Shown here one piece after another: positions 1-64,000 of a DNA stretch of 64,000 nt. Made by a program: the position numbers and the translations under genes. Each line of letters opens with the position of its first letter. The stretch's first letter is position 1. The DNA lies in the NCBI GenBank assembly GCA_025603075.1, contig MU626337.1, positions 1 through 64,000 on the forward strand, in the 5' to 3' direction. The stretch comes from Neoconidiobolus thromboides FSU 785 (taxonomy: Eukaryota; Fungi; Entomophthoromycota). The notes under the pieces were generated by a model. That model did no database searches, was not told the DNA's origin, and saw nothing but the letters and a program-made list of their open reading frames with translations.

Positions 1-29
1 TCATTTTTTATTATCATAAAATAAGAACC

Positions 30-1354
30 TTAAAAAATTGGAATATAATGATGAATCTTATCTTTTTGTTGCTGAGAAATACATTCAGCAATCCAAACTA
101 TATTACGTATCTCTTGCTCCTTTAATTTAAAATAAGCATAAAATAAGCCATAGTGGAATTGCTGTAAAAAGGTATCCTTGTTGAGTTCCACTTCATATTC
201 AAAAAATCGATCTTCTAATGTTTTTCCTTCCCCATCATTTACCCCTAATCCAGAATCAAATAAATTACGGTATTCCTAAAATAGTTTGAAATTCAATTAC
301 TGTTATTATTAATATAGATTTCTAATAAACTTACAGCAACAAAATCACAACTACCCTTTACTTGATCAAAATCATCTACTTTAGAAAGCTTAGCACTTCC
401 TTCTGGGAAAAGTCGACCTAAGGAGGGAAATAATTTGGCACGATCATCTTTCGAAAGTTCAGTACCAAAAGAATTGATAGTGATATTGATAGTACGTCTA
501 TCTGCCTCAAACTAAATTGAAAAAAGTATTAAAACTTGAACCTAGAAAAGTTTAATAACTTACTTTTAATATTTCCCCCATAAGCTCAGCTGTCGCACCA
601 CCAATTCCTTGGCAAAACTGATAAAAGTCTTCCAAATACGCTTTGTATAATGTGTTACGAATGATTTCAATATTGAGCTCATCCAAGTCTTGTGCTGATA
701 AGCAGTTACGAAAATAAGGTGCTATAAATTATTCAAAGTTAGTTTATTTTTACTAATAAATAAAGTATTATCTTACCAAGTGGTGTTTCAACTAACACAG
801 TATTATATAATTCTGCTACATTGGTAGCAATACATAGGGCTGGCATAGACTCAAAGACACCAATAGGATGACAGCGCTCAATCAGCTCGTTGGTATCACG
901 TTCATGTAAAGTACCAGTGATTAATAAGATGACGTTGTCAATCATGTAACCGTAACTAAAAAACAAGCAAAGTTAGAGTAAACTAATAACAATAGCTACT
1001 AAAATTACCTAATATAATCTAAGAACTGCAACAAGTCGCCACTAGCTTGAGAACGAATATATTTGTATTCTTCTACTAGTTTTTCAGTACATTTTTCAGA
1101 GATGGTGGATGTGGCTATGGGTGAAGCTTCATTTTGAATTAAAGTACCATAATCTGTGGCTCCTAACTGGACTTTGAGATCTTTTAAATTCAGTATTTTA
1201 ATTTTAATTTTTGTTTCAAATTTACTAGCTTACCTTCTAAATTCTCATATTGAGTTAAATTCATATAGTTGGAGTTGCTGACTATATCCGAACGAAAACT
1301 CCTTGTTATGGCTTCTGAATAACCATCATCAATATTGAACATACAGCCTTCCAT
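30..1354 (-). CDS. VMA6: V-type H+-ATPase V0 subunit d, 6 exons (1354-1234, 1180-1009, 955-777, 721-564, 511-335, 275-30), 350 aa
   Basis: Spliced translation MEG.FNIDDGY..., [78 protein letters not shown]. All introns are GT-AG and the exon sum of 1053 nt is in frame. Confidence 0.96.
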
Positions 1355-2233
1355 TTTCCTTATTTTCTTTTAGTTGAATGTCGTCTTAAAAATACAATGT
1401 TTGAATTTTGACTTCCTCATTTTTAGTTTATTGATCCCACTCTTTTATTTCACTTTTTATTACTTAGCACGAATTTAGTCCACAATAATCTGTGTTACGT
1501 TTTTTTTAAATCGAAAGACTGAAGGGCTTTATGTTTATTAGCTTAAAAAATACAACTAAAAGATAGGATCAAAAAGAGATAAAGTTAGATAGACGATGAT
1601 ATTTACAGAAGTCAAGGAAAGACTTCATTATTTTCTGATTGAAACTTGCCATAAAGGTGGGAATCAATGATTTGATTGTATCTTTTTTGTTGTAAATGAG
1701 TTCAGCAATGGAAAATATGGGTTCAGTATAAACGTGACTCAGGTAACCGGGATAGGGGTTCCGTGAGAATAGGCGAAGTAGGATGAAACATTAGTTTGAT
1801 GTCAGAAGAAGAGCTAAAGAGAAAGACTAAACAAACTACTACTGCACAGGAGGTTTTTTCACAATAAGGTTTATCTTTCATAAGAGGCAAAGGAATGCTA
1901 AGTTGAGTAAGTTGAGGAGATAAGGACTGAAAGAATGAGCTTTAGATGGAGGCCTAAAAGATAGAGGTGAAAGAACATAAGACAAACCTGTGTACAAAAG
2001 TTTCATTCTATGTTAACTATTAAGTTATTTAAAAAATTCACTTCTCATTAAACATCTCATAAGTTTATTAATAAACGAAAAATAAACTGCAGCTTAAAAA
2101 ATATGCTATCTCAAAATTAGATGTGAATTATAAGCATTTTTAAAATCAACGTTTTTAAATAGATTTGTTATTCAAAGGTATCAGTGATCAACAGAAAAAG
2201 AAAATAATTAAAAGGCCTCATATTTATTTATAT

Positions 2234-2914
2234 TCAAAATCTTGATAAGTTCAGGTTGTCCCCAAATAAATAATGGCTCTTCCTTGCAGATTCGATACCA
2301 TTTTTCAATCTAAGCCTACTATTCTGCTTATCCCTTAATTTCTGTTTGGCAATGGAATTAGCTTTCATCAATAACAATCCCATGAACAATCTTTCCAAAA
2401 GAGGGATAAAATCAAAATTGAACTTTACTTTAGCAATTTCGTTTGCATTTAGTTTAATAATTTTGGTACTGAACTCAACCAGTGCTTTATCTTTTGATGA
2501 TGATGTTGAGTTTAAAGCTATAATCTCAGCGCTTTCTTTTGTATCATTTAAAACGTATTCAAATTGGTTGTCATCATGGTCAGTTAATACTAAATTGACT
2601 GTTTTATTCATAGTTACTACCATTGAGTTATAGTTATTATTCTCTTTTTCTTTATAGTTATAGATAGTTAATTTAGGTTCGTTACTCATAATATCTCTTT
2701 TAGTAAAACTTAACAAGTTATCATTATTTACATCCTTTAAGTAATATTCACTACCATTGTTTTGTGTATAAAACTTATATTTAATTTGATTAGTTCCTTC
2801 GTCTTTAGCTACTGAATATTGATCATCTTCCTTATAATAGATTATAAACTTCTTTTTCTTTTTCTTTTTCACTTCTTGGGTTATTTCATTATACTCTGGT
2901 GGTAACGTTGACAT
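2234..2914 (-). CDS. Paralog 1 of a 3-member family, 226 aa. N-terminal PPEY motif and poly-K, then a beta-rich domain with a C-terminal helix (tubby-C/LURP-one/scramblase-like fold suspected)
   Basis: Intronless ORF nearly identical over its first ~160 aa to the ORFs at 5879-6550 and 20199-20867. The fold call is by pattern only. Confidence 0.8.
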   Translation of the reverse strand: MSTLPPEYNEITQEVKKKKKKKFIIYYKEDDQYSVAKDEGTNQIKYKFYTQNNGSEYYLKDVNNDNLLSFTKRDIMSNEPKLTIYNYKEKENNNYNSMVVTMNKTVNLVLTDHDDNQFEYVLNDTKESAEIIALNSTSSSKDKALVEFSTKIIKLNANEIAKVKFNFDFIPLLERLFMGLLLMKANSIAKQKLRDKQNSRLRLKNGIESARKSHYLFGDNLNLSRF

Positions 2915-3591
2915 TTGTTTTAATTTTTTCTATGAAAAATTGTTTGCTTATATATTATTTGATTGCAAGCTATTTTTATTTTGGTAGTGTTTATATCACT
3001 TTATTACAAAATCACGTTTATTTCTATTTAGAATAACAGAAATTTTTCATGAAGAGAATCTTTTTATAATTAGAATCTTCAGATAAAATTTATATTACCA
3101 TTTATTTTTGATAAAAAAAACAGCCTGGAAATTATAACCTCTCTTCTACGTCGTTTATAAGAGTACTTTTAGCTATTTTAATCTAATAAATAATCCTTCT
3201 ACCTTTTTTATCTGATATGTATTAATCCATTATCAACATCTCATCTCTTGAAAATCTTGAGTTTTATCAAAGATAAGGATTACATTACTGATTCATTCAT
3301 TTTGAGATCTTAAACCAGAGCTCTTTTTCAAAATTTTCATCTTAAGCTTAATTGTAAAAAAATACAAAATTGCTTAAAATGAATAACTATATTGCTTCGA
3401 ATTGTTTTGATAGTTTATTATCTGTTATGTAGGGAAACAACTTAAAAACCAAGTCAAATTGTAGCTTTTCCCAATATAGTTTAAACTACACTTCCAAGAG
3501 CCATATACACCTTGTTTACCAAGCTTTTACAAGCTAACCCACAGCATTATATGGACAATTCAACCAAATAACTTAACAAAGTGTTACATAT

Positions 3592-3688
3592 GTGTATTTT
3601 TTTTGGTTTCATTACTTTTTTCATTTTTTAAGCGCTATTTGAGTGGAAAGATTTTTAGTAAAATTCTTAAATACAAAAGTACACCTCC
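3592..3688 (-). mobile_element. MITE copy (reverse orientation), back-to-back with the next copy
   Basis: Core ttaagcgctatttgagtggaa. TSD ATAT at 3588-91 and 3689-92. Confidence 0.85.
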
Positions 3689-3692
3689 ATAT

Positions 3693-3791
3693 GGGGATGT
3701 ATTTTTGTGTTTAAGAATTTTGTTAGCAAATTTTCCGCTTAGATAGCGCTTAAAAAATGGAAGAAATAATGAAGTTAAAAAAGACACTCCT
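3693..3791 (+). mobile_element. MITE copy
   Basis: GGGGATGTATTTTTG...ATAGCGCTTAAAAAATGGAA...CACTCCT. TSD ATAT at 3689-92 and 3792-95. Confidence 0.9.
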
Positions 3792-4529
3792 ATATGTTAT
3801 TAAGAAAATAACCTTCTAAGAAAAATTATTTTGAAAAAAAAATTCAGAGTATCTTAATATAACTTCAACATTTTTTCAAATAAAAGTAGCTCTTCTGATG
3901 AACTTTTTTTAATAGCATGTGTTACATGTTAAGCCATCTGGTTCAATTGTTTATATAATGGTATATATTAAAAAAAGTAGTTATTTTTATAGCACTTAAT
4001 TATAACTTTTCCAGTAAACCGAAATCGAAAAACAATTTCTACTTTAAACTAAATATAAAGGATATTTTCTATTTACTTTCTGGCTTTTTTACTGCTTTCC
4101 AATTTTGGATCAGCTTATCTTTTAGACCTTTGGAGCCTAAATAGCTAGGTTGATCCATTTTGTTTGAATATAGCTGTTGCAGCTCTTTTGCGGGTTAACA
4201 ACCCATTCAAGAAAAAATACAAGGTAAAAATTAGCCAAATACTTTGTTCAAATTTAAAAGAATTCACTGTAATTAATCCTTATAAAAACTATCACTAAAA
4301 AATTACAAAAGAATCGCTACAGTTGTATTTAGAAATTCAAAATATTTCAAATCTAAATTGATTTTGTTTAGATAATATGCTTTGAATTTAAGTATAAATA
4401 AGTGCTTTTCGGTTGCTATAATGTAAAGCTTATTTGGATAATTCATTATATGCCTAGTTTTTATATTCAAATTGTCAATAAATTGATCATACCTTATATC
4501 CATTATTGCTACATACGATGCCCTTAAAT

Positions 4530-5388
4530 CGTAGCACAACTCTTTGTACTGAAGCTAAAATTCGATTTCTCAATTTAAGAACGTATAGGCTAGTACAATA
4601 AGCGGTAAAAGTAGCCAAAATTACCTTAAATCCAGGATACTCTACATTGGTATGGCTTGGATTTGTCAAAATGAAAAAGAGGTATAGGAAGTTATTATGG
4701 AAACAAATGGCCTCAAGAAAAAACTTTTATCGTTCCAAAGCTTTGGAATCTTTTATTATTGTGACCATGTTGCTAAATCTTTTAATAAAAGTTTAGATGA
4801 GCTCCGATTTAATTATGTGGGTCTATACCTTATTCATTGGCCTTATTCTCAAGCAGATGGCGAAGGCCTTTTACTCAAAAATCCGGATGGTATCCTTAAA
4901 ACTCAAGAAGGGTATACTATTTATAATAGATAGGGAGAGCTTAGAAAACTAGTAAAAGTGGGAAAATTAAGAATATTAGATTACCAAATTTTGATATTGA
5001 TGGTACCAAACAAATATTAGCAAAAGCTAAAATCCGACCTGCTGTTCTTTAAGTTGTACTTCATCTTTATCTTCCTCAATACGAGTTGGTTGAACTCTAT
5101 AAAAATGAAGATATTTACATAATTGCTTATCCACTACTTGAATCAAAGCTTATCTCAAAAATCTGTGAGGATAAAATGATTAGTGATATTGTAAATCGAC
5201 TGAGAAAAACTACGGTTCAAGTTATTTTAGCTTGGGAGTAACAACATAGTATAATTGTAATTCAAAAAACCACAAATGAAGATTTTATTAAAGCTAACTT
5301 CGAGGGTATAGAGCTTTCTAAAAAAGATTTGGACACAATATTAAACTTTGAAATTCATCATCGGATTACCGATTTAAAATTTTTTTAA
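4530..5388 (+). pseudogene. Aldo-keto reductase pseudogene
   Basis: Broken frames give AKR motifs: MAWICQNEKEV*, SLDELRFNYVGLYLIHWP, *GELRKLVKVGK, RPAVL*VVLHLYLPQ, QVILAWE*QHSIIVIQK. Several stops and frameshifts. Confidence 0.88.
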
Positions 5389-5878
5389 AGCTCTCTAAAT
5401 TTTAAATATTCAAGATATGAAGTTGTGGTATTTAGATAACAGTAATATGAATAGTAGCTTAACTTTTCTATAAAAATTATAATATCAAATGGTATAGAAA
5501 ATGGTATGGCATAAAAATTTTATATGAATAATATAATATTTAAATATAAACTATAGGATTAAACTTGAAAGTGGCGACATAACGATTCAGTATATTTATT
5601 ATGATGTTTAAAGATGTATGAAATAAATTTATATCTAAGTGAACCAAAAACTTGGCTTTATTATAGCTTTGCTACAGTGGGATATTTAGGACTATTTATT
5701 ATATTATTTACTTAGTATAAATTATAAAAAAAATAAACTATGAAAACTTATGGTCTAAATAAACTACTTAAATTTTTTAAAATAACACAAGCTTTCATAC
5801 AAAAATAAAAGTAGATTAAATATCAATAATAGCTTTTATATTAAAATACTCAAAACAATTATTTAAAAATACTAATTA

Positions 5879-6550
5879 CTAAAATGGCGAACGATGTGTG
5901 TAGCATTTACTACCATCAAACAAATGGTCTATAACTTTATCAAAAGTGATACTTGGTTTATAATTTTGCTTATCCTTCAATTTCTGTTTAATAATGGAGT
6001 TAGCTCTAATGAATAACAAACCCATAAACAAACGCTCTAAAAGTGGAATAGAATTAAAGTTGAACTTTACTTTAGCAATTTTATTCTCATTTAGTGTCAG
6101 AATTTTAGTACTGAACTCAACCAGTGCTTTATCTTTTGATGATGATGTTGAGTTTAAAGCTATAATCTCAGCGCTTTCTTTTGTATCATTTAAAACGTAT
6201 TCAAATTGGTTGTCATCATGGTCAGTTAATACTAAATTGACTGTTTTATTCATAGTTACTACCATTGAGTTATAGTTATTATTCTCTTTTTCTTTATAGT
6301 TATAGATAGTTAATTTAGGTTCGTTACTCATAATATCTCTTTTAGTAAAACTTAACAAGTTATCATTATTTACATCCTTTAAGTAATATTCACTACCATT
6401 GTTTTGTGTATAAAACTTATATTTAATTTGATTAGTTCCTTCGTCTTTAGCTACTAAATATTGACCATCTTCCTTATAATAGATTATAAACTTCTTTTTC
6501 TTTTTCACTTCTTGGGTTATTTCATTATACTCTGGTGGTAACGTTGACAT
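5879..6550 (-). CDS. Paralog 2 of the PPEY/tubby-LURP-like family, 223 aa
   Basis: Identical to paralog 1 over about 348 nt, with shared upstream sequence and a different C-terminal tail. Confidence 0.8.
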   Translation of the reverse strand: MSTLPPEYNEITQEVKKKKKFIIYYKEDGQYLVAKDEGTNQIKYKFYTQNNGSEYYLKDVNNDNLLSFTKRDIMSNEPKLTIYNYKEKENNNYNSMVVTMNKTVNLVLTDHDDNQFEYVLNDTKESAEIIALNSTSSSKDKALVEFSTKILTLNENKIAKVKFNFNSIPLLERLFMGLLFIRANSIIKQKLKDKQNYKPSITFDKVIDHLFDGSKCYTHRSPF

Positions 6551-7495
6551 TTGTTTTAATTTTTTCTATGAAAAATTGTTTGCTTATATATTATTTGATT
6601 GCAAGCTATTTTTATTTTATCAAAATGTTTGTATCACTTTGCTACAAAAATCACACTACTATTTATATGTTTGGCCGCCTTTATAAATAGGACATGAACA
6701 AATTTATATTGTGTTCATTAAATTTTGTTCAAATAAAGATTTTATACACAATCTCTAACCTAATTTTACCGGTTTGAAAGTATAACTGGTCATTTCTTTA
6801 GAAACTTAATAATAGCACTTATGTTACTTTAAAGTGTACTTTGAACTAAAAGTGGTTAAAAGTACAAAATTGCTTGAGATGAATAATCAAATGATTCCAA
6901 ACCAACTTGATAAATTGCTATTATTCTTTCTTTTATTTTTAAATTTTGATATCATTGAGTTTTAAAATAGATAAAGCTATCTATCATATTACTTTTAACT
7001 ACTTATTAAGATACTACTGTTTTTTGTCTCAAGATCAAAACATTGAATCAAATCTAAAAGATGAATACGCTTCTTCTAACTTAGATCATCAATGTAGCTA
7101 GTATTAGATGGGATAACCGTTTCGAGAAACAGAAAAACTTATTTATTACTGGTTAAAATAAATATATGCACCCTTCGCCTAGAAAAGGGATAAAAAATTC
7201 CTATAGATTCTTTAAATACTTTATTACTACAAAGCTCAGACTCAAAGTATGTTATAATTCCTTGTAAAAATTCCCTCCCTATCATAAAAATATAATTACT
7301 TTAACATTTTACTCCCAAACGGCCAACATTAAGCTAATCGTTTATTTTAGGTATTGACTCCATTCTGCTTTTATTGCTTCCACTTATACTAATTTAATGC
7401 CTAAATTTAAAAGGATGATTTATACCCTGTCTTTCAAAAGCTGTAAAATGCCTATTTATGTATTATTTAAATTCATTTCAAACACTTCTGCATTT

Positions 7496-7593
7496 GAGGA
7501 TGTATTTTTTTGTTTAAGAATTTTACTAATAATCTTTCCATTCAAATAGCGCTTAAAAAACAAAAAAGTAACGAAACCAAAAAAAGCATCCCC
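7496..7593 (+). mobile_element. MITE copy
   Basis: GAGGATGTATTTT...GCATCCCC. TSD ATTT on both sides. Confidence 0.9.
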
Positions 7594-8291
7594 ATTTCAT
7601 TAAATCCTCACTCAAACTTAACTTTAGTGTTATTTCTAGGATTTAAAAGTGTTAACAAGGAATATTGTTATAGATTTGCAAGGGTTTTTTCTACCAATCA
7701 ACTAGTCACCTTTTTTAATTCATTAATGGCTCTACTCTATAAATAAAGTACAAAGTACTGGTCTTTAAATTTAAATACAAGTTATTTAATAAACTAAAAA
7801 TAACTGACAGTTATATTATATTTTAATAATAACCCTCACATATTTACACAACATGATAAATCTAAACATTCATAAAAAACAAAGATACGACGCTATGATA
7901 TTAAAATGTTAACAATTTAAACAACACATAGCTGAAAGTTATGACTTGTTAAAAAGTTACCATATAAAAGTTTAGTTAATAGCGGGAAATATATAGGGGT
8001 TATATAATATGAAATTTAATGACATATAGAGTATAATTTCATTTAATTAGATAAAGGAATCAAGTATGTACTAAAATTTGTATTAGAGCTTATACTTACT
8101 ATTGCTTTATTCCAATGAAATACATAGTACTAGTTACTATATATTTATTATGTCAAAAATTTCAAGTTAAATAGTTAGAATTGTTTCTATACTACATAAA
8201 AATTTTATACTAAAATAAAAAACAGCTTAGCGTCAATGATAATTCAAACTCTAGCATCGCTAAAAATTTAAAATAAAAATTTAAAATATAT

Positions 8292-8387
8292 TGGATATGT
8301 TTTTTGGTTTCATTACTTTTTCCATTTTTAAGCCCTATTTGAGTGGAAAATTGTTAGGGAAATTGTTAGGGAAAAAAATGCATCCCC
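8292..8387 (-). mobile_element. MITE copy with an internal 12-bp tandem duplication (aattgttaggga x2)
   Basis: TSD ATAT at 8288-91 and 8388-91. Confidence 0.85.
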
Positions 8388-8399
8388 ATATCTTAATAT

Positions 8400-8863
8400 T
8401 ATGAAATCTGGTACTCAGTGTTTTGAGCCAAAAACAGCTATTGCCCAGTTAACTATACTGTAAGTTGAAAGGCCTTAGTTTATGTGACTAATATATATTT
8501 GAATTATGAAGAATAGCACATAATATGTTACAGACTATGTAAAACAAATAGAATAGACAATACTAATTTAAAATCTACGTAGAGTACTATTAAGAAAATT
8601 TAGTGATTTTATTAGATGTATGAGATATCAAGGAATAATTCAACTAAAAACCCTCGAGCTACCATGTTCTAAGATCTCTTTTATACTCTGACAAATGTAA
8701 GTATCAAAGGGAGAAGATAATATTCTCTGGGATGAAGCTAGGAATTCCCTTAGCAAATCAAACTAAAAGCCTGGGATTGGTTGTCTCTAAACTCGAGAAC
8801 ACAACAACTTAAGTGATTGTTATGCTATAATCAACCATGGAGCTGACAAAGCGATATTTCACA
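8400..8863 (-). mobile_element. Solo LTR (464 bp), same family as 57804-58267
   Basis: The reverse complement aligns along its whole length with 57804-58267. Ends TGTGAAAT...ATTTCATA (CA>TA). TSD ATAT at 8396-99 and 8864-67. Confidence 0.88.
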
Positions 8864-9107
8864 ATATCTATATTAAATAATTATAATATAGAATTATAAC
8901 TGTTATTATATTTTTTAAATCTAATGTTCCAGTGTAAAATATAAAAAACTTTTTAATACAATATGACCAATTAAGAGACTGATAAAGTATTATTTTATAT
9001 GAGATTAAAATATAAAAATAACATTTTTTACAGTTAAAAAATAAGAATTATTATAATAGATTTAAATAAAAAAGCTTTGAAATAGCCATATATAAGCTTA
9101 AATATAT

Positions 9108-9973
9108 AGGGCTGTCCTAATTGGTTTCAGAATTTACTTAGAAATTAATCCAAATTTAAAATTTTTAAATTTGTGTCTAATATGATGGTTAAATCTAAAA
9201 AGCTTAAAGTTAAATGTCTCTATTTAAAACTTATTTTAATTGTTTCCTTTTCTTAAATAGCTAATTTTCCTAACTATATATTTTATGTTAGTTCTGTTAG
9301 ATATTTAACAGATATATAATATATAACTATATGATTATATAATTATATAAATACATAATTATATAAACACAGTTATTTGACTTTATTTGACTTTATTTTT
9401 TGTTGAAATAAAAATAAAATGCAAACTTTCATAACTAAACTTCGAAATGGAATTTTTGAAAATTTCAATATAATAGGAAGGAGTACACAATATAAACATT
9501 GTAATTCGTTTACATCAATTTTAAAAGCTACTTATAACAACCCAAGGTTCATGGAATTTTATAATAAAACAAAACAAAGAAAAGATATATTATCAAAGTT
9601 TACTATCGATAATAATAAACTTAATCAAGCAGTGTATAAAACTAGTGCTTTGAGGGAAACAGGAAACAAAAATCAACAAGTAGCGTTATTATCAACTATA
9701 GCTTCAGTATATTCTTTTGATGAATGCAAGAGTTTTGGGTTTAATATAAACACAAATTAATATGATTATTCAAAAATAAGTAATAATAATAAAATATCAA
9801 TATTACAACCTATTATTAAAAATACAAAAAAAATTAAAGATGACCAAATCGAAAGTATTATACAATATTTACTAAATGATTCAACTATTTCATCAGTATT
9901 TAATATAAAAATAATGATAGTAAATATTCATCAGATAATATATATATTAAATAAAAGTAGAAGAATGATATAT
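9108..9973 (+). mobile_element. Decayed DNA transposon, 5' part: terminus plus N-terminal transposase-like frame (9419 onward, internal stop at 9758-60). 3' boundary unresolved
   Basis: ATAT|AGGGCTGTCCTAATTGGTTTCA terminus. The frame continues past the stop to ...YILNKSRRMIY, and about 30 nt (tatattaaataaaagtagaagaatgatata) match the minus-strand relic near 18700. Confidence 0.65.
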
Positions 9974-10069
9974 GGCGATGTTTTTTTTGATTTCATTATT
10001 TTTCCATTTTTTAAGCGCTATTTAAGCAGAAAATTTGTTAGTAAATCCTTAATACAAAAACACATCCCC
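9974..10069 (-). mobile_element. MITE copy inserted in the 9.1-kb transposase relic
   Basis: GGCGATGTTTT...CACATCCCC. Flanks ATAT and CTAT. Confidence 0.85.
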
Positions 10070-10911
10070 CTATAATTATTGTAATTAATCTAAATGATTA
10101 TTATAATACAATTAGTTACTAAATTGATGAAATAATATAAAATATTATATTAAAAATAACACAAAATAAGTTACATTTACACCCTGTAAAAACATGTTAA
10201 GAAAATATTAAAAAGTGTTTGAAATATTTAGAATGTGTTAATGATTCTTATTATAGTACTAATATCAAACATATAAAAAAAAGTTAGTGAAAAAGATTAT
10301 GGATTCACATATCAAATAACTTATTATATCTTAATTATAAATAGACAGTTGTATAACAAAGGAATAGTAGATGTAATATGTCTTCATTATGAAGGTTATT
10401 TAATTGATATAAAAAGCATTAAAATTTAATGCAAACTTGATAATATATAGGGTTTATTTTTGGTGACAATTACTTTCCAACTATTTTCCAAGTGGTTTAC
10501 AATGAATACAAAATAGTATATATGTTTGTGAACATTAATAACATTAAAAAAACAATTTATATTGTAAAAATTATCATTGCCTAAAAATTGTTTTTTTAAT
10601 GGTATTTTTTAGTTGATTGTTATTTCATAAAGTTGTTGAAAGTATCAATACTTTAATACTAGTTTTATAATGATTTTCTAACTTGTAATTAGCCTAATTT
10701 ACAATAAATTAATTCTCGTATTTAGAGCAGAATAATCAAGTTATATACTTCAAATTAAAAATGTCACTAATAATAGCGAACTTTATCTTACTTGTTTTGA
10801 GTTAAATTTATAACTTTATCTTCAACTTTATTTATTTAGAGAAATAAAGATATATATCAATATCGATTTTTCTTACTATTAATTTTAAAAAAGCTCACGA
10901 TATAAATTAGC

Positions 10912-10960
10912 AAAATAATAAAATAAAATAATAAAATAATAAAATAATAAAATAAATAAA
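10912..10960. repeat. (AAAATAAT)n / (AAAAT)n simple repeat downstream of Dicer
   Basis: Read directly from the sequence. Confidence 0.8.
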
Positions 10961-11008
10961 AACTAAACAGTATACTATAACAATTTAAAAAATAACTAAA
11001 CTATTTCA

Positions 11009-14000
11009 TTAAATCCCTATATCCTCAGGATCTTTATTTAATTCACACATCTCTTCTTCCCCCTTTTCCTCGTCCTCTTCTAAATTTAATTTGCTACTCT
11101 CACAACTACACAATATATCCAAGTTTACATGGCCAGCTTTCAACTTGTCAATAACTATTTGAGCGGCATATTTTTTAGCTTGTTTGACTACCTTACCACT
11201 CGCATTTCCAATTAATACTCCATGAATCCAAATATTACATAGAACTGGATTTTCGATGTCAATTTGTTTATCCTCCCTTTTCATACATTCAAATTTGAAT
11301 TCCATACAACCAAATCGATGTAAATATCTTGTCAATTGAGTTACTGGATGAACTATAACATAATTAGGCTTTAGATGGAAATCAAAGGTAGGTTTAATTA
11401 ATTTATTAAATAAATTTTGAATTAATTTAATATCAAAATTAGAATCAATTAATATTGCACCAAATAAAGCTTCTAATACATCTGCAATTACTTTAGGTGC
11501 TTTAATATCATGCCAATATTCTTTAGTATCGTTTAATTCACTTTCTTCTCTTAATTTTTTTATAACAATAATAAATTCTGTTATATCGACAATTAATTTA
11601 CTTGAATGGTGAATAATATGTGGATACAGATCTAGTGTTTCCATAATTGTTGCTAATGTATTATTTGATACACATGACTCTTTAATTTCACTCAAAACTC
11701 CAGGGGGCTCATTCGGGTATTTATGAAACAAATAATCAACAACTAAATAATCTAATATAGCATCCCCTAAAAATTCCAATCGTTGATAACAAGAAGTTAA
11801 AGGTTGAGGATGCGAAGCATGAGTAAATGCTTCAACTAATAAAATTGGATGTTGAAATTTGTAATTAATTTTGTCTTCAATAAAATTAATATCTAATTCA
11901 CTCAAGATATCCAATCTATCAATATTACATGGAATAGGTAAATAATTTTGAATATCACCCCAATTTTTATAATTAGTAGTAATAATATTTAATGCTTGGG
12001 CACACTTTAAACCCAATTTTGGCCCATTTGATAACAAAGCAGCACCCAAAATAGCTTCCACAACATCAGCTAATCCTTTATCGGCCATTTTAAAATTCAA
12101 TTGGTTTTGATATTCAAATTGATTTTTAATATAAAAATTGATTGGGTACCATTTACTTTTAATAAATGGCTTTGGATTAACATACTTATATAATTCTAAA
12201 TCCCTACATAATCGAAATAAACTTCTATTAGAAATTATTCTTAACCTTCGATTATGTAATTGAGCTTCATGATGTTGTGGGAATCTTAAAAATACATCCA
12301 TTGAAGAAATAAATTTTAAATAAGCGTCTCCTAATAATTCTAATCGTTCATAATCTATTGATAAATTAGCAGAGGGTAAAGTTAAAGCTTCTAATAAATA
12401 TTCATCAATAATTTCAGGTAAATTGAGTTTGATTTTAACTTCTCGGACTAATAACAAAGCTTCAATTCGTGTCATTAAAGATGGTAATAACATATTTGAA
12501 TTAAATATTGATATAGGTAATGGATAAGCTAAAACAAATTCTTTTAATAAATAACTAAAACTTTTACTTTGAATTTGTTTTTTTATTTGGTTTTGATTAT
12601 TATGATGAGTTAAATAATTTAATACAATACGAATTTTTTTTACTCTTAATATATTTTGATTTAAATCTTTAATGTTACTTTTAAATTTCAAATTATAATA
12701 TTCCTTAAAAGTTAAATTAGACTGGTTTTTAATAGCACTATCCAATGGTATAATAGAATTAGCTGTTAAATTGAAATCAATTTCGTTAACTTTGTATCTT
12801 GTATTATTATTTAATGTATCACAAATAATTAGTTCATCTATATCATTAAAATCAGGATAGCCAAGTGGATTTAGCGTATTTTTAATAATGTCCCAATCAA
12901 TTAAATCATTAAAATCATTGAGGTTATTTACTTTAATTGGTGCAATAAAATATTGAATTTGATTAATATTACATTCAAATAATCTATTAAATATTGATCT
13001 AAAACTAAATATTGTATATTTAAATAATAGTTCTATTTTTCTTTTACTTAAGGGAATTGTAGGTTGATGTGCTTTTTCTATTGTTAAGTATGTAATTTGT
13101 CCTTTTAAACAAAATTCAATGGGGTTAAATTTAGGTAATGGTTGTTGAGTTATTATTATAAATGGTCGATATTGATTATCCTTATTTATATTGTTTAATT
13201 CATCTACATTAACTATATTAAAATAACATTTATTCCATTCGCTACTACTACTATTATTATCTTCATTATTACTATAATACTTAAAAAAATGTGGTCTTTT
13301 CAACTTGTATTCTCTAATAGCTTTCCAAGTACCTTCTTGGATTCCAGCCAAAGAATAATCTGATTTAACTGGTTCAAAATCTTCTTCACTAAATTGTATT
13401 CCAACTGGTTTTAAATATTCATTTAATTCATTTAATTCTACTAATTTTATTGCCATTTTAAAGCAAGCATGTTGTTTAGCTACTTTACTTGATTTTGTAA
13501 TATCACTTTCCATAACCTGAACTTTAGAATTGGATGGCATTGTTAATTGACATTGATGATAATTGTTATGATTAATATACTTAAATTTAGGTAACATTTC
13601 ACAAAAAGAATCTTTTGGTAAGGAATTACAATAACGATAAATTAAAGCCACTGCAGAATTTAAAGTAATTACAGCTTTTGTTGTGGGTATTTCATAAATA
13701 AAGTTAGTAATTAAATCATCCATTCCATTATCCTCATCATCATCATCATCACTTTCAATACTATTATTTGTCACCATTAATCGATCTTTTGGTAATGATT
13801 GACACCAATCCATTAATAATTTTTCAGATTGTTTAAAGCTATCAACTTCCTTTCTATCTTGAGTACCATTGATTTCTTGTAATACTATATAATATGATTC
13901 TTTTTCTCTTGCTCTACCACGAGATTGTATATATGAAATCAAAGTTTCTGGTGGATCAAATCGAATTACTAAATTACATGGTTGAATATCTAAACCTTCT

Positions 14001-15698
14001 TCAGCAACATTAGTAGCAAACAATAAATTAATTGCACCATTTCGAAATTTAAATAATGTATTCTCTTGTTGTTTAACATTCATATGAAAGCAATTACCTT
14101 TACTATTTGAATTATGTCCTAGTAAATAATCGGATTGAATGTTTTTTACTTTTTTTGTATAAGAGATTATAAAATTTAACGTCACCACTGTACAAATTCT
14201 AGAAGCAAATATGATGCCACAAAAAGTATTTAATTGACTAGAATATTTTTTAATACATTCAATTAATTTCTTGATTTTTGGTGTTACATAAATATCGTCT
14301 AAATCATATGGATCTAAATCTAACCAATCTTTACCCTCTTTAAGTTGACTTAAATAGGATTCATATATTTTTTTGGCGTTTTTAATGCTCGTTTCTTCTT
14401 CTGAAAAACTATTCCATTTACTTTCTTTAAGATTATCAGAATAACTAAATACTCCTGCATCATACTTTAATATTAATTCTTCTAATGATTTACGCAAATA
14501 TAATAACCCACACCATTCCCCATAATTATTTAATATGAAATCATGAGAAGATAATAATCGATTGATTCCATATCCACGTCTACAATATCGTTCAATAATT
14601 TTAGCTAAATCCGATCTTTTTGGAGATTTGTCAAATAATTTGTCATGTGATTCATAAAAACAATACAATTCTTTTGGTCGATTAATATAAGTTTGTGCTA
14701 ATTCATTATAATTAATAGTAAAGATTTTGGAATCCAATGCTGATTCTAAATTACTGTTGTTATTGAAAAACATTACTATTAATAAATAAAATAAAATAAA
14801 AGTTCTTACTTAGCTGCTCTAATAGCATTACTTGCACTCTTTAAAGGTGATGCTGTCATTGAAAATATCCTAGGTTTATGTTCATTTACCTTACCCTCTT
14901 TTCCATAATATCTCATATAAAACTCCTTCATGATTAAATTATAAGGATGCTTTTTTTCTGTGTGATGACATTCATCGAATACAATTAAGCCAATCTAAAA
15001 TATATTGTCAAATTACAAAAGGCACATTATTTAATATAAAATACTTACTTCTTTCATCTGAATTTTACCATGTCGTAGCATATCTAAAAAGATTTGAGCA
15101 GTTAACACTAATACATCTGTAGAATTTAAGCACGATTGCCATTTACTATCACTCCAACCATCCACTCCTAATTCACCATATAATTGTGCCACCCTGAATG
15201 GTATATTATTGGCAATCGTAGTTGCTTGTTGAACAGCTAAAGCTACCGTATTTACTAAAAATATACAATATTTCCTTTGTCTCTATAATAATAAAGAATC
15301 ATTTATAAATTTCAAAATTAACATAACTATTAAATCAAGCTTACCTCTGGTTGTTTTAACCTCAATACTTTTTCATTTAATAAAATGTGTTTGATTAGCA
15401 TAATAGCAATCAATGTTTTCCCAGTACCTGTTTCCAAGACAGCAATTATATTATCTTTCTTTGCTTTTTCAAATAATTCAATTTGATATTGACGAGGTAA
15501 ATGTTGCAGTTCTTCATTTTGTTTTAATGGTAGTTGATAACTTTTGGATACTGAATTAATGTTTTTATGATTGCTTGATTTGGAGGCTAGTACTGGATTA
15601 TCATTTCGATGTCGTTCTGGTAGCTTATTAGCTAAATATGAAAGGTCCTTTTTGCTTTCTTTGGGGATTCTTCCATGAATAGTTTCTTCACTACTCAT
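11009..15698 (-). CDS. DCL: Dicer-like protein, 4 exons (15698-15345, 15282-15049, 14994-14810, 14753-11009), about 1505 aa. Domains: DExH helicase, HelicC, Dicer dimerisation domain, platform/PAZ-like, RNase IIIa, RNase IIIb, dsRBD
   Basis: [97 protein letters not shown]. The exon sum of 4518 nt is in frame. Confidence 0.96.
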
Positions 15699-15872
15699 TT
15701 GATTTTTAGAAAAAAATAGGTTGAATCAACCTTTATGAGTTTAAAAGAGGATCTTTTTGATTTTTAATTTCCAAACCAATATTTGGCTTCATTTTTTATA
15801 AACTTACGTTGACTTTAGTTAATTTGATCATATGTGTAAGTTTAAAAGTAATCAAAATTAAAATCAAGATTT

Positions 15873-15970
15873 GGGGATGTATTTTTATATTTAAGAATTT
15901 TACTAACAAATTTTCCACTTAAATAGCGCTTAAAAAATGGAAAAAGTAATGAAGTCAAAAAAACACTCCC
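15873..15970 (+). mobile_element. MITE copy about 175 bp upstream of the Dicer ATG
   Basis: GGGGATGTATTTT...CACTCCC. TSD ATTT at 15869-72 and 15971-74. Confidence 0.9.
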
Positions 15971-18140
15971 ATTTAATTTCAATTTTTTGTATATTTTTAG
16001 CATAAACTTTTAAGAAAAATATTAGTTAAATACTAGATGAAAAAACGTTTGAGCATGAGTAATTTTAAAATCAAGCAAAAAAGCAACTATTTTTGTAACC
16101 TTTAGTGCTTAATATACAATTTTCGCTAAAATCAAATCTGGACAAAATTTGAATTGAGAGCTTTTAAACTAGCGCATGTTACAGCAAATAATTCAGTTTT
16201 GTTTTAGTGCGTTATTTTTTAAAAAAGGTGCATTTATTCGAGAAGAGTGGCTTGATTTATAAACAGGTTGAAGCTACTTTGAAATAAAATAGTTTGTGGA
16301 AAAACTGCTATCAAAATAACAGTATTTTTTAACATATAAATTAAAGACCAACAAGATATATAAAATAGAAAAAGATAAATAAAAAATCCCTATATAATAA
16401 ATATCAAAGTCTATCAACTTAATTAAAGTTCCCAAAGTAGAATGAGGAGTCTTAATAATTTCTTCCTAATTTAAAAATCTATAAAATTATATCAAAATAT
16501 TATAATCTATCTTCAAATGTTTATGATAAACTTATCCAATGCAAACTTACTTCATTTTAGAACCATTTCGATTTACTTTATCAATATTAGAATTATACGG
16601 TACAAATATATTAGTATCACTATTGACTGGTTTAGGATTATAACAATCAGTTACTATATGATTAAAATGATCAAATATAGAATAATCCTAGCAATTTAAC
16701 TCTTGACCTTCATTTTGAATATTCATACTAATGCCCTCCTTATTAATATCTTTGTCATCATTGTAGTTGTTATAGTTACAATCATAATCATTGAAGTGGC
16801 CTTCATAAACATCATCATCATCAGTGAAGTAATAAGTATATGAATTATAAGAGTTATAAGGGTTCTATAGGTCCTATAGGCTGTGGTTTGGGTAGTACAT
16901 TATTTATTAAACTTAAACTAGATAAGCTGAAAGTGTTAAAACTTGAAGTGTATATTAACTATAAAAAAATTGCTAAAATGAAAATCAAAAAAGAGAAGCA
17001 AAACTAACTAAGCTATATATAGGGATGTCTGAATTAGTTTCATTATTTTATCCAATTTTTAAATATTTTGTATTTTAAAAACTCTAATTAAAATTCTATA
17101 AAAACAAATCTTTTATTGAAACAAAAGTACTCAGACACAGTTCTAAATCATTCTATTATAGTTTACAGTGTAAGCTAGCTGAGTTTCTACTAGATCTTAA
17201 ATACATGTTTTTATGAAACTTTATTGAGAAACATTTATTATTGACTGCTTTATAATCAACATTGCAGATTTGTTATCAAATAAATAAATTATTTTAATAT
17301 TATAATTACATTATTGATATATTGCTAAGTTAATAAATAACTGCATGGGAGGGAGCGGTTAGCTCCAAAACTATGATTAACCATCGCTATATAGTACAAG
17401 TAATATAATAATAGTTTTTACATATTATTACAATCACTTATTCTTTGACAATTTATTAACTTAGCTATTAATAACTTAAGTAATCTTAACATTTAACAAT
17501 CTATTTCTATCATTCAACAAACTACTTACTTGCTTAGTAAATATCGGAAAACTTAAATTCTCTGTATTTTCGCAAGGTAAGCTGAGATTGGTCTTTTAAT
17601 TTTTCTATTTTCTATAGACTTTATAACTTTAATTGGAACTATGTCATTTTTTTTTGATGTATCAGATACTGGGCAACAATGTAGTTCATTATTACATTTA
17701 ATAAAATATAAACACTTCTTGATGCTTTGTATTTCTATTATTCTTTTTGTATTTTTGTTTCTTTCATACTTTTTAAAGATTAAATCTGTTTTCCCATTAT
17801 TAACAGCCAAGTTGTTAATTTTATTATGGTCACAAATAAAAGTCTTAAGTCTCGAAATTAGTTGATTAACATCTTCTATTTTAACTAATGCTTCAAAACT
17901 ACTTTTCGATGACGCTCAGTAAAAAAATTAAGATCAATATTTAAACTATTATTTATTTTAGGAATTTCTTTAAATATATAATGCAGGAACTCTTGGGAGC
18001 TAAAATGATTTCCTGTGTCTGCCCATATATTAGTTTTTATAAGCTTTTTAAATAAAAGCTCTGTAGAGATTAAATCAATTAAGCAATCTCCTGCATATGC
18101 TGAATCATGATTTAATATTTCAAATAAATAATCAAAATAT

Positions 18141-18237
18141 GCAGATGTATTTTTGTGTCCAAGAATTTTACTAACAATTTTTCCGCTCAAATAGCGCTTA
18201 AAAATGGAAAAAGTAATGAAGTCAAAAAAACACTCCC
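18141..18237 (+). mobile_element. MITE copy inside the transposase catalytic domain
   Basis: TSD ATAT at 18137-40 and 18238-41. Removing the element and one TSD restores the frame ...IEKV-YFDYL... Confidence 0.92.
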
Positions 18238-18706
18238 ATATACTTTTTCTATTGTTTTGTCATCTTTTAAATATAAAACACCAAAGCCTAATACTAATAT
18301 AACTTGTTTATTATAATCGTCTAAATTTGTTGAATCTAGTTTTGTTCCTATTTCCATATTTTATTCAAAATCTAAAATTATTATACAACTTCTATTATTT
18401 AATTTTTTAATAGTTTCATTAAATGTGTTTTTTTGAGTATCAATACAAAATTTGTATAATTTGTATAACTTTTTTTTATTGAAAACTTCTATTTCTGGTT
18501 TATTTTTTATTGCTGGATTTATTTTATTTTCAAATAACTTTTTTCTAGCTGTATACTGGGCACATATATCACATAGATCTGTTTTTCTTGCTGCATTTTT
18601 GAAATTACTTAGCATCTATTCAAAAAATGCTGACCTAGCTACTGCTTTGTCTTTTAAATCATTAAAATATTTACTGTATATCATTCTTTACCTTTATTTA
18701 GTATAT

Positions 18707-18804
18707 GGGGATGTTTTTTTTGATTTCATTACTTTTCCATTTTTCAAGCGTTATTCGAGTGGAAAGATTGTTAGTAAAATTCTCAAACAAAAAAATACAT
18801 TCTC
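18707..18804 (-). mobile_element. MITE copy inside the transposase relic
   Basis: TSD ATAT at 18703-06 and 18805-08. Confidence 0.9.
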
Positions 18805-20198
18805 ATATCTAATAAATTATTCAAATAAATTTTGTTTTTAACAATCTAAAGGCAGTTATTTAGAGTCAAATTCAAAGTATATCATCTATATCAAATCTTT
18901 TACATTACAGAAGTCCAAATACAAGCAAACCAACACTATCATTGTCAACATTTGCTCTAAATTATAATTTAGTATATAGGGATATATTTTATTATGATTA
19001 GCATTAAAAATTAAGCTTGCTTAAAATACAATTATTTTATAGCCTGATGTTGATTTTATTAAGCTTACTAATGTCTATTAAAACGATTATGATCTATAAT
19101 AGAGTACTCGCATTAGATACCACATCATTTTTTACTCACTTTCCATTTTTTGTATCTTTGAAGGCTCGAAAGCTCAAGTGTTTCATTTATTCAAAAAAAG
19201 ACACTATAGAAAACGCTTTCAATTCTTTGTTTCTGGTTTTCCAAAGTTTAGATTCTTTTTTTAACAAATGTTTTCCTTTAACTACCTTTATCTTTTTAAC
19301 TAAATAATGTATAAACCTTTGAGTCTTTTATATCATTTAATCATGTTTATTTCCTAGCTCCAATAAGCTATACTTATCAGTTTTGTTTAATCAATTATTT
19401 ATACAAAATGAAAAACCGGCAAATAGTTGTAAAATAAATGGAATTCAATCTTGAAGGAGCTAGAAAGCAATAAAAAATAGAAAACAAGTAGAAAATGTTT
19501 TACTATAATTAGTTTAAAGCTAAAAATTATTTTTTCTAGTTTTAGTTTATTGCAAAAGATGTAACCTAAACATAAATACCGCAAAAATAGCTGCTTTTTG
19601 CTTAATTTTTAGTTGAGTATATGACCTCTAAATTGCAATTTAGTTCAGTTTAAGCTTTCCCCTCATATAACACATAATCAATAACAGACTACTAAAATGA
19701 TTTGAAGCCATATAAATTCATCTTAGGCTTATATTTTTTACAATCATTTTTAGCTTAAAATGATAAATTTTATTTCAAAATTAAGTTTTGACTTAAAATC
19801 TTAAGAGCTAATTAATTATAAATCTCGATTTCCAACAAAACTCAAAATTCATAGGAGATGAGATGCTAATAATGAATGGGCACTATAATAGAAAAGCCAG
19901 AGTATATATTTGACTTGAGGGAAAAGTATTATGCTTTTTTTCCATGGTTCTTCCAAAAAAGAATGGGTCTTGATATTTATTTTTCAGTAAAAACAAACAT
20001 TAGTAAAAATCTTGTCCAAAAACTATATTGTAAAAAGATTATCTATAAAAAGATTCTATTTGTAAGAAGATTCTATTATTCTATATAGAAATAAATGTGA
20101 TTTTTGTAATAAAGTGATATAAACACTACCAAAATAAAAATAGCTTGCAATCAAATAATATATAAGCAAACAATTTTTCATAGAAAAAATTAAAACAA

Positions 20199-20867
20199 AT
20201 GTCAACGTTACCACCAGAGTATAATGAAATAACCCAAGAAGTGAAAAAGAAAAAGAAGTTTATAATCTACTATAGGGAAGATGGTCAATATTTAGTAGCT
20301 AAAGATGAAGGAACTGATCAAATTAAATACAAGTTTTATACACAAAACAATGGTAGTGAATATTACTTAAAGGATGTAAATAATGATAACTTGTTAAGTT
20401 TCACTAAAGGGGATATCATGAGTAACGAACCTAAATTAACTATCTATAACTATAAAGAAAAAGAGAATAATAACTATAACTCAATGATAGCAACTATGAA
20501 TAAAACAGTCAATTTAGTATTAACTGACCATGATGACAACCAATTTGAATACGTTCTAAATGATACAAAACAAAGTGCTGAGATTATAGCTTTAAACTCA
20601 ACATCATCAAAAGATGAACCATTGGTTGAGTTTAGTAGTAAAATTAAATTAGATGGAAATAAAATTGGCAAAGTAAAGTTCAACTTTAATTTTGTCCCAC
20701 TTTTAGAGTGTCTATTTATGGGGCTATTATTTATGAAGGCCAATTCTATCATTAAACAAAAATTAAAGGATATAAAAAATAGTCTAATCGGATGGAGGAT
20801 TAACATTGAAGCTACAAAGCGCAAACGTTTCTTATCTGGTGAGACTCGAAATTTTTTTGATTTTTAA
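20199..20867 (+). CDS. Paralog 3 of the PPEY/tubby-LURP-like family, 222 aa
   Basis: Inverted relative to copies 1 and 2. Shares more than 100 bp of upstream sequence and has a distinct C-tail. Confidence 0.8.
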   Translation: MSTLPPEYNEITQEVKKKKKFIIYYREDGQYLVAKDEGTDQIKYKFYTQNNGSEYYLKDVNNDNLLSFTKGDIMSNEPKLTIYNYKEKENNNYNSMIATMNKTVNLVLTDHDDNQFEYVLNDTKQSAEIIALNSTSSKDEPLVEFSSKIKLDGNKIGKVKFNFNFVPLLECLFMGLLFMKANSIIKQKLKDIKNSLIGWRINIEATKRKRFLSGETRNFFDF

Positions 20868-20898
20868 ATATCAATGAACATAAAGCTTTTTAGTATAT

Positions 20899-20997
20899 GG
20901 GAGTGTTTTTTTTTATTTCATTACTTTTTCCACCTTTTAAACGCTATTCAAGCGGAAAGATTGTTAGTAGAGTTCTTAAACACAAAAATACATCCTC
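20899..20997 (-). mobile_element. MITE copy about 30 bp after the paralog 3 stop
   Basis: GGGAGTG...CATCCTC. TSD ATAT on both sides. Confidence 0.88.
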
Positions 20998-21002
20998 ATA
21001 TG

Positions 21003-21063
21003 GTTTTTTTTATTTTTTATTTTTATTTTTATTTTTTATTTTTATTTTTATTTTTTATTTTTA

Positions 21064-21094
<31 letters not shown>

Positions 21095-21123
21095 ATTTTT
21101 TTTTATTTTTTATTTTTTATTTA
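21003..21123. repeat. (TTTTTA)n microsatellite abutting the MITE
   Basis: Read directly from the sequence. Confidence 0.9.
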
Positions 21124-21397
21124 GTATAAAACCAGTGTATTAGATGTTTAAAATGCCCAAGAGTCTATGAGATAAATAATAAATAAAGGTCTCTTATTGA
21201 CTATAAAAGAAGAAGGTTGTAGTAAAATTTGATTAGTTTAATACATGTTTTTTGATATCAAATCCTGTCAAAATACTAATATAATTAGCTCCTAATATGT
21301 ACTTCATTATATGATCAAAATCTTCAATTCAATTGAGGCCAATTATACACTACAACGCCATTGACATTGAACTACTACTAACATCATTTTAATATAT

Positions 21398-21497
21398 GGG
21401 GATGTATTTTTGTGTTTGAGAATTTTGCTAATAATTTTTCCACTCAAATAGCGCTTAAAGGATAGAAAAAGCAAAGAAGCCAAAAAAAAACATTTTC
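21398..21497 (+). mobile_element. MITE copy
   Basis: TSD ATAT at 21394-97 and 21498-501. Confidence 0.88.
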
Positions 21498-21906
21498 ATA
21501 TACTTTTTAATTAAAAATTATGCTGTAAGTAATCATTTTTATTTATCATAGTATAATACTTTAATTTGATTTTAATAAATAAAGCGTATTTTTATGTTGA
21601 TAGATTATTAAACTCTATCCCTTATTTTGATAAATCTTGTAAATTGAATTAGATAAATTATACGCCGACCTATGCTGACAACTAGTAATAATTAAGATTA
21701 GCAAAATGTTAAATATGTTTGAAGTAAAGATTACAAATAACCCACATATTAATTAATAAAAAGCGAACCGAATAAACTTGAGATTTATAAGATAACAAAA
21801 CAAAGATAAAGGGTATATAAGTACAAGACAATTCTTTAAAATAACCGTTAAAAGACGAATGAATTTTTATTAAAAGCCATTACTTTAGCCTACACTACTA
21901 CTATTT

Positions 21907-22003
21907 GGGGATGTATTTTTTGTTTAAGAACTATACTAACAATCTTTCCGCTCAAATAGCACTTAAAAAATGGGAAAGTAATGAAACCAAAAAAAACATC
22001 CCC
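21907..22003 (+). mobile_element. MITE copy
   Basis: GGGGATG...CATCCCC. TSD ATTT on both sides. Confidence 0.92.
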
Positions 22004-22783
22004 ATTTCTTCCCTTCCAGCATTAAGTAACACTCACTTGACTAAATAATATTTTAATTCTTTCTCACTTTGATACGAACATAATACTAGTTATAGCAATT
22101 TTAACACCAGATTTAATAGCTTTGATAATGGATTTAATCACTTCAATAACTTCAATAACTTCAGTAACTTCAATAACTTTGATGGCGGTTATAATAGACT
22201 GTATTTTTTTTCACATTTTGGTTTTTTTTGGCTTCCTAATTATAGTCAACAACAATACTATAAACATTAATGCCAACAACTTCAATGCACACGAATTTGA
22301 TCATAACAAATAAGCTACCATATTTAATGATAACATCCATAGTAAAAATGTTAATAATAATAACAATAATATTAATAGTCATGATAGTACAACTATTATC
22401 TAAGTTTATAGTAATATTTAGAGTAAATATTGCATAATTTTATTTAGTTACTTTTATAATCTATACTTCTTCTAATATGTTTATAAGTACTTGAGTATTA
22501 TAAATATTTACTCTATTCTGGATTATGATTAGTAAAATATTTTGCTTAGTTAGTTTTAATTTTTTTTAATCAGGCTAATACTAAATCAATTTATAAAGTA
22601 GTTTTAATAATCAAAGTAATTAATAACTTCATTTATAGAGTATTCCATATTCATACAAAAACTAATTTCTATAGTTTGTAGCCAACTTTCACCTTAGTGA
22701 TAATTTTAATTTTATTATAATACATTGCTATTTTAGCAATTTGATAACAATAGGTCTATAGAACTAATGTTTTTAAATGCTAT

Positions 22784-22878
22784 GAAGATATATTTTTTTG
22801 TTAAGAATTTTACTAACAGTTTTTCCACTCAAATAGTACTTAAAACAGAAAAAGTGATGAAACCAAAAAAGCATCCCC
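22784..22878 (+). mobile_element. MITE copy (left end degenerate)
   Basis: Core ttccactcaaatagtacttaa and right TIR GCATCCCC. TSD not preserved. Confidence 0.82.
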
Positions 22879-23023
22879 ATTCTTAATATTAGTTTATAAT
22901 ACTAACGAAGGAATACTTACTATTTATAGATTGTCACATTTGAAAAAAGATAAAAGTTCAATTAAAAGCTCAATTAAAAGCAAGCTTTGATCATTGAGTT
23001 GAATTTGATCACTCTTATTATAT

Positions 23024-23120
23024 GGGGCTGTTTTTTTTAGTTTCATTATTTTTCCATTTTTTAAGCACTATTTGAGTGGAAAGATCATAATAAAATTCTT
23101 GAACAAAAAAACACATCCCC
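23024..23120 (-). mobile_element. MITE copy
   Basis: GGGGCTG...CATCCCC. TSD ATAT on both sides. Confidence 0.9.
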
Positions 23121-23382
23121 ATATTTTCATTGTTATTATCTCGATCTATATTAATATTTCAACATTTTACTTGATTGTACTTTTAGGTATAAATCATTCC
23201 ATCTAATTGGATAACTGAATAAAGTAATAAAGATAGAAACAAGACCAAAATATTGTAAAAAAATTGAATAAAATATTAATCAAACCATAAAATATAAACT
23301 TTATTCCTCTTCATAATGAAACTTAGAAATTTAACTTAATATCTTGATCCTCTAGATGATTTCCAAGGCTCCAACCAATTAT

Positions 23383-24438
23383 TTAATGACCATGATAACC
23401 ATAATCATACTCGCAATTGCTATATTTATTGGCATCTTTATATTCTCCATAAAAATCTTCATAAGTACAGGTAGATTCTTTAGGTTTGTTTGAAGCTGTA
23501 GAGGCTACTAGTTTAGTTGAAGTAGAAGTAGACACTGGGGTAGAGGTAGAAGTGGCTGATCGCGTAAAAGTAGATACTGTTCGAGAAGTTAATGTAGGAC
23601 TAGAAACTGATATTGAACTTGTATTTGGATTAGCAATAGAATTAGTGGAGGCAACTAGTACAGTTTTTGGACTTAAATCTTGGCTTGTACTATTATTGAC
23701 AAAGTTTTCAACTGGGGTACTATTACTAGTTCTCACTGGAAGAGTTGAACTAGATATTTGATTTGGAGTATATGAACTTGAATTTTCAATTGGTATACTA
23801 ATACTAGTTTCCGAAGATAGAGTTGAACTAGATCTACTAACTAGAGCGCTATTAGTAGAAGCTTCTACTGGAGTAGATGAGCTCGAAATCTTGTAAATTT
23901 GAGTACTGTTAGTACTTTATACTGGTGAAGTTGAGCTAGACCCATCAACTGGAGTATTATCAGTAACCTTTACTGGTGAAATTGAACTTGATCCCACGCC
24001 TGTAGTACTGCTATTACTTTCTACTGATGGAGCTGAGCCAGATCCTTGGTTTGGACTATCATTAGTAGAAGACTCTACTGCGTTACTATTAGTAGTTGTC
24101 TCTACACGTGGAATTGGATTTGACCCTTGGCTTCGAGTACCATTAGTATTAGTTTCTATTGGCGGAGTTGAACTGAGTTCCCTAACTAGAGTACTGTTAG
24201 AAGTATAGAATGGTATAGATTCAGTTTTTGTTTCAGTTTTTATTACATTGACACCTGAGAAACTAATGTTCGTTTCAGGTATCGATATAGTAATAGTACC
24301 TGCCTTGATAACAACGCTTGTAACTGTTCAGATTTGCGTTTGTACTTTAGTTATCGTTTTAGTTTCTACTGGAAACTTGTCATAATAAGCAGAAACTGAA
24401 TAGCTCAAAATAAGAGCGATGATCAGGCTATATTTCAT
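23383..24438 (-). pseudogene. Secreted Ser/Thr-rich mucin-like protein gene (351 codons) with two in-frame stops
   Basis: Signal peptide MKYSLIIALILSYSVSA and SST.PVE..NS repeats. TGA at 24328-30 and TAA at 23917-19, with no frameshift down to the track ORF 23383-23736. Confidence 0.8.
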
Positions 24439-25505
24439 TATGATAGATTGAAGTCAACTTGATTTTGATGGTATGTTAATTAATAAAAAAATGTGATGTT
24501 TTTAATATCTAATTTTGACTTTTTTATTATTACATATCCCTTATAATTACAACTCTATCAAGTATTTTTTTTCAAGAATTAACTAATTTAAGCTCAATAT
24601 ATTATTGTTTTAGAGTATTTTAATTTAATATGACCTACAAATTGAATTGTTTTTTGCAAATAATTAAATAACACTTAAATATCGTGCTTCTATTTATCAC
24701 TTTCAAAAAATAGCTTAATTGAATAGATCGATTTGTTATGTATTGGGCAATTTAAGTTTGGATTCAAATATATTCAGTAATTAATGTTACATTAACTTTA
24801 TAAAATCAATCTTAAATATACTATGTGTTGTATGTTAATTTAATTCAATCAAATACCACAACTTGCACCACATTTTAGACAATGGGCTAAGACCTTCTGT
24901 CTTAATTTTCAAATATTACTACAATGATATTTTTGGATATTACAAATTTATCACCATTTCAGAAAATTGACTATGTCATATTTCTTTAATCAAAACTCAA
25001 ACATTAAATACAGTAAGCATAAAGTAAATAGTAGCAGATAAATAATATATTTTGTTAACTACAATAACTCCATCCATTTCAAAAATATTTGATGTTTTAC
25101 AATTTCTTAATAAATAGACCATCTTAGCTCTTATAAATTATACTTTATTAGTATTGTTCTTTGTTTACAGATTTATTTGATTAAAGGAAAATTATAAGAT
25201 AATTTTAATACAACATAGCATTGTGAGTTGCACCATTTACATTATTTGATCAAGTATTATGTTATTAATAAACTTTATTTCTATGAAGCAACTATTAAAA
25301 TTCACATAAGTGGCTGTCAGTTTGAAAAGCAATGTTTTAATTAAAGTAGGCCTCTTTTATAGCCAAACGACTTTTGACAAACTTTTATGAAATTAAACCT
25401 AATATTAAGTTCCAGAATAGAGCTTTACCCTAAAAATAGCTATTGAAAATACAACCAAAAAGTAAAAAACCGCCTTTATCATACAAATTTAGCTATATTA
25501 TATAT

Positions 25506-25603
25506 GAGGCTGTTTTTTTTAGTTTCATTATTTTTCCATTTTTTAAGCGCTATTTATGTGGAAAAATTGTCAGTAAAATTCTTAAATACAAAAATACATC
25601 CCC
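25506..25603 (-). mobile_element. MITE copy
   Basis: TSD ATAT on both sides. Confidence 0.9.
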
Positions 25604-25747
25604 ATATACTTAATTATTATTATTGCCTATTTTTAATACATTTCTCAATCTTTTAAGAATTATTAACTGTCTTGATTATTTATTTATAGAATAAATTTAC
25701 TGAACTATAGCGCACAAGCATAAAATCTATTGATACAAGTAGTGTAT

Positions 25748-25843
25748 AGGGATGTGTTTTTTTGTTTAAGGATTTTACTAACAATCTTTCCCCTCAAATA
25801 GCGCTTAAAAAAATGGAAAAGTAATGAAACCAAAAACATCCTC
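25748..25843 (+). mobile_element. MITE copy
   Basis: AGGGATGTG...CATCCTC. Flanks GTAT and ATAT. Confidence 0.88.
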
Positions 25844-27115
25844 ATATATTAGAAAAATATTTATTGAGTCAAAAAAGTAATATTCTTATTTTTATTTAGT
25901 GCTTAAGTATTAGTATGTAGGAATGCTTTTCTATAAAATTTTCAAATACAAATCAAAAACCAACACTTATTAAAAAGTACATACTATTGAATATTAAAAC
26001 TTTTAATTAAACATTATTTCTAAGCTTGATATAAAGGTAACAGTGATATTTTTTTATTCACATATTATAGGTCGAAACTTTATGAGTATATTATTTTTTA
26101 CATAAAGAATATTAATACTTAGCTTCTACTTCCGAGTTGATTTTACACTTAGCACTTAGACCAAATCTTTATAAAAAAATTCCTTTTATTATTTTGTATC
26201 ACTATAAACAAAAGAATCTATTTTAAAAAGTGTATCAGTATTTAGATATAAATTTTAAGTTTGAATATTAGATAAAATAATGTATCATGTAATTTTTTAT
26301 TTCTATTAACTTTGTTAAATTTAACTTTTTATTAACAAAATTTTAATGAAAATTTAAATTCTTTATCAGGTATAGCTAATAAACAAATAAAACCATGAAA
26401 GTTACAGTATATTTTTTTTAAAACATTTTGTATTATTAAATTTCCAACTATTTAATAACTTTTTGTTTACTTTTTCTATAAACTTTTTTAAATTCAATTT
26501 CCTTATAAACTTGAAATTAAAGGTTTTACCATTATTACTTTTTTTAAAAATGATATTTGGTTTCGCTGATAATAACTATGACGCTCCGTGTTATCTTAAA
26601 TAAAGCTGACTATAAATCTGTTCCATAGTAAAGCCGTAACTTTTATACTAGACACCGTGTTTGTTTATTTTACTAAATTTAAAATGCACTAAAAAGTACT
26701 ATTTTCCATTATATAATTCAATGTAGTGACCTAAATTCAATAAGCAATTGGTTGTTTTTATTTATGATGAATATATTTTGATAATCTTAATATGTTAAGT
26801 TATTTCTCATAATATCTACTTTTAAAATAAAAGTTATTTGAGACATCATTAAGCAAAATAAAATACAAACGTATTATAGACTGAAAATTGGTGATGTTAG
26901 AGTCTAGTAAACTTGATAGAATTAGAAAATCAGTTCTCTAGGTGATCCGAAACAGGAAATAAATATTTAATGAGAAATGATATTAATTGTTCTTGAATAC
27001 AAAGTCAAAAATATGACTTTATTGGTCTGGGACGTATTAAAAAAATAACCATGAAATTAGTTTAATACAAAAATAACGAGTTTGTTGATTGTTTTTTTTT
27101 TACTTCTTAATTATT

Positions 27116-28048
27116 ATGAGAGAATTAATTATACCTCCTGCTTATAACCCAACCACTTCACTAGCTGCAATAGCCGTAATATTTAGTGTTAGTCTTTTAT
27201 CCTTTTTTACGAATTGTATTGTGTTGTATTTGGCTTATAGACTAAAAGATAGGTTATATAACTTAAGTTATCAAATCACTTTAGCACTAACATTGACGGA
27301 TTTATCATCCTCAATATCTGTATTCTTCATGTTTGTTTTCCATATGATATTTGGGTATAAGTATGTTTTCAGTAGTTCATTTTATTGTCCAGTTTTCGGT
27401 GCTATAATGGGAGTAGCCTCAGGGATATCTGGAGTACTTATTGCATGCTTAGCCTTTGAAAGATATATGCTTGTTTGTCATGGCAGGCAGCTTCCATCTA
27501 TCATTTCATGGGTTATATTTTCTATATTCTTTTTGATATTAATTTCGACCTCAATGATAAGCTCTATTTATAATGATTTCATACCTGATCCAACTTACTC
27601 ATATTGTCTTCCAATGAATTCTATATCTGCAGATATTGAAAATATAGTTATTAGGGTCGCTTTTATTGGGTCTTTATTAGTGTTAACATATTGCTATATT
27701 GCTATTTTTATTAGATGCTATAGATGGACTATTGCTAAACATAGCGATGACAGCAAATCTCATGAAGAAGCTAGGATGGGCAAATCAGTTGCATTACAAG
27801 CATTATTATTTTTGATTGTATACTACTTATGCTTTATTCCAAAGCTTCTAGTATATTTCTTTAAGCTTGCATTGGGTAAAGAGCATCCAGTTGTTTTGGA
27901 TATTTTAGCACCAGCTGGTATTGCATTTGCTTTTGTTTTAAACCCTGCTATGGTAATATTTTTAAATAGACATTTTAGAAAAGAGATTGGTATCGTTAAT
28001 AACACCTTGGTTGGACGAAAGAAATTAGAAAACTTTGATCTTCTATAA
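27116..28048 (+). CDS. Rhodopsin-like (class A) 7TM G protein-coupled receptor, about 310 aa
   Basis: Seven hydrophobic segments: TM1 N (FFTNCIV), TM2 D (LTLTD), EL1 Cys (FYCP), LAFERY..VC, EL2 YCLP, YCY, CFIP, LNP. First ATG is at 27116 (the track starts at a TTG). Confidence 0.88.
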   Translation: MRELIIPPAYNPTTSLAAIAVIFSVSLLSFFTNCIVLYLAYRLKDRLYNLSYQITLALTLTDLSSSISVFFMFVFHMIFGYKYVFSSSFYCPVFGAIMGVASGISGVLIACLAFERYMLVCHGRQLPSIISWVIFSIFFLILISTSMISSIYNDFIPDPTYSYCLPMNSISADIENIVIRVAFIGSLLVLTYCYIAIFIRCYRWTIAKHSDDSKSHEEARMGKSVALQALLFLIVYYLCFIPKLLVYFFKLALGKEHPVVLDILAPAGIAFAFVLNPAMVIFLNRHFRKEIGIVNNTLVGRKKLENFDLL

Positions 28049-28651
28049 GGACTCTTTTGCTTTACGGAAAATTAGTAAATTCAAGTTATTCATAAGTTTA
28101 ATATATGGTTTATTCTTTATTATTTCAGAAAAATTTATAATTTGTAACCCTTATTAATGAGTATTTCACAAATATTATTAGCTTGGTTATTTAATTATTT
28201 AATCAAATTTTAAAGTTTCTATAAATATATATTAATTATTATTATATAATGCCTCTTACACCATAAAACTTCTAATACATCAAATCCTGTAAACATCAAA
28301 TGATTCTTTTCTCAACAGCCTACTATAAAAATTATGGTAGTAGAGATTAATCGAATAAAAACAAAGAAATTACTTTAAGTTTCAATACCGATATCTGAGA
28401 ACGTTTCAAAAAGATTCAATATAAGAATATACCGTAAACATTGCTCTTGACCATAAAATTCCATATAATTTATTTAGAAAAAATATTTCATACAATACAA
28501 GTTATGTAAAGAATTAAAGTCCTGAAGCAAAATAGGCTATTAGGAACATTTGGCCATATTTTTTTGGAATAGGCATAAAAATGCTACCTAAAATAGTAAT
28601 GTTACATAAAACGATGGATGGTAGATAGTTTTTGCAAAATTATTACAATAT

Positions 28652-28746
28652 GGGAATGTATTTTTGTGTTTAAGAATTTTACTACAATTTTCCCATTCAA
28701 ATGGTGCTTGAAAGGTAAAAAAAGTGATGAAGCCAAAAGCATCCCC
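28652..28746 (+). mobile_element. MITE copy
   Basis: GGGAATGTATTTTTG...GCATCCCC. Flanks ATAT and CTAT. Confidence 0.85.
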
Positions 28747-29504
28747 CTATAATGAACATCAAAACAAACAGACTTATTAAGCCAACATGATGTTTTTTTT
28801 GATTTGTTTAGAACTCATTGTTAAAATTATTGCTATAGATTATATTTTATTTTCAATTGTAATAATATAATCAATCATGTTTGTTATTTCCTAATTTTTA
28901 AAAGCAAAGTAAAAGAAATTTAAGCATTCATCAAATATCAGTAGATAAAAGTAGATTAAATGATCTGTATGGCAACACATTTAGTTTAAAAGATCCAAGA
29001 AAACCTCAAATGGGATATTTATTTTTGACCTTTTTTGTGGACTTTGATATGGCGGAACTGCAGTAGAGATATTTAAGTGTTTTTGTAAACCTGTTTCAAC
29101 CAGCTATAGATAAAAGTTTTTGAGGAGAAAAAAGCGTGGTAATTATATTAGTAACCAATTTAAATCTTAGAGGCACTGGAGAAAACCGAGTGTTTATGAG
29201 CTATCTTGTGAATCCCCTATAGTATCCTTGTACAGAAAATATCCTATTTCCTGGCAATATAATTGAATAACTTAATAAATGGCTTAAATAGCACCCTTGA
29301 TAGCTATCAACTAAATTGTAATAAAATTACCATTAAAGATAAGTTTATAAACAAGTGGAAGTGAGAATTTGAACAAAAAAGAATAATAAATAACAATGAT
29401 ATAAAAAATATCTTTTTTTATACTTCCATTCTTTTTCTGTTGATTTTTTATTTTAAAATGCTTATTTCACTTATTTTCTATAGTTTTATTGAGGGCCATT
29501 GAAT

Positions 29505-29603
29505 GGGGATGTATTTTTGTGTTTAAGGATTTTACTAACAAATTTTCCGCTTAAATAGCGCTTAAAAAATGGAAGAAATAATGAAGTAAAAAAAAACACA
29601 CCA
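29505..29603 (+). mobile_element. MITE copy
   Basis: GGGGATGTATTTTTG start. Flanks GAAT and AAAT. Confidence 0.87.
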
Positions 29604-29915
29604 AAATAGTATTGTTTGAACTATTTATTATTTATTCAGTTACATCATTAATAACTGAAATACTTTTTACATAAAAACAAAGCAGTAGTAAACAAAGTCG
29701 AAATTGATATAAGTTTAAAACTATTAAGTAAAGACTTTAAATATCTTTTAAAATATCACTTACCTTACATTATACTAGGCCTTACAAAATTATGATATTT
29801 TAACATCACTTAATTAAGTTTTTTAAAAATACGGATAATGTCAAACTTTATAAAATATCAATTTTATTTAATAAGAGTTAAGATTGTCTGATTGTACATA
29901 TCGCTATTAATATTT

Positions 29916-30467
29916 TTATTGAATAGGAATTTTGGTTTCTTTATCTTCTTCTTTAATATGTTTAGGAATCAATAAGCTTAATATACCATCATTTAACTCA
30001 GCTTCAATTTCTTCAATAACGATTTGTTGCTTAACTTTAAAGCTTCTTCTAAAATTCTTTTTTGAGTTGCGTTCAGTAATCAACTGTTTACCATACTCAG
30101 CATTACTTGAAGTATTTATTGACTCAGGATTATCATTCTCCTTCTCTGGGTTGTTTTCATTTTCATTTTCATTTTCATTTTCAACTAATACAGCAGTTTC
30201 ATGTTTATTTGGTTTTTCCACATACTCTCCTTTTAGGGTGATTGTATTTTCCACGTTATCAAATGAGATATCTAAATTTTCTTTTTTGAATCCGGGTACT
30301 TCAGCTTCAATGATATAGTAATTAGGGTATTCGACAATATCAACGTTTGGCCATTTATCTTGTTTTAAAGCTGGTTTGCACTCACTATTTTGGAAATAAT
30401 ATCTTATATAAGATTGATTATCAAAAGCAGAAGTACAGGCAGGTTTGGTAGTATATACTTTAAACAT
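29916..30467 (-). CDS. Small heat-shock protein (HSP20/alpha-crystallin) with an (EN)n acidic insertion
   Basis: PNVDIVE...IIEAEVPGFKKENLDI, ITERN...FRRSF, IEAELNDGILSLLIPK, KIPI. ATG at 30467 (MFKVY). Confidence 0.93.
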   Translation of the reverse strand: MFKVYTTKPACTSAFDNQSYIRYYFQNSECKPALKQDKWPNVDIVEYPNYYIIEAEVPGFKKENLDISFDNVENTITLKGEYVEKPNKHETAVLVENENENENENNPEKENDNPESINTSSNAEYGKQLITERNSKKNFRRSFKVKQQIVIEEIEAELNDGILSLLIPKHIKEEDKETKIPIQ

Positions 30468-30503
30468 TTTTATTTTATAAAAAAACATACTAATCTGTAA
30501 CTC

Positions 30504-30581
30504 TTTATATACCTTTTAATTCCATTTTACTTCTTTTATCCTACCTTTTATCGACCTTTTTGAAACTACCTAGAAGCTTCT
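30504..30581 (-). promoter_or_regulatory. Putative HSP20 promoter: TATATAAA (30504-11) and a two-unit heat-shock element AGAAGCTTCT (30572-81)
   Basis: TATA lies about 40 nt upstream of the ATG and the nGAAn-nTTCn palindrome lies upstream of it. Only two clear HSE units. Confidence 0.45.
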
Positions 30582-32301
30582 CTTTTTTAGTTTACGTTTG
30601 CTTGGTGCTTGTATTATTAATATAACTTTTAAGTTATTCTCAGTTATTGTATTTTATTAGTAAACGCAATCGCCCTTGCAAAATAACAATAAAATTTAAG
30701 CTAATTTAATTGGTTAAAAGTCAAAAAAATTAAATACATGGAATTTAATAAAGTATAGAAGCGTTTAACTAGTTAACTGATTGAAACGTATATATACACC
30801 CTGGAAGAAAACCAGCTATAATTGCTGGATACTAAATGCTTAGTCATTTTTGTTTAGGGTATTTATTACAAAGCATAAAATAAAATATTCTATTATTGAT
30901 ATACAATATTCTAATATGTCAATATATTTAATAAAATAGAATATTGATCTATATTTAGTTGTAGTTAAGGTGATAATTTTTATATTTATTTGACTTTTCT
31001 AAAAGTAAGTTTTTGCAAATTTTTACCAATATTTCTTATATACTATTCATGGCATATAAAACTTCCCAAGTTACTGCTCAAAGCGTATATAGATGTTTCA
31101 AAAAAACGACAATTTGAAGTACATTTTTGGATTGAGGTTGATGGTTAACGAGTTAAAGATAGAAGCAAACAGACATATAAAAATAGTCAAAAAAATAGAA
31201 AATGAGATAGAGCATGAAAGCTAAAAAAATCTTACTTCTATAGCTTATATTTTATTGCACACTATATTAATTTAAAGCTGTGAATCATATACCTAGTTTC
31301 ATTTATGGGCTATTTCCAACATTAGATATTATCTCAATTATTCAGTTTTAAAGTTAGCGCAAAAAAACTATATCTTAGATAAAAAATAAAAGTAAAATGA
31401 TATTAAAGATAATAAGAATGTATCAAACAGAACATCTACTAATAAAATACGTCTTTAAATTTCAATGTAGCATTTTCATAGGGATTTAAGAAGTGGATTG
31501 TATTTTTAAAAATAATGATTATTTTTGAAATGATTGTAGAATCTTTATGAAAATAAAACTGTTCAACTTTTATTCGATCAAATTAATTTTATATTTGAGA
31601 AAAACAATTATGGTATAGTAGTATAAAATACAAAGGTTACACGTTAAAAAAAATTGTTATACAAAATAAAATCATAAAAACTACCCCTAAAAAAGTTGCA
31701 AAGCTACAACAGTTGTGCTATGAATCTTATCAGTAGCATTTTATAGTATTACTAATATGAAAAATTAAGTGTAAATTCTAACAAATAGTAAAAATAGATG
31801 AATTTTAACATATCCCAAAACAAAAAGTTTATAATCAGAATCAATATTATTAATTAATCTTAAACTAATGAAAGCATTATTAATAATTTACAATGGTTAT
31901 ATAGTTTTTATTGACAAATGAGCATTGAGTTTGTTTGTTTGTTTAATTTTGGCACATAGCTTAAATTGTATCTTGATTTAAGTATCATCAACATTCATCA
32001 ATATTTCATTATTTACTAAATGAATTATTATTGCCTCAGATTCACTTGACTAAATGTAAAGTACCATACTTATCCTGATCATCTAATAATTCAATATGAT
32101 GTAAAAGTTTTAAAGCTATTAAATTACAAAAGGTTTAAATTGAGCTAAATATAGAAAATAGTGTATTTAAAACCAGTTATCATTAGCGGAGCAATCAACT
32201 AAAAATAATAATTTTTAAGTATATATATTTCTAATATTTAAATAGATAATTATAAAGCTTTAATTAAAAGACTAAACAAACGGGGTACTTTGAAAGCAGA
32301 T

Positions 32302-32398
32302 GGAGATGTGTTTTTTTGTTTAAGAATTTTGCTATAATCTTTCCACTCAAATAGCGCTTAAAAAATGGAAAAATAATGAAACTAAAAAAAACAGTCCC
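32302..32398 (+). mobile_element. MITE copy with AGAT target-site duplication
   Basis: AGAT|GGAGATG...CAGTCCC|AGAT. Confidence 0.9.
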
Positions 32399-34251
32399 AG
32401 ATGCTTTAATAAAGATTTCAATGCTTTCCTTTTACAGTTTTTGCGGCTCTATTGCAATCTCATAAACTATTGACTTAAGAATAAAATTTATCTAAAATCA
32501 CTGAAGTCTAAGTAGATTAAAAAAACCAACCAAGCAAACAGCTGCCTCCAAAGGTTACTGTAAATAAACTTAAGAAACTACAGATGAACTCCTTTTTAAA
32601 TTTTATCTAATTTTAAAATTATATTATATTATCAAATCATTATTAAAAGCAGAAATTGATGATACTGATATTATATCTATTTTCTTGTAGTGATTTAAAT
32701 AAAACTAATAGTTTAAGACTTTTTAAAGTAGAAACCACCGCACAATAAACATTATTATTACAAAAAAATACACCTCCATATCCTTTACTATAAATTAAAT
32801 CATAAAAACTTTATAAAGAGAAAAGATAAACCATGTACTTAGAGCCCCTATACCTTGTTCATGGGTATTCTAGCTGGTGTCTATATAAATTTATTTTCCC
32901 AAGCTATTCTCGATTCTATGAAGACATATTTACCACTTCAGAACATTTCTAAAGCATAGATTGAAAACATTACTTTTTATTTAATATATATAATAAATAC
33001 ATAGTTTTTTATTTTAAAAATGTATTAATAAATGAGTATTATCAGAATTTTTGCTATAGTATATAAATTTATTTGTAATAATGTTGGATATTAGATTTCA
33101 GTAACTTTTTAAACAATCCTCTTATTTTTCTAAAACTTTAAACAAGTTCAAAGTTTTTTTATTAGAATTAAACTATTGACAAACGTTTATTTTGTAATAT
33201 GCAATAATCTATTTATGCAATAAAAAATATTTTTGAATAGAATTTGTAAACTATAAATGTCACTAAAAAGATGCTTCATTGTAGTAGCGAATAGTTTTAT
33301 TTTTTTAATTAGTAATGTTAAAAATAAATTTTTAAATTGATCAAACCCTTTCATTCTTAATTTTAAATGTTTTTGAAAGAATAACAATTTTAAACTGGAT
33401 ATATTAATTTGAAACAGTTAGAATATTATTTATTTTTAAAAAGAACCTAATAAAATATGAACAAACAGCATGTAAATAATCCCAATAATCTATAAGCTTA
33501 TAAAAAAATTATGTATAATTTATGATATCAATAAAATTTACTTGAACATAAAGCAGGAAAATTAAATAGTAATAAAATATTGTTTATGAAAAAGATTATT
33601 ATAGACAAAACAGAAAGCAATGTACAAAAAAAGAAAGTGATATACAAAAAAATCATAATAAAAAAATAAAAGCTTGAATCAATTCTGAAATAGAAATTAG
33701 GTCATTAAAACTATGATATTATCAGTTGTATCTTTAAATCACATTACTTTTAAATCTATACAATTTAACCAAATAAATGGGTGTATATATTTATTAGATA
33801 ACAGTAGGTTGATTTGACAATTACATGAAACGTTATACAAAACGGAATATCAAATATAAAGAGAGAGAAAGAGGGGGTTTATTTAATAAATCTATTAGTT
33901 TTAGGAGAATAAAAAATAGACCAACTGAGATTAAATGTCTAGAGAAAAAAAATCAAAAAAATATGGTGAAATAGCAATCAAAATCTAATTTTTAATAAAA
34001 TTGCCATAATACTTGGCCTTAACATGAAATAAGAAACTATGCAAAACTTGAAATTTGGATTGCATAATAGTAAATTTAAGCGGATTGAAATCAAAATATT
34101 TAAGAAATAAAAAAAGAGGTAAAGCACCAAATCATGCCCCGCTTAAACGGTCTTTAAGTAGAAATTCTATTTATAGTAATCGTACTTGAGCATTATATAA
34201 ACAATTTGATGTGAAATTTCAAATCCATTTTTTTTAAACAATTTGATCATA

Positions 34252-34812
34252 ATGAACAAAAGCCAACATCGCTACGTTAGTATATTAAATGGTACAGGAT
34301 TGAATAGGCCCTATTCTTTATCCATTATAAGCGAAGAATCTTCAGATTCATCCAGCCCTTCTTCCCCAGAGTTTGATTTAGAGTTCTTAGAGCCAATAAC
34401 TCCACATCTAGATCTAGATGATGCTCCAATACGTAAAAACAGACATTGTATAAGGTTCGATAGGCCGCCCTCAATGCCAATTATTTTGGATCATGTCGAT
34501 GCCCCAACCAAAAATAGTTTGAAAAAGGGAATTAAAGCTAATTTGATCAAAAACATTAAAAATAAATCGAATACAATAACAACACCAATAGTTGAGGATG
34601 AGAATAAAACTAAAAAAGTAGATATGGGTCAATTGAATGTTATAAGGCCGCACACAGTAGATGAAACGACCAAAAGAAATATCTTTGGATTTCATATAAG
34701 GAAATCAAGCTCTGCTTTAAACTCAAATGCTTTTGATTCCATGCTATTTGATAATGAAGATAGCACACTACATCTATCACTTACCCCCAATTGGCTTCAT
34801 TCCAGATCTTGA
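34252..34812 (+). CDS. Hypothetical protein, about 186 aa, Ser/Pro-rich and probably disordered
   Basis: GC-elevated open frame in an AT-rich context. First ATG at 34252. No recognised family. Confidence 0.7.
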   Translation: MNKSQHRYVSILNGTGLNRPYSLSIISEESSDSSSPSSPEFDLEFLEPITPHLDLDDAPIRKNRHCIRFDRPPSMPIILDHVDAPTKNSLKKGIKANLIKNIKNKSNTITTPIVEDENKTKKVDMGQLNVIRPHTVDETTKRNIFGFHIRKSSSALNSNAFDSMLFDNEDSTLHLSLTPNWLHSRS

Positions 34813-37005
34813 GTTGACCTTAGTCTGGCTTTCATCATTTTTTAAAAAGTATTTAATTATTTACATACCCTAATTTCTGCTCCCTCTCTAAGTCCTATTT
34901 GAATTTTGTAAAAATTGAAAAATAAATTCATTCCTTGATTATATTAAATATTCGATATTCTTTATTTTGTGTAATATGCGAATACTCTTCATTTTTATTG
35001 TTTTATTACGTTAAGTATTAATCTGTTTTATCTTTAGTATTTCCGATATATGAACATTAACATTATTTACTTCATTTATTTACTTCATTATTTCATTTCA
35101 AACATCGGCTTCAAAAAATTAAAACTATAAGTGCATATTACAACTATTCATTCTCTAAAAATGAAATAGTTTCATCCCTTATTTATTTTTAGAAAATAAT
35201 AAGGATCTACAACTATTAATAATAATTCATAAATTTGATAATAACAACGATCAAAGTAATGGTTAATTATTTAATGTTATGTTAGGCTAACCCACTAATA
35301 TGATATCTTTAGAATTGTCTTAACCTAAACCTCTCCTTTTTGTCTTCCTTTTTTCGATTTTGCTCTTACTATAAATTTATTAATTTTAGCCAAAACTATT
35401 TTTAAATTCAAATATTCGTTAGAATTTTTGAAAAACAGAATTCAAGCTTTTATTAAAACTAAAAACTGTGAAATAATTGGTTTAACCAAAATAGTGATTA
35501 ATACGACATAATAAATTCAATTTCCCACTACTTGTCTTTCGCTATAGTGATCTTGGAGTGTATACTAACTATATTTATAACTAATAATAAGCATATACCT
35601 GTTATTAAATTAACAGGTTTTATTCTTTCTGAATAAATGGTTAATTTAAGCAATCTCATTTCGCTGAAACCACAGTTATAATAACTGTTTTTTTCAAAGT
35701 TATAGTGATGATACTTGTTAGAAGATAAAAGTAGTATCTAAGCAGCGTAGTTAAGTTGAAGTATCCGAATTGAAACATACAATATACTATTAATTTCGGT
35801 AGATTTTAAAATGAGAATAAAAAATCCACAGTTTATAAAAATCTAATTTGCAATATCATAAATGATTGGTGACAGCTTCCATATTAAATAAATGTGGATA
35901 TTAAATTTTCTAATTTAATTTTGGGAACAATCGCATTGATTCGAATTTTCAATGGGTTTTGCAATCTATTGTGTTATTTATAAATAATACATTAAGTTAT
36001 TAATTAGTTGAAATTGAATTTTCAAAAAGTTATATTAGCTTTTAACTATAGTTTTTAAATTAGCAACAGATATAAAAACATAATTAGTAGTTACTATACT
36101 TTGTCAAATAAGCCACTTTTACTTATTTTGAATGCTAATAATATATTGAAATGTATTAACAAAGACTGACTATTGCTGCTATTAATTTAACCTTTTACAA
36201 TAAAAATTAATTGACTAGTTTCAGTTATTATTAAAAATTAATAGAACACTGAAATGTTAATATACTATTTAATCTATATTACGTTACTTTAACTATAAAT
36301 TAATTTCTATTAGATTAATTATAATACTAAAAAGATTGAATAAATTTGTAAATTAAATAATACAACATTCTTAGTCCTCAGATTAACCCTTACGTACAGA
36401 TGCGTTTTCTATACTATAAATCTAACAACTAAAGTAAAGTGCTAGTAATATTGTCGTTTTACAATTTTTAATTTAAAAAATTGTTTTATTTAACATTTTA
36501 GTTTAGCAGAAACCTACTTAAATACAATTAATAGAAAATTGCTCAATAAAACATTTGTCTTTTTTATAACATTTTTATCAAAGTAATAATTTTATCTGAA
36601 GAACTCCCACTTGTTAAAAATAAATGTATAATCATAGACTTTTATAACTAAATTGCACAAATATTAATACGCCTCTTTATGTTAAAATAGTATAAAATTT
36701 ACTGGGCTTTTAATAGATTGCATTACCTTAATCAATTTAATCAGTTAACTATAAAATACATACTATTTTAAATAGTGATTAATTCACTATTTACTATTCT
36801 TCTAAATAAATATAAGATAGAGTAAGTTTTTTTATTAAAATAATAACATTTTAAAATAGCTCAAACTAAAAAATTAGAACAATTGATTTATTTGTTGGAT
36901 ACATAAAGGTTAAATTTCGGGTATATAGGCAAACTCGTATATTAAAATGTGGTAGACCATAATCAACAATGAGTGGGCTTTAAAAAAACAACTATTAAAA
37001 ACAAT

Positions 37006-37197
37006 GAGGGCGTTTTTTTGGTTTCTTCGCTTTTTCTATTCGGGGATGTATTTTTGTTTAATAATTTTGCTGATAATTTTTTCACTCAAATAGCGCTTAA
37101 AAGATGGAAAAAGTAATGAAGCCAAAAAAACACCCCCATTTTCTAATTGCTATTTGAACAAAAAATTAGTAAAATTCTTAAACAGGAATACATTCAC
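37006..37197 (-). mobile_element. Older MITE copy split by a nested MITE
   Basis: The halves gagggcgtttttttggtttc...ttct and tctaattgctatttg...cattcac rejoin to the consensus when the inner copy and one TSD are removed. Confidence 0.8.
37042..37137 (+). mobile_element. MITE copy nested in another MITE
   Basis: GGGGATG...CACCCCC. Flanks ATTC and ATTT. Confidence 0.9.
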
Positions 37198-37468
37198 ATA
37201 TTACATTTGGGTTAAATTAAATCCATAATTTATCTATTTTTTAATTTTGTTATATTGTAAAAAAGGAATAAATTAACCATAAATACTAGGAAAATAGTAA
37301 TAATAAGAAAACAAAAAGTACATCTAACAATAGCATTTATTTGTTAATATTTCACAGCTTTATAAAATTTGATGTAAATAGATTAAACGCTGAAAATTTA
37401 TTGAGATTTGTCGATTTTTTAGAAGTTTGGGTTTAAATTTATAATAAAGATTTAAAATGTGTAAAACT

Positions 37469-37539
37469 GCGTACATAGTATAGAGGTAGAATACTTCTCT
37501 TCCAAAGAAGTGGCCTGGGTTCGATTCCCAGTGTACGCA
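37469..37539 (+). tRNA. tRNA-Gly (TCC), intronless
   Basis: Acceptor stem GCGTACA/TGTACGC, anticodon stem CTTCT-CTTCCAA-AGAAG, T-arm CTGGG-TTCGATT-CCCAG. Confidence 0.95.
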
Positions 37540-38724
37540 AGTACATTTTGTTTTTTACAAAAGCCACATAGTTATATATTGCCTTAAACTCAAAGCCAGA
37601 TAAATAAAAACCAAGTTTTCAATTCAACTGAATGCATTTAATAACTCTCTATTATTCTATACCCTACTCTCCTTCTTATCGAAAGCCTGTATATTAATGT
37701 TTGACTATTTTGTGAATATGAAAGCTTTAAATAAAATCCTGTATAACGTTAACTTCTCTTTAAAGTGTTTGAAGTATTTATATTAATATTCATGAAAGTA
37801 GATTTTTTCATTACAGTAATTAATTTTTTGAAATAGCATAAATTTTAAAGCTTATCCTCTAAAAACTATAATTTTAATAAGTTACAAGGTAGAGCCTACT
37901 TTTTAGATCGACTTAAAAATAAAAATATTTAGATTTTAAATAAATAAATATAAATAAAAACAATATGTAGACAGAAGATCTACAACAAGAATTATTAGCA
38001 TTCAAATAAAGTTATTCTTAAAGTATTGCCCTTTAATTTTAGTTCCAATTTCATATTTTAGCAAAATCATATATGGTTCTAAAAAAGCAAGTTATCATCA
38101 TTTATTGTCAGTTTTAATAAAATCCGAAATATAGGATAAGCTATATAAAGAAAATACGAAAATATTTTATAAAGTGATAATTACATATGGTATATTAATG
38201 TTGAAACTTACCAGTAACATTTTAAATGATCTTATGTCATATGCTCAATTAAAACATCATTTGAATATTGAATAATGAAAATGTCCTTAATCAAATACTG
38301 TAAAATTTGGCTAACTTTTAAAGATTGAAGAAATAGGCAAGCAAATTAGAAACATATAGTGTTTAAAATGATCATGTATACAAAATAATAATAACTAGTA
38401 TAATATATTTATTATAATTTTTTCATGATTGTCTTTACATTTATTACTTTTCAAAGTTTATAAAATATTTACTCAATCTTTATTATTTGCTAAATTTTAT
38501 TCAATTCTAGGGAGGTCATATAGTTAAGATCACAATTTTTCCTAACACCAATCAAAATATATTGATACTTGTGACCTAGATTCTAATTGATCGTAAAATT
38601 TACGAATAAGACTTAGAGCAAAATATAACTGACTTGAATGAACCAAAACGTAACAAATTTTCTTCAAAAACTTAATTCAAACTAGTAATTATATTAGCAT
38701 CAAAAGTTATCAGTAGTAGTGACT

Positions 38725-40808
38725 ATGAGTGAAAAGAAAACAAGTAAACTGAAGACTTGGTTTGGAGGTGGGAAAGACAGTTCAAAAAAGAAAGAAGTAA
38801 GCTCTCTTCCGGTTAGAGCTAGTATCGATATGAGTAGAGAAAACTCTAGCAATAGCTCTGTTTCTTCGCCAAAATCAGGTCCCCACTCAGTTAAAAGCCC
38901 AGCATTATCGATAAGATCTACTGGAAGCTTCACTCAAGAGCCTAAGGCAGTTGAAGTTCAAAAATTAAAAAAAGGTACATAAATAAATAAATTGATTTTA
39001 ATTTTTGGAGTTAAGAAAATAATTTTCTAGATACACCAAGATCTCCCTTATCTAGCTCTTTCTCTGGAAATACCAATGGTTTTAAAAGTATATCTACAAA
39101 AACTAGTAGTAGTATAAAAAGCCCAGGACTAGCTAAAGTTTCTTCAATGGTAAATGATTTAAGCTAAGTGGGTCAATTAATTTATTCAAATTTAGGAAAA
39201 ATTAAAAGGGTTGATGAATATTGGAGTAGGAAATAAGGAGGCGGCCAGGGAAAGAAGAGGAAGTTTAAGGAGTTTGAATGAATCCACACCTTTGCAAAAA
39301 TCGGTCACCCAACCATATATAAGTAAATCAGAGCAGGATTCTGGATTCCCAAAAAGTCCAAGTGTGGCTTCTTACAGGTCTAGTGTACTAGTCGGAGACA
39401 ACCAGGAGGTTAAAATGAAAGTCAATGAGCTTGAAAAAGGATATCAACAACTTAAAATGCATGTGAGTGCGATGGTATCTTTTGAAAAAGAGAATCTAGA
39501 TGAGGCAGCCAAAATCCTTCAAAATGCTTTCAAAGCTTACAGAGTAATTAATTTAATGTCATATAATAGTCATTTATTTAGACCTTATAAAACAGATTCG
39601 AAAATATTATTTATTAAGAAAAAATCACTTGCTCTATAATACTACTTTAGATCCACCTAACTTCTCTCATTTTGAAGAATATGCAAATTCCGTACAGTTG
39701 TATAAGGGTAATTTACATTATAATTATACAATAGTGTTAAAGATGATTTATATATTTCAAATTACTAGGTGATAAAGATAGTGATCAATATGAAGACAAA
39801 ATAAAATTAATTCAACATACTGTTAGAGGATTTCTAATACGTAAACGCTTCAAACTGGTAATGACTTTTGACTTTTATGCCACAAAGATTCAAGCCGCTT
39901 GGAGAGGATATCAAGTTCGAAATGTGAAGGCTGGGATTAGAATACCATTTTCAAAAATAATTAAAAGTATGGGGGCACAATCCTTGGCTACTAGAAAGCT
40001 TCAAGATGAAGTTACAGAGTTAAGAGAAGCAGTGAAAATATTAATAAACTCTGTTAATAGACAAAACGACTTGGCCAGTACTAATACTTTAAAATCCCCT
40101 TTAAAATCTAAAACTCTGTCTGTACCTCGTAAATCTTCCTTTTCCAATGAAAATAGCGTAAATTTACCAACTAAATCACCTTTATCAACAAAACTTGTGG
40201 TTAAAGCTGGCGCTACTAATAAACCTCTTCGTAAGCCATCACTTCCATCCATTAATAATAATAATAGCAATGCCTCCAAACCTCCATCAACAACTAACAA
40301 TGCATCCAAAAAAGAAAGTGGGAATATAAGTAAAGCTAAAGCTCCGCGTAAAGCCTCGATGTCATCTAACGATAGTTCAGGTAATAAGTTAGCTAATTCA
40401 GTTTTATCAAAGCCAAAAACAAAAACGCCTGACGAGCTTCCTAACATTGTAGAAAATAACAGGAAAGGAAGCGGGTTAGGTAATGAAATCAAACCTGCTA
40501 AAACACTAGAAGGTATTCCTAAAGTAACAACACCAATTCCATTAGAAGATGAAGAAGGAGAAAGCACAGGTACTGTAGGTAAAAAAGAAGCAAGATCCTT
40601 TAAAAGAGGACATCAACCGCGTAGCTATAGTATGTCAAATAGTGAATTTAGATCTAGGTTGCCCCAGCCTGGTACTTTCGGAGCCAGATTAGCAGAAAAG
40701 CTTGGAACTACTGTTGCTCCGGCATCCGAGAAGGAATATACTAGCTTGCTAGCAGAAGTAGATGCAGTGCGTTTAATGGTACAGGACCAATTGAAACTTA
40801 AACCATAA
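38725..40808 (+). CDS. IQ-motif (calmodulin-binding) protein, 5 exons (38725-38974, 39031-39149, 39196-39543, 39596-39707, 39769-40808), about 622 aa
   Basis: IQ motifs ILQNAFKAYRIRK, IQHTVRGFLIRK and IQAAWRGYQVR, short coiled coils and S/K/P-rich disordered arms. The exon sum of 1869 nt is in frame. Confidence 0.8.
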
Positions 40809-41350
40809 CTGAGATTATTGATATCAAGTTAGCTGAAGTTTTAAAATTTTAAATGTTACCGTTACTTTAGCTACCATAGCTTATGCTTTATATAGTTTAC
40901 ATTTTGCTTATCTGTCTATAATTTAACTTTGACTATTTTTTACCTCGCATTCTTTGATTAAACTGCTATTCATGAGTTTATAATTAAATTGTTTTTTACA
41001 TAGTTTCTTGAGTTCTGCTATGTATAGTAGCTAAATTGAAGCTTCTGACATGATGTACTTGTAAGCAACAATCTATTTGCTTAATATAGACTAAATAAAA
41101 ATCACTTTTAAATTAATAAACATATTAAATTCATTTTAATCTATTTGAATTAATTGGAATAGTTTGTGACAATAAAGTTTTAATCATTTTTAAAAATTTA
41201 GATGTTCAAAAAATCGAACAAGTCATTACTCGTTTTAGTGTAAGTACGTTTTTTTAAAACTGAGCCATTTGATTGGTTGTCATCTAATTTACAATTTTTA
41301 AACAAGTATTGCTAGAAGTTAAATTTCTTTTTGATTAGTTTTAAAATAGA

Positions 41351-41865
41351 ATGTCAACTAAAAAACAAGAAAACGAAACAAAGTTAGAGGCAAAAGAAAG
41401 CAATATAAATATAGAAGGCATTGCACCAGAGCTAGGGTAGGAAATAAAATGAACTAATAAATGCTTTAATTATATTATATTTTATTTTGTTTTAGAATTA
41501 ACTATCCATTTCCACCAGCTTTAAAATATAGCTATCCAGAACCAAATGAAAAAATAATAAGGAACATAGCGCACGCTTTACTTCATGATAAGAAATTCTA
41601 TACAAACACATTAAATCTGATGAATAAAATGAATTTACCCCCACCGTTTGAAATGGATAAAGAAATAGTACATAAAAATAATAAGTAATATTTTTATACT
41701 GATTGGGTTTAGGAAAAGAGATTGGAGGAAGATCCAGGATTAAGTTTAATTATTAAAAAGAAGGATCCTCTTTTGGCAAGCGATGAATCGGAAATGGAGC
41801 TAAGTGAGGATGAGAATTTGGCTAAAGTTAAACTTCTTTCCTCATTAAAGAAAAGAAAAAAGTAA
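41351..41865 (+). CDS. RNPC3: RNPC3 (U11/U12-65K)-like protein lacking intact RRMs, 3 exons (41351-41436, 41496-41667, 41713-41865), about 136 aa. Possible extra 5' exon at 41202-41239
   Basis: GIAPELGINYPFPPALKYSYPEP...NIAHAL...KFYTNTLNLMNKMNLPPPF and LASDESEMELSEDE match the RNPC3 central region (GIAP...LKYMYPPP...NIVNAL...KFYVQVLHLMNKMNLPTPF; LSSEESEYES). Not in the ORF track because it is spliced. Confidence 0.82.
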
Positions 41866-42038
41866 TACTCTCGCATTTGATTATATTATTACTATAACTT
41901 AACTACTACCTATTTTATAAAATAGCTTCTTGCTTTTATAAAATACTAAAATATTAGATATATGAAATAAATTCTGCTATGTATTAAACAGTTATATTGC
42001 TTTAGTTTCAAAATAACTATTTCAATTGATAAATATAT

Positions 42039-42132
42039 GGAGGTGTTTTTTTGGTTTCATTATTTTTCCATTTTTTAAGCGCTATTTGAGTGGAAAGATT
42101 GTAGTAAAATTTTTAAACAAAAATATATCACC
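42039..42132 (-). mobile_element. MITE copy
   Basis: TSD ATAT at 42035-38 and 42133-36. Confidence 0.9.
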
Positions 42133-42320
42133 ATATGTTAATATTTCTGAGTAGTTGTAGACCACATAATAGATTAGTGTTTATAATTTAAATAATAAAT
42201 TAAAATGTCTAAAACAATAGTTTATATAAATATGCTTTATTAATGAAGTAAAATGGAAATTAAAATGAACTTTAAATGCTTTTTTCAATACATGTAATTA
42301 GCTATAATCCACTGGTTAAG

Positions 42321-43946
42321 TTAATAATATGTACTGGTGGTAGCGTAGGTTGGAGTGGAGTAATAGGTAGAAGTTGGTGAGTAGTATGCTGAAGTTTGGG
42401 TACCATAATTATTCCAATTGTTTTGGGTGTTACTGTTGTAATTAGCTGGATAACGGTTCCAAACAGCTTGATTATTATTCATATTTCCATTGAAAGCAGC
42501 ATAACGATTTAAATGTTGACCAATGGCTCCGTGAGCGTTATAGGGAAGATTTTGACTGTAACCCATTTGATTTAAAGATGGTAAATTATTTGGGGCTTGT
42601 TCAACCATATCATCATCACAATCGCTAATCATTACAACTTCATAACGGATACGACATTTCTTACTACGTGGCATACTGGCTGTTTCACATTTAGCTGGTG
42701 CAGTGTAGGCCGGAGCACTATAAGAGGAGGTGTAAGCTGGAGCACTATATGATGAAGTATAAGCTGGAGCACTATAAGAGGAAGTGTAAGCTGGAGCACT
42801 ATAAGAGGAGGTGTAAGCTGGAGCACTATATGATGANNNNNNNNNNNNNNNNNNNNNNNNNNNNNNNNNNNNNNNNNNNNNNNNNNNNNNNNNNNNNNNN
42901 NNNNNNNNNNNNNNNNNNNNNNNNNNNNNNNNNNNNNNNNNNNNNNNNNNNNNNNNNNNNNNNNNNNNNNNNNNNNNNNNNNNNNNNNNNNNNNNNNNNN
43001 NNNNNNNNNNNNNNNNNNNNNNNNNNNNNNNNNNNNNNNNNNNNNNNNNNNNNNNNNNNNNNNNNNNNNNNNNNNNNNNNNNNNNNNNNNNNNNNNNNNN
43101 NNNNNNNNNNNNNNNNNNNNNNNNNNNNNNNNNNNNNNNNNNNNNNNNNNNNNNNNNNNNNNNNNNNNNNNNNNNNNNNNNNNNNNNNNNNNNNNNNNNN
43201 NNNNNNNNNNNNNNNNNNNNNNNNNNNNNNNNNNNNNNNNNNNNNNNNNNNNNNNNNNNNNNNNNNNNNNNNNNNNNNGCTGGAGCAGTGTATGATGAAG
43301 TGTAAGCTGGAGCACTGTATGATGAAGTGTAAGCTGGAGCAGTGTAAGAGGAAGTGTAAGCTGGAGCAGTGTATGATGAAGTATAGACTGGGGTACTATA
43401 AGAAGAAGCATAAGTAGAGGTTGAGCAAGAAGTTGAGGAAGAGTAAGAGCAGGTTGAGCATGCCTTTGAGGTATAAGCTGGAGTAGTATAATAGCTGGAG
43501 CTAGAATACTTTGAAGTGTAAACTGGAGTAGTATAATAGCTAGAGGTATAAGCTGGAGTAGTGTAATGAGAGGAAGAAGAGGTATGATAGCTAGATGAAT
43601 AATGGGAACCAGTACCATATGTCGAGGTAGTACAGCTAGTTGATGACTTAGTGTATGCAGGAGTAGTGTAGTATTGAGAAGTATAACTTGGAGTTACATA
43701 ATGTTGAGAAGTATAGTAACTAGAAGAATGATAATGACCAGTTGAAGTAGTACATGAAGATGAAGAGGAGTAACCTTTAGCATTATAGTTATTCCAGTTA
43801 TTTGAAGAGTCATGTCCATAGTCTTCTACATCATAATCATTTGAGCTTCCATAATTATTTGAGCTTCCATAGTTATTATTATACTTTGGGTTAGCAGCGA
43901 TGGTAGAAACCAACAAAGTAAAGATTGAAAAGATTAATTGAACCAT
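42321..43946 (-). CDS. Secreted Tyr/Ser/Thr-rich tandem-repeat (cell-wall/adhesin-like) protein spanning an assembly gap
   Basis: Signal peptide MVQLIFSIFTLLVSTIAA, (APAYTSSYS/T)n repeats and a Cys-containing KCETASMPRSKKC segment. The true length is unknown because of the Ns. Confidence 0.82.
   Translation of the reverse strand: MVQLIFSIFTLLVSTIAANPKYNNNYGSSNNYGSSNDYDVEDYGHDSSNNWNNYNAKGYSSSSSCTTSTGHYHSSSYYTSQHYVTPSYTSQYYTTPAYTKSSTSCTTSTYGTGSHYSSSYHTSSSSHYTTPAYTSSYYTTPVYTSKYSSSSYYTTPAYTSKACSTCSYSSSTSCSTSTYASSYSTPVYTSSYTAPAYTSSYTAPAYTSSYSAPAYTSSYTAPXXXXXXXXXXXXXXXXXXXXXXXXXXXXXXXXXXXXXXXXXXXXXXXXXXXXXXXXXXXXXXXXXXXXXXXXXXXXXXXXXXXXXXXXXXXXXXXXXXXXXXXXXXXXXXXXXXXXXXXXXXXXXXXXXXXXXXXXXXXXXXXXXXXXSSYSAPAYTSSYSAPAYTSSYSAPAYTSSYSAPAYTSSYSAPAYTAPAKCETASMPRSKKCRIRYEVVMISDCDDDMVEQAPNNLPSLNQMGYSQNLPYNAHGAIGQHLNRYAAFNGNMNNNQAVWNRYPANYNSNTQNNWNNYGTQTSAYYSPTSTYYSTPTYATTSTYY
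42700..43390. repeat. 27-bp coding minisatellite (gtgtaagctggagcactataagaggag-type unit) with an N-gap at 42837-43278
   Basis: Units are visible on both sides of 442 Ns. Confidence 0.92.
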
Positions 43947-45761
43947 TGAATTAATGAAATAAAGATTAAAATATAATTGCTTTTATAAATGTAATTTTGA
44001 TGTTGTAGCTTAATTATCGGTTATAATATGCTAAAAGGTTAATACTATAATAGATAAGGAGAATTTGTAAATGATCTAAATCTAATTACAATACAATTGT
44101 AATTAATAACTGAATAAAACAGATATTTAAATTGATTAATGATATTTTATAATTTTAGACATAGATATTTACAGTTATTTATACTGTTTGTTAAAAAGAA
44201 TGTTGATGTATTTTGATAATAATTCCAACTCCACACAGGACCATAAAAATTTCAATTATCACGATTGAGCTTTTTATTTAAATTAAAAAATAGCTCTATA
44301 AAATGGGGGTGCACTATTGAATTACTAGCAATTTAGCTTACTACAGAAATTCATCACAATCTCCCCAGTTTTTACTTGATTTGAAAATTGGATTTGAATT
44401 TCTTTGCCAATATTATTAAAGTTTAATTTTCTCCAAATATATATTTCATTGTAATGTGAATAAAATGTTAGAATGGATATTAGAATTGGAGACATTACAA
44501 TTACTCGGATTTTTACCCTTATTGTTTTTACTACTTTACTATATTTAGAAGAATCTTCTTTATTAAATGATTATTTATACAAAACATTATTTTTGAAAAA
44601 TTAGAAGTTCAAATATAGTCAAATATCGCAGTATAGTAATAAGCCATTAAAATAATTTTATATAAACATTTAACTTTATTAATAATTAAAGTAAATAATA
44701 GAAAATGAATGATAAATATAGATTAGCTTTAAATAGATGTTATTTCTATTTTTAGATTCTAATCTTTATTTGTTTTAGTAACTAATTAAATATATATTAA
44801 GACTAAATTTTCTATAAAACTAATATAAAACCTTTTGATGACAGTTACCTTAGTTATTAGAATAAAAATTAAGGAGTATAAATGTTAAAATTAATCAATG
44901 ATAACTACACTAACTGAAATGTTAAACAAGATTATCTATTATATTTTAGAAAACCTTTGAAAAGAACTACGCATCCGAATGTTCTAATTATAATGACAAG
45001 AATATCATTTCAAAAATAGACTATTTTTCTTTTAAGTGCAGTAGTATATTGCATTTAAGTATCAACTTGTTGATGTATTACTGTTATAACTATAATAAAA
45101 GTAAAAAATAAATACAGATATGACGATAATGATTCTAGTTTGATTAATGAATATCAACGGCTTTTGATTTTCAAAAATATTAAAAAATGATTAAGCAACT
45201 AATACCAAAATAACATACGTCAATACAACAGTTATATCTTGATATAAAAATGTTTTCTAAAGACAACTTAAAGATGCCTATAAGCTTCTTTTATACTATT
45301 TTTTTATTTAAAATTATAAGGTTATTTCAAAAGTAATCATAGTTTTTTGGCCATTAAATAAGCTGTTATTACTTGCAACAGAAGCTATATTTTTTGTCTA
45401 AGAAGGAAAATGATATTCAAGTAAAGGCATTTTGATATTGCTATTCGATACCTTTACACATGAGTTTATCCAAAATCTTTGATTACTTTAAAAACTACTT
45501 TTATAATCAAAGTCAAAAATTAAAGATCAAAAAATTGTTGACTAAAATTTCGATAAAAATTATAACACTATAAGGTCAATCAGTTCAATCTAACTTATCC
45601 AAGTAATGAACGTTTATTTCTATAACAATTGTAATTGCGATTTTTGCTTTCTTAAAGCCTTTTAAAACAATTACTACTTAGATAATCTTATATTTTTATC
45701 ATTTTCTATTAGATTTTACAAAAAGTACATTCCAGCTTTTAAAGCATTATATCAGTATCAG

Positions 45762-45853
45762 TATGCTTTTTTGGTTTCATTTTTTCTACTTTTTAAGCGC
45801 TATTTGAACAGAAAGATTGTTAATAAAATTCCTAAACAAAAAAATGCATCCCT
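45762..45853 (-). mobile_element. MITE copy (one end degenerate)
   Basis: ttggtttcat...ttaagcgctatttg...GCATCCCT|ATAT. Confidence 0.82.
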
Positions 45854-46666
45854 ATATTGTTTTTTAAATTAACTCTTTACTGAAAATGTGTTCTTATTCT
45901 CAGCTATCATAATAATATAACTTACTGTTATAATCATTACTATTTTTTTAATGATATATGACTTGCTGAATTATAATAGTAATATAATTATTATTATAAT
46001 AAGCAATTTAACTTGTATAAATATATTAAAGGAATGTTGGCAAGTAAATGATTTTGTTGTGGATAAACTTTTTATTCTAACTTTTATATACAATTATGTA
46101 TAAAATGTTTTACAATCAAGTCTTTTATTAAGAAAATACAATAAAAAAATAAGTAATAGCATTATAATAACCTGAATTAGACTGAACTCACATTGTATCC
46201 ACAACTACATTAAACTATATTTTATGATAATTTTAACTTATTATAAACGCAGCTAACTCCTTTTATTTATAAGATTGTCAACTTTTGAAATAATACAATT
46301 ATATCCATTTTTTGATACTTTGAAAGGTAAAAACCTAAGTGTTTTATTTAAAAATAAACAGTCTATATCAATCAATCATAAGTATAGTTTTTTTATCTAA
46401 AAATCAACTTCTAAAATAGCTATTTCATTTTCAAACAAGTGTTCCTAGTTTTCAACTAGTAAAAAATCATCTCCTACTTTTTGCCATTTTAATTCTCAAA
46501 AATTTGCAATTGAAAACCAGTCAAACTTTGAAACTAGTAACCAAAAAATCCCAAGATTCAATTCCAATTCCAACTCTAACTTGATGGTCGAAAAAAAAAT
46601 AATTAAGAAGCTAATTTCCTTTAACTCAAAAGAAAATTGAAAAAAATAGAATAAAGAACGACGATC

Positions 46667-49600
46667 ATGGCTAATAATAAAAGAAGGTTAAGTCCAGTTA
46701 AAAGTAAAGATTTTCCACGTGGAAAAATCGAGAAGAAGACAAATGATAAAGTTGATGAAAGAGAAAGAGAGGTAATTTAGATTTTTATTTCTATTTTATT
46801 AAAATAAAGACTAATTCTTTTTTCAACAGGATGTTTTATTTTCCACCCCAAAAGAAAAAAAATCTCGTACAGTAAAAAAGAGTAAGAATACAAAATCTCA
46901 AGCGAGTGATGAACCAAAACTTGAATCTGAGGAAGTTAAATTAGATACTACTCTTATTAAGGTAAGCCCTTATTAATTTCATAATTTTTCTACAAAAATT
47001 AAAACCATTAATCTTCTATAGGATTTATCTACTTCCACCTTAATGTTAGGTACAGTGAGCCGTATCCTACCATTGGGCCTAATCATTTCTTTACCAAATA
47101 TGATCACAGCTAGTTGTGATATAACTGAAATATCTTCTGAATATACCAAACAATTAGAGCTTATAGAATCTGAAGACTCATCCTCAGTGCCAGATCTTAA
47201 TTCAATGTATCAATTAGGAGAATATGTATTATGTAGTGTTAAAAAAATTGACTTAGAAAGTAAAAAAGATCGAGTTAAAATTAGTTTGTTACCTAAAGTG
47301 ATCAATTCAGGTGTCGTAGCTAAGGACATTACTGAAGGCTTAATGCTTGCTGGTAGTATCAAAAGTATAGAAGATCATGGTATTCAATTGGATTTAGGTA
47401 TTAAAGACAAAATTGGATTTTTACCAAAGAGTGAATATGAAGATAGTACCAATGTTTTGATGGTAGGAAAAACGATTATGTGTTGTATTGAAACTATTAA
47501 CGGTAGAGTGATTAATTTAAGTTATAACAATAATAATAAAAAGAAAGTAAGTAAACCAATAAGTCATATTAATTCTATCATCCCTGGTATTCAAGTAGAT
47601 TGTAAAATTAAACAAGTATTATCGAATGGATTAAAAGTATTATTTATGGGATTTTATGAAGCTACGATTAGTTTTTTTAATTTAAAAGAAAATCCAATGC
47701 ATATTCAAGATTTAAATCAATATTATCAAATTGGTAAAAGTTTAAGAGCAAGAGTTATATTAACTAGTATTACTTCGATGGAGAAAAAGATCCAACTTTC
47801 TTTAAGACCGCATATCTTAGCTTTTGTCAATATTCATCAAGCATTGAGTAATTTTAAGCCTGGTAAGCAATTGAGTAAAGTTAATATTGTTAGAAACGAT
47901 CCTCGTTCAGGGTTATTATGTATGGCTTATAAGCAATCAGAAGTTAAAGAAGTGGAGGAAAGTAGCGATGAGGAGGAGGTTGAAAATGATATTATGGAAT
48001 CTGAAGAAGGATCTGAAGAAGGATCTGAAGAAGAGGATGACGATAGTGCTATGGGATCCGATATAGAAGAAGGCAGTGAAGAAGAAAGTAAAGAGGACCT
48101 CAAAGAATCAAATGAAGAAGAAGAAGAATTTGAAAAGATTCCAATGTTTGTACCATTTTCTAAAGTATCTGATAAAGTATTAGAAAGTTTAAATGTGAAA
48201 GGAGGGCTTTATAATGTTGGTACGGAACATTCTGCAAGAGTCATTGGATCTTATGGATTTGAAGGGTTTATTAGATTAACTTTAGAAGAGTCCGTTGTTC
48301 AAGATGAATTTTATAGTATTAATGATTTAAATCCAGGTATGTTGGTGACTGCTACAGTTAAAGAAATTAAAAAGGGAAAAGGTGTCGAAGTTAGTTTAAG
48401 TAAAAATTTACAACATGCATTTATCCCATTATCTCAAGTTGCTGATAGTGAAGTTTATGCATTAGATAAACGATTTAAAATTGGACAAACAGTTCCATGT
48501 AGAGTATTAAAAGTTTATTTAGATACTAAAAGCATTATATTAACTTGTAAGAAATCATTATTGAATAGTAAATTACCAATTATATCAAAAGAGGAAGATG
48601 TTATCCCAGGTGTCCAATCTCATGGTGTTATTTCAAAGATATTAGATACTGGTTGTGTAGTTCATTTTTATAATGGTATATCAGGGTTTGCTCCATTAAA
48701 TCAATTAAGTGAAAAAATAATTGATGAACCTAAGAAAAGTTTTAGAGTGGGTCAAGTAATCAAATGTACTATTAAAAGCAAAACCGAAAATAGGATTTCT
48801 ATTAGTTTTAAAAATATTGAACAAAAAGAAAAGGTGGATCTTAATAAATTAAAAGAAGAAGTAGATAAATTAAAAGTGGGTACCTTAGTCAATGGTATTA
48901 TTTCTTCAATTGAAGATAATCGATTTTTAGTTCAATTAGAAAATAGTAATGTTATGGCAATTTTGTATTATGCTCATTTAAGTGATCATTCGGAAAAGCA
49001 TTGTTTTGATATCGCTAAAAATGGATTTAAAATTGGACAATCAATTAAAAATTTATTAATTTTAAGTAAAGACAATCGTATGAAAGTAATTGTTACAATG
49101 AAGTCATTGATTAAAAAAGCCATTCAATTGAATTCACTATTAGTCCCAGAGAAGATTGAAGGAGTTAAACAAGGAGATGTGTTAATTGGATTTGTTAAAG
49201 GATTAACTAATTATGGTGTATTTGTTAATTTTTTAAATGATGTTAAAGGATTAGCTCCATTAAGTAATTTATCTAATAAGTTTGTCAATAATACAGCTGA
49301 TTTGTTTTTTATTGGACAAACTGTTATTGCTTTAGTAGAAAATGTTAATCAAAATCAACAAGTTTCATTAAATTTAAAATCGGATATTATTAATCAAAAA
49401 ATTGAACAAAACGAACAAATCAAACAATTAAATATTGAACAATTATTTATTCAATCTTATTTTGAAGAGAATGAACAAGTTAAAATTAAGGATAATAAAC
49501 AAAAACAAGTGAATTATCATTTAGGTCAATTAATTGAAGTTGAATTGAAACAAAAATTAAATTATGGTTGGTTATTTAAAGTTAACAATAATATTGAGGG

Positions 49601-50024
49601 ATTAGCTACTTTAGATCATTTACCTCAACAAAATTATTCAATCGGCGATAAAATTCAAGGTAGAATATTAGACATTGATAATCAAAATAATATGATAGAT
49701 TTATCTTTTAATACGAAATTTAATAAAGATAAATATCAACCTAAATTTGATTCAAGTAGTAAATCAAATAAAATGGATAAAGAAGTTAAGGATTTATTAA
49801 TAGAACAATTAAATAATAATAATAATATATCAGCAATTATTGAATTAGTTAAAGAAGATTATTTAATTGTATCTTTACCACAATATAAAGATATAATTAG
49901 TTATGTTAATATTAAATCATATAATGAGCGTACATCACCTTTTTTAAAATATAAATATTTACAACAAATTAGCTGTAATTTAATTCAATTAAATGAAAAT
50001 AGAAATCAAATATTATTAAAATTA

Positions 50025-50070
<46 letters not shown>

Positions 50071-52691
50071 TCAACAATAACAAAGTCAATAATAATATTA
50101 AAGGATTAGAAATTGGTAAAGAAGTTACAGGTATTGTTATGAAAGTATTGAAGAATTCACATAGAATAAGAGTTAGTTTACCAGAATTTAAAACTAATGG
50201 ATTAATGGATTTCAATCAAATATTTAGTAATTATAATCAAATTGAAGATCCATTAAAGCCCTTTAAAGATTTCCCAATTAATAAACAAATTCAATGTAAA
50301 ATTATTGATCTTTATGAACTAAAAGTAAAAACATCAATTAAAAATAAAAAAAATAAGATCATTGAATTATCTATGTTAAATGAAGATAACAATAATAAAA
50401 AGAATGAATACTCAATTGGTGATAAAGTATTAGGATTTATTAAAGCAGTTGATAAGAAGGGTATTTTAGTTAAATTAAGAAATAATCGATTAGGATTAAT
50501 TAATTATTTTGATATTTCTAAAGAATATAATATAATCAATAACTATCAACAATTGTTTAAAATAGGTATGCCATTAGAAGTAAAACTATTAGAAACAATT
50601 AAAGAAGATAAAAAAATTGTTAATTTAACTTTAATTAATTGTAAATTATCAACTATCAAGTATGATATTTATCCAATAGCTTATCAATCTTTATCTGAAA
50701 TTAAAGTGGATAGTTTATTAACTGGGAAAATGAATTTGACAGATGTAAAGAAGAATTTAATGAATGGATTTGCTTTAAAATTTCATATTAAAAATAATGA
50801 ATATTCAGAATTAAAAGATATTAATGTTAAAGTACAAATAGATCAATTACAAGATAATTATAAAGATATTATTAATTTTATTAATGAGAATTATAATTCC
50901 TTTTTAAAGTTAAAAGTATTACAAGTTAATGAAGATACAATATTTGCTTCATTAAGAGAGTCCATTGTTAATAGTAATAATTTTACTGGAAGTGTTAAAA
51001 ACCAGTTATTTGAAGCTATTGAAGATGAATTAATTGAAGGCAATGAAGTTACTGGGTTTGTTAAAAAGATTACAGATCGTGGAATTAAATTATATTTAAA
51101 CAACGATACTTTTGCTTTAATTGATAATGAAGATTTGATTAATTCAATTGGTAAAGATTGGAATAAAAAAATTCAACAATGTGATGTTTTAAATGGAAAA
51201 GTTAAATCGTAAGTTTAATTTATTATTATTATTATAATCAAATAACAATATTAATCTCATTACTTATTTAGTATTATTGATGGCAAAATCAAACTTAATA
51301 CTATTACTCCAATCAGTAGTATTATCCCCAAACTTAAAGTCAAAAAACCAATTATTATAGAGAATGGAAGTTTTGTAATTGTCAAAGCCAAAATATTAAG
51401 AGCCCATAAAGGAGCAATTACTATGTTAATATTAAGAAATCGAAAATTGGCTGTTTGTGCTAAAAATGATCATCGATGTGAATTTCCAAAGAATATTAAT
51501 AATTTAAAGAAAAATCAAGTTGTAGATGTTGCTTTAATGGATTTTGATGAAAACAAAAATGCTTATTTAGCTTCATTTAATCAATTAAGTAAAGATGATG
51601 AAGACAGTGAGAACGAAAGTGAAGAGGAAGAGGAAGAAGAGATGGAAGACATCAAAGAAAGTAAAGAGAATGAAGATGAAATTGATATGGAAGAAGAAGT
51701 TATGGAATCATCTGAAGAAATGGAACCATTGGATATTGATGAAGATGTAGAATCTTCAGAAGAAGAAGGGGATATTATGGATATTGAAGATGAAATGGAG
51801 GATAGCGAATCCGAATCTCAACCAAAAAAGAAGAAAGAAAAGAGTCGATATTTATTACCAGAAGATACTACAGCTGATCAAAAAGCACCTCAAGTAGCTG
51901 ATGATTATGAAAAATTAATTTTAGCTTCACCCAATGCCTCTTATCTTTGGATTAATTATATGGCGTATCATCTACAATTAACTAATTTAGAAAAAGCAAG
52001 ACAAGTTGGACAAAGAGCATTACAAACAATTAGCTTAAAAGAAGAAAATGAACGATTTAATGTTCATGTTGCTTTAATTAAACTAGAATATAAATTTGGA
52101 ACCAAGGAAACATTAGAAAAGCAATTTCAAATATCTAAAGTATCAGTTAATCAACCTAAACATTTGTATTTACAATTAGCTAATACTTATAAAGAAGATA
52201 AAAACGACCGAGAAGTAGAAAAAGTATATTTACAAATGCAAAAACGATTTGCACAAAGTCAAAAGATTTGGTTGACTCAAGTGGAATATTATCTAACTAA
52301 AAAACAAAACGAGCAAGCACAAAAAATATTATCTCAATCATTAAAATCATTACCAAAAAGAAAACATATTAAAATCATTTTCAAAGCTGCTCAATTGCAT
52401 TATAAATATACGAATTTTGAAACAGCAAGAACTTTATTTGAGGGGATTTTAGCCAATTATCAAAATAAATTGGATATTTGGGCCGTTTATATCGATATGG
52501 AAGTTAAGTATAGTAAAGATTTAGATTATGTTCGAGGTATTTTTAATAGAGTATTAAAGCTCAATTGGTCATCTAAGAAAGTTAAGTTTTTGTTTAAAAA
52601 GTATTTGGCTATTGAAAATCAAAATGGAGATGTTCAAAAGATTCAACATGTTAAACAATTAGCGGCGGATTATGTCAATTCATTGAATTAA
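46667..52691 (+). CDS. RRP5: rRNA biogenesis protein Rrp5 (S1 repeats plus C-terminal HAT/TPR), 4 exons (46667-46771, 46830-46961, 47022-51208, 51272-52691), about 1947 aa
   Basis: DFPRG N-terminus, multiple S1 repeats (IKSIEDHG, GLTNYGVFVNF), DDYEKLILASPNASYLWINYMA, ARTLFEGILANY, KFLFKKYL. The exon sum of 5844 nt is in frame. Confidence 0.96.
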
Positions 52692-52865
52692 AGAGAAGGA
52701 GAGAAGAGTTTATAGATTTATTATTTTTATTCTATTTTTAAAATATTAAGAAATAAAATTGGTTAATTTTGAAATTATCTATTACTATCTTTTTTTTTAA
52801 ATAGTTTCAAAATTTCAAAGGTCTATTGTGTATTTATTAAATTATTATTATCAATTATAAAAAAT

Positions 52866-52958
52866 ATGTATTTTTTTAAGAATTTTGGTAACAGTTTTTC
52901 CACATAAATAATAGCACTTAAAAAATAGAAAAAATGACGAAACCAAAAAAACACCCTC
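52866..52958 (+). mobile_element. MITE copy, 5'-truncated
   Basis: ttaagaattt...ttccaca...tagcacttaa...CACCCTC|ATAT. Confidence 0.78.
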
Positions 52959-53970
52959 ATATGTTTAAATAAATAAAAAGTGAAATATAATCTATAAGTT
53001 TTATTTCTTCATAATAGAAGTTTACTTTAGCTTCAATTTATCTATTGATATAAACACTTTCTAACTCATAATTCACATACTGAACCCTTTTCATCTTCTT
53101 TTGTATTTCCTTCACTACTAGTTTTCCGATATTTTTCACAGCCACTGATTTCACTTGTATACAAAAATTAGCTTAGTCCATAAGACTTCAATAAAATAAC
53201 CCCCTTTTAATTTCAATTTTAATAGTCAAACTATTTTTTTCATTTCTTTAAATATTTAATTGTCTCAAGAAAGCTTCAAATTCATCCCTGAATTTCTATT
53301 GACAATACTCTATTTTTGATAGTTTATTAATTGAAAAGGAGTCTATCTTTTTTAGTTATTTAAAACTATTCCTAATTGAATCTCAATCTTTTATTACAAG
53401 TAAAAAATCAAGTAAAGTGAAGTGATTTGATTTTCTCTGAAATTCAAAACTCAATACAATCAAGTTTTTTAAAACCTAAGTACTAATTTGATATTTCACT
53501 TTTTGCTAGCTAAGTGATATTTAATAGTTGAATTTGATTTAAATAATATGAAGTAGCAAAAATGGTGTAGTTCTAGGGTTTACTGAAAACTAAGCCAACC
53601 ATCTTAATCAGTGTATTGAGCTTGAATTGACAGTTTTTTTTATAATAAATTGAATAATTATTATAACTTCGATTGAAACAATAGGACTATTTCATATTTT
53701 ATATTTTATATTTTATATATTTTATATTTTGTATTTTATATTTTCTCAGTTGAATCATGACTATTAAGATTCTTGCATTCAACAAATTCAAAATTCGAAA
53801 TGTTCATGTTGAAATAAAGCAGCAGTAAATAAGAATAAAATTCAATTAGAGCATCTTTTATTTTTTAAAATCAATAAAAACTAAAAATAGATTCCATAAA
53901 TTTTATTTCATGATAATAAAAATCACTTTAGTTTCAATTCTTCCATAGATTTAAAATCACCTTAAAAATT

Positions 53971-55719
53971 CTAATTCTTCCCTACCTTAACCCTTTTCTT
54001 ATCCTTTTTCACCTCCTCCAAAATCAACCGTGCTATGTTTTTTGCTGCTACTGTTTCTACTTCCATACAAGAAATCGCTGGCTCCATTGCATTTAAATAG
54101 TATAGCCCACTCTCTACTTTAATTTTTGGAAACAACAAATCTTCCCCATTCCCTTTTTTTAATATTTTCATTTTAGGATAAGCTAGCCAAGGTTGATGAG
54201 TGATCTTTTCTTTACTGATTTTGTTTTTCAATAATGTATTCAAATAATCTTCTGGTAATTTTTGGTTAGCAGAAATAGTAACTATTTGATCTTGAGTATT
54301 TTGAGAGATAACGGTGTAGGGCAGAGTCTTATTATAACCAAAAATAAGTGAAGGTACAGCTTCCGTTTCTTTTAAATTAAAAAATATCGGATTTAAGGTA
54401 TTTTCTTCAATAATATATTCATGTACTGGTTGATATTGTACCTCTTCAGATGGCCAATTTAGCTTATTAAATTTGATTTGACTTTGATGATAAGGTGTAG
54501 CTATTATTACATAATCATATACTTTATCTGAAGCTAAGCCATTAATATCAAGAGTATATCGAGCCTTGGATTTATCTTTTTTGTTACGAATTTTATGTAT
54601 TTGAGTGATGGCTGAATTAAGATGTAAATTAGCAAAGCTATGGGCCACATATTGCTGGAAAATTTCTTGATTACCCTTGATGGTGGTGTACGCTCCATCC
54701 ACTACATATAAGTAAGAAAAAAAATTATTTCATTACTATTGCATTCAATTGAACTTACCTCCAATAAGTGCAATAGCGCCCGCCAAAGCATGTAACTCAT
54801 TATCAATCGTATAAATATTTCTTGAAATAGCTTGTAGCATTTCATCAGTAAACATTTCTCCAGCTCTCCACTCATTGATTAACACTTCCCTAGTCGTCTT
54901 CTTTGCATACTCCAAAATTTCTAATCTCTGAAATAATTCTTCTACAGTATTGAAAGTTGGAAAATCCGATTGATATAATTTTAAAAATTTAGCCTTTATA
55001 GTGTTAGCAAACTTACTGGCTTGGTAGAATCCCCAACCGTATCGGTAATAAAATTGTGCTTTGTTGTAATAACTGGAGTCTAATTTGGACACAAATTGTT
55101 GTCCATTGTATAAACCAAAGTCACCTTCACCACGAGCAGTGTCTGAATAAGCAATGTCGAAATCTTGGGTTGCGTTCTAAATAATGGGTTAAGGTGATTA
55201 CTAAATAAATATTTAAAATCATTATGAAAACAGATATTTACCATAATATTATAATTCACACTAATAAATAAATAGTCTATTAATATTTTATCCAGAAAAT
55301 TACAAAAAAACTTACTTAACAAATACACCACCTCCTAATTCAAATTTGTTCTCTTTTTCTAAAGTTAAAGACTTAATTCGTCCACCTACACGGGGACTTT
55401 TTTCAAACAAATCAATCTCAAATGGTAATCGATGGAGTTCATCAATGGCTAATTTACCAAGATAATAGCTTAAACTACTTCCACCTGCACCAGCTCCAAT
55501 ACTATATAAATGAAGCAAAAAGTTAGTAACATGTAGTTCTAATGGGAAAGAAAGGGAAAGGATAAATGGTTTAATGGAATTTTAAAAAAACACTTACATA
55601 GCTACTTTAATTAAATTATTGTTGTTATCTTTTTCCTTAGTAAAAGACTTTTGTCGTTTGCAAGTAACAAAAGTTATAAGAGTAAAAATAATTGATAAAT
55701 AAAAATTATCGAGCTTCAT
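53971..55719 (-). CDS. PCYOX1: Prenylcysteine oxidase/lyase (PCYOX1-like FAD enzyme), 5 exons (55719-55598, 55501-55316, 55260-55242, 55176-54759, 54701-53971), about 491 aa
   Basis: Signal peptide, KVAIIGAGAGGSS, FEKSPRVGGR, ELGGGVFV, LYNGQQFV, YLNAMEPAISCMEVETVAAKNIARL. The exon sum of 1476 nt is in frame when a 19-nt microexon is included. Confidence 0.9.
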
Positions 55720-57035
55720 TATACTAGATTGAAAAACTTTTAAATAAAAAAGATAAAGATTAATTTCTTTGTTTTGGGTTGAAATAGTTGAGCATTTTTT
55801 TTACAAAATTGATTAATTTAGTTCATTAGTGACATCACCCCATTTATGCTATAGGTTTAAGAATAATATGAAAGAGATTTGTATTAACATTTATTTTATT
55901 GAGAGTTTTTTTGATAAACGAAATAGACGAAAGTAGAAATGTGGTAGTAATATATATAGATTTGAAATAGGTCATACAAGTTGTTGTTTCTACATAATAG
56001 TTTGTAGTTATTATTCTATAGAAACTAAAAATTCATGAGCTTATCTAAAAGCTTTTATTTCCACCCTTAATCAGTCTTTAACTTAGTAATTAGAACTTCA
56101 ATTTAGCCAAAATAGAAAAGTGGAATTTAAAAGCAGAATTCTCAAAACCCAAAACATAAAATTTAAAAAAAAATACTATACAAAAGATACCATATCAATA
56201 TTACTCTAATAGCTTGAAAAAAATTCTAAAAAATATAATAACATTTTTTTAATCTCTTAAATCCTTTTTAATCAAACTTGCGAATCTGCTCAAATTTATT
56301 ACCTTTTTTGAAAAACTAGAGAAATGGGTATTTGGATTGAAATGTGAGCGATTAACCACATACAGATTTTATAACTCTCTTTTAATTTATTTGATGATAA
56401 TTTTTACAATCAATATGCTTATATGTTCAATTTTCTATAGCTCAATTCCTACATCTTTGCTAGATTTTAGTCTAATTTTTTTCTTAAAAGAACAATTAAT
56501 AAAGTTGTAAAAGAATTACAATAGTTCTAATAACCAGACTATAGAATTGGGCAACACTATGATGTCCTAATAGGCTAATTTTTATTATGTTGTTTATATT
56601 GGGGCTATAATAAGTACTTATATAAAGAATATTATTCAGAGTTGAAAAGTTGGATGTTTTTGAGGTTGAGTATACAGTAGTAAAAAAAGATAGCCAATGT
56701 TATATTCGAATGTTTTTATGAGTATCAAATAAAAAGAAGTATCTTTAAAAAAGTAATTGAGTTTTAAATAGTTAATAACTCTAGCAATCTACTTTCAACT
56801 AACATTCTATAAGTGTTTTGCTTTATTACTGCTTTTTATATAAATGCAAGGAATATTAAATTCAAATATTAGTTTGATATTAAATAAATTTCATACTTCA
56901 AACAGCATTTTATAAAATGTTAAAGTTACATTAAATAAATATTCCTAAAACCGTCAATATTCAAAAATGAATAGGATATATATTATTTTATATTACTTTT
57001 GAAGTTTATAAAATATTGAAACCTTTTCTAGATAT

Positions 57036-57130
57036 GGGGATGTACTTTTATATTTAAAAATTTTACAACAATTTTTCCGCATAAATAGTACTTAAGAAAT
57101 GGAAAAAGTGACGAAACCAAAAAAAATACC
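57036..57130 (+). mobile_element. MITE copy (right end degenerate)
   Basis: ATAT|GGGGATGTAC...atagtacttaagaaatggaaaaag. Confidence 0.82.
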
Positions 57131-57803
57131 ATTATATATTAAAATAAATAGATTAATAGGCATTTTACTATGAAAATAATAATAAACTCTTTTTTTTATA
57201 AAAAGTATCCTAAATACACCCCTTTGAAAATGTATAAAATCCTGAGTTGGCAATTTTACAAGCAAAATTTCTAAAATATTAACAATTTTTAACATTTTGT
57301 TAAAAATTTTGCTTGCAAATGTTCAATCTCAGTGTTTGAAACGTTTTTGAAGAGATGTATTATGTTAATGAGTATTTTACTCGAATTCAAATAACATAAT
57401 TAATAGATGATATGCTTTTTGAACCAACTTGGATATCCAAAAAAAAAATTTGAACAAATAGTTGAAAAATTTTCTTGATAACAACTTGATTCAAAATTAA
57501 ACAAACAAACTGTTATGATAAAAATTATCAAAGTCTTTTCTTCACCCTAACTAATTGATTTTCCCTATAATGTTTTTTTTAAATCAAATTGAAAAAATAT
57601 TCTTACAGCTTAAGCTTGGTCAAATTTATTTGGAGCTTTAAATTTTTTCGAATCAAGCTATAAAAGTCAAATATTTTTACTGTGGTAACGTCAATTATAA
57701 AGCAGGAAGGGTAAAGGAATGAAGTTATTAAAGTATAGATAACAAATAAATTCAAAAGTCCCAGCTTCAGATAGAATAATATTTTGTTTTCCGTTTTACA
57801 TTT

Positions 57804-58267
57804 TGTGAAATATCGCTTTCTCAGTCTCATGGTTAATTATAGCATAACAATCGCCTAAGCTGTTGTGTTCTCGAGCTCAGAGAAAATCAATCCCATGTTC
57901 TTAGTTTGATTTGATATGAGGATTTCTATCTTCGTCTCAAAGAATATTCTCCCCTCGTTTTGACATTTATACTTATCGGAGTATAAAAGAGATTCTAAAA
58001 CATAATAACTCGAGACTTTTTAACTGAATTATTCCCTAATATCTCAAACATTTAATAAAGCCACTAAGTTTTCTTAATAGTGTTTTACGTAGATTTTACA
58101 TTAGTATTGTCTATTCTATTTGTCTTATATAGCTTGTAACCTATCACGTGCTATTCCCCATAATCCAAGGCTATCTTAGTCACATAAACTAAGACCTTTC
58201 GACTTATAGTGTAGTCAACCCAGTAATAGCTGTTCTTGACTCCAAACCCTGAGTACCAGATTTCACA
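57804..58267 (+). mobile_element. Solo LTR (464 bp)
   Basis: TGTGAAAT...ATTTCACA termini, internal TATAAAAG and AATAAA. TSD ATTT at 57800-03 and 58268-71. Homologous to 8400-8863. Confidence 0.9.
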
Positions 58268-58907
58268 ATTTTCATTATATTGAATTAACTAAGCTTAGAA
58301 CAAAGCGGTCTCAGTAAAAGCAAAAGGAGAGATATCATTAATTGATACTTTAATAGAATTAGATGTAAATAGCTCAAAAGCTGGTCAAAAAGGGAAAGAG
58401 CTGGAGAAAAATCAAATAGAAAAATAAAACTTAAGAGAATTAGAAAGTGTTATAAAATAAGCTGTATGGTTCTATTACATTATTATATACTTCAGTACAA
58501 TCAAGTCAGTTAAAAAAAATATTAATAGAATTTTTAACTATATTTTATAATAAAACAGCTGTTGATGTATAGCATTTTGTTTTTTAATTTAGATTGATTT
58601 TTACTTTGGTCTTTTTTAATTTTTTTAATATTTAGTTTTATAATTGAAAAATAAATTTACAAAATTTATTTAAATTTGCAGAGTCCAAATTAAAATAGAT
58701 AGTTCGTATCATATATTAACTTTAAATATTTTTATTAATATTTGTCTATATAATTTTGACAATTCAATTAATAATTGACTCGAAATACACCATACTCATA
58801 ATAAAATAGTTGTACTTATATTATTGTGAGCTTCATAAAAAATTAAAATTGTCATGATTAAATATTTTGACTTAGAGTTAAATGTTCAAATTTTTGATAA
58901 AAAATAT

Positions 58908-59004
58908 GGGCATGTATTTTTGTATTCAAGATTTTTAATAACAATTTTTCCACTTGAATAGCGCTTAAAAGATGGAAAAGTAATGAAGCCAAAAAAGATA
59001 CCCC
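58908..59004 (+). mobile_element. MITE copy
   Basis: TSD ATAT on both sides. Confidence 0.9.
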
Positions 59005-59178
59005 ATATAGTATTGAACCAAATACATTGCATTAAGGTTATATTTAACTATGTATTCTAAGTGCTACAATCGGATTTAAACAAAAAGCGTACAAAACATT
59101 ATAATAAGTACTTCATAGATAGAATAATCAGCATAACACCACATCAATGAATTTATTTTTGGCTTCGATTTAATATAT

Positions 59179-59271
59179 GGGAGTGTTTTTTTTGACTTCA
59201 TTATTTTTTCCATTTTTAAGCGCTATAAGCAGAAAAGTTAGTAAAATTCTTAAATACAAAAATACATCCCC
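59179..59271 (-). mobile_element. MITE copy
   Basis: TSD ATAT on both sides. Confidence 0.9.
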
Positions 59272-60437
59272 ATATATAGTTAATAAGTTCCAGGAATTTC
59301 CTTTTAAAATTTTATCAAAAGTTTGAAGTTTGAATATGATCATATTTCTAGACTTTTACTCCGCTCGTTTAAATTATAAGAAAACGTTTAGATAACTGTT
59401 TATAAATTGCCTTAATTTATCTAGCTACCGCTAGTTCATCACCGACATTATATTTAATCTGTAATAGAGAATGCTTAACATTATTTAAACTTTTGCTTAA
59501 CTTTAAATCATAGATGTTTTTCATTTCTAACAATTTTTGCCCTTGCTACTAGTTTTGTATATTAAAATTAAGTGAATCAAAACAATTCATTTAAATTAGT
59601 CTCATTACTAGTATAGTAGCATATATCTCGTGTCATTGTTATTGACACCTTTACATTCGACGGCTAATATGGTTAATAGATCATGAATTATATTGTAACA
59701 ACTTATAAAACTTATTATTATTTAATCCCAGAAATCAAAAATTAATTAATTAATATTGACATCAAAGTTCATATAATCGAAGCTTATGAATTATAACAAT
59801 TAATTGACCGCAAGAAGGGAACCCTATAAGGTATTGATATATGGCAACTAAATTCATTTTTATTACTTAAAAGAAAGTAATTTATTAATTATTAAGTTTT
59901 GTTACAACTATTGATAAATTTTAATAGAAGGAAATTTTTGTTAATATAGGTGTTATAAAGAAAATTTTTTAGAACTCAGATTTTTAAAATTTAGGTATAA
60001 AAGGAAAACTGTCTAACTGAGTAATAAATTGGCTTAAAGAACGTGATTTCTAGGTTATCGCTTCATAGCTTGGAACCATATTTTTATTCAACTTACCTTT
60101 GATTTGATGCTAATTATAACTCCTAAATTTAACCAACCATCAAGATCTTTAAATTCCGTTTTGCCCAATCATGCATTGTTTTTAGGGTATTAGAATTACC
60201 CCAAACTGAGTAAATGAAGAGGAACTCAAAGTTTGACTTTGTGTAGAATTAGGCTTTTAAATTATAAAATTTCTTCATTTCATAATAAACAATTCATCTT
60301 TTTTATTTATATTAGAGATCTATCTATCATCTACCAATATAATAAAATCAATATATAAATTTAGGTCTCCACAATTTAAAATTGACTATTAATCTCAACT
60401 CAAGCTTGCTCTTTATAATAAGAGTTATCGAGTTAAC

Positions 60438-61802
60438 ATGTCTTTACTTAATAAATTTGTAAGCCTTTTTCTATTACCAAAATGTTAATATTAACAACAA
60501 TTAGAATTCTTTATCTAAATGGGTAAAATTATCAATAATATCCTCTTTTTTGCAAATATTAGTTATTTGCAGTTTGGAAGGAGTAATATTTGAGTTCGTT
60601 TATCGTTATACAAGTACAATTCCAGCTTCCCCTTCAAATAGTGAAGGAGATAGTGAAAGAAAACAGGCAGAGAGAAACTTTAAGGCTTTACCTACTTACT
60701 TTAGTTTATTTTTATTCGCACAATTCTTTCAATTCATACTATGTGTTGATGCTGTAAGTTCTTATTAATTTTGTGATATTTTCTAATCATTCTTTTAGGC
60801 ACTATATCAAAATACAATCCAAATTTCAATGTTAGCACTGTTTAATTTCTTACTTTTATTTTATGCATGTACCCAATTATACCAAACAACTAGTTTAAAA
60901 GAGAATATTAAGATGATACTACAACAAAAATTAGATGAGCTACCGAGTACAGCCACAATCATCAATTTGGAAATAAGTATAATAGTCATTTTAGTATTAT
61001 TTGCAACCTCATTTGCTTTTGTTGCTTATAAACTTTATCAAGAATATGGATGGAATTTATACAAACGTATTGGGGCTGATTTACAATTGAAAAGTAAATA
61101 TACATCAATAATAATATGATAAATGATAACATTTGGTTAGGAATGTTTATGGTCTACCACGTTTTTGTAATGATATTAAAATTTGATATTTTATTTTTTA
61201 TATCATTTTCAACACAGTATCTCGTACTCGTTATTTACCCTGATAAGAACCTTTCATCTGATTTTATAGTACATCTCACTGTTTCATTAGCTATTTGTAT
61301 TGTATTGTCCTCTCTTGCATTTTGGTCGGTAAGTATAAGTAAACTATTTTTTAAATTAGTACTAAAAGTGATACTTAGGTACGTACCGAAAGTAAATATG
61401 GAATAGCTGCATTTGCAGTTGGATGTATAGGGGTTTTGGGATACTTTATTAGTAAGTTATATGATATTTATCTAAAAGAAAACGAATCAGAGCGTGCGAG
61501 GAGGTTTGGATCATCCAAGATAACTCTAACTGTATTTATAACTTTTTGTATATTATTTTCAATAGTAATTTTATTTAATTACAATTTCATCAAATAGTAA
61601 CAATTTTTTAGCTGACGGTAATTGGTTCTATATTTTGCTATCGTAATTTCGGCCGTGGACTCAAAGATATAAGTAATAAATTTTTAATATTTATTTTTAT
61701 ACATATTTATTTTTGAGTTTAGTTAATAACAATCATCATGGCAAACTACTTCCAGATGAAAGAGCAAATACACGTAGTAATTCTAGATGGTCTTTAGATT
61801 AG
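60438..61802 (+). CDS. Multi-pass membrane protein, UPF0658 (Golgi membrane protein)-like, 7 exons (60438-58, 60505-753, 60799-61093, 61141-328, 61379-564, 61612-672, 61723-802), about 359 aa
   Basis: ALPTYFSLFLFAQFFQ, LYQNTIQ, KLYQEYGWNLYKRIGAD, MILKFD..FF, VRTESKYG, CYRNFGRGLK, C-terminal RWSLD. The exon sum of 1080 nt is in frame. Confidence 0.82.
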
Positions 61803-62565
61803 AAAGCTCCAAAATTTCAATTGAGTATTAGAATGCATAAATATTCAGATGGGACTTATTTTTAATATACACAACTAATTTATATAAGTGAGGTTATGGA
61901 ACAGTAATACTCGAATTTAGTTTGCTATTTATTGTTGATATTATTTTTTAAATTCTTAAATAGTGGGAAACATTAATCAAATACATTTTTTTATAATAAA
62001 GTAGTTTAAATAATAGTAATTACAGTATTTTAGTTTTAGTTTTAAATTCAATATAATGTTGTTAAGTAAAATGTACTTTTTATAGATATTAGTTGTATTT
62101 GAAATAATTAAATAATATTATCATAAAATCATAATAAATTATTAATAAGAATGAAAAAAGATAACCAATAACTAATAACGTCCTTTTTGACCTATCATCC
62201 CCTCCTGATCTTGATAATTTCATCTCTATTAACTGGATTAAACATGAAGCCTCAATGATCTTTAAACTCAAGGAATAGTTAAATATAACATAAAATTAAA
62301 CCTGATTTTACCATGAATCAATGTTAAATATAGTCTAAATTTAAAATTTTATTGCTTATTAAATTGTTCAATAATTAAAAATGATGAATCATCCTATTTT
62401 ATTCAAGTTTCAGTTATTTCAGGCATGATAAAAATATAATACAATTTTAATATACTTTATTTCTATATTGTTTCTATATTGTTTTAGCTTTATTATAAAA
62501 AACTCTAATGAGTTTCTCATTTTATGTTATACTTTTTTACTGACTATCGTTTGAAAATAAAAAAC

Positions 62566-63570
62566 TTAATCATCTGATTCATTTTCGTCTAACTCATTCT
62601 CTTCTGATTCATCTTCATCAGAGCCACTTTCTTCCGATTTACTTTCATTTGACTCGTTATCTTCCGATTCATTATCTTCTGATTCATCATCTTCTTGGTC
62701 AGTTTCTTCATCTTTACCAAAGAAACTATCATTATTAATATTACCTTTGGGTTCTTCAGTTTCTAATAATCTCGTTTAAATTTTATCTTATAACAATTCA
62801 ATGATTTTACCTTTAATAGAATCAGTAGTAATATCATCTTTTTTAGAAAATGTGGTGCTATTAGCTGCTTTTTTGGGAAGTTTTCCTTCCAAAACTTGTA
62901 ATTTAATTTGCTCTCGAATCTCTGTTTTTCTAATATCTGACTTTGTCCCAGATTGATCTTCAGCTGCATTATTTGGATATAAAGAAATGTATTTTTCAGT
63001 CATAGGGAAGTGCTAAGATGATAAGACTTTGATTCTAAAAAGATAACTAAAAACTTACTAAAATATAGTTCAAGTCAACATTAGCTTCAAGTAATTCTAA
63101 CTCTAATGATCCTTTTTTATCATCATCATCTATTTCCATTAATTCTTTTTCTATCTTTTTGATTTTCCTTTCTACTTTCTTCTTTTCAAAGAACATTACC
63201 ATCTTATATTTATCTCTGTTTTCTTTGAGCTTCTTTTCTAACTCGCTTTCTTCTATTTGAATTTGTAATGCTTTGAGTTTACGTTCCATTTCCACTTTGA
63301 CTTGGGTACTCAAGTTAGGCTGAATATTGATATTAATTCAAAATGAAAAGAAAAATTAAGTACCTTTTTTAAAAGTCGAATGGTATCTCTTAAACTCTTT
63401 TTGAGGTTTTTAGCCTTAGTAACAGCTTCGGTATTTTCACCATTTAGTTTTTTGAATGATTGATGCTTTGGTTTTGAATCTGCTTCATCCTTTTGTTCAA
63501 CTTGTGGCTTTTTTCTCTTAGCTATTGGGGTCCTGTTAGCATTGCTATTATCTATTCTTTTATTTACCAT
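62566..63570 (-). CDS. EFG1: rRNA-processing protein Efg1, 4 exons (63570-63364, 63319-63059, 63012-62811, 62762-62566), about 288 aa
   Basis: LKKSLRDTIRLLKK, ERKLKAL, KYKMVMFFEKKKVERK, VDLNYILHFPMTEKYISLY, acidic tail. The exon sum of 867 nt is in frame. Confidence 0.92.
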
Positions 63571-64000
63571 TTTAAAACTGAATCGAATTTAGTTAAAAAA
63601 TAATTGTAATAGAAGTTTCGAAAATTAGAGTTTACAATTTTATATAAAAATTAACACAATGCTTTTGCATGAAACATTAGCTTTTCCAGGATGTATATGT
63701 TTTACAAGTTAACTCATTTTTAAAAGACAATAAATTATTTATAAGTTTTAACAAGATACTCGTAATATTCATATATAAGCTCTATTGGTTCATATATCTA
63801 ATATAAACTCTAAATGTCTTTATCTCAAATCAAATAACTATTAGCACTTATCCAGTATATTTTTCAGAATAACTTGAAGTTATAAAGGGTATGAACTTCA
63901 AGAACGTTATTTCAAATTGATATATAATATACACTACCAAAGCTTTATTATTTTTTAATTACTTTTTAAAGTATGGATGAGTAGTTTTTTTGTCTCATCA

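What the first reader, a model, noticed from the sequence alone, without database searches (positions are those of the whole stretch)
41202..41865. RRM-less RNPC3 (U11/U12-65K): a minor-spliceosome core protein reduced to its central linker
Seen: an intact spliced ORF of about 136 aa carrying the RNPC3 central signature (GIAP...LKY.YP...NI..AL...KFY...L.LMNKMNLP.PF), the acidic S.ESE patch and a terminal KKRKK. It stops there, and downstream is AT-rich non-coding DNA and a MITE. A possible upstream exon (41202-41239, MFKKSNKSLLVL-V) splices in phase to the AG before 41350, but only about 110 nt separate them, too little for a full RRM1. Known: RNPC3 bridges U11 and U12, and its C-terminal RRM binds the U12 snRNA 3' stem-loop. 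The minor spliceosome is lost in Dikarya but kept in several early-diverging fungi. All introns I resolved here are U2-type. Inference: either a snapshot of minor-spliceosome decay or a repurposed RNA-binding-free module.
Basis: partly seen in the sequence, partly recalled or inferred. Interest (0 to 1): 0.8.

Follow-up and report, generated by a model that had tools for sequence, protein, structure and literature searches.

The report
RRM-less RNPC3 (65K) gene, conserved
This insect-associated fungus expresses a 136-residue remnant of the minor-spliceosome bridging protein RNPC3/65K that keeps only the short piece thought to dock onto the U11 particle and has lost both RNA-binding domains; a distant relative has the same stripped gene, so it looks like a stable variant rather than a gene caught decaying.

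Summary
Window 41351-41865 (+) carries a three-exon gene for a 136-aa protein identical to the deposited model K502DRAFT_365520 of Neoconidiobolus thromboides FSU 785.

**Family.** A profile of its central motif finds 621 family representatives. Most are 400-560 aa RNPC3/65K proteins with the motif in the middle and an RRM after it.

**No RRM.** This protein has none, and no RRM coding lies anywhere in the 64-kb window. Flanking genes leave no room for one.

**Expression.** RNA contigs confirm intron 1. Intron 2, with the inferred GTACAT donor, is spliced in runs of a related strain but retained in the reference-strain contig. The proposed upstream exon has no RNA cover.

**Conservation.** Entomophthora muscae has the same RRM-less architecture, with intron 1 at the identical codon and phase. 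The loss is therefore old and maintained, which argues against a snapshot of decay.

**Likely role.** The retained motif corresponds to human RNPC3 143-192, which is predicted to bind PDCD7/ZMAT5 on U11. Other notes of this scan, not tested here, report RNA-confirmed AT-AC introns and U11 protein genes in this genome. The best reading is a U11-docking subunit without the U12 RNA tether.

**Open point.** A separately encoded RRM2 protein could not be excluded. The scan also noted this same stretch in another window.

The parts
41351..41436 (+). Exon 1, from the ATG to the first two bases of the Gly29 codon (residues 1-28 plus 2 nt). It encodes the start of the conserved motif (GIAPELG).
   Evidence: An RNA contig from run X3 covers 41352-41435 joined to exon 2. 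In-frame TAA at 41342-41344.
41437..41495 (+). Intron 1, 59 nt, GT..AG, phase 2.
   Evidence: A joint skipping 59 nt is seen in the X3 contig at depth 272. The E. muscae orthologs have an intron at the same codon and phase.
41496..41667 (+). Exon 2. It holds the rest of the conserved RNPC3 central motif, up to LMNKMNLPPPF (motif as a whole: 41417-41649).
   Evidence: The AF2 model gives a helix hairpin at residues 47-59 and 63-73 with pLDDT about 80.
41668..41712 (+). Intron 2, 45 nt, GTACAT..TTTAG, phase 0, only partly spliced. If retained, the product is 92 aa ending ...EIVHKNNK.
   Evidence: The joint 41667->41713 appears in runs X1, X2 and X5 at depths 21-51. The intron is retained in the X3 contig and in an X1 contig at depth 84.
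41713..41865 (+). Exon 3. It carries the acidic patch PLLASDESEMELSEDE (41767-41814), the basic tail KKRKK (41848-41862) and the TAA stop.
   Evidence: The patch aligns with the LLASDESE(L/I)E patch of full-length family members.
41202..41239 (+). It is not supported and is not counted as part of the gene.
   Evidence: RNA depth is zero over 41114-41335 in four runs. The exon is absent from the deposited model.

Best explanation
This is a genuine, transcribed ortholog of RNPC3 (U11/U12-65K) that lost both RRMs before Neoconidiobolus and Entomophthora diverged. What remains is three elements: (i) the roughly 58-residue central motif, which in human RNPC3 (residues 143-192) is predicted to form a composite domain with PDCD7/U11-59K and ZMAT5/U11-20K; (ii) the conserved acidic SDESE patch; and (iii) a basic, NLS-like tail. 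I infer that the protein enters the nucleus and docks as a small helix-hairpin peptide onto the 59K/20K module of the U11 snRNP, completing or stabilising that module. It cannot tether U12 snRNA itself. In this lineage, U11-U12 pairing would then be dispensable, carried by other contacts, or supplied by a separately encoded protein. Shown here: the gene structure, its expression, its family membership, the absence of RRMs at the locus, and conservation of the architecture in E. muscae. Inferred: PDCD7/ZMAT5 binding, nuclear import, and a role in U12-type splicing.
For: The gene model equals the deposited protein. The central-motif profile finds 621 representatives, and among the listed best 150 the full-length (400-560 aa) ones carry the motif at about residue 120-250 with an RRM2 after it; this protein scores 3e-37. 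The Atlas look-alikes are all 'RNA-binding region-containing protein 3' clusters. Pfam finds no RRM, and the positive controls do hit. tblastn with seven full-length members hits only 41479-41862 in the 64-kb window. E. muscae P0147 and P0161 have the same architecture; intron 1 is at the same Gly codon and phase 2, intron 2 is phase 0 at a near-identical place, and no RRM coding lies within 6 kb either side. RNA contigs show splicing. The bioRxiv paper 10.1101/2023.12.22.573053 and PMC11874965 report that AF2 and fuzzy cryo-EM density place RNPC3 143-192 on PDCD7 and ZMAT5, and that the disease residues G148 and P162 lie in that segment. The matching Gly29 and Pro43 are invariant in alignment A3. 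The AF2 monomer shows a helix hairpin with the rest disordered. An independent precedent exists: orthologs in Lichtheimia and Absidia lack RRM2 at their loci, and the Lichtheimia corymbifera U12 snRNA is reported to lack stem III (PMC4133162). Scan notes report RNA-confirmed AT-AC introns plus 35K, 25K, 59K-like and 20K-like genes in this genome; these are leads only.
Against: No binding was tested, and the partner genes in this genome are known only from untested notes. The interface helix is exactly where this protein departs most from the family consensus: DK replaces VP, NT replaces QV, and N replaces H. In the reference strain the assembled transcript retains intron 2, which would remove the acidic patch and the basic tail. 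The whole genome could not be searched for a separate RRM2-type protein, and the two word-index searches that found none are weak negatives. The equivalence to human residue numbers rests on my recollection of the human sequence, checked only by the fact that G148 and P162 fall on a Gly and a Pro.
Confidence: 0.6

Rival explanations
1. Gene fission. The U12-binding RRM2 survives as a separate gene elsewhere, possibly as an RBM41-type paralog taking over. It would associate with this peptide or with U11, so the classical U11-U12 bridge is kept in two pieces.
For: RBM41 is an ancient paralog that carries the same type of RRM and binds the U12 3' stem-loop (PMC11039992). The conserved acidic patch has no assigned partner. 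The absence of an RRM2 protein was tested only with word-limited searches.
Against: No N. thromboides or E. muscae protein appeared in the RRM2 profile search. No note in this scan flags a second 65K or RNPC3 locus. In Lichtheimia, loss of RRM2 goes together with a U12 that lacks the stem III to which RNPC3 is described as bound, which points to true loss there.
Confidence: 0.2
2. Repurposed or regulatory peptide. The module still binds PDCD7/ZMAT5 but acts as a cap or competitor, or has moved to a role outside the minor spliceosome.
For: It is small and mostly disordered. The interface helix is divergent. Intron 2 is variably retained, giving two isoforms.
Against: No full-length 65K is known in this genome for it to compete with. 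The motif is known only from the RNPC3 family: Pfam has no other family for it, and the nearest Atlas clusters are all RNPC3.
Confidence: 0.1
3. Non-functional relic drifting towards loss, as in the reader's 'decay snapshot'.
For: Both RRMs are gone. Nearly invariant family positions are substituted. Intron 2 is poorly spliced.
Against: The ORF is intact. The same architecture and intron positions occur in another family of the order. The motif, the acidic patch and the basic tail are all kept in both species. The gene is transcribed. Between-strain differences look fewer in the gene (roughly 3%) than in the neighbouring non-coding DNA (6-9%), although the list of differences was truncated.
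Confidence: 0.07
4. Annotation artefact: distant RRM exons are spliced onto this gene.
For: The X3 contig carries 20 unplaced letters 5' of position 41352.
Against: No RRM-like coding lies anywhere in the 64 kb. The upstream gene's transcript runs to about 41081, and a minus-strand gene begins at 42321. The stop codon lies in exon 3. The E. muscae models agree.
Confidence: 0.03

Closest known systems
Human RNPC3 / U11/U12-65K, the molecular bridge of the U11/U12 di-snRNP
   Same: It shares the central motif (IAPxxG..YP..LxYxYP..NI..A...FY..L.LMNKMNLPxPF). That motif corresponds to the segment predicted to bind PDCD7 and ZMAT5. It also shares the downstream acidic S-E-rich patch.
   Different: It lacks the N-terminal RRM. 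It also lacks the C-terminal RRM, with its N-terminal extension, that binds the U12 (and U6atac) 3' stem-loop. It is 136 aa long, whereas most family representatives are 400-560 aa.
Entomophthora muscae DSO57_1023405 / DSO57_1024094 (P0147, P0161)
   Same: It has the same RRM-less layout: a short N-terminus, the motif, an acidic patch and a basic tail. It has three exons, with intron 1 at the identical codon and phase. It is 58% identical over the motif.
   Different: It is longer (183 or 211 aa) because of an extra low-complexity spacer, and its introns are long (about 660 and 520 nt). The two copies differ in their C-terminal reading frame.
Short Mucorales orthologs (Lichtheimia ornata, Circinella, Absidia glauca, Halteromyces, Chlamydoabsidia, Cunninghamella)
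   Same: They have the motif and the acidic patch, and they end shortly after the patch without RRM2. The Lichtheimia and Absidia loci have unrelated genes downstream.
   Different: They keep the N-terminal RRM (for Absidia). Other Mucorales keep RRM2: Radiomyces, Phycomyces, Apophysomyces and Thamnidium.
RBM41
   Same: It is a component of the minor spliceosome and a paralog of 65K (PMC11039992).
   Different: RBM41 shares only the C-terminal RRM with 65K. It has none of the segment that is retained here, so the two are complementary fragments of the 65K plan.

Membership tests
RNPC3 / U11/U12-65K (by descent) | Conserved central motif ending LMNKMNLPPPF | tested here: met
   The profile hit is E=3e-37. 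All twelve columns invariant in alignment A2 are kept. Pfam has no competing family.
RNPC3 / U11/U12-65K (by descent) | Acidic SDESE patch downstream of the motif | tested here: met
   LLASDESEMELSEDE aligns with LLASDESE(L/I)E of the fungal members.
RNPC3 / U11/U12-65K (by descent) | Orthologous gene structure with a relative | tested here: met
   Intron 1 is at the same Gly codon and phase 2 as in E. muscae; intron 2 is phase 0 in both.
RNPC3 / U11/U12-65K (as the U11-U12 bridge) | N-terminal RRM | tested here: not met
   No Pfam RRM. No RRM1-like coding in the window. Only about 270 nt separate the end of the upstream transcript from the ATG.
RNPC3 / U11/U12-65K (as the U11-U12 bridge) | C-terminal RRM with N-terminal extension that binds the U12 3' stem-loop | tested here: not met
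   The protein stops after KKRKK. There is no RRM2-like coding in the 64 kb and no Pfam hit.
RNPC3 / U11/U12-65K (as the U11-U12 bridge) | Binding to U11-59K (PDCD7) | not testable with these tools
   Inferred from motif homology to human residues 143-192. The partner sequence in this genome is not in hand.
RNPC3 / U11/U12-65K (as the U11-U12 bridge) | Host has a working minor spliceosome (U12-type introns; U11, U12 and U6atac snRNAs) | not tested
   Known only from notes of other agents of this scan. The window has no convincing U12-type intron and no snRNA.

The most novel reading that the evidence does not exclude
Entomophthorales run a working minor spliceosome with no 65K-U12 RNA tether at all. 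On this reading, the only part of 65K that cannot be lost is the short hairpin that docks on PDCD7/ZMAT5, plus its acidic patch. The textbook U11-U12 protein-RNA bridge would then be dispensable or rewired. Stepwise loss is visible across early-diverging fungi: some Mucorales lost RRM2, and Entomophthorales lost both RRMs.
Probability: 0.35. Interest if true: 0.8.

Novelty: new variant of a known kind. Interest (0 to 1): 0.6.

Why it matters
In animals, 65K is described as the bridge that holds U11 and U12 together, and mutations in its U12-binding RRM cause disease. This fungal order reportedly still splices AT-AC introns, yet it has kept only the U11-docking peptide of 65K. That makes it a natural deletion experiment. 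It separates the protein's U11-side structural role from its U12-tethering role. It also predicts co-evolution of the U12 3' stem-loop, as already reported for Lichtheimia. Finally, it delimits a minimal, evolutionarily indispensable segment of RNPC3 that includes two human disease positions.

Tried and rejected
1. PDB sequence searches with the protein and with the motif profile found no chain containing this segment of RNPC3, so no solved structure could be used.

2. I searched for a stand-alone RRM2 protein in two ways: a 59-sequence RRM2 profile restricted to short proteins, and the RRM2 of P0151. Neither returned a N. thromboides or E. muscae protein. The index is word-limited; it had also missed E. 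muscae P0147. These are therefore weak negatives.

3. A group of unnamed Logan proteins (P0151, P0288-P0292) has an 'LMNRMN' variant of the motif, with RRM2 and sometimes RRM1. It first looked like a full-length Entomophthoromycotina relative because of a shared 'TLL(N/H)C' signature. Its nearest neighbours, however, include a mite protein, and E. muscae is not close to it, so I dropped it as a dating point.

4. A tree built on the 58-column motif places N. thromboides, E. muscae and that group in one unresolved cluster with support 87. That is too weak to use.

5. I scanned the window for U12-type introns (5' splice-site motif plus branch motif). It gave only implausibly long candidates.

6. 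I attempted a dN/dS estimate from the laid contigs. The table of differences was truncated and two haplotypes are present. Only a rough contrast can be stated: about 3% divergence in the gene against 6-9% in flanking non-coding DNA.

7. Benecke et al. 2005 (PMC1201347) is not held in the library.

Full report
**What is there**

The window is AT-rich eukaryotic DNA with a GC fraction of about 0.22-0.32. Joining 41351-41436, 41496-41667 and 41713-41865 on the + strand gives a 411-nt CDS and a 136-aa protein. That protein is 100% identical to the deposited 'hypothetical protein K502DRAFT_365520' of Neoconidiobolus thromboides FSU 785. The fungus belongs to Entomophthorales, family Neoconidiobolaceae.

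The protein has three recognisable parts:
- the motif GIAPELG...LMNKMNLPPPF at residues 23-80;
- the acidic patch PLLASDESEMELSEDE at residues 105-120;
- a terminal KKRKK.

An in-frame TAA at 41342-41344 closes the frame upstream.

**Transcription**

I laid contigs of four RNA runs on 40300-42500.
- The run whose contigs match the window without differences (X3) has a 471-nt contig. It removes intron 1 exactly (59 nt, GT..AG) but runs straight through intron 2.
- Three runs of a closely related strain (X1, X2, X5) show the 41667->41713 joint (45 nt, GT..AG) at depths 21-51. These runs also contain contigs that keep the intron.

Intron 2 is therefore real but inefficiently removed. The retained form would end after 92 residues and would lack the acidic patch and the basic tail.

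Because exon 3 encodes a patch that aligns with the family's LLASDESE patch, the spliced frame is the conserved one.

It would add only 13 residues in any case.

One loose end remains. The X3 contig has 20 letters 5' of position 41352 that were not placed.

**Family**

Pfam has no model for the protein. I built a profile from the central region of the first hits (A2) and searched it against 1.84 billion representatives. It found 621 proteins at E<=0.001.

Among the listed best 150, most full-length representatives are 400-560 aa. They carry the motif at about residue 120-250, followed by RNP2/RNP1 signatures of a C-terminal RRM.

Names recovered for members include 'RNA-binding region-containing protein 3', 'RBM40' and 'U11/U12 snRNP SNRNP65'. 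The feature search of the ESM Atlas also returns RNPC3 clusters first.

The window's protein scores 3e-37 against the profile and keeps every column that is invariant in A2. It departs from the family at several nearly invariant positions in the second half of the motif: VP becomes DK, QV becomes NT, and H becomes N.

**Absence of RRMs**

Pfam RRM_1 is found in the full-length controls from Piromyces and Radiomyces and in the Absidia ortholog. It is not found in this protein or in the E. muscae one.

tblastn with seven full-length family members hits only 41479-41862 in the whole 64-kb window.

The flanks leave no room. The upstream + strand gene stops at 40808 and its transcript runs to about 41081. 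A minus-strand Ser/Thr-rich gene ends at 42321.

**Conservation of the stripped form**

Entomophthora muscae (Entomophthoraceae) has two copies, P0147 (183 aa) and P0161 (211 aa). Both have the same layout: a short N-terminus, the motif, an acidic patch and a basic tail.

I solved their exon structure on the genomic loci.
- Intron 1 lies inside the Gly codon of IAPxLG at phase 2, exactly as in the window.
- Intron 2 is phase 0, about 15 residues after PPPF, as in the window.
- No RRM coding lies within 6 kb on either side.

The double loss therefore predates the split of two families of the order, and the remnant has been kept since. That is hard to reconcile with a gene caught in decay.

**A second, independent case**

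Several Mucorales orthologs end shortly after the acidic patch, at the same aligned place, while keeping RRM1. These are Lichtheimia, Circinella, Absidia, Halteromyces, Chlamydoabsidia and Cunninghamella. In contrast, Radiomyces, Phycomyces, Apophysomyces and Thamnidium continue into RRM2.

At the Lichtheimia ornata and Absidia glauca loci the next genes are unrelated, and no RRM2 coding is found downstream.

The Lichtheimia corymbifera genome paper reports that its U12 snRNA lacks stem III and has a short last stem (PMC4133162). A review describes RNPC3 as bound to U12 stem-loop III (PMC11874965). I infer that protein domain and RNA element were lost together in that lineage.

**What the retained part does**

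The U11 snRNP structure preprint reports a high-confidence AlphaFold2 interface between PDCD7 415-450, the N-terminus of ZMAT5 and a 'disordered region' of RNPC3. The modelled segment is 143-192 and the interface is 175-190, consistent with fuzzy cryo-EM density (10.1101/2023.12.22.573053).

A review places the disease substitutions G148A and P162S in this segment (PMC11874965).

By my recollection of the human sequence, 143-192 is exactly this motif. On that numbering, G148 and P162 fall on the Gly of IAPxxG and the first Pro of YPPP. The corresponding Gly29 and Pro43 are invariant in alignment A3.

An AF2 monomer model of the window's protein gives a helix hairpin (residues 47-59 and 63-73, pLDDT about 80) in an otherwise disordered chain. 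That fits a peptide that folds on its partner.

**State of the minor spliceosome in this genome**

I could not test this. The window has no snRNA and no convincing U12-type intron, and the tools do not reach the rest of the genome.

Notes of other agents of this scan report several AT-AC introns removed exactly in RNA: in syntaxin-6, HBS1, GMF and a cyclophilin gene. First-reader notes report genes for 35K, 25K, a 59K-like protein and a 20K-like protein. I use these as leads only. They moved me from an even bet to thinking the machinery is active.

No note flags a second RNPC3 or 65K locus.

**Reading**

The most likely account is a U11-side docking subunit that has lost the U12 RNA tether (confidence 0.6).

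The main rival is fission, with an RRM2 or RBM41-type protein encoded elsewhere (0.2). My two searches for one were negative but weak.

Repurposing (0.1), a neutral relic (0.07) and an annotation artefact (0.03) are less likely, for the reasons given in their entries.

**Novelty**

I found no paper that mentions minor spliceosomes together with Conidiobolus. The papers I opened on fungal minor splicing contain no description of a truncated 65K.

It is a new variant of a known protein family rather than a new kind of system. Its value is as a natural deletion experiment on the U11-U12 bridge.

Noticed in passing
window 42030-42130 (core 42074-42104); also 3627-3657, 25779-25809 (-), 32332-32362 (-): A short repeat of about 100 nt, MITE-like, with G-rich/poly-T ends. 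Its core occurs four times in the window against 0 expected. It is present in very many RNA contigs (depth 1,000-20,000), with many different flanks.
   Followed up: partly
window 41668-41712: Intron 2 of the gene is retained in the reference-strain RNA contig even though intron 1 is removed from the same molecule. The retained form stops after 92 aa. This may be regulated or simply inefficient splicing at a weak GTACAT donor.
   Followed up: partly
window about 41330-41352: The 471-nt RNA contig of run X3 has 20 letters beyond position 41352 that lie nowhere in the laid stretch, and the alignment stops one base inside the ATG. The 5' end of the mRNA is therefore unsettled.
   Followed up: no
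L004 5001-6100 (Lichtheimia ornata); L005 5001-5967 (Absidia glauca): The RNPC3 orthologs of one group of Mucorales keep RRM1 and the linker but lack RRM2, with unrelated genes directly downstream. The published Lichtheimia corymbifera U12 snRNA lacks stem III. This looks like co-loss of the protein domain and its RNA target.
   Followed up: partly
L001 7468-7815 versus L002 7466-7729 (Entomophthora muscae): The two E. muscae copies differ in the reading frame of the last approximately 30 codons, giving 211-aa and 183-aa products. They may be alleles, or duplicates with an indel.
   Followed up: no
window 40754-41081 and 41568-41670: The runs of 'organism A' hold two sequence versions of this region. 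One is identical to the window. The other is 5-9% different and is the more abundant. This suggests two strains or haplotypes in those samples.
   Followed up: no
window 42321-43946 (-), N run 42837-43278: A Ser/Thr/Tyr-rich tandem-repeat (SSY(T/S)APAYT) gene, of the secreted or wall-protein type, is interrupted by a 442-N assembly gap.
   Followed up: no
window 37469-37539 (+): This tRNA gene is the only Rfam hit in the window.
   Followed up: no
L003 (Logan contig of SRR31023092) and proteins P0288-P0292: An unnamed clade of RNPC3 proteins has an LMNRMN variant of the motif and a 'CQTD' box. Some of its gene models lack RRM1. The organism is unknown, and the nearest named neighbour is a mite protein.
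   Followed up: partly
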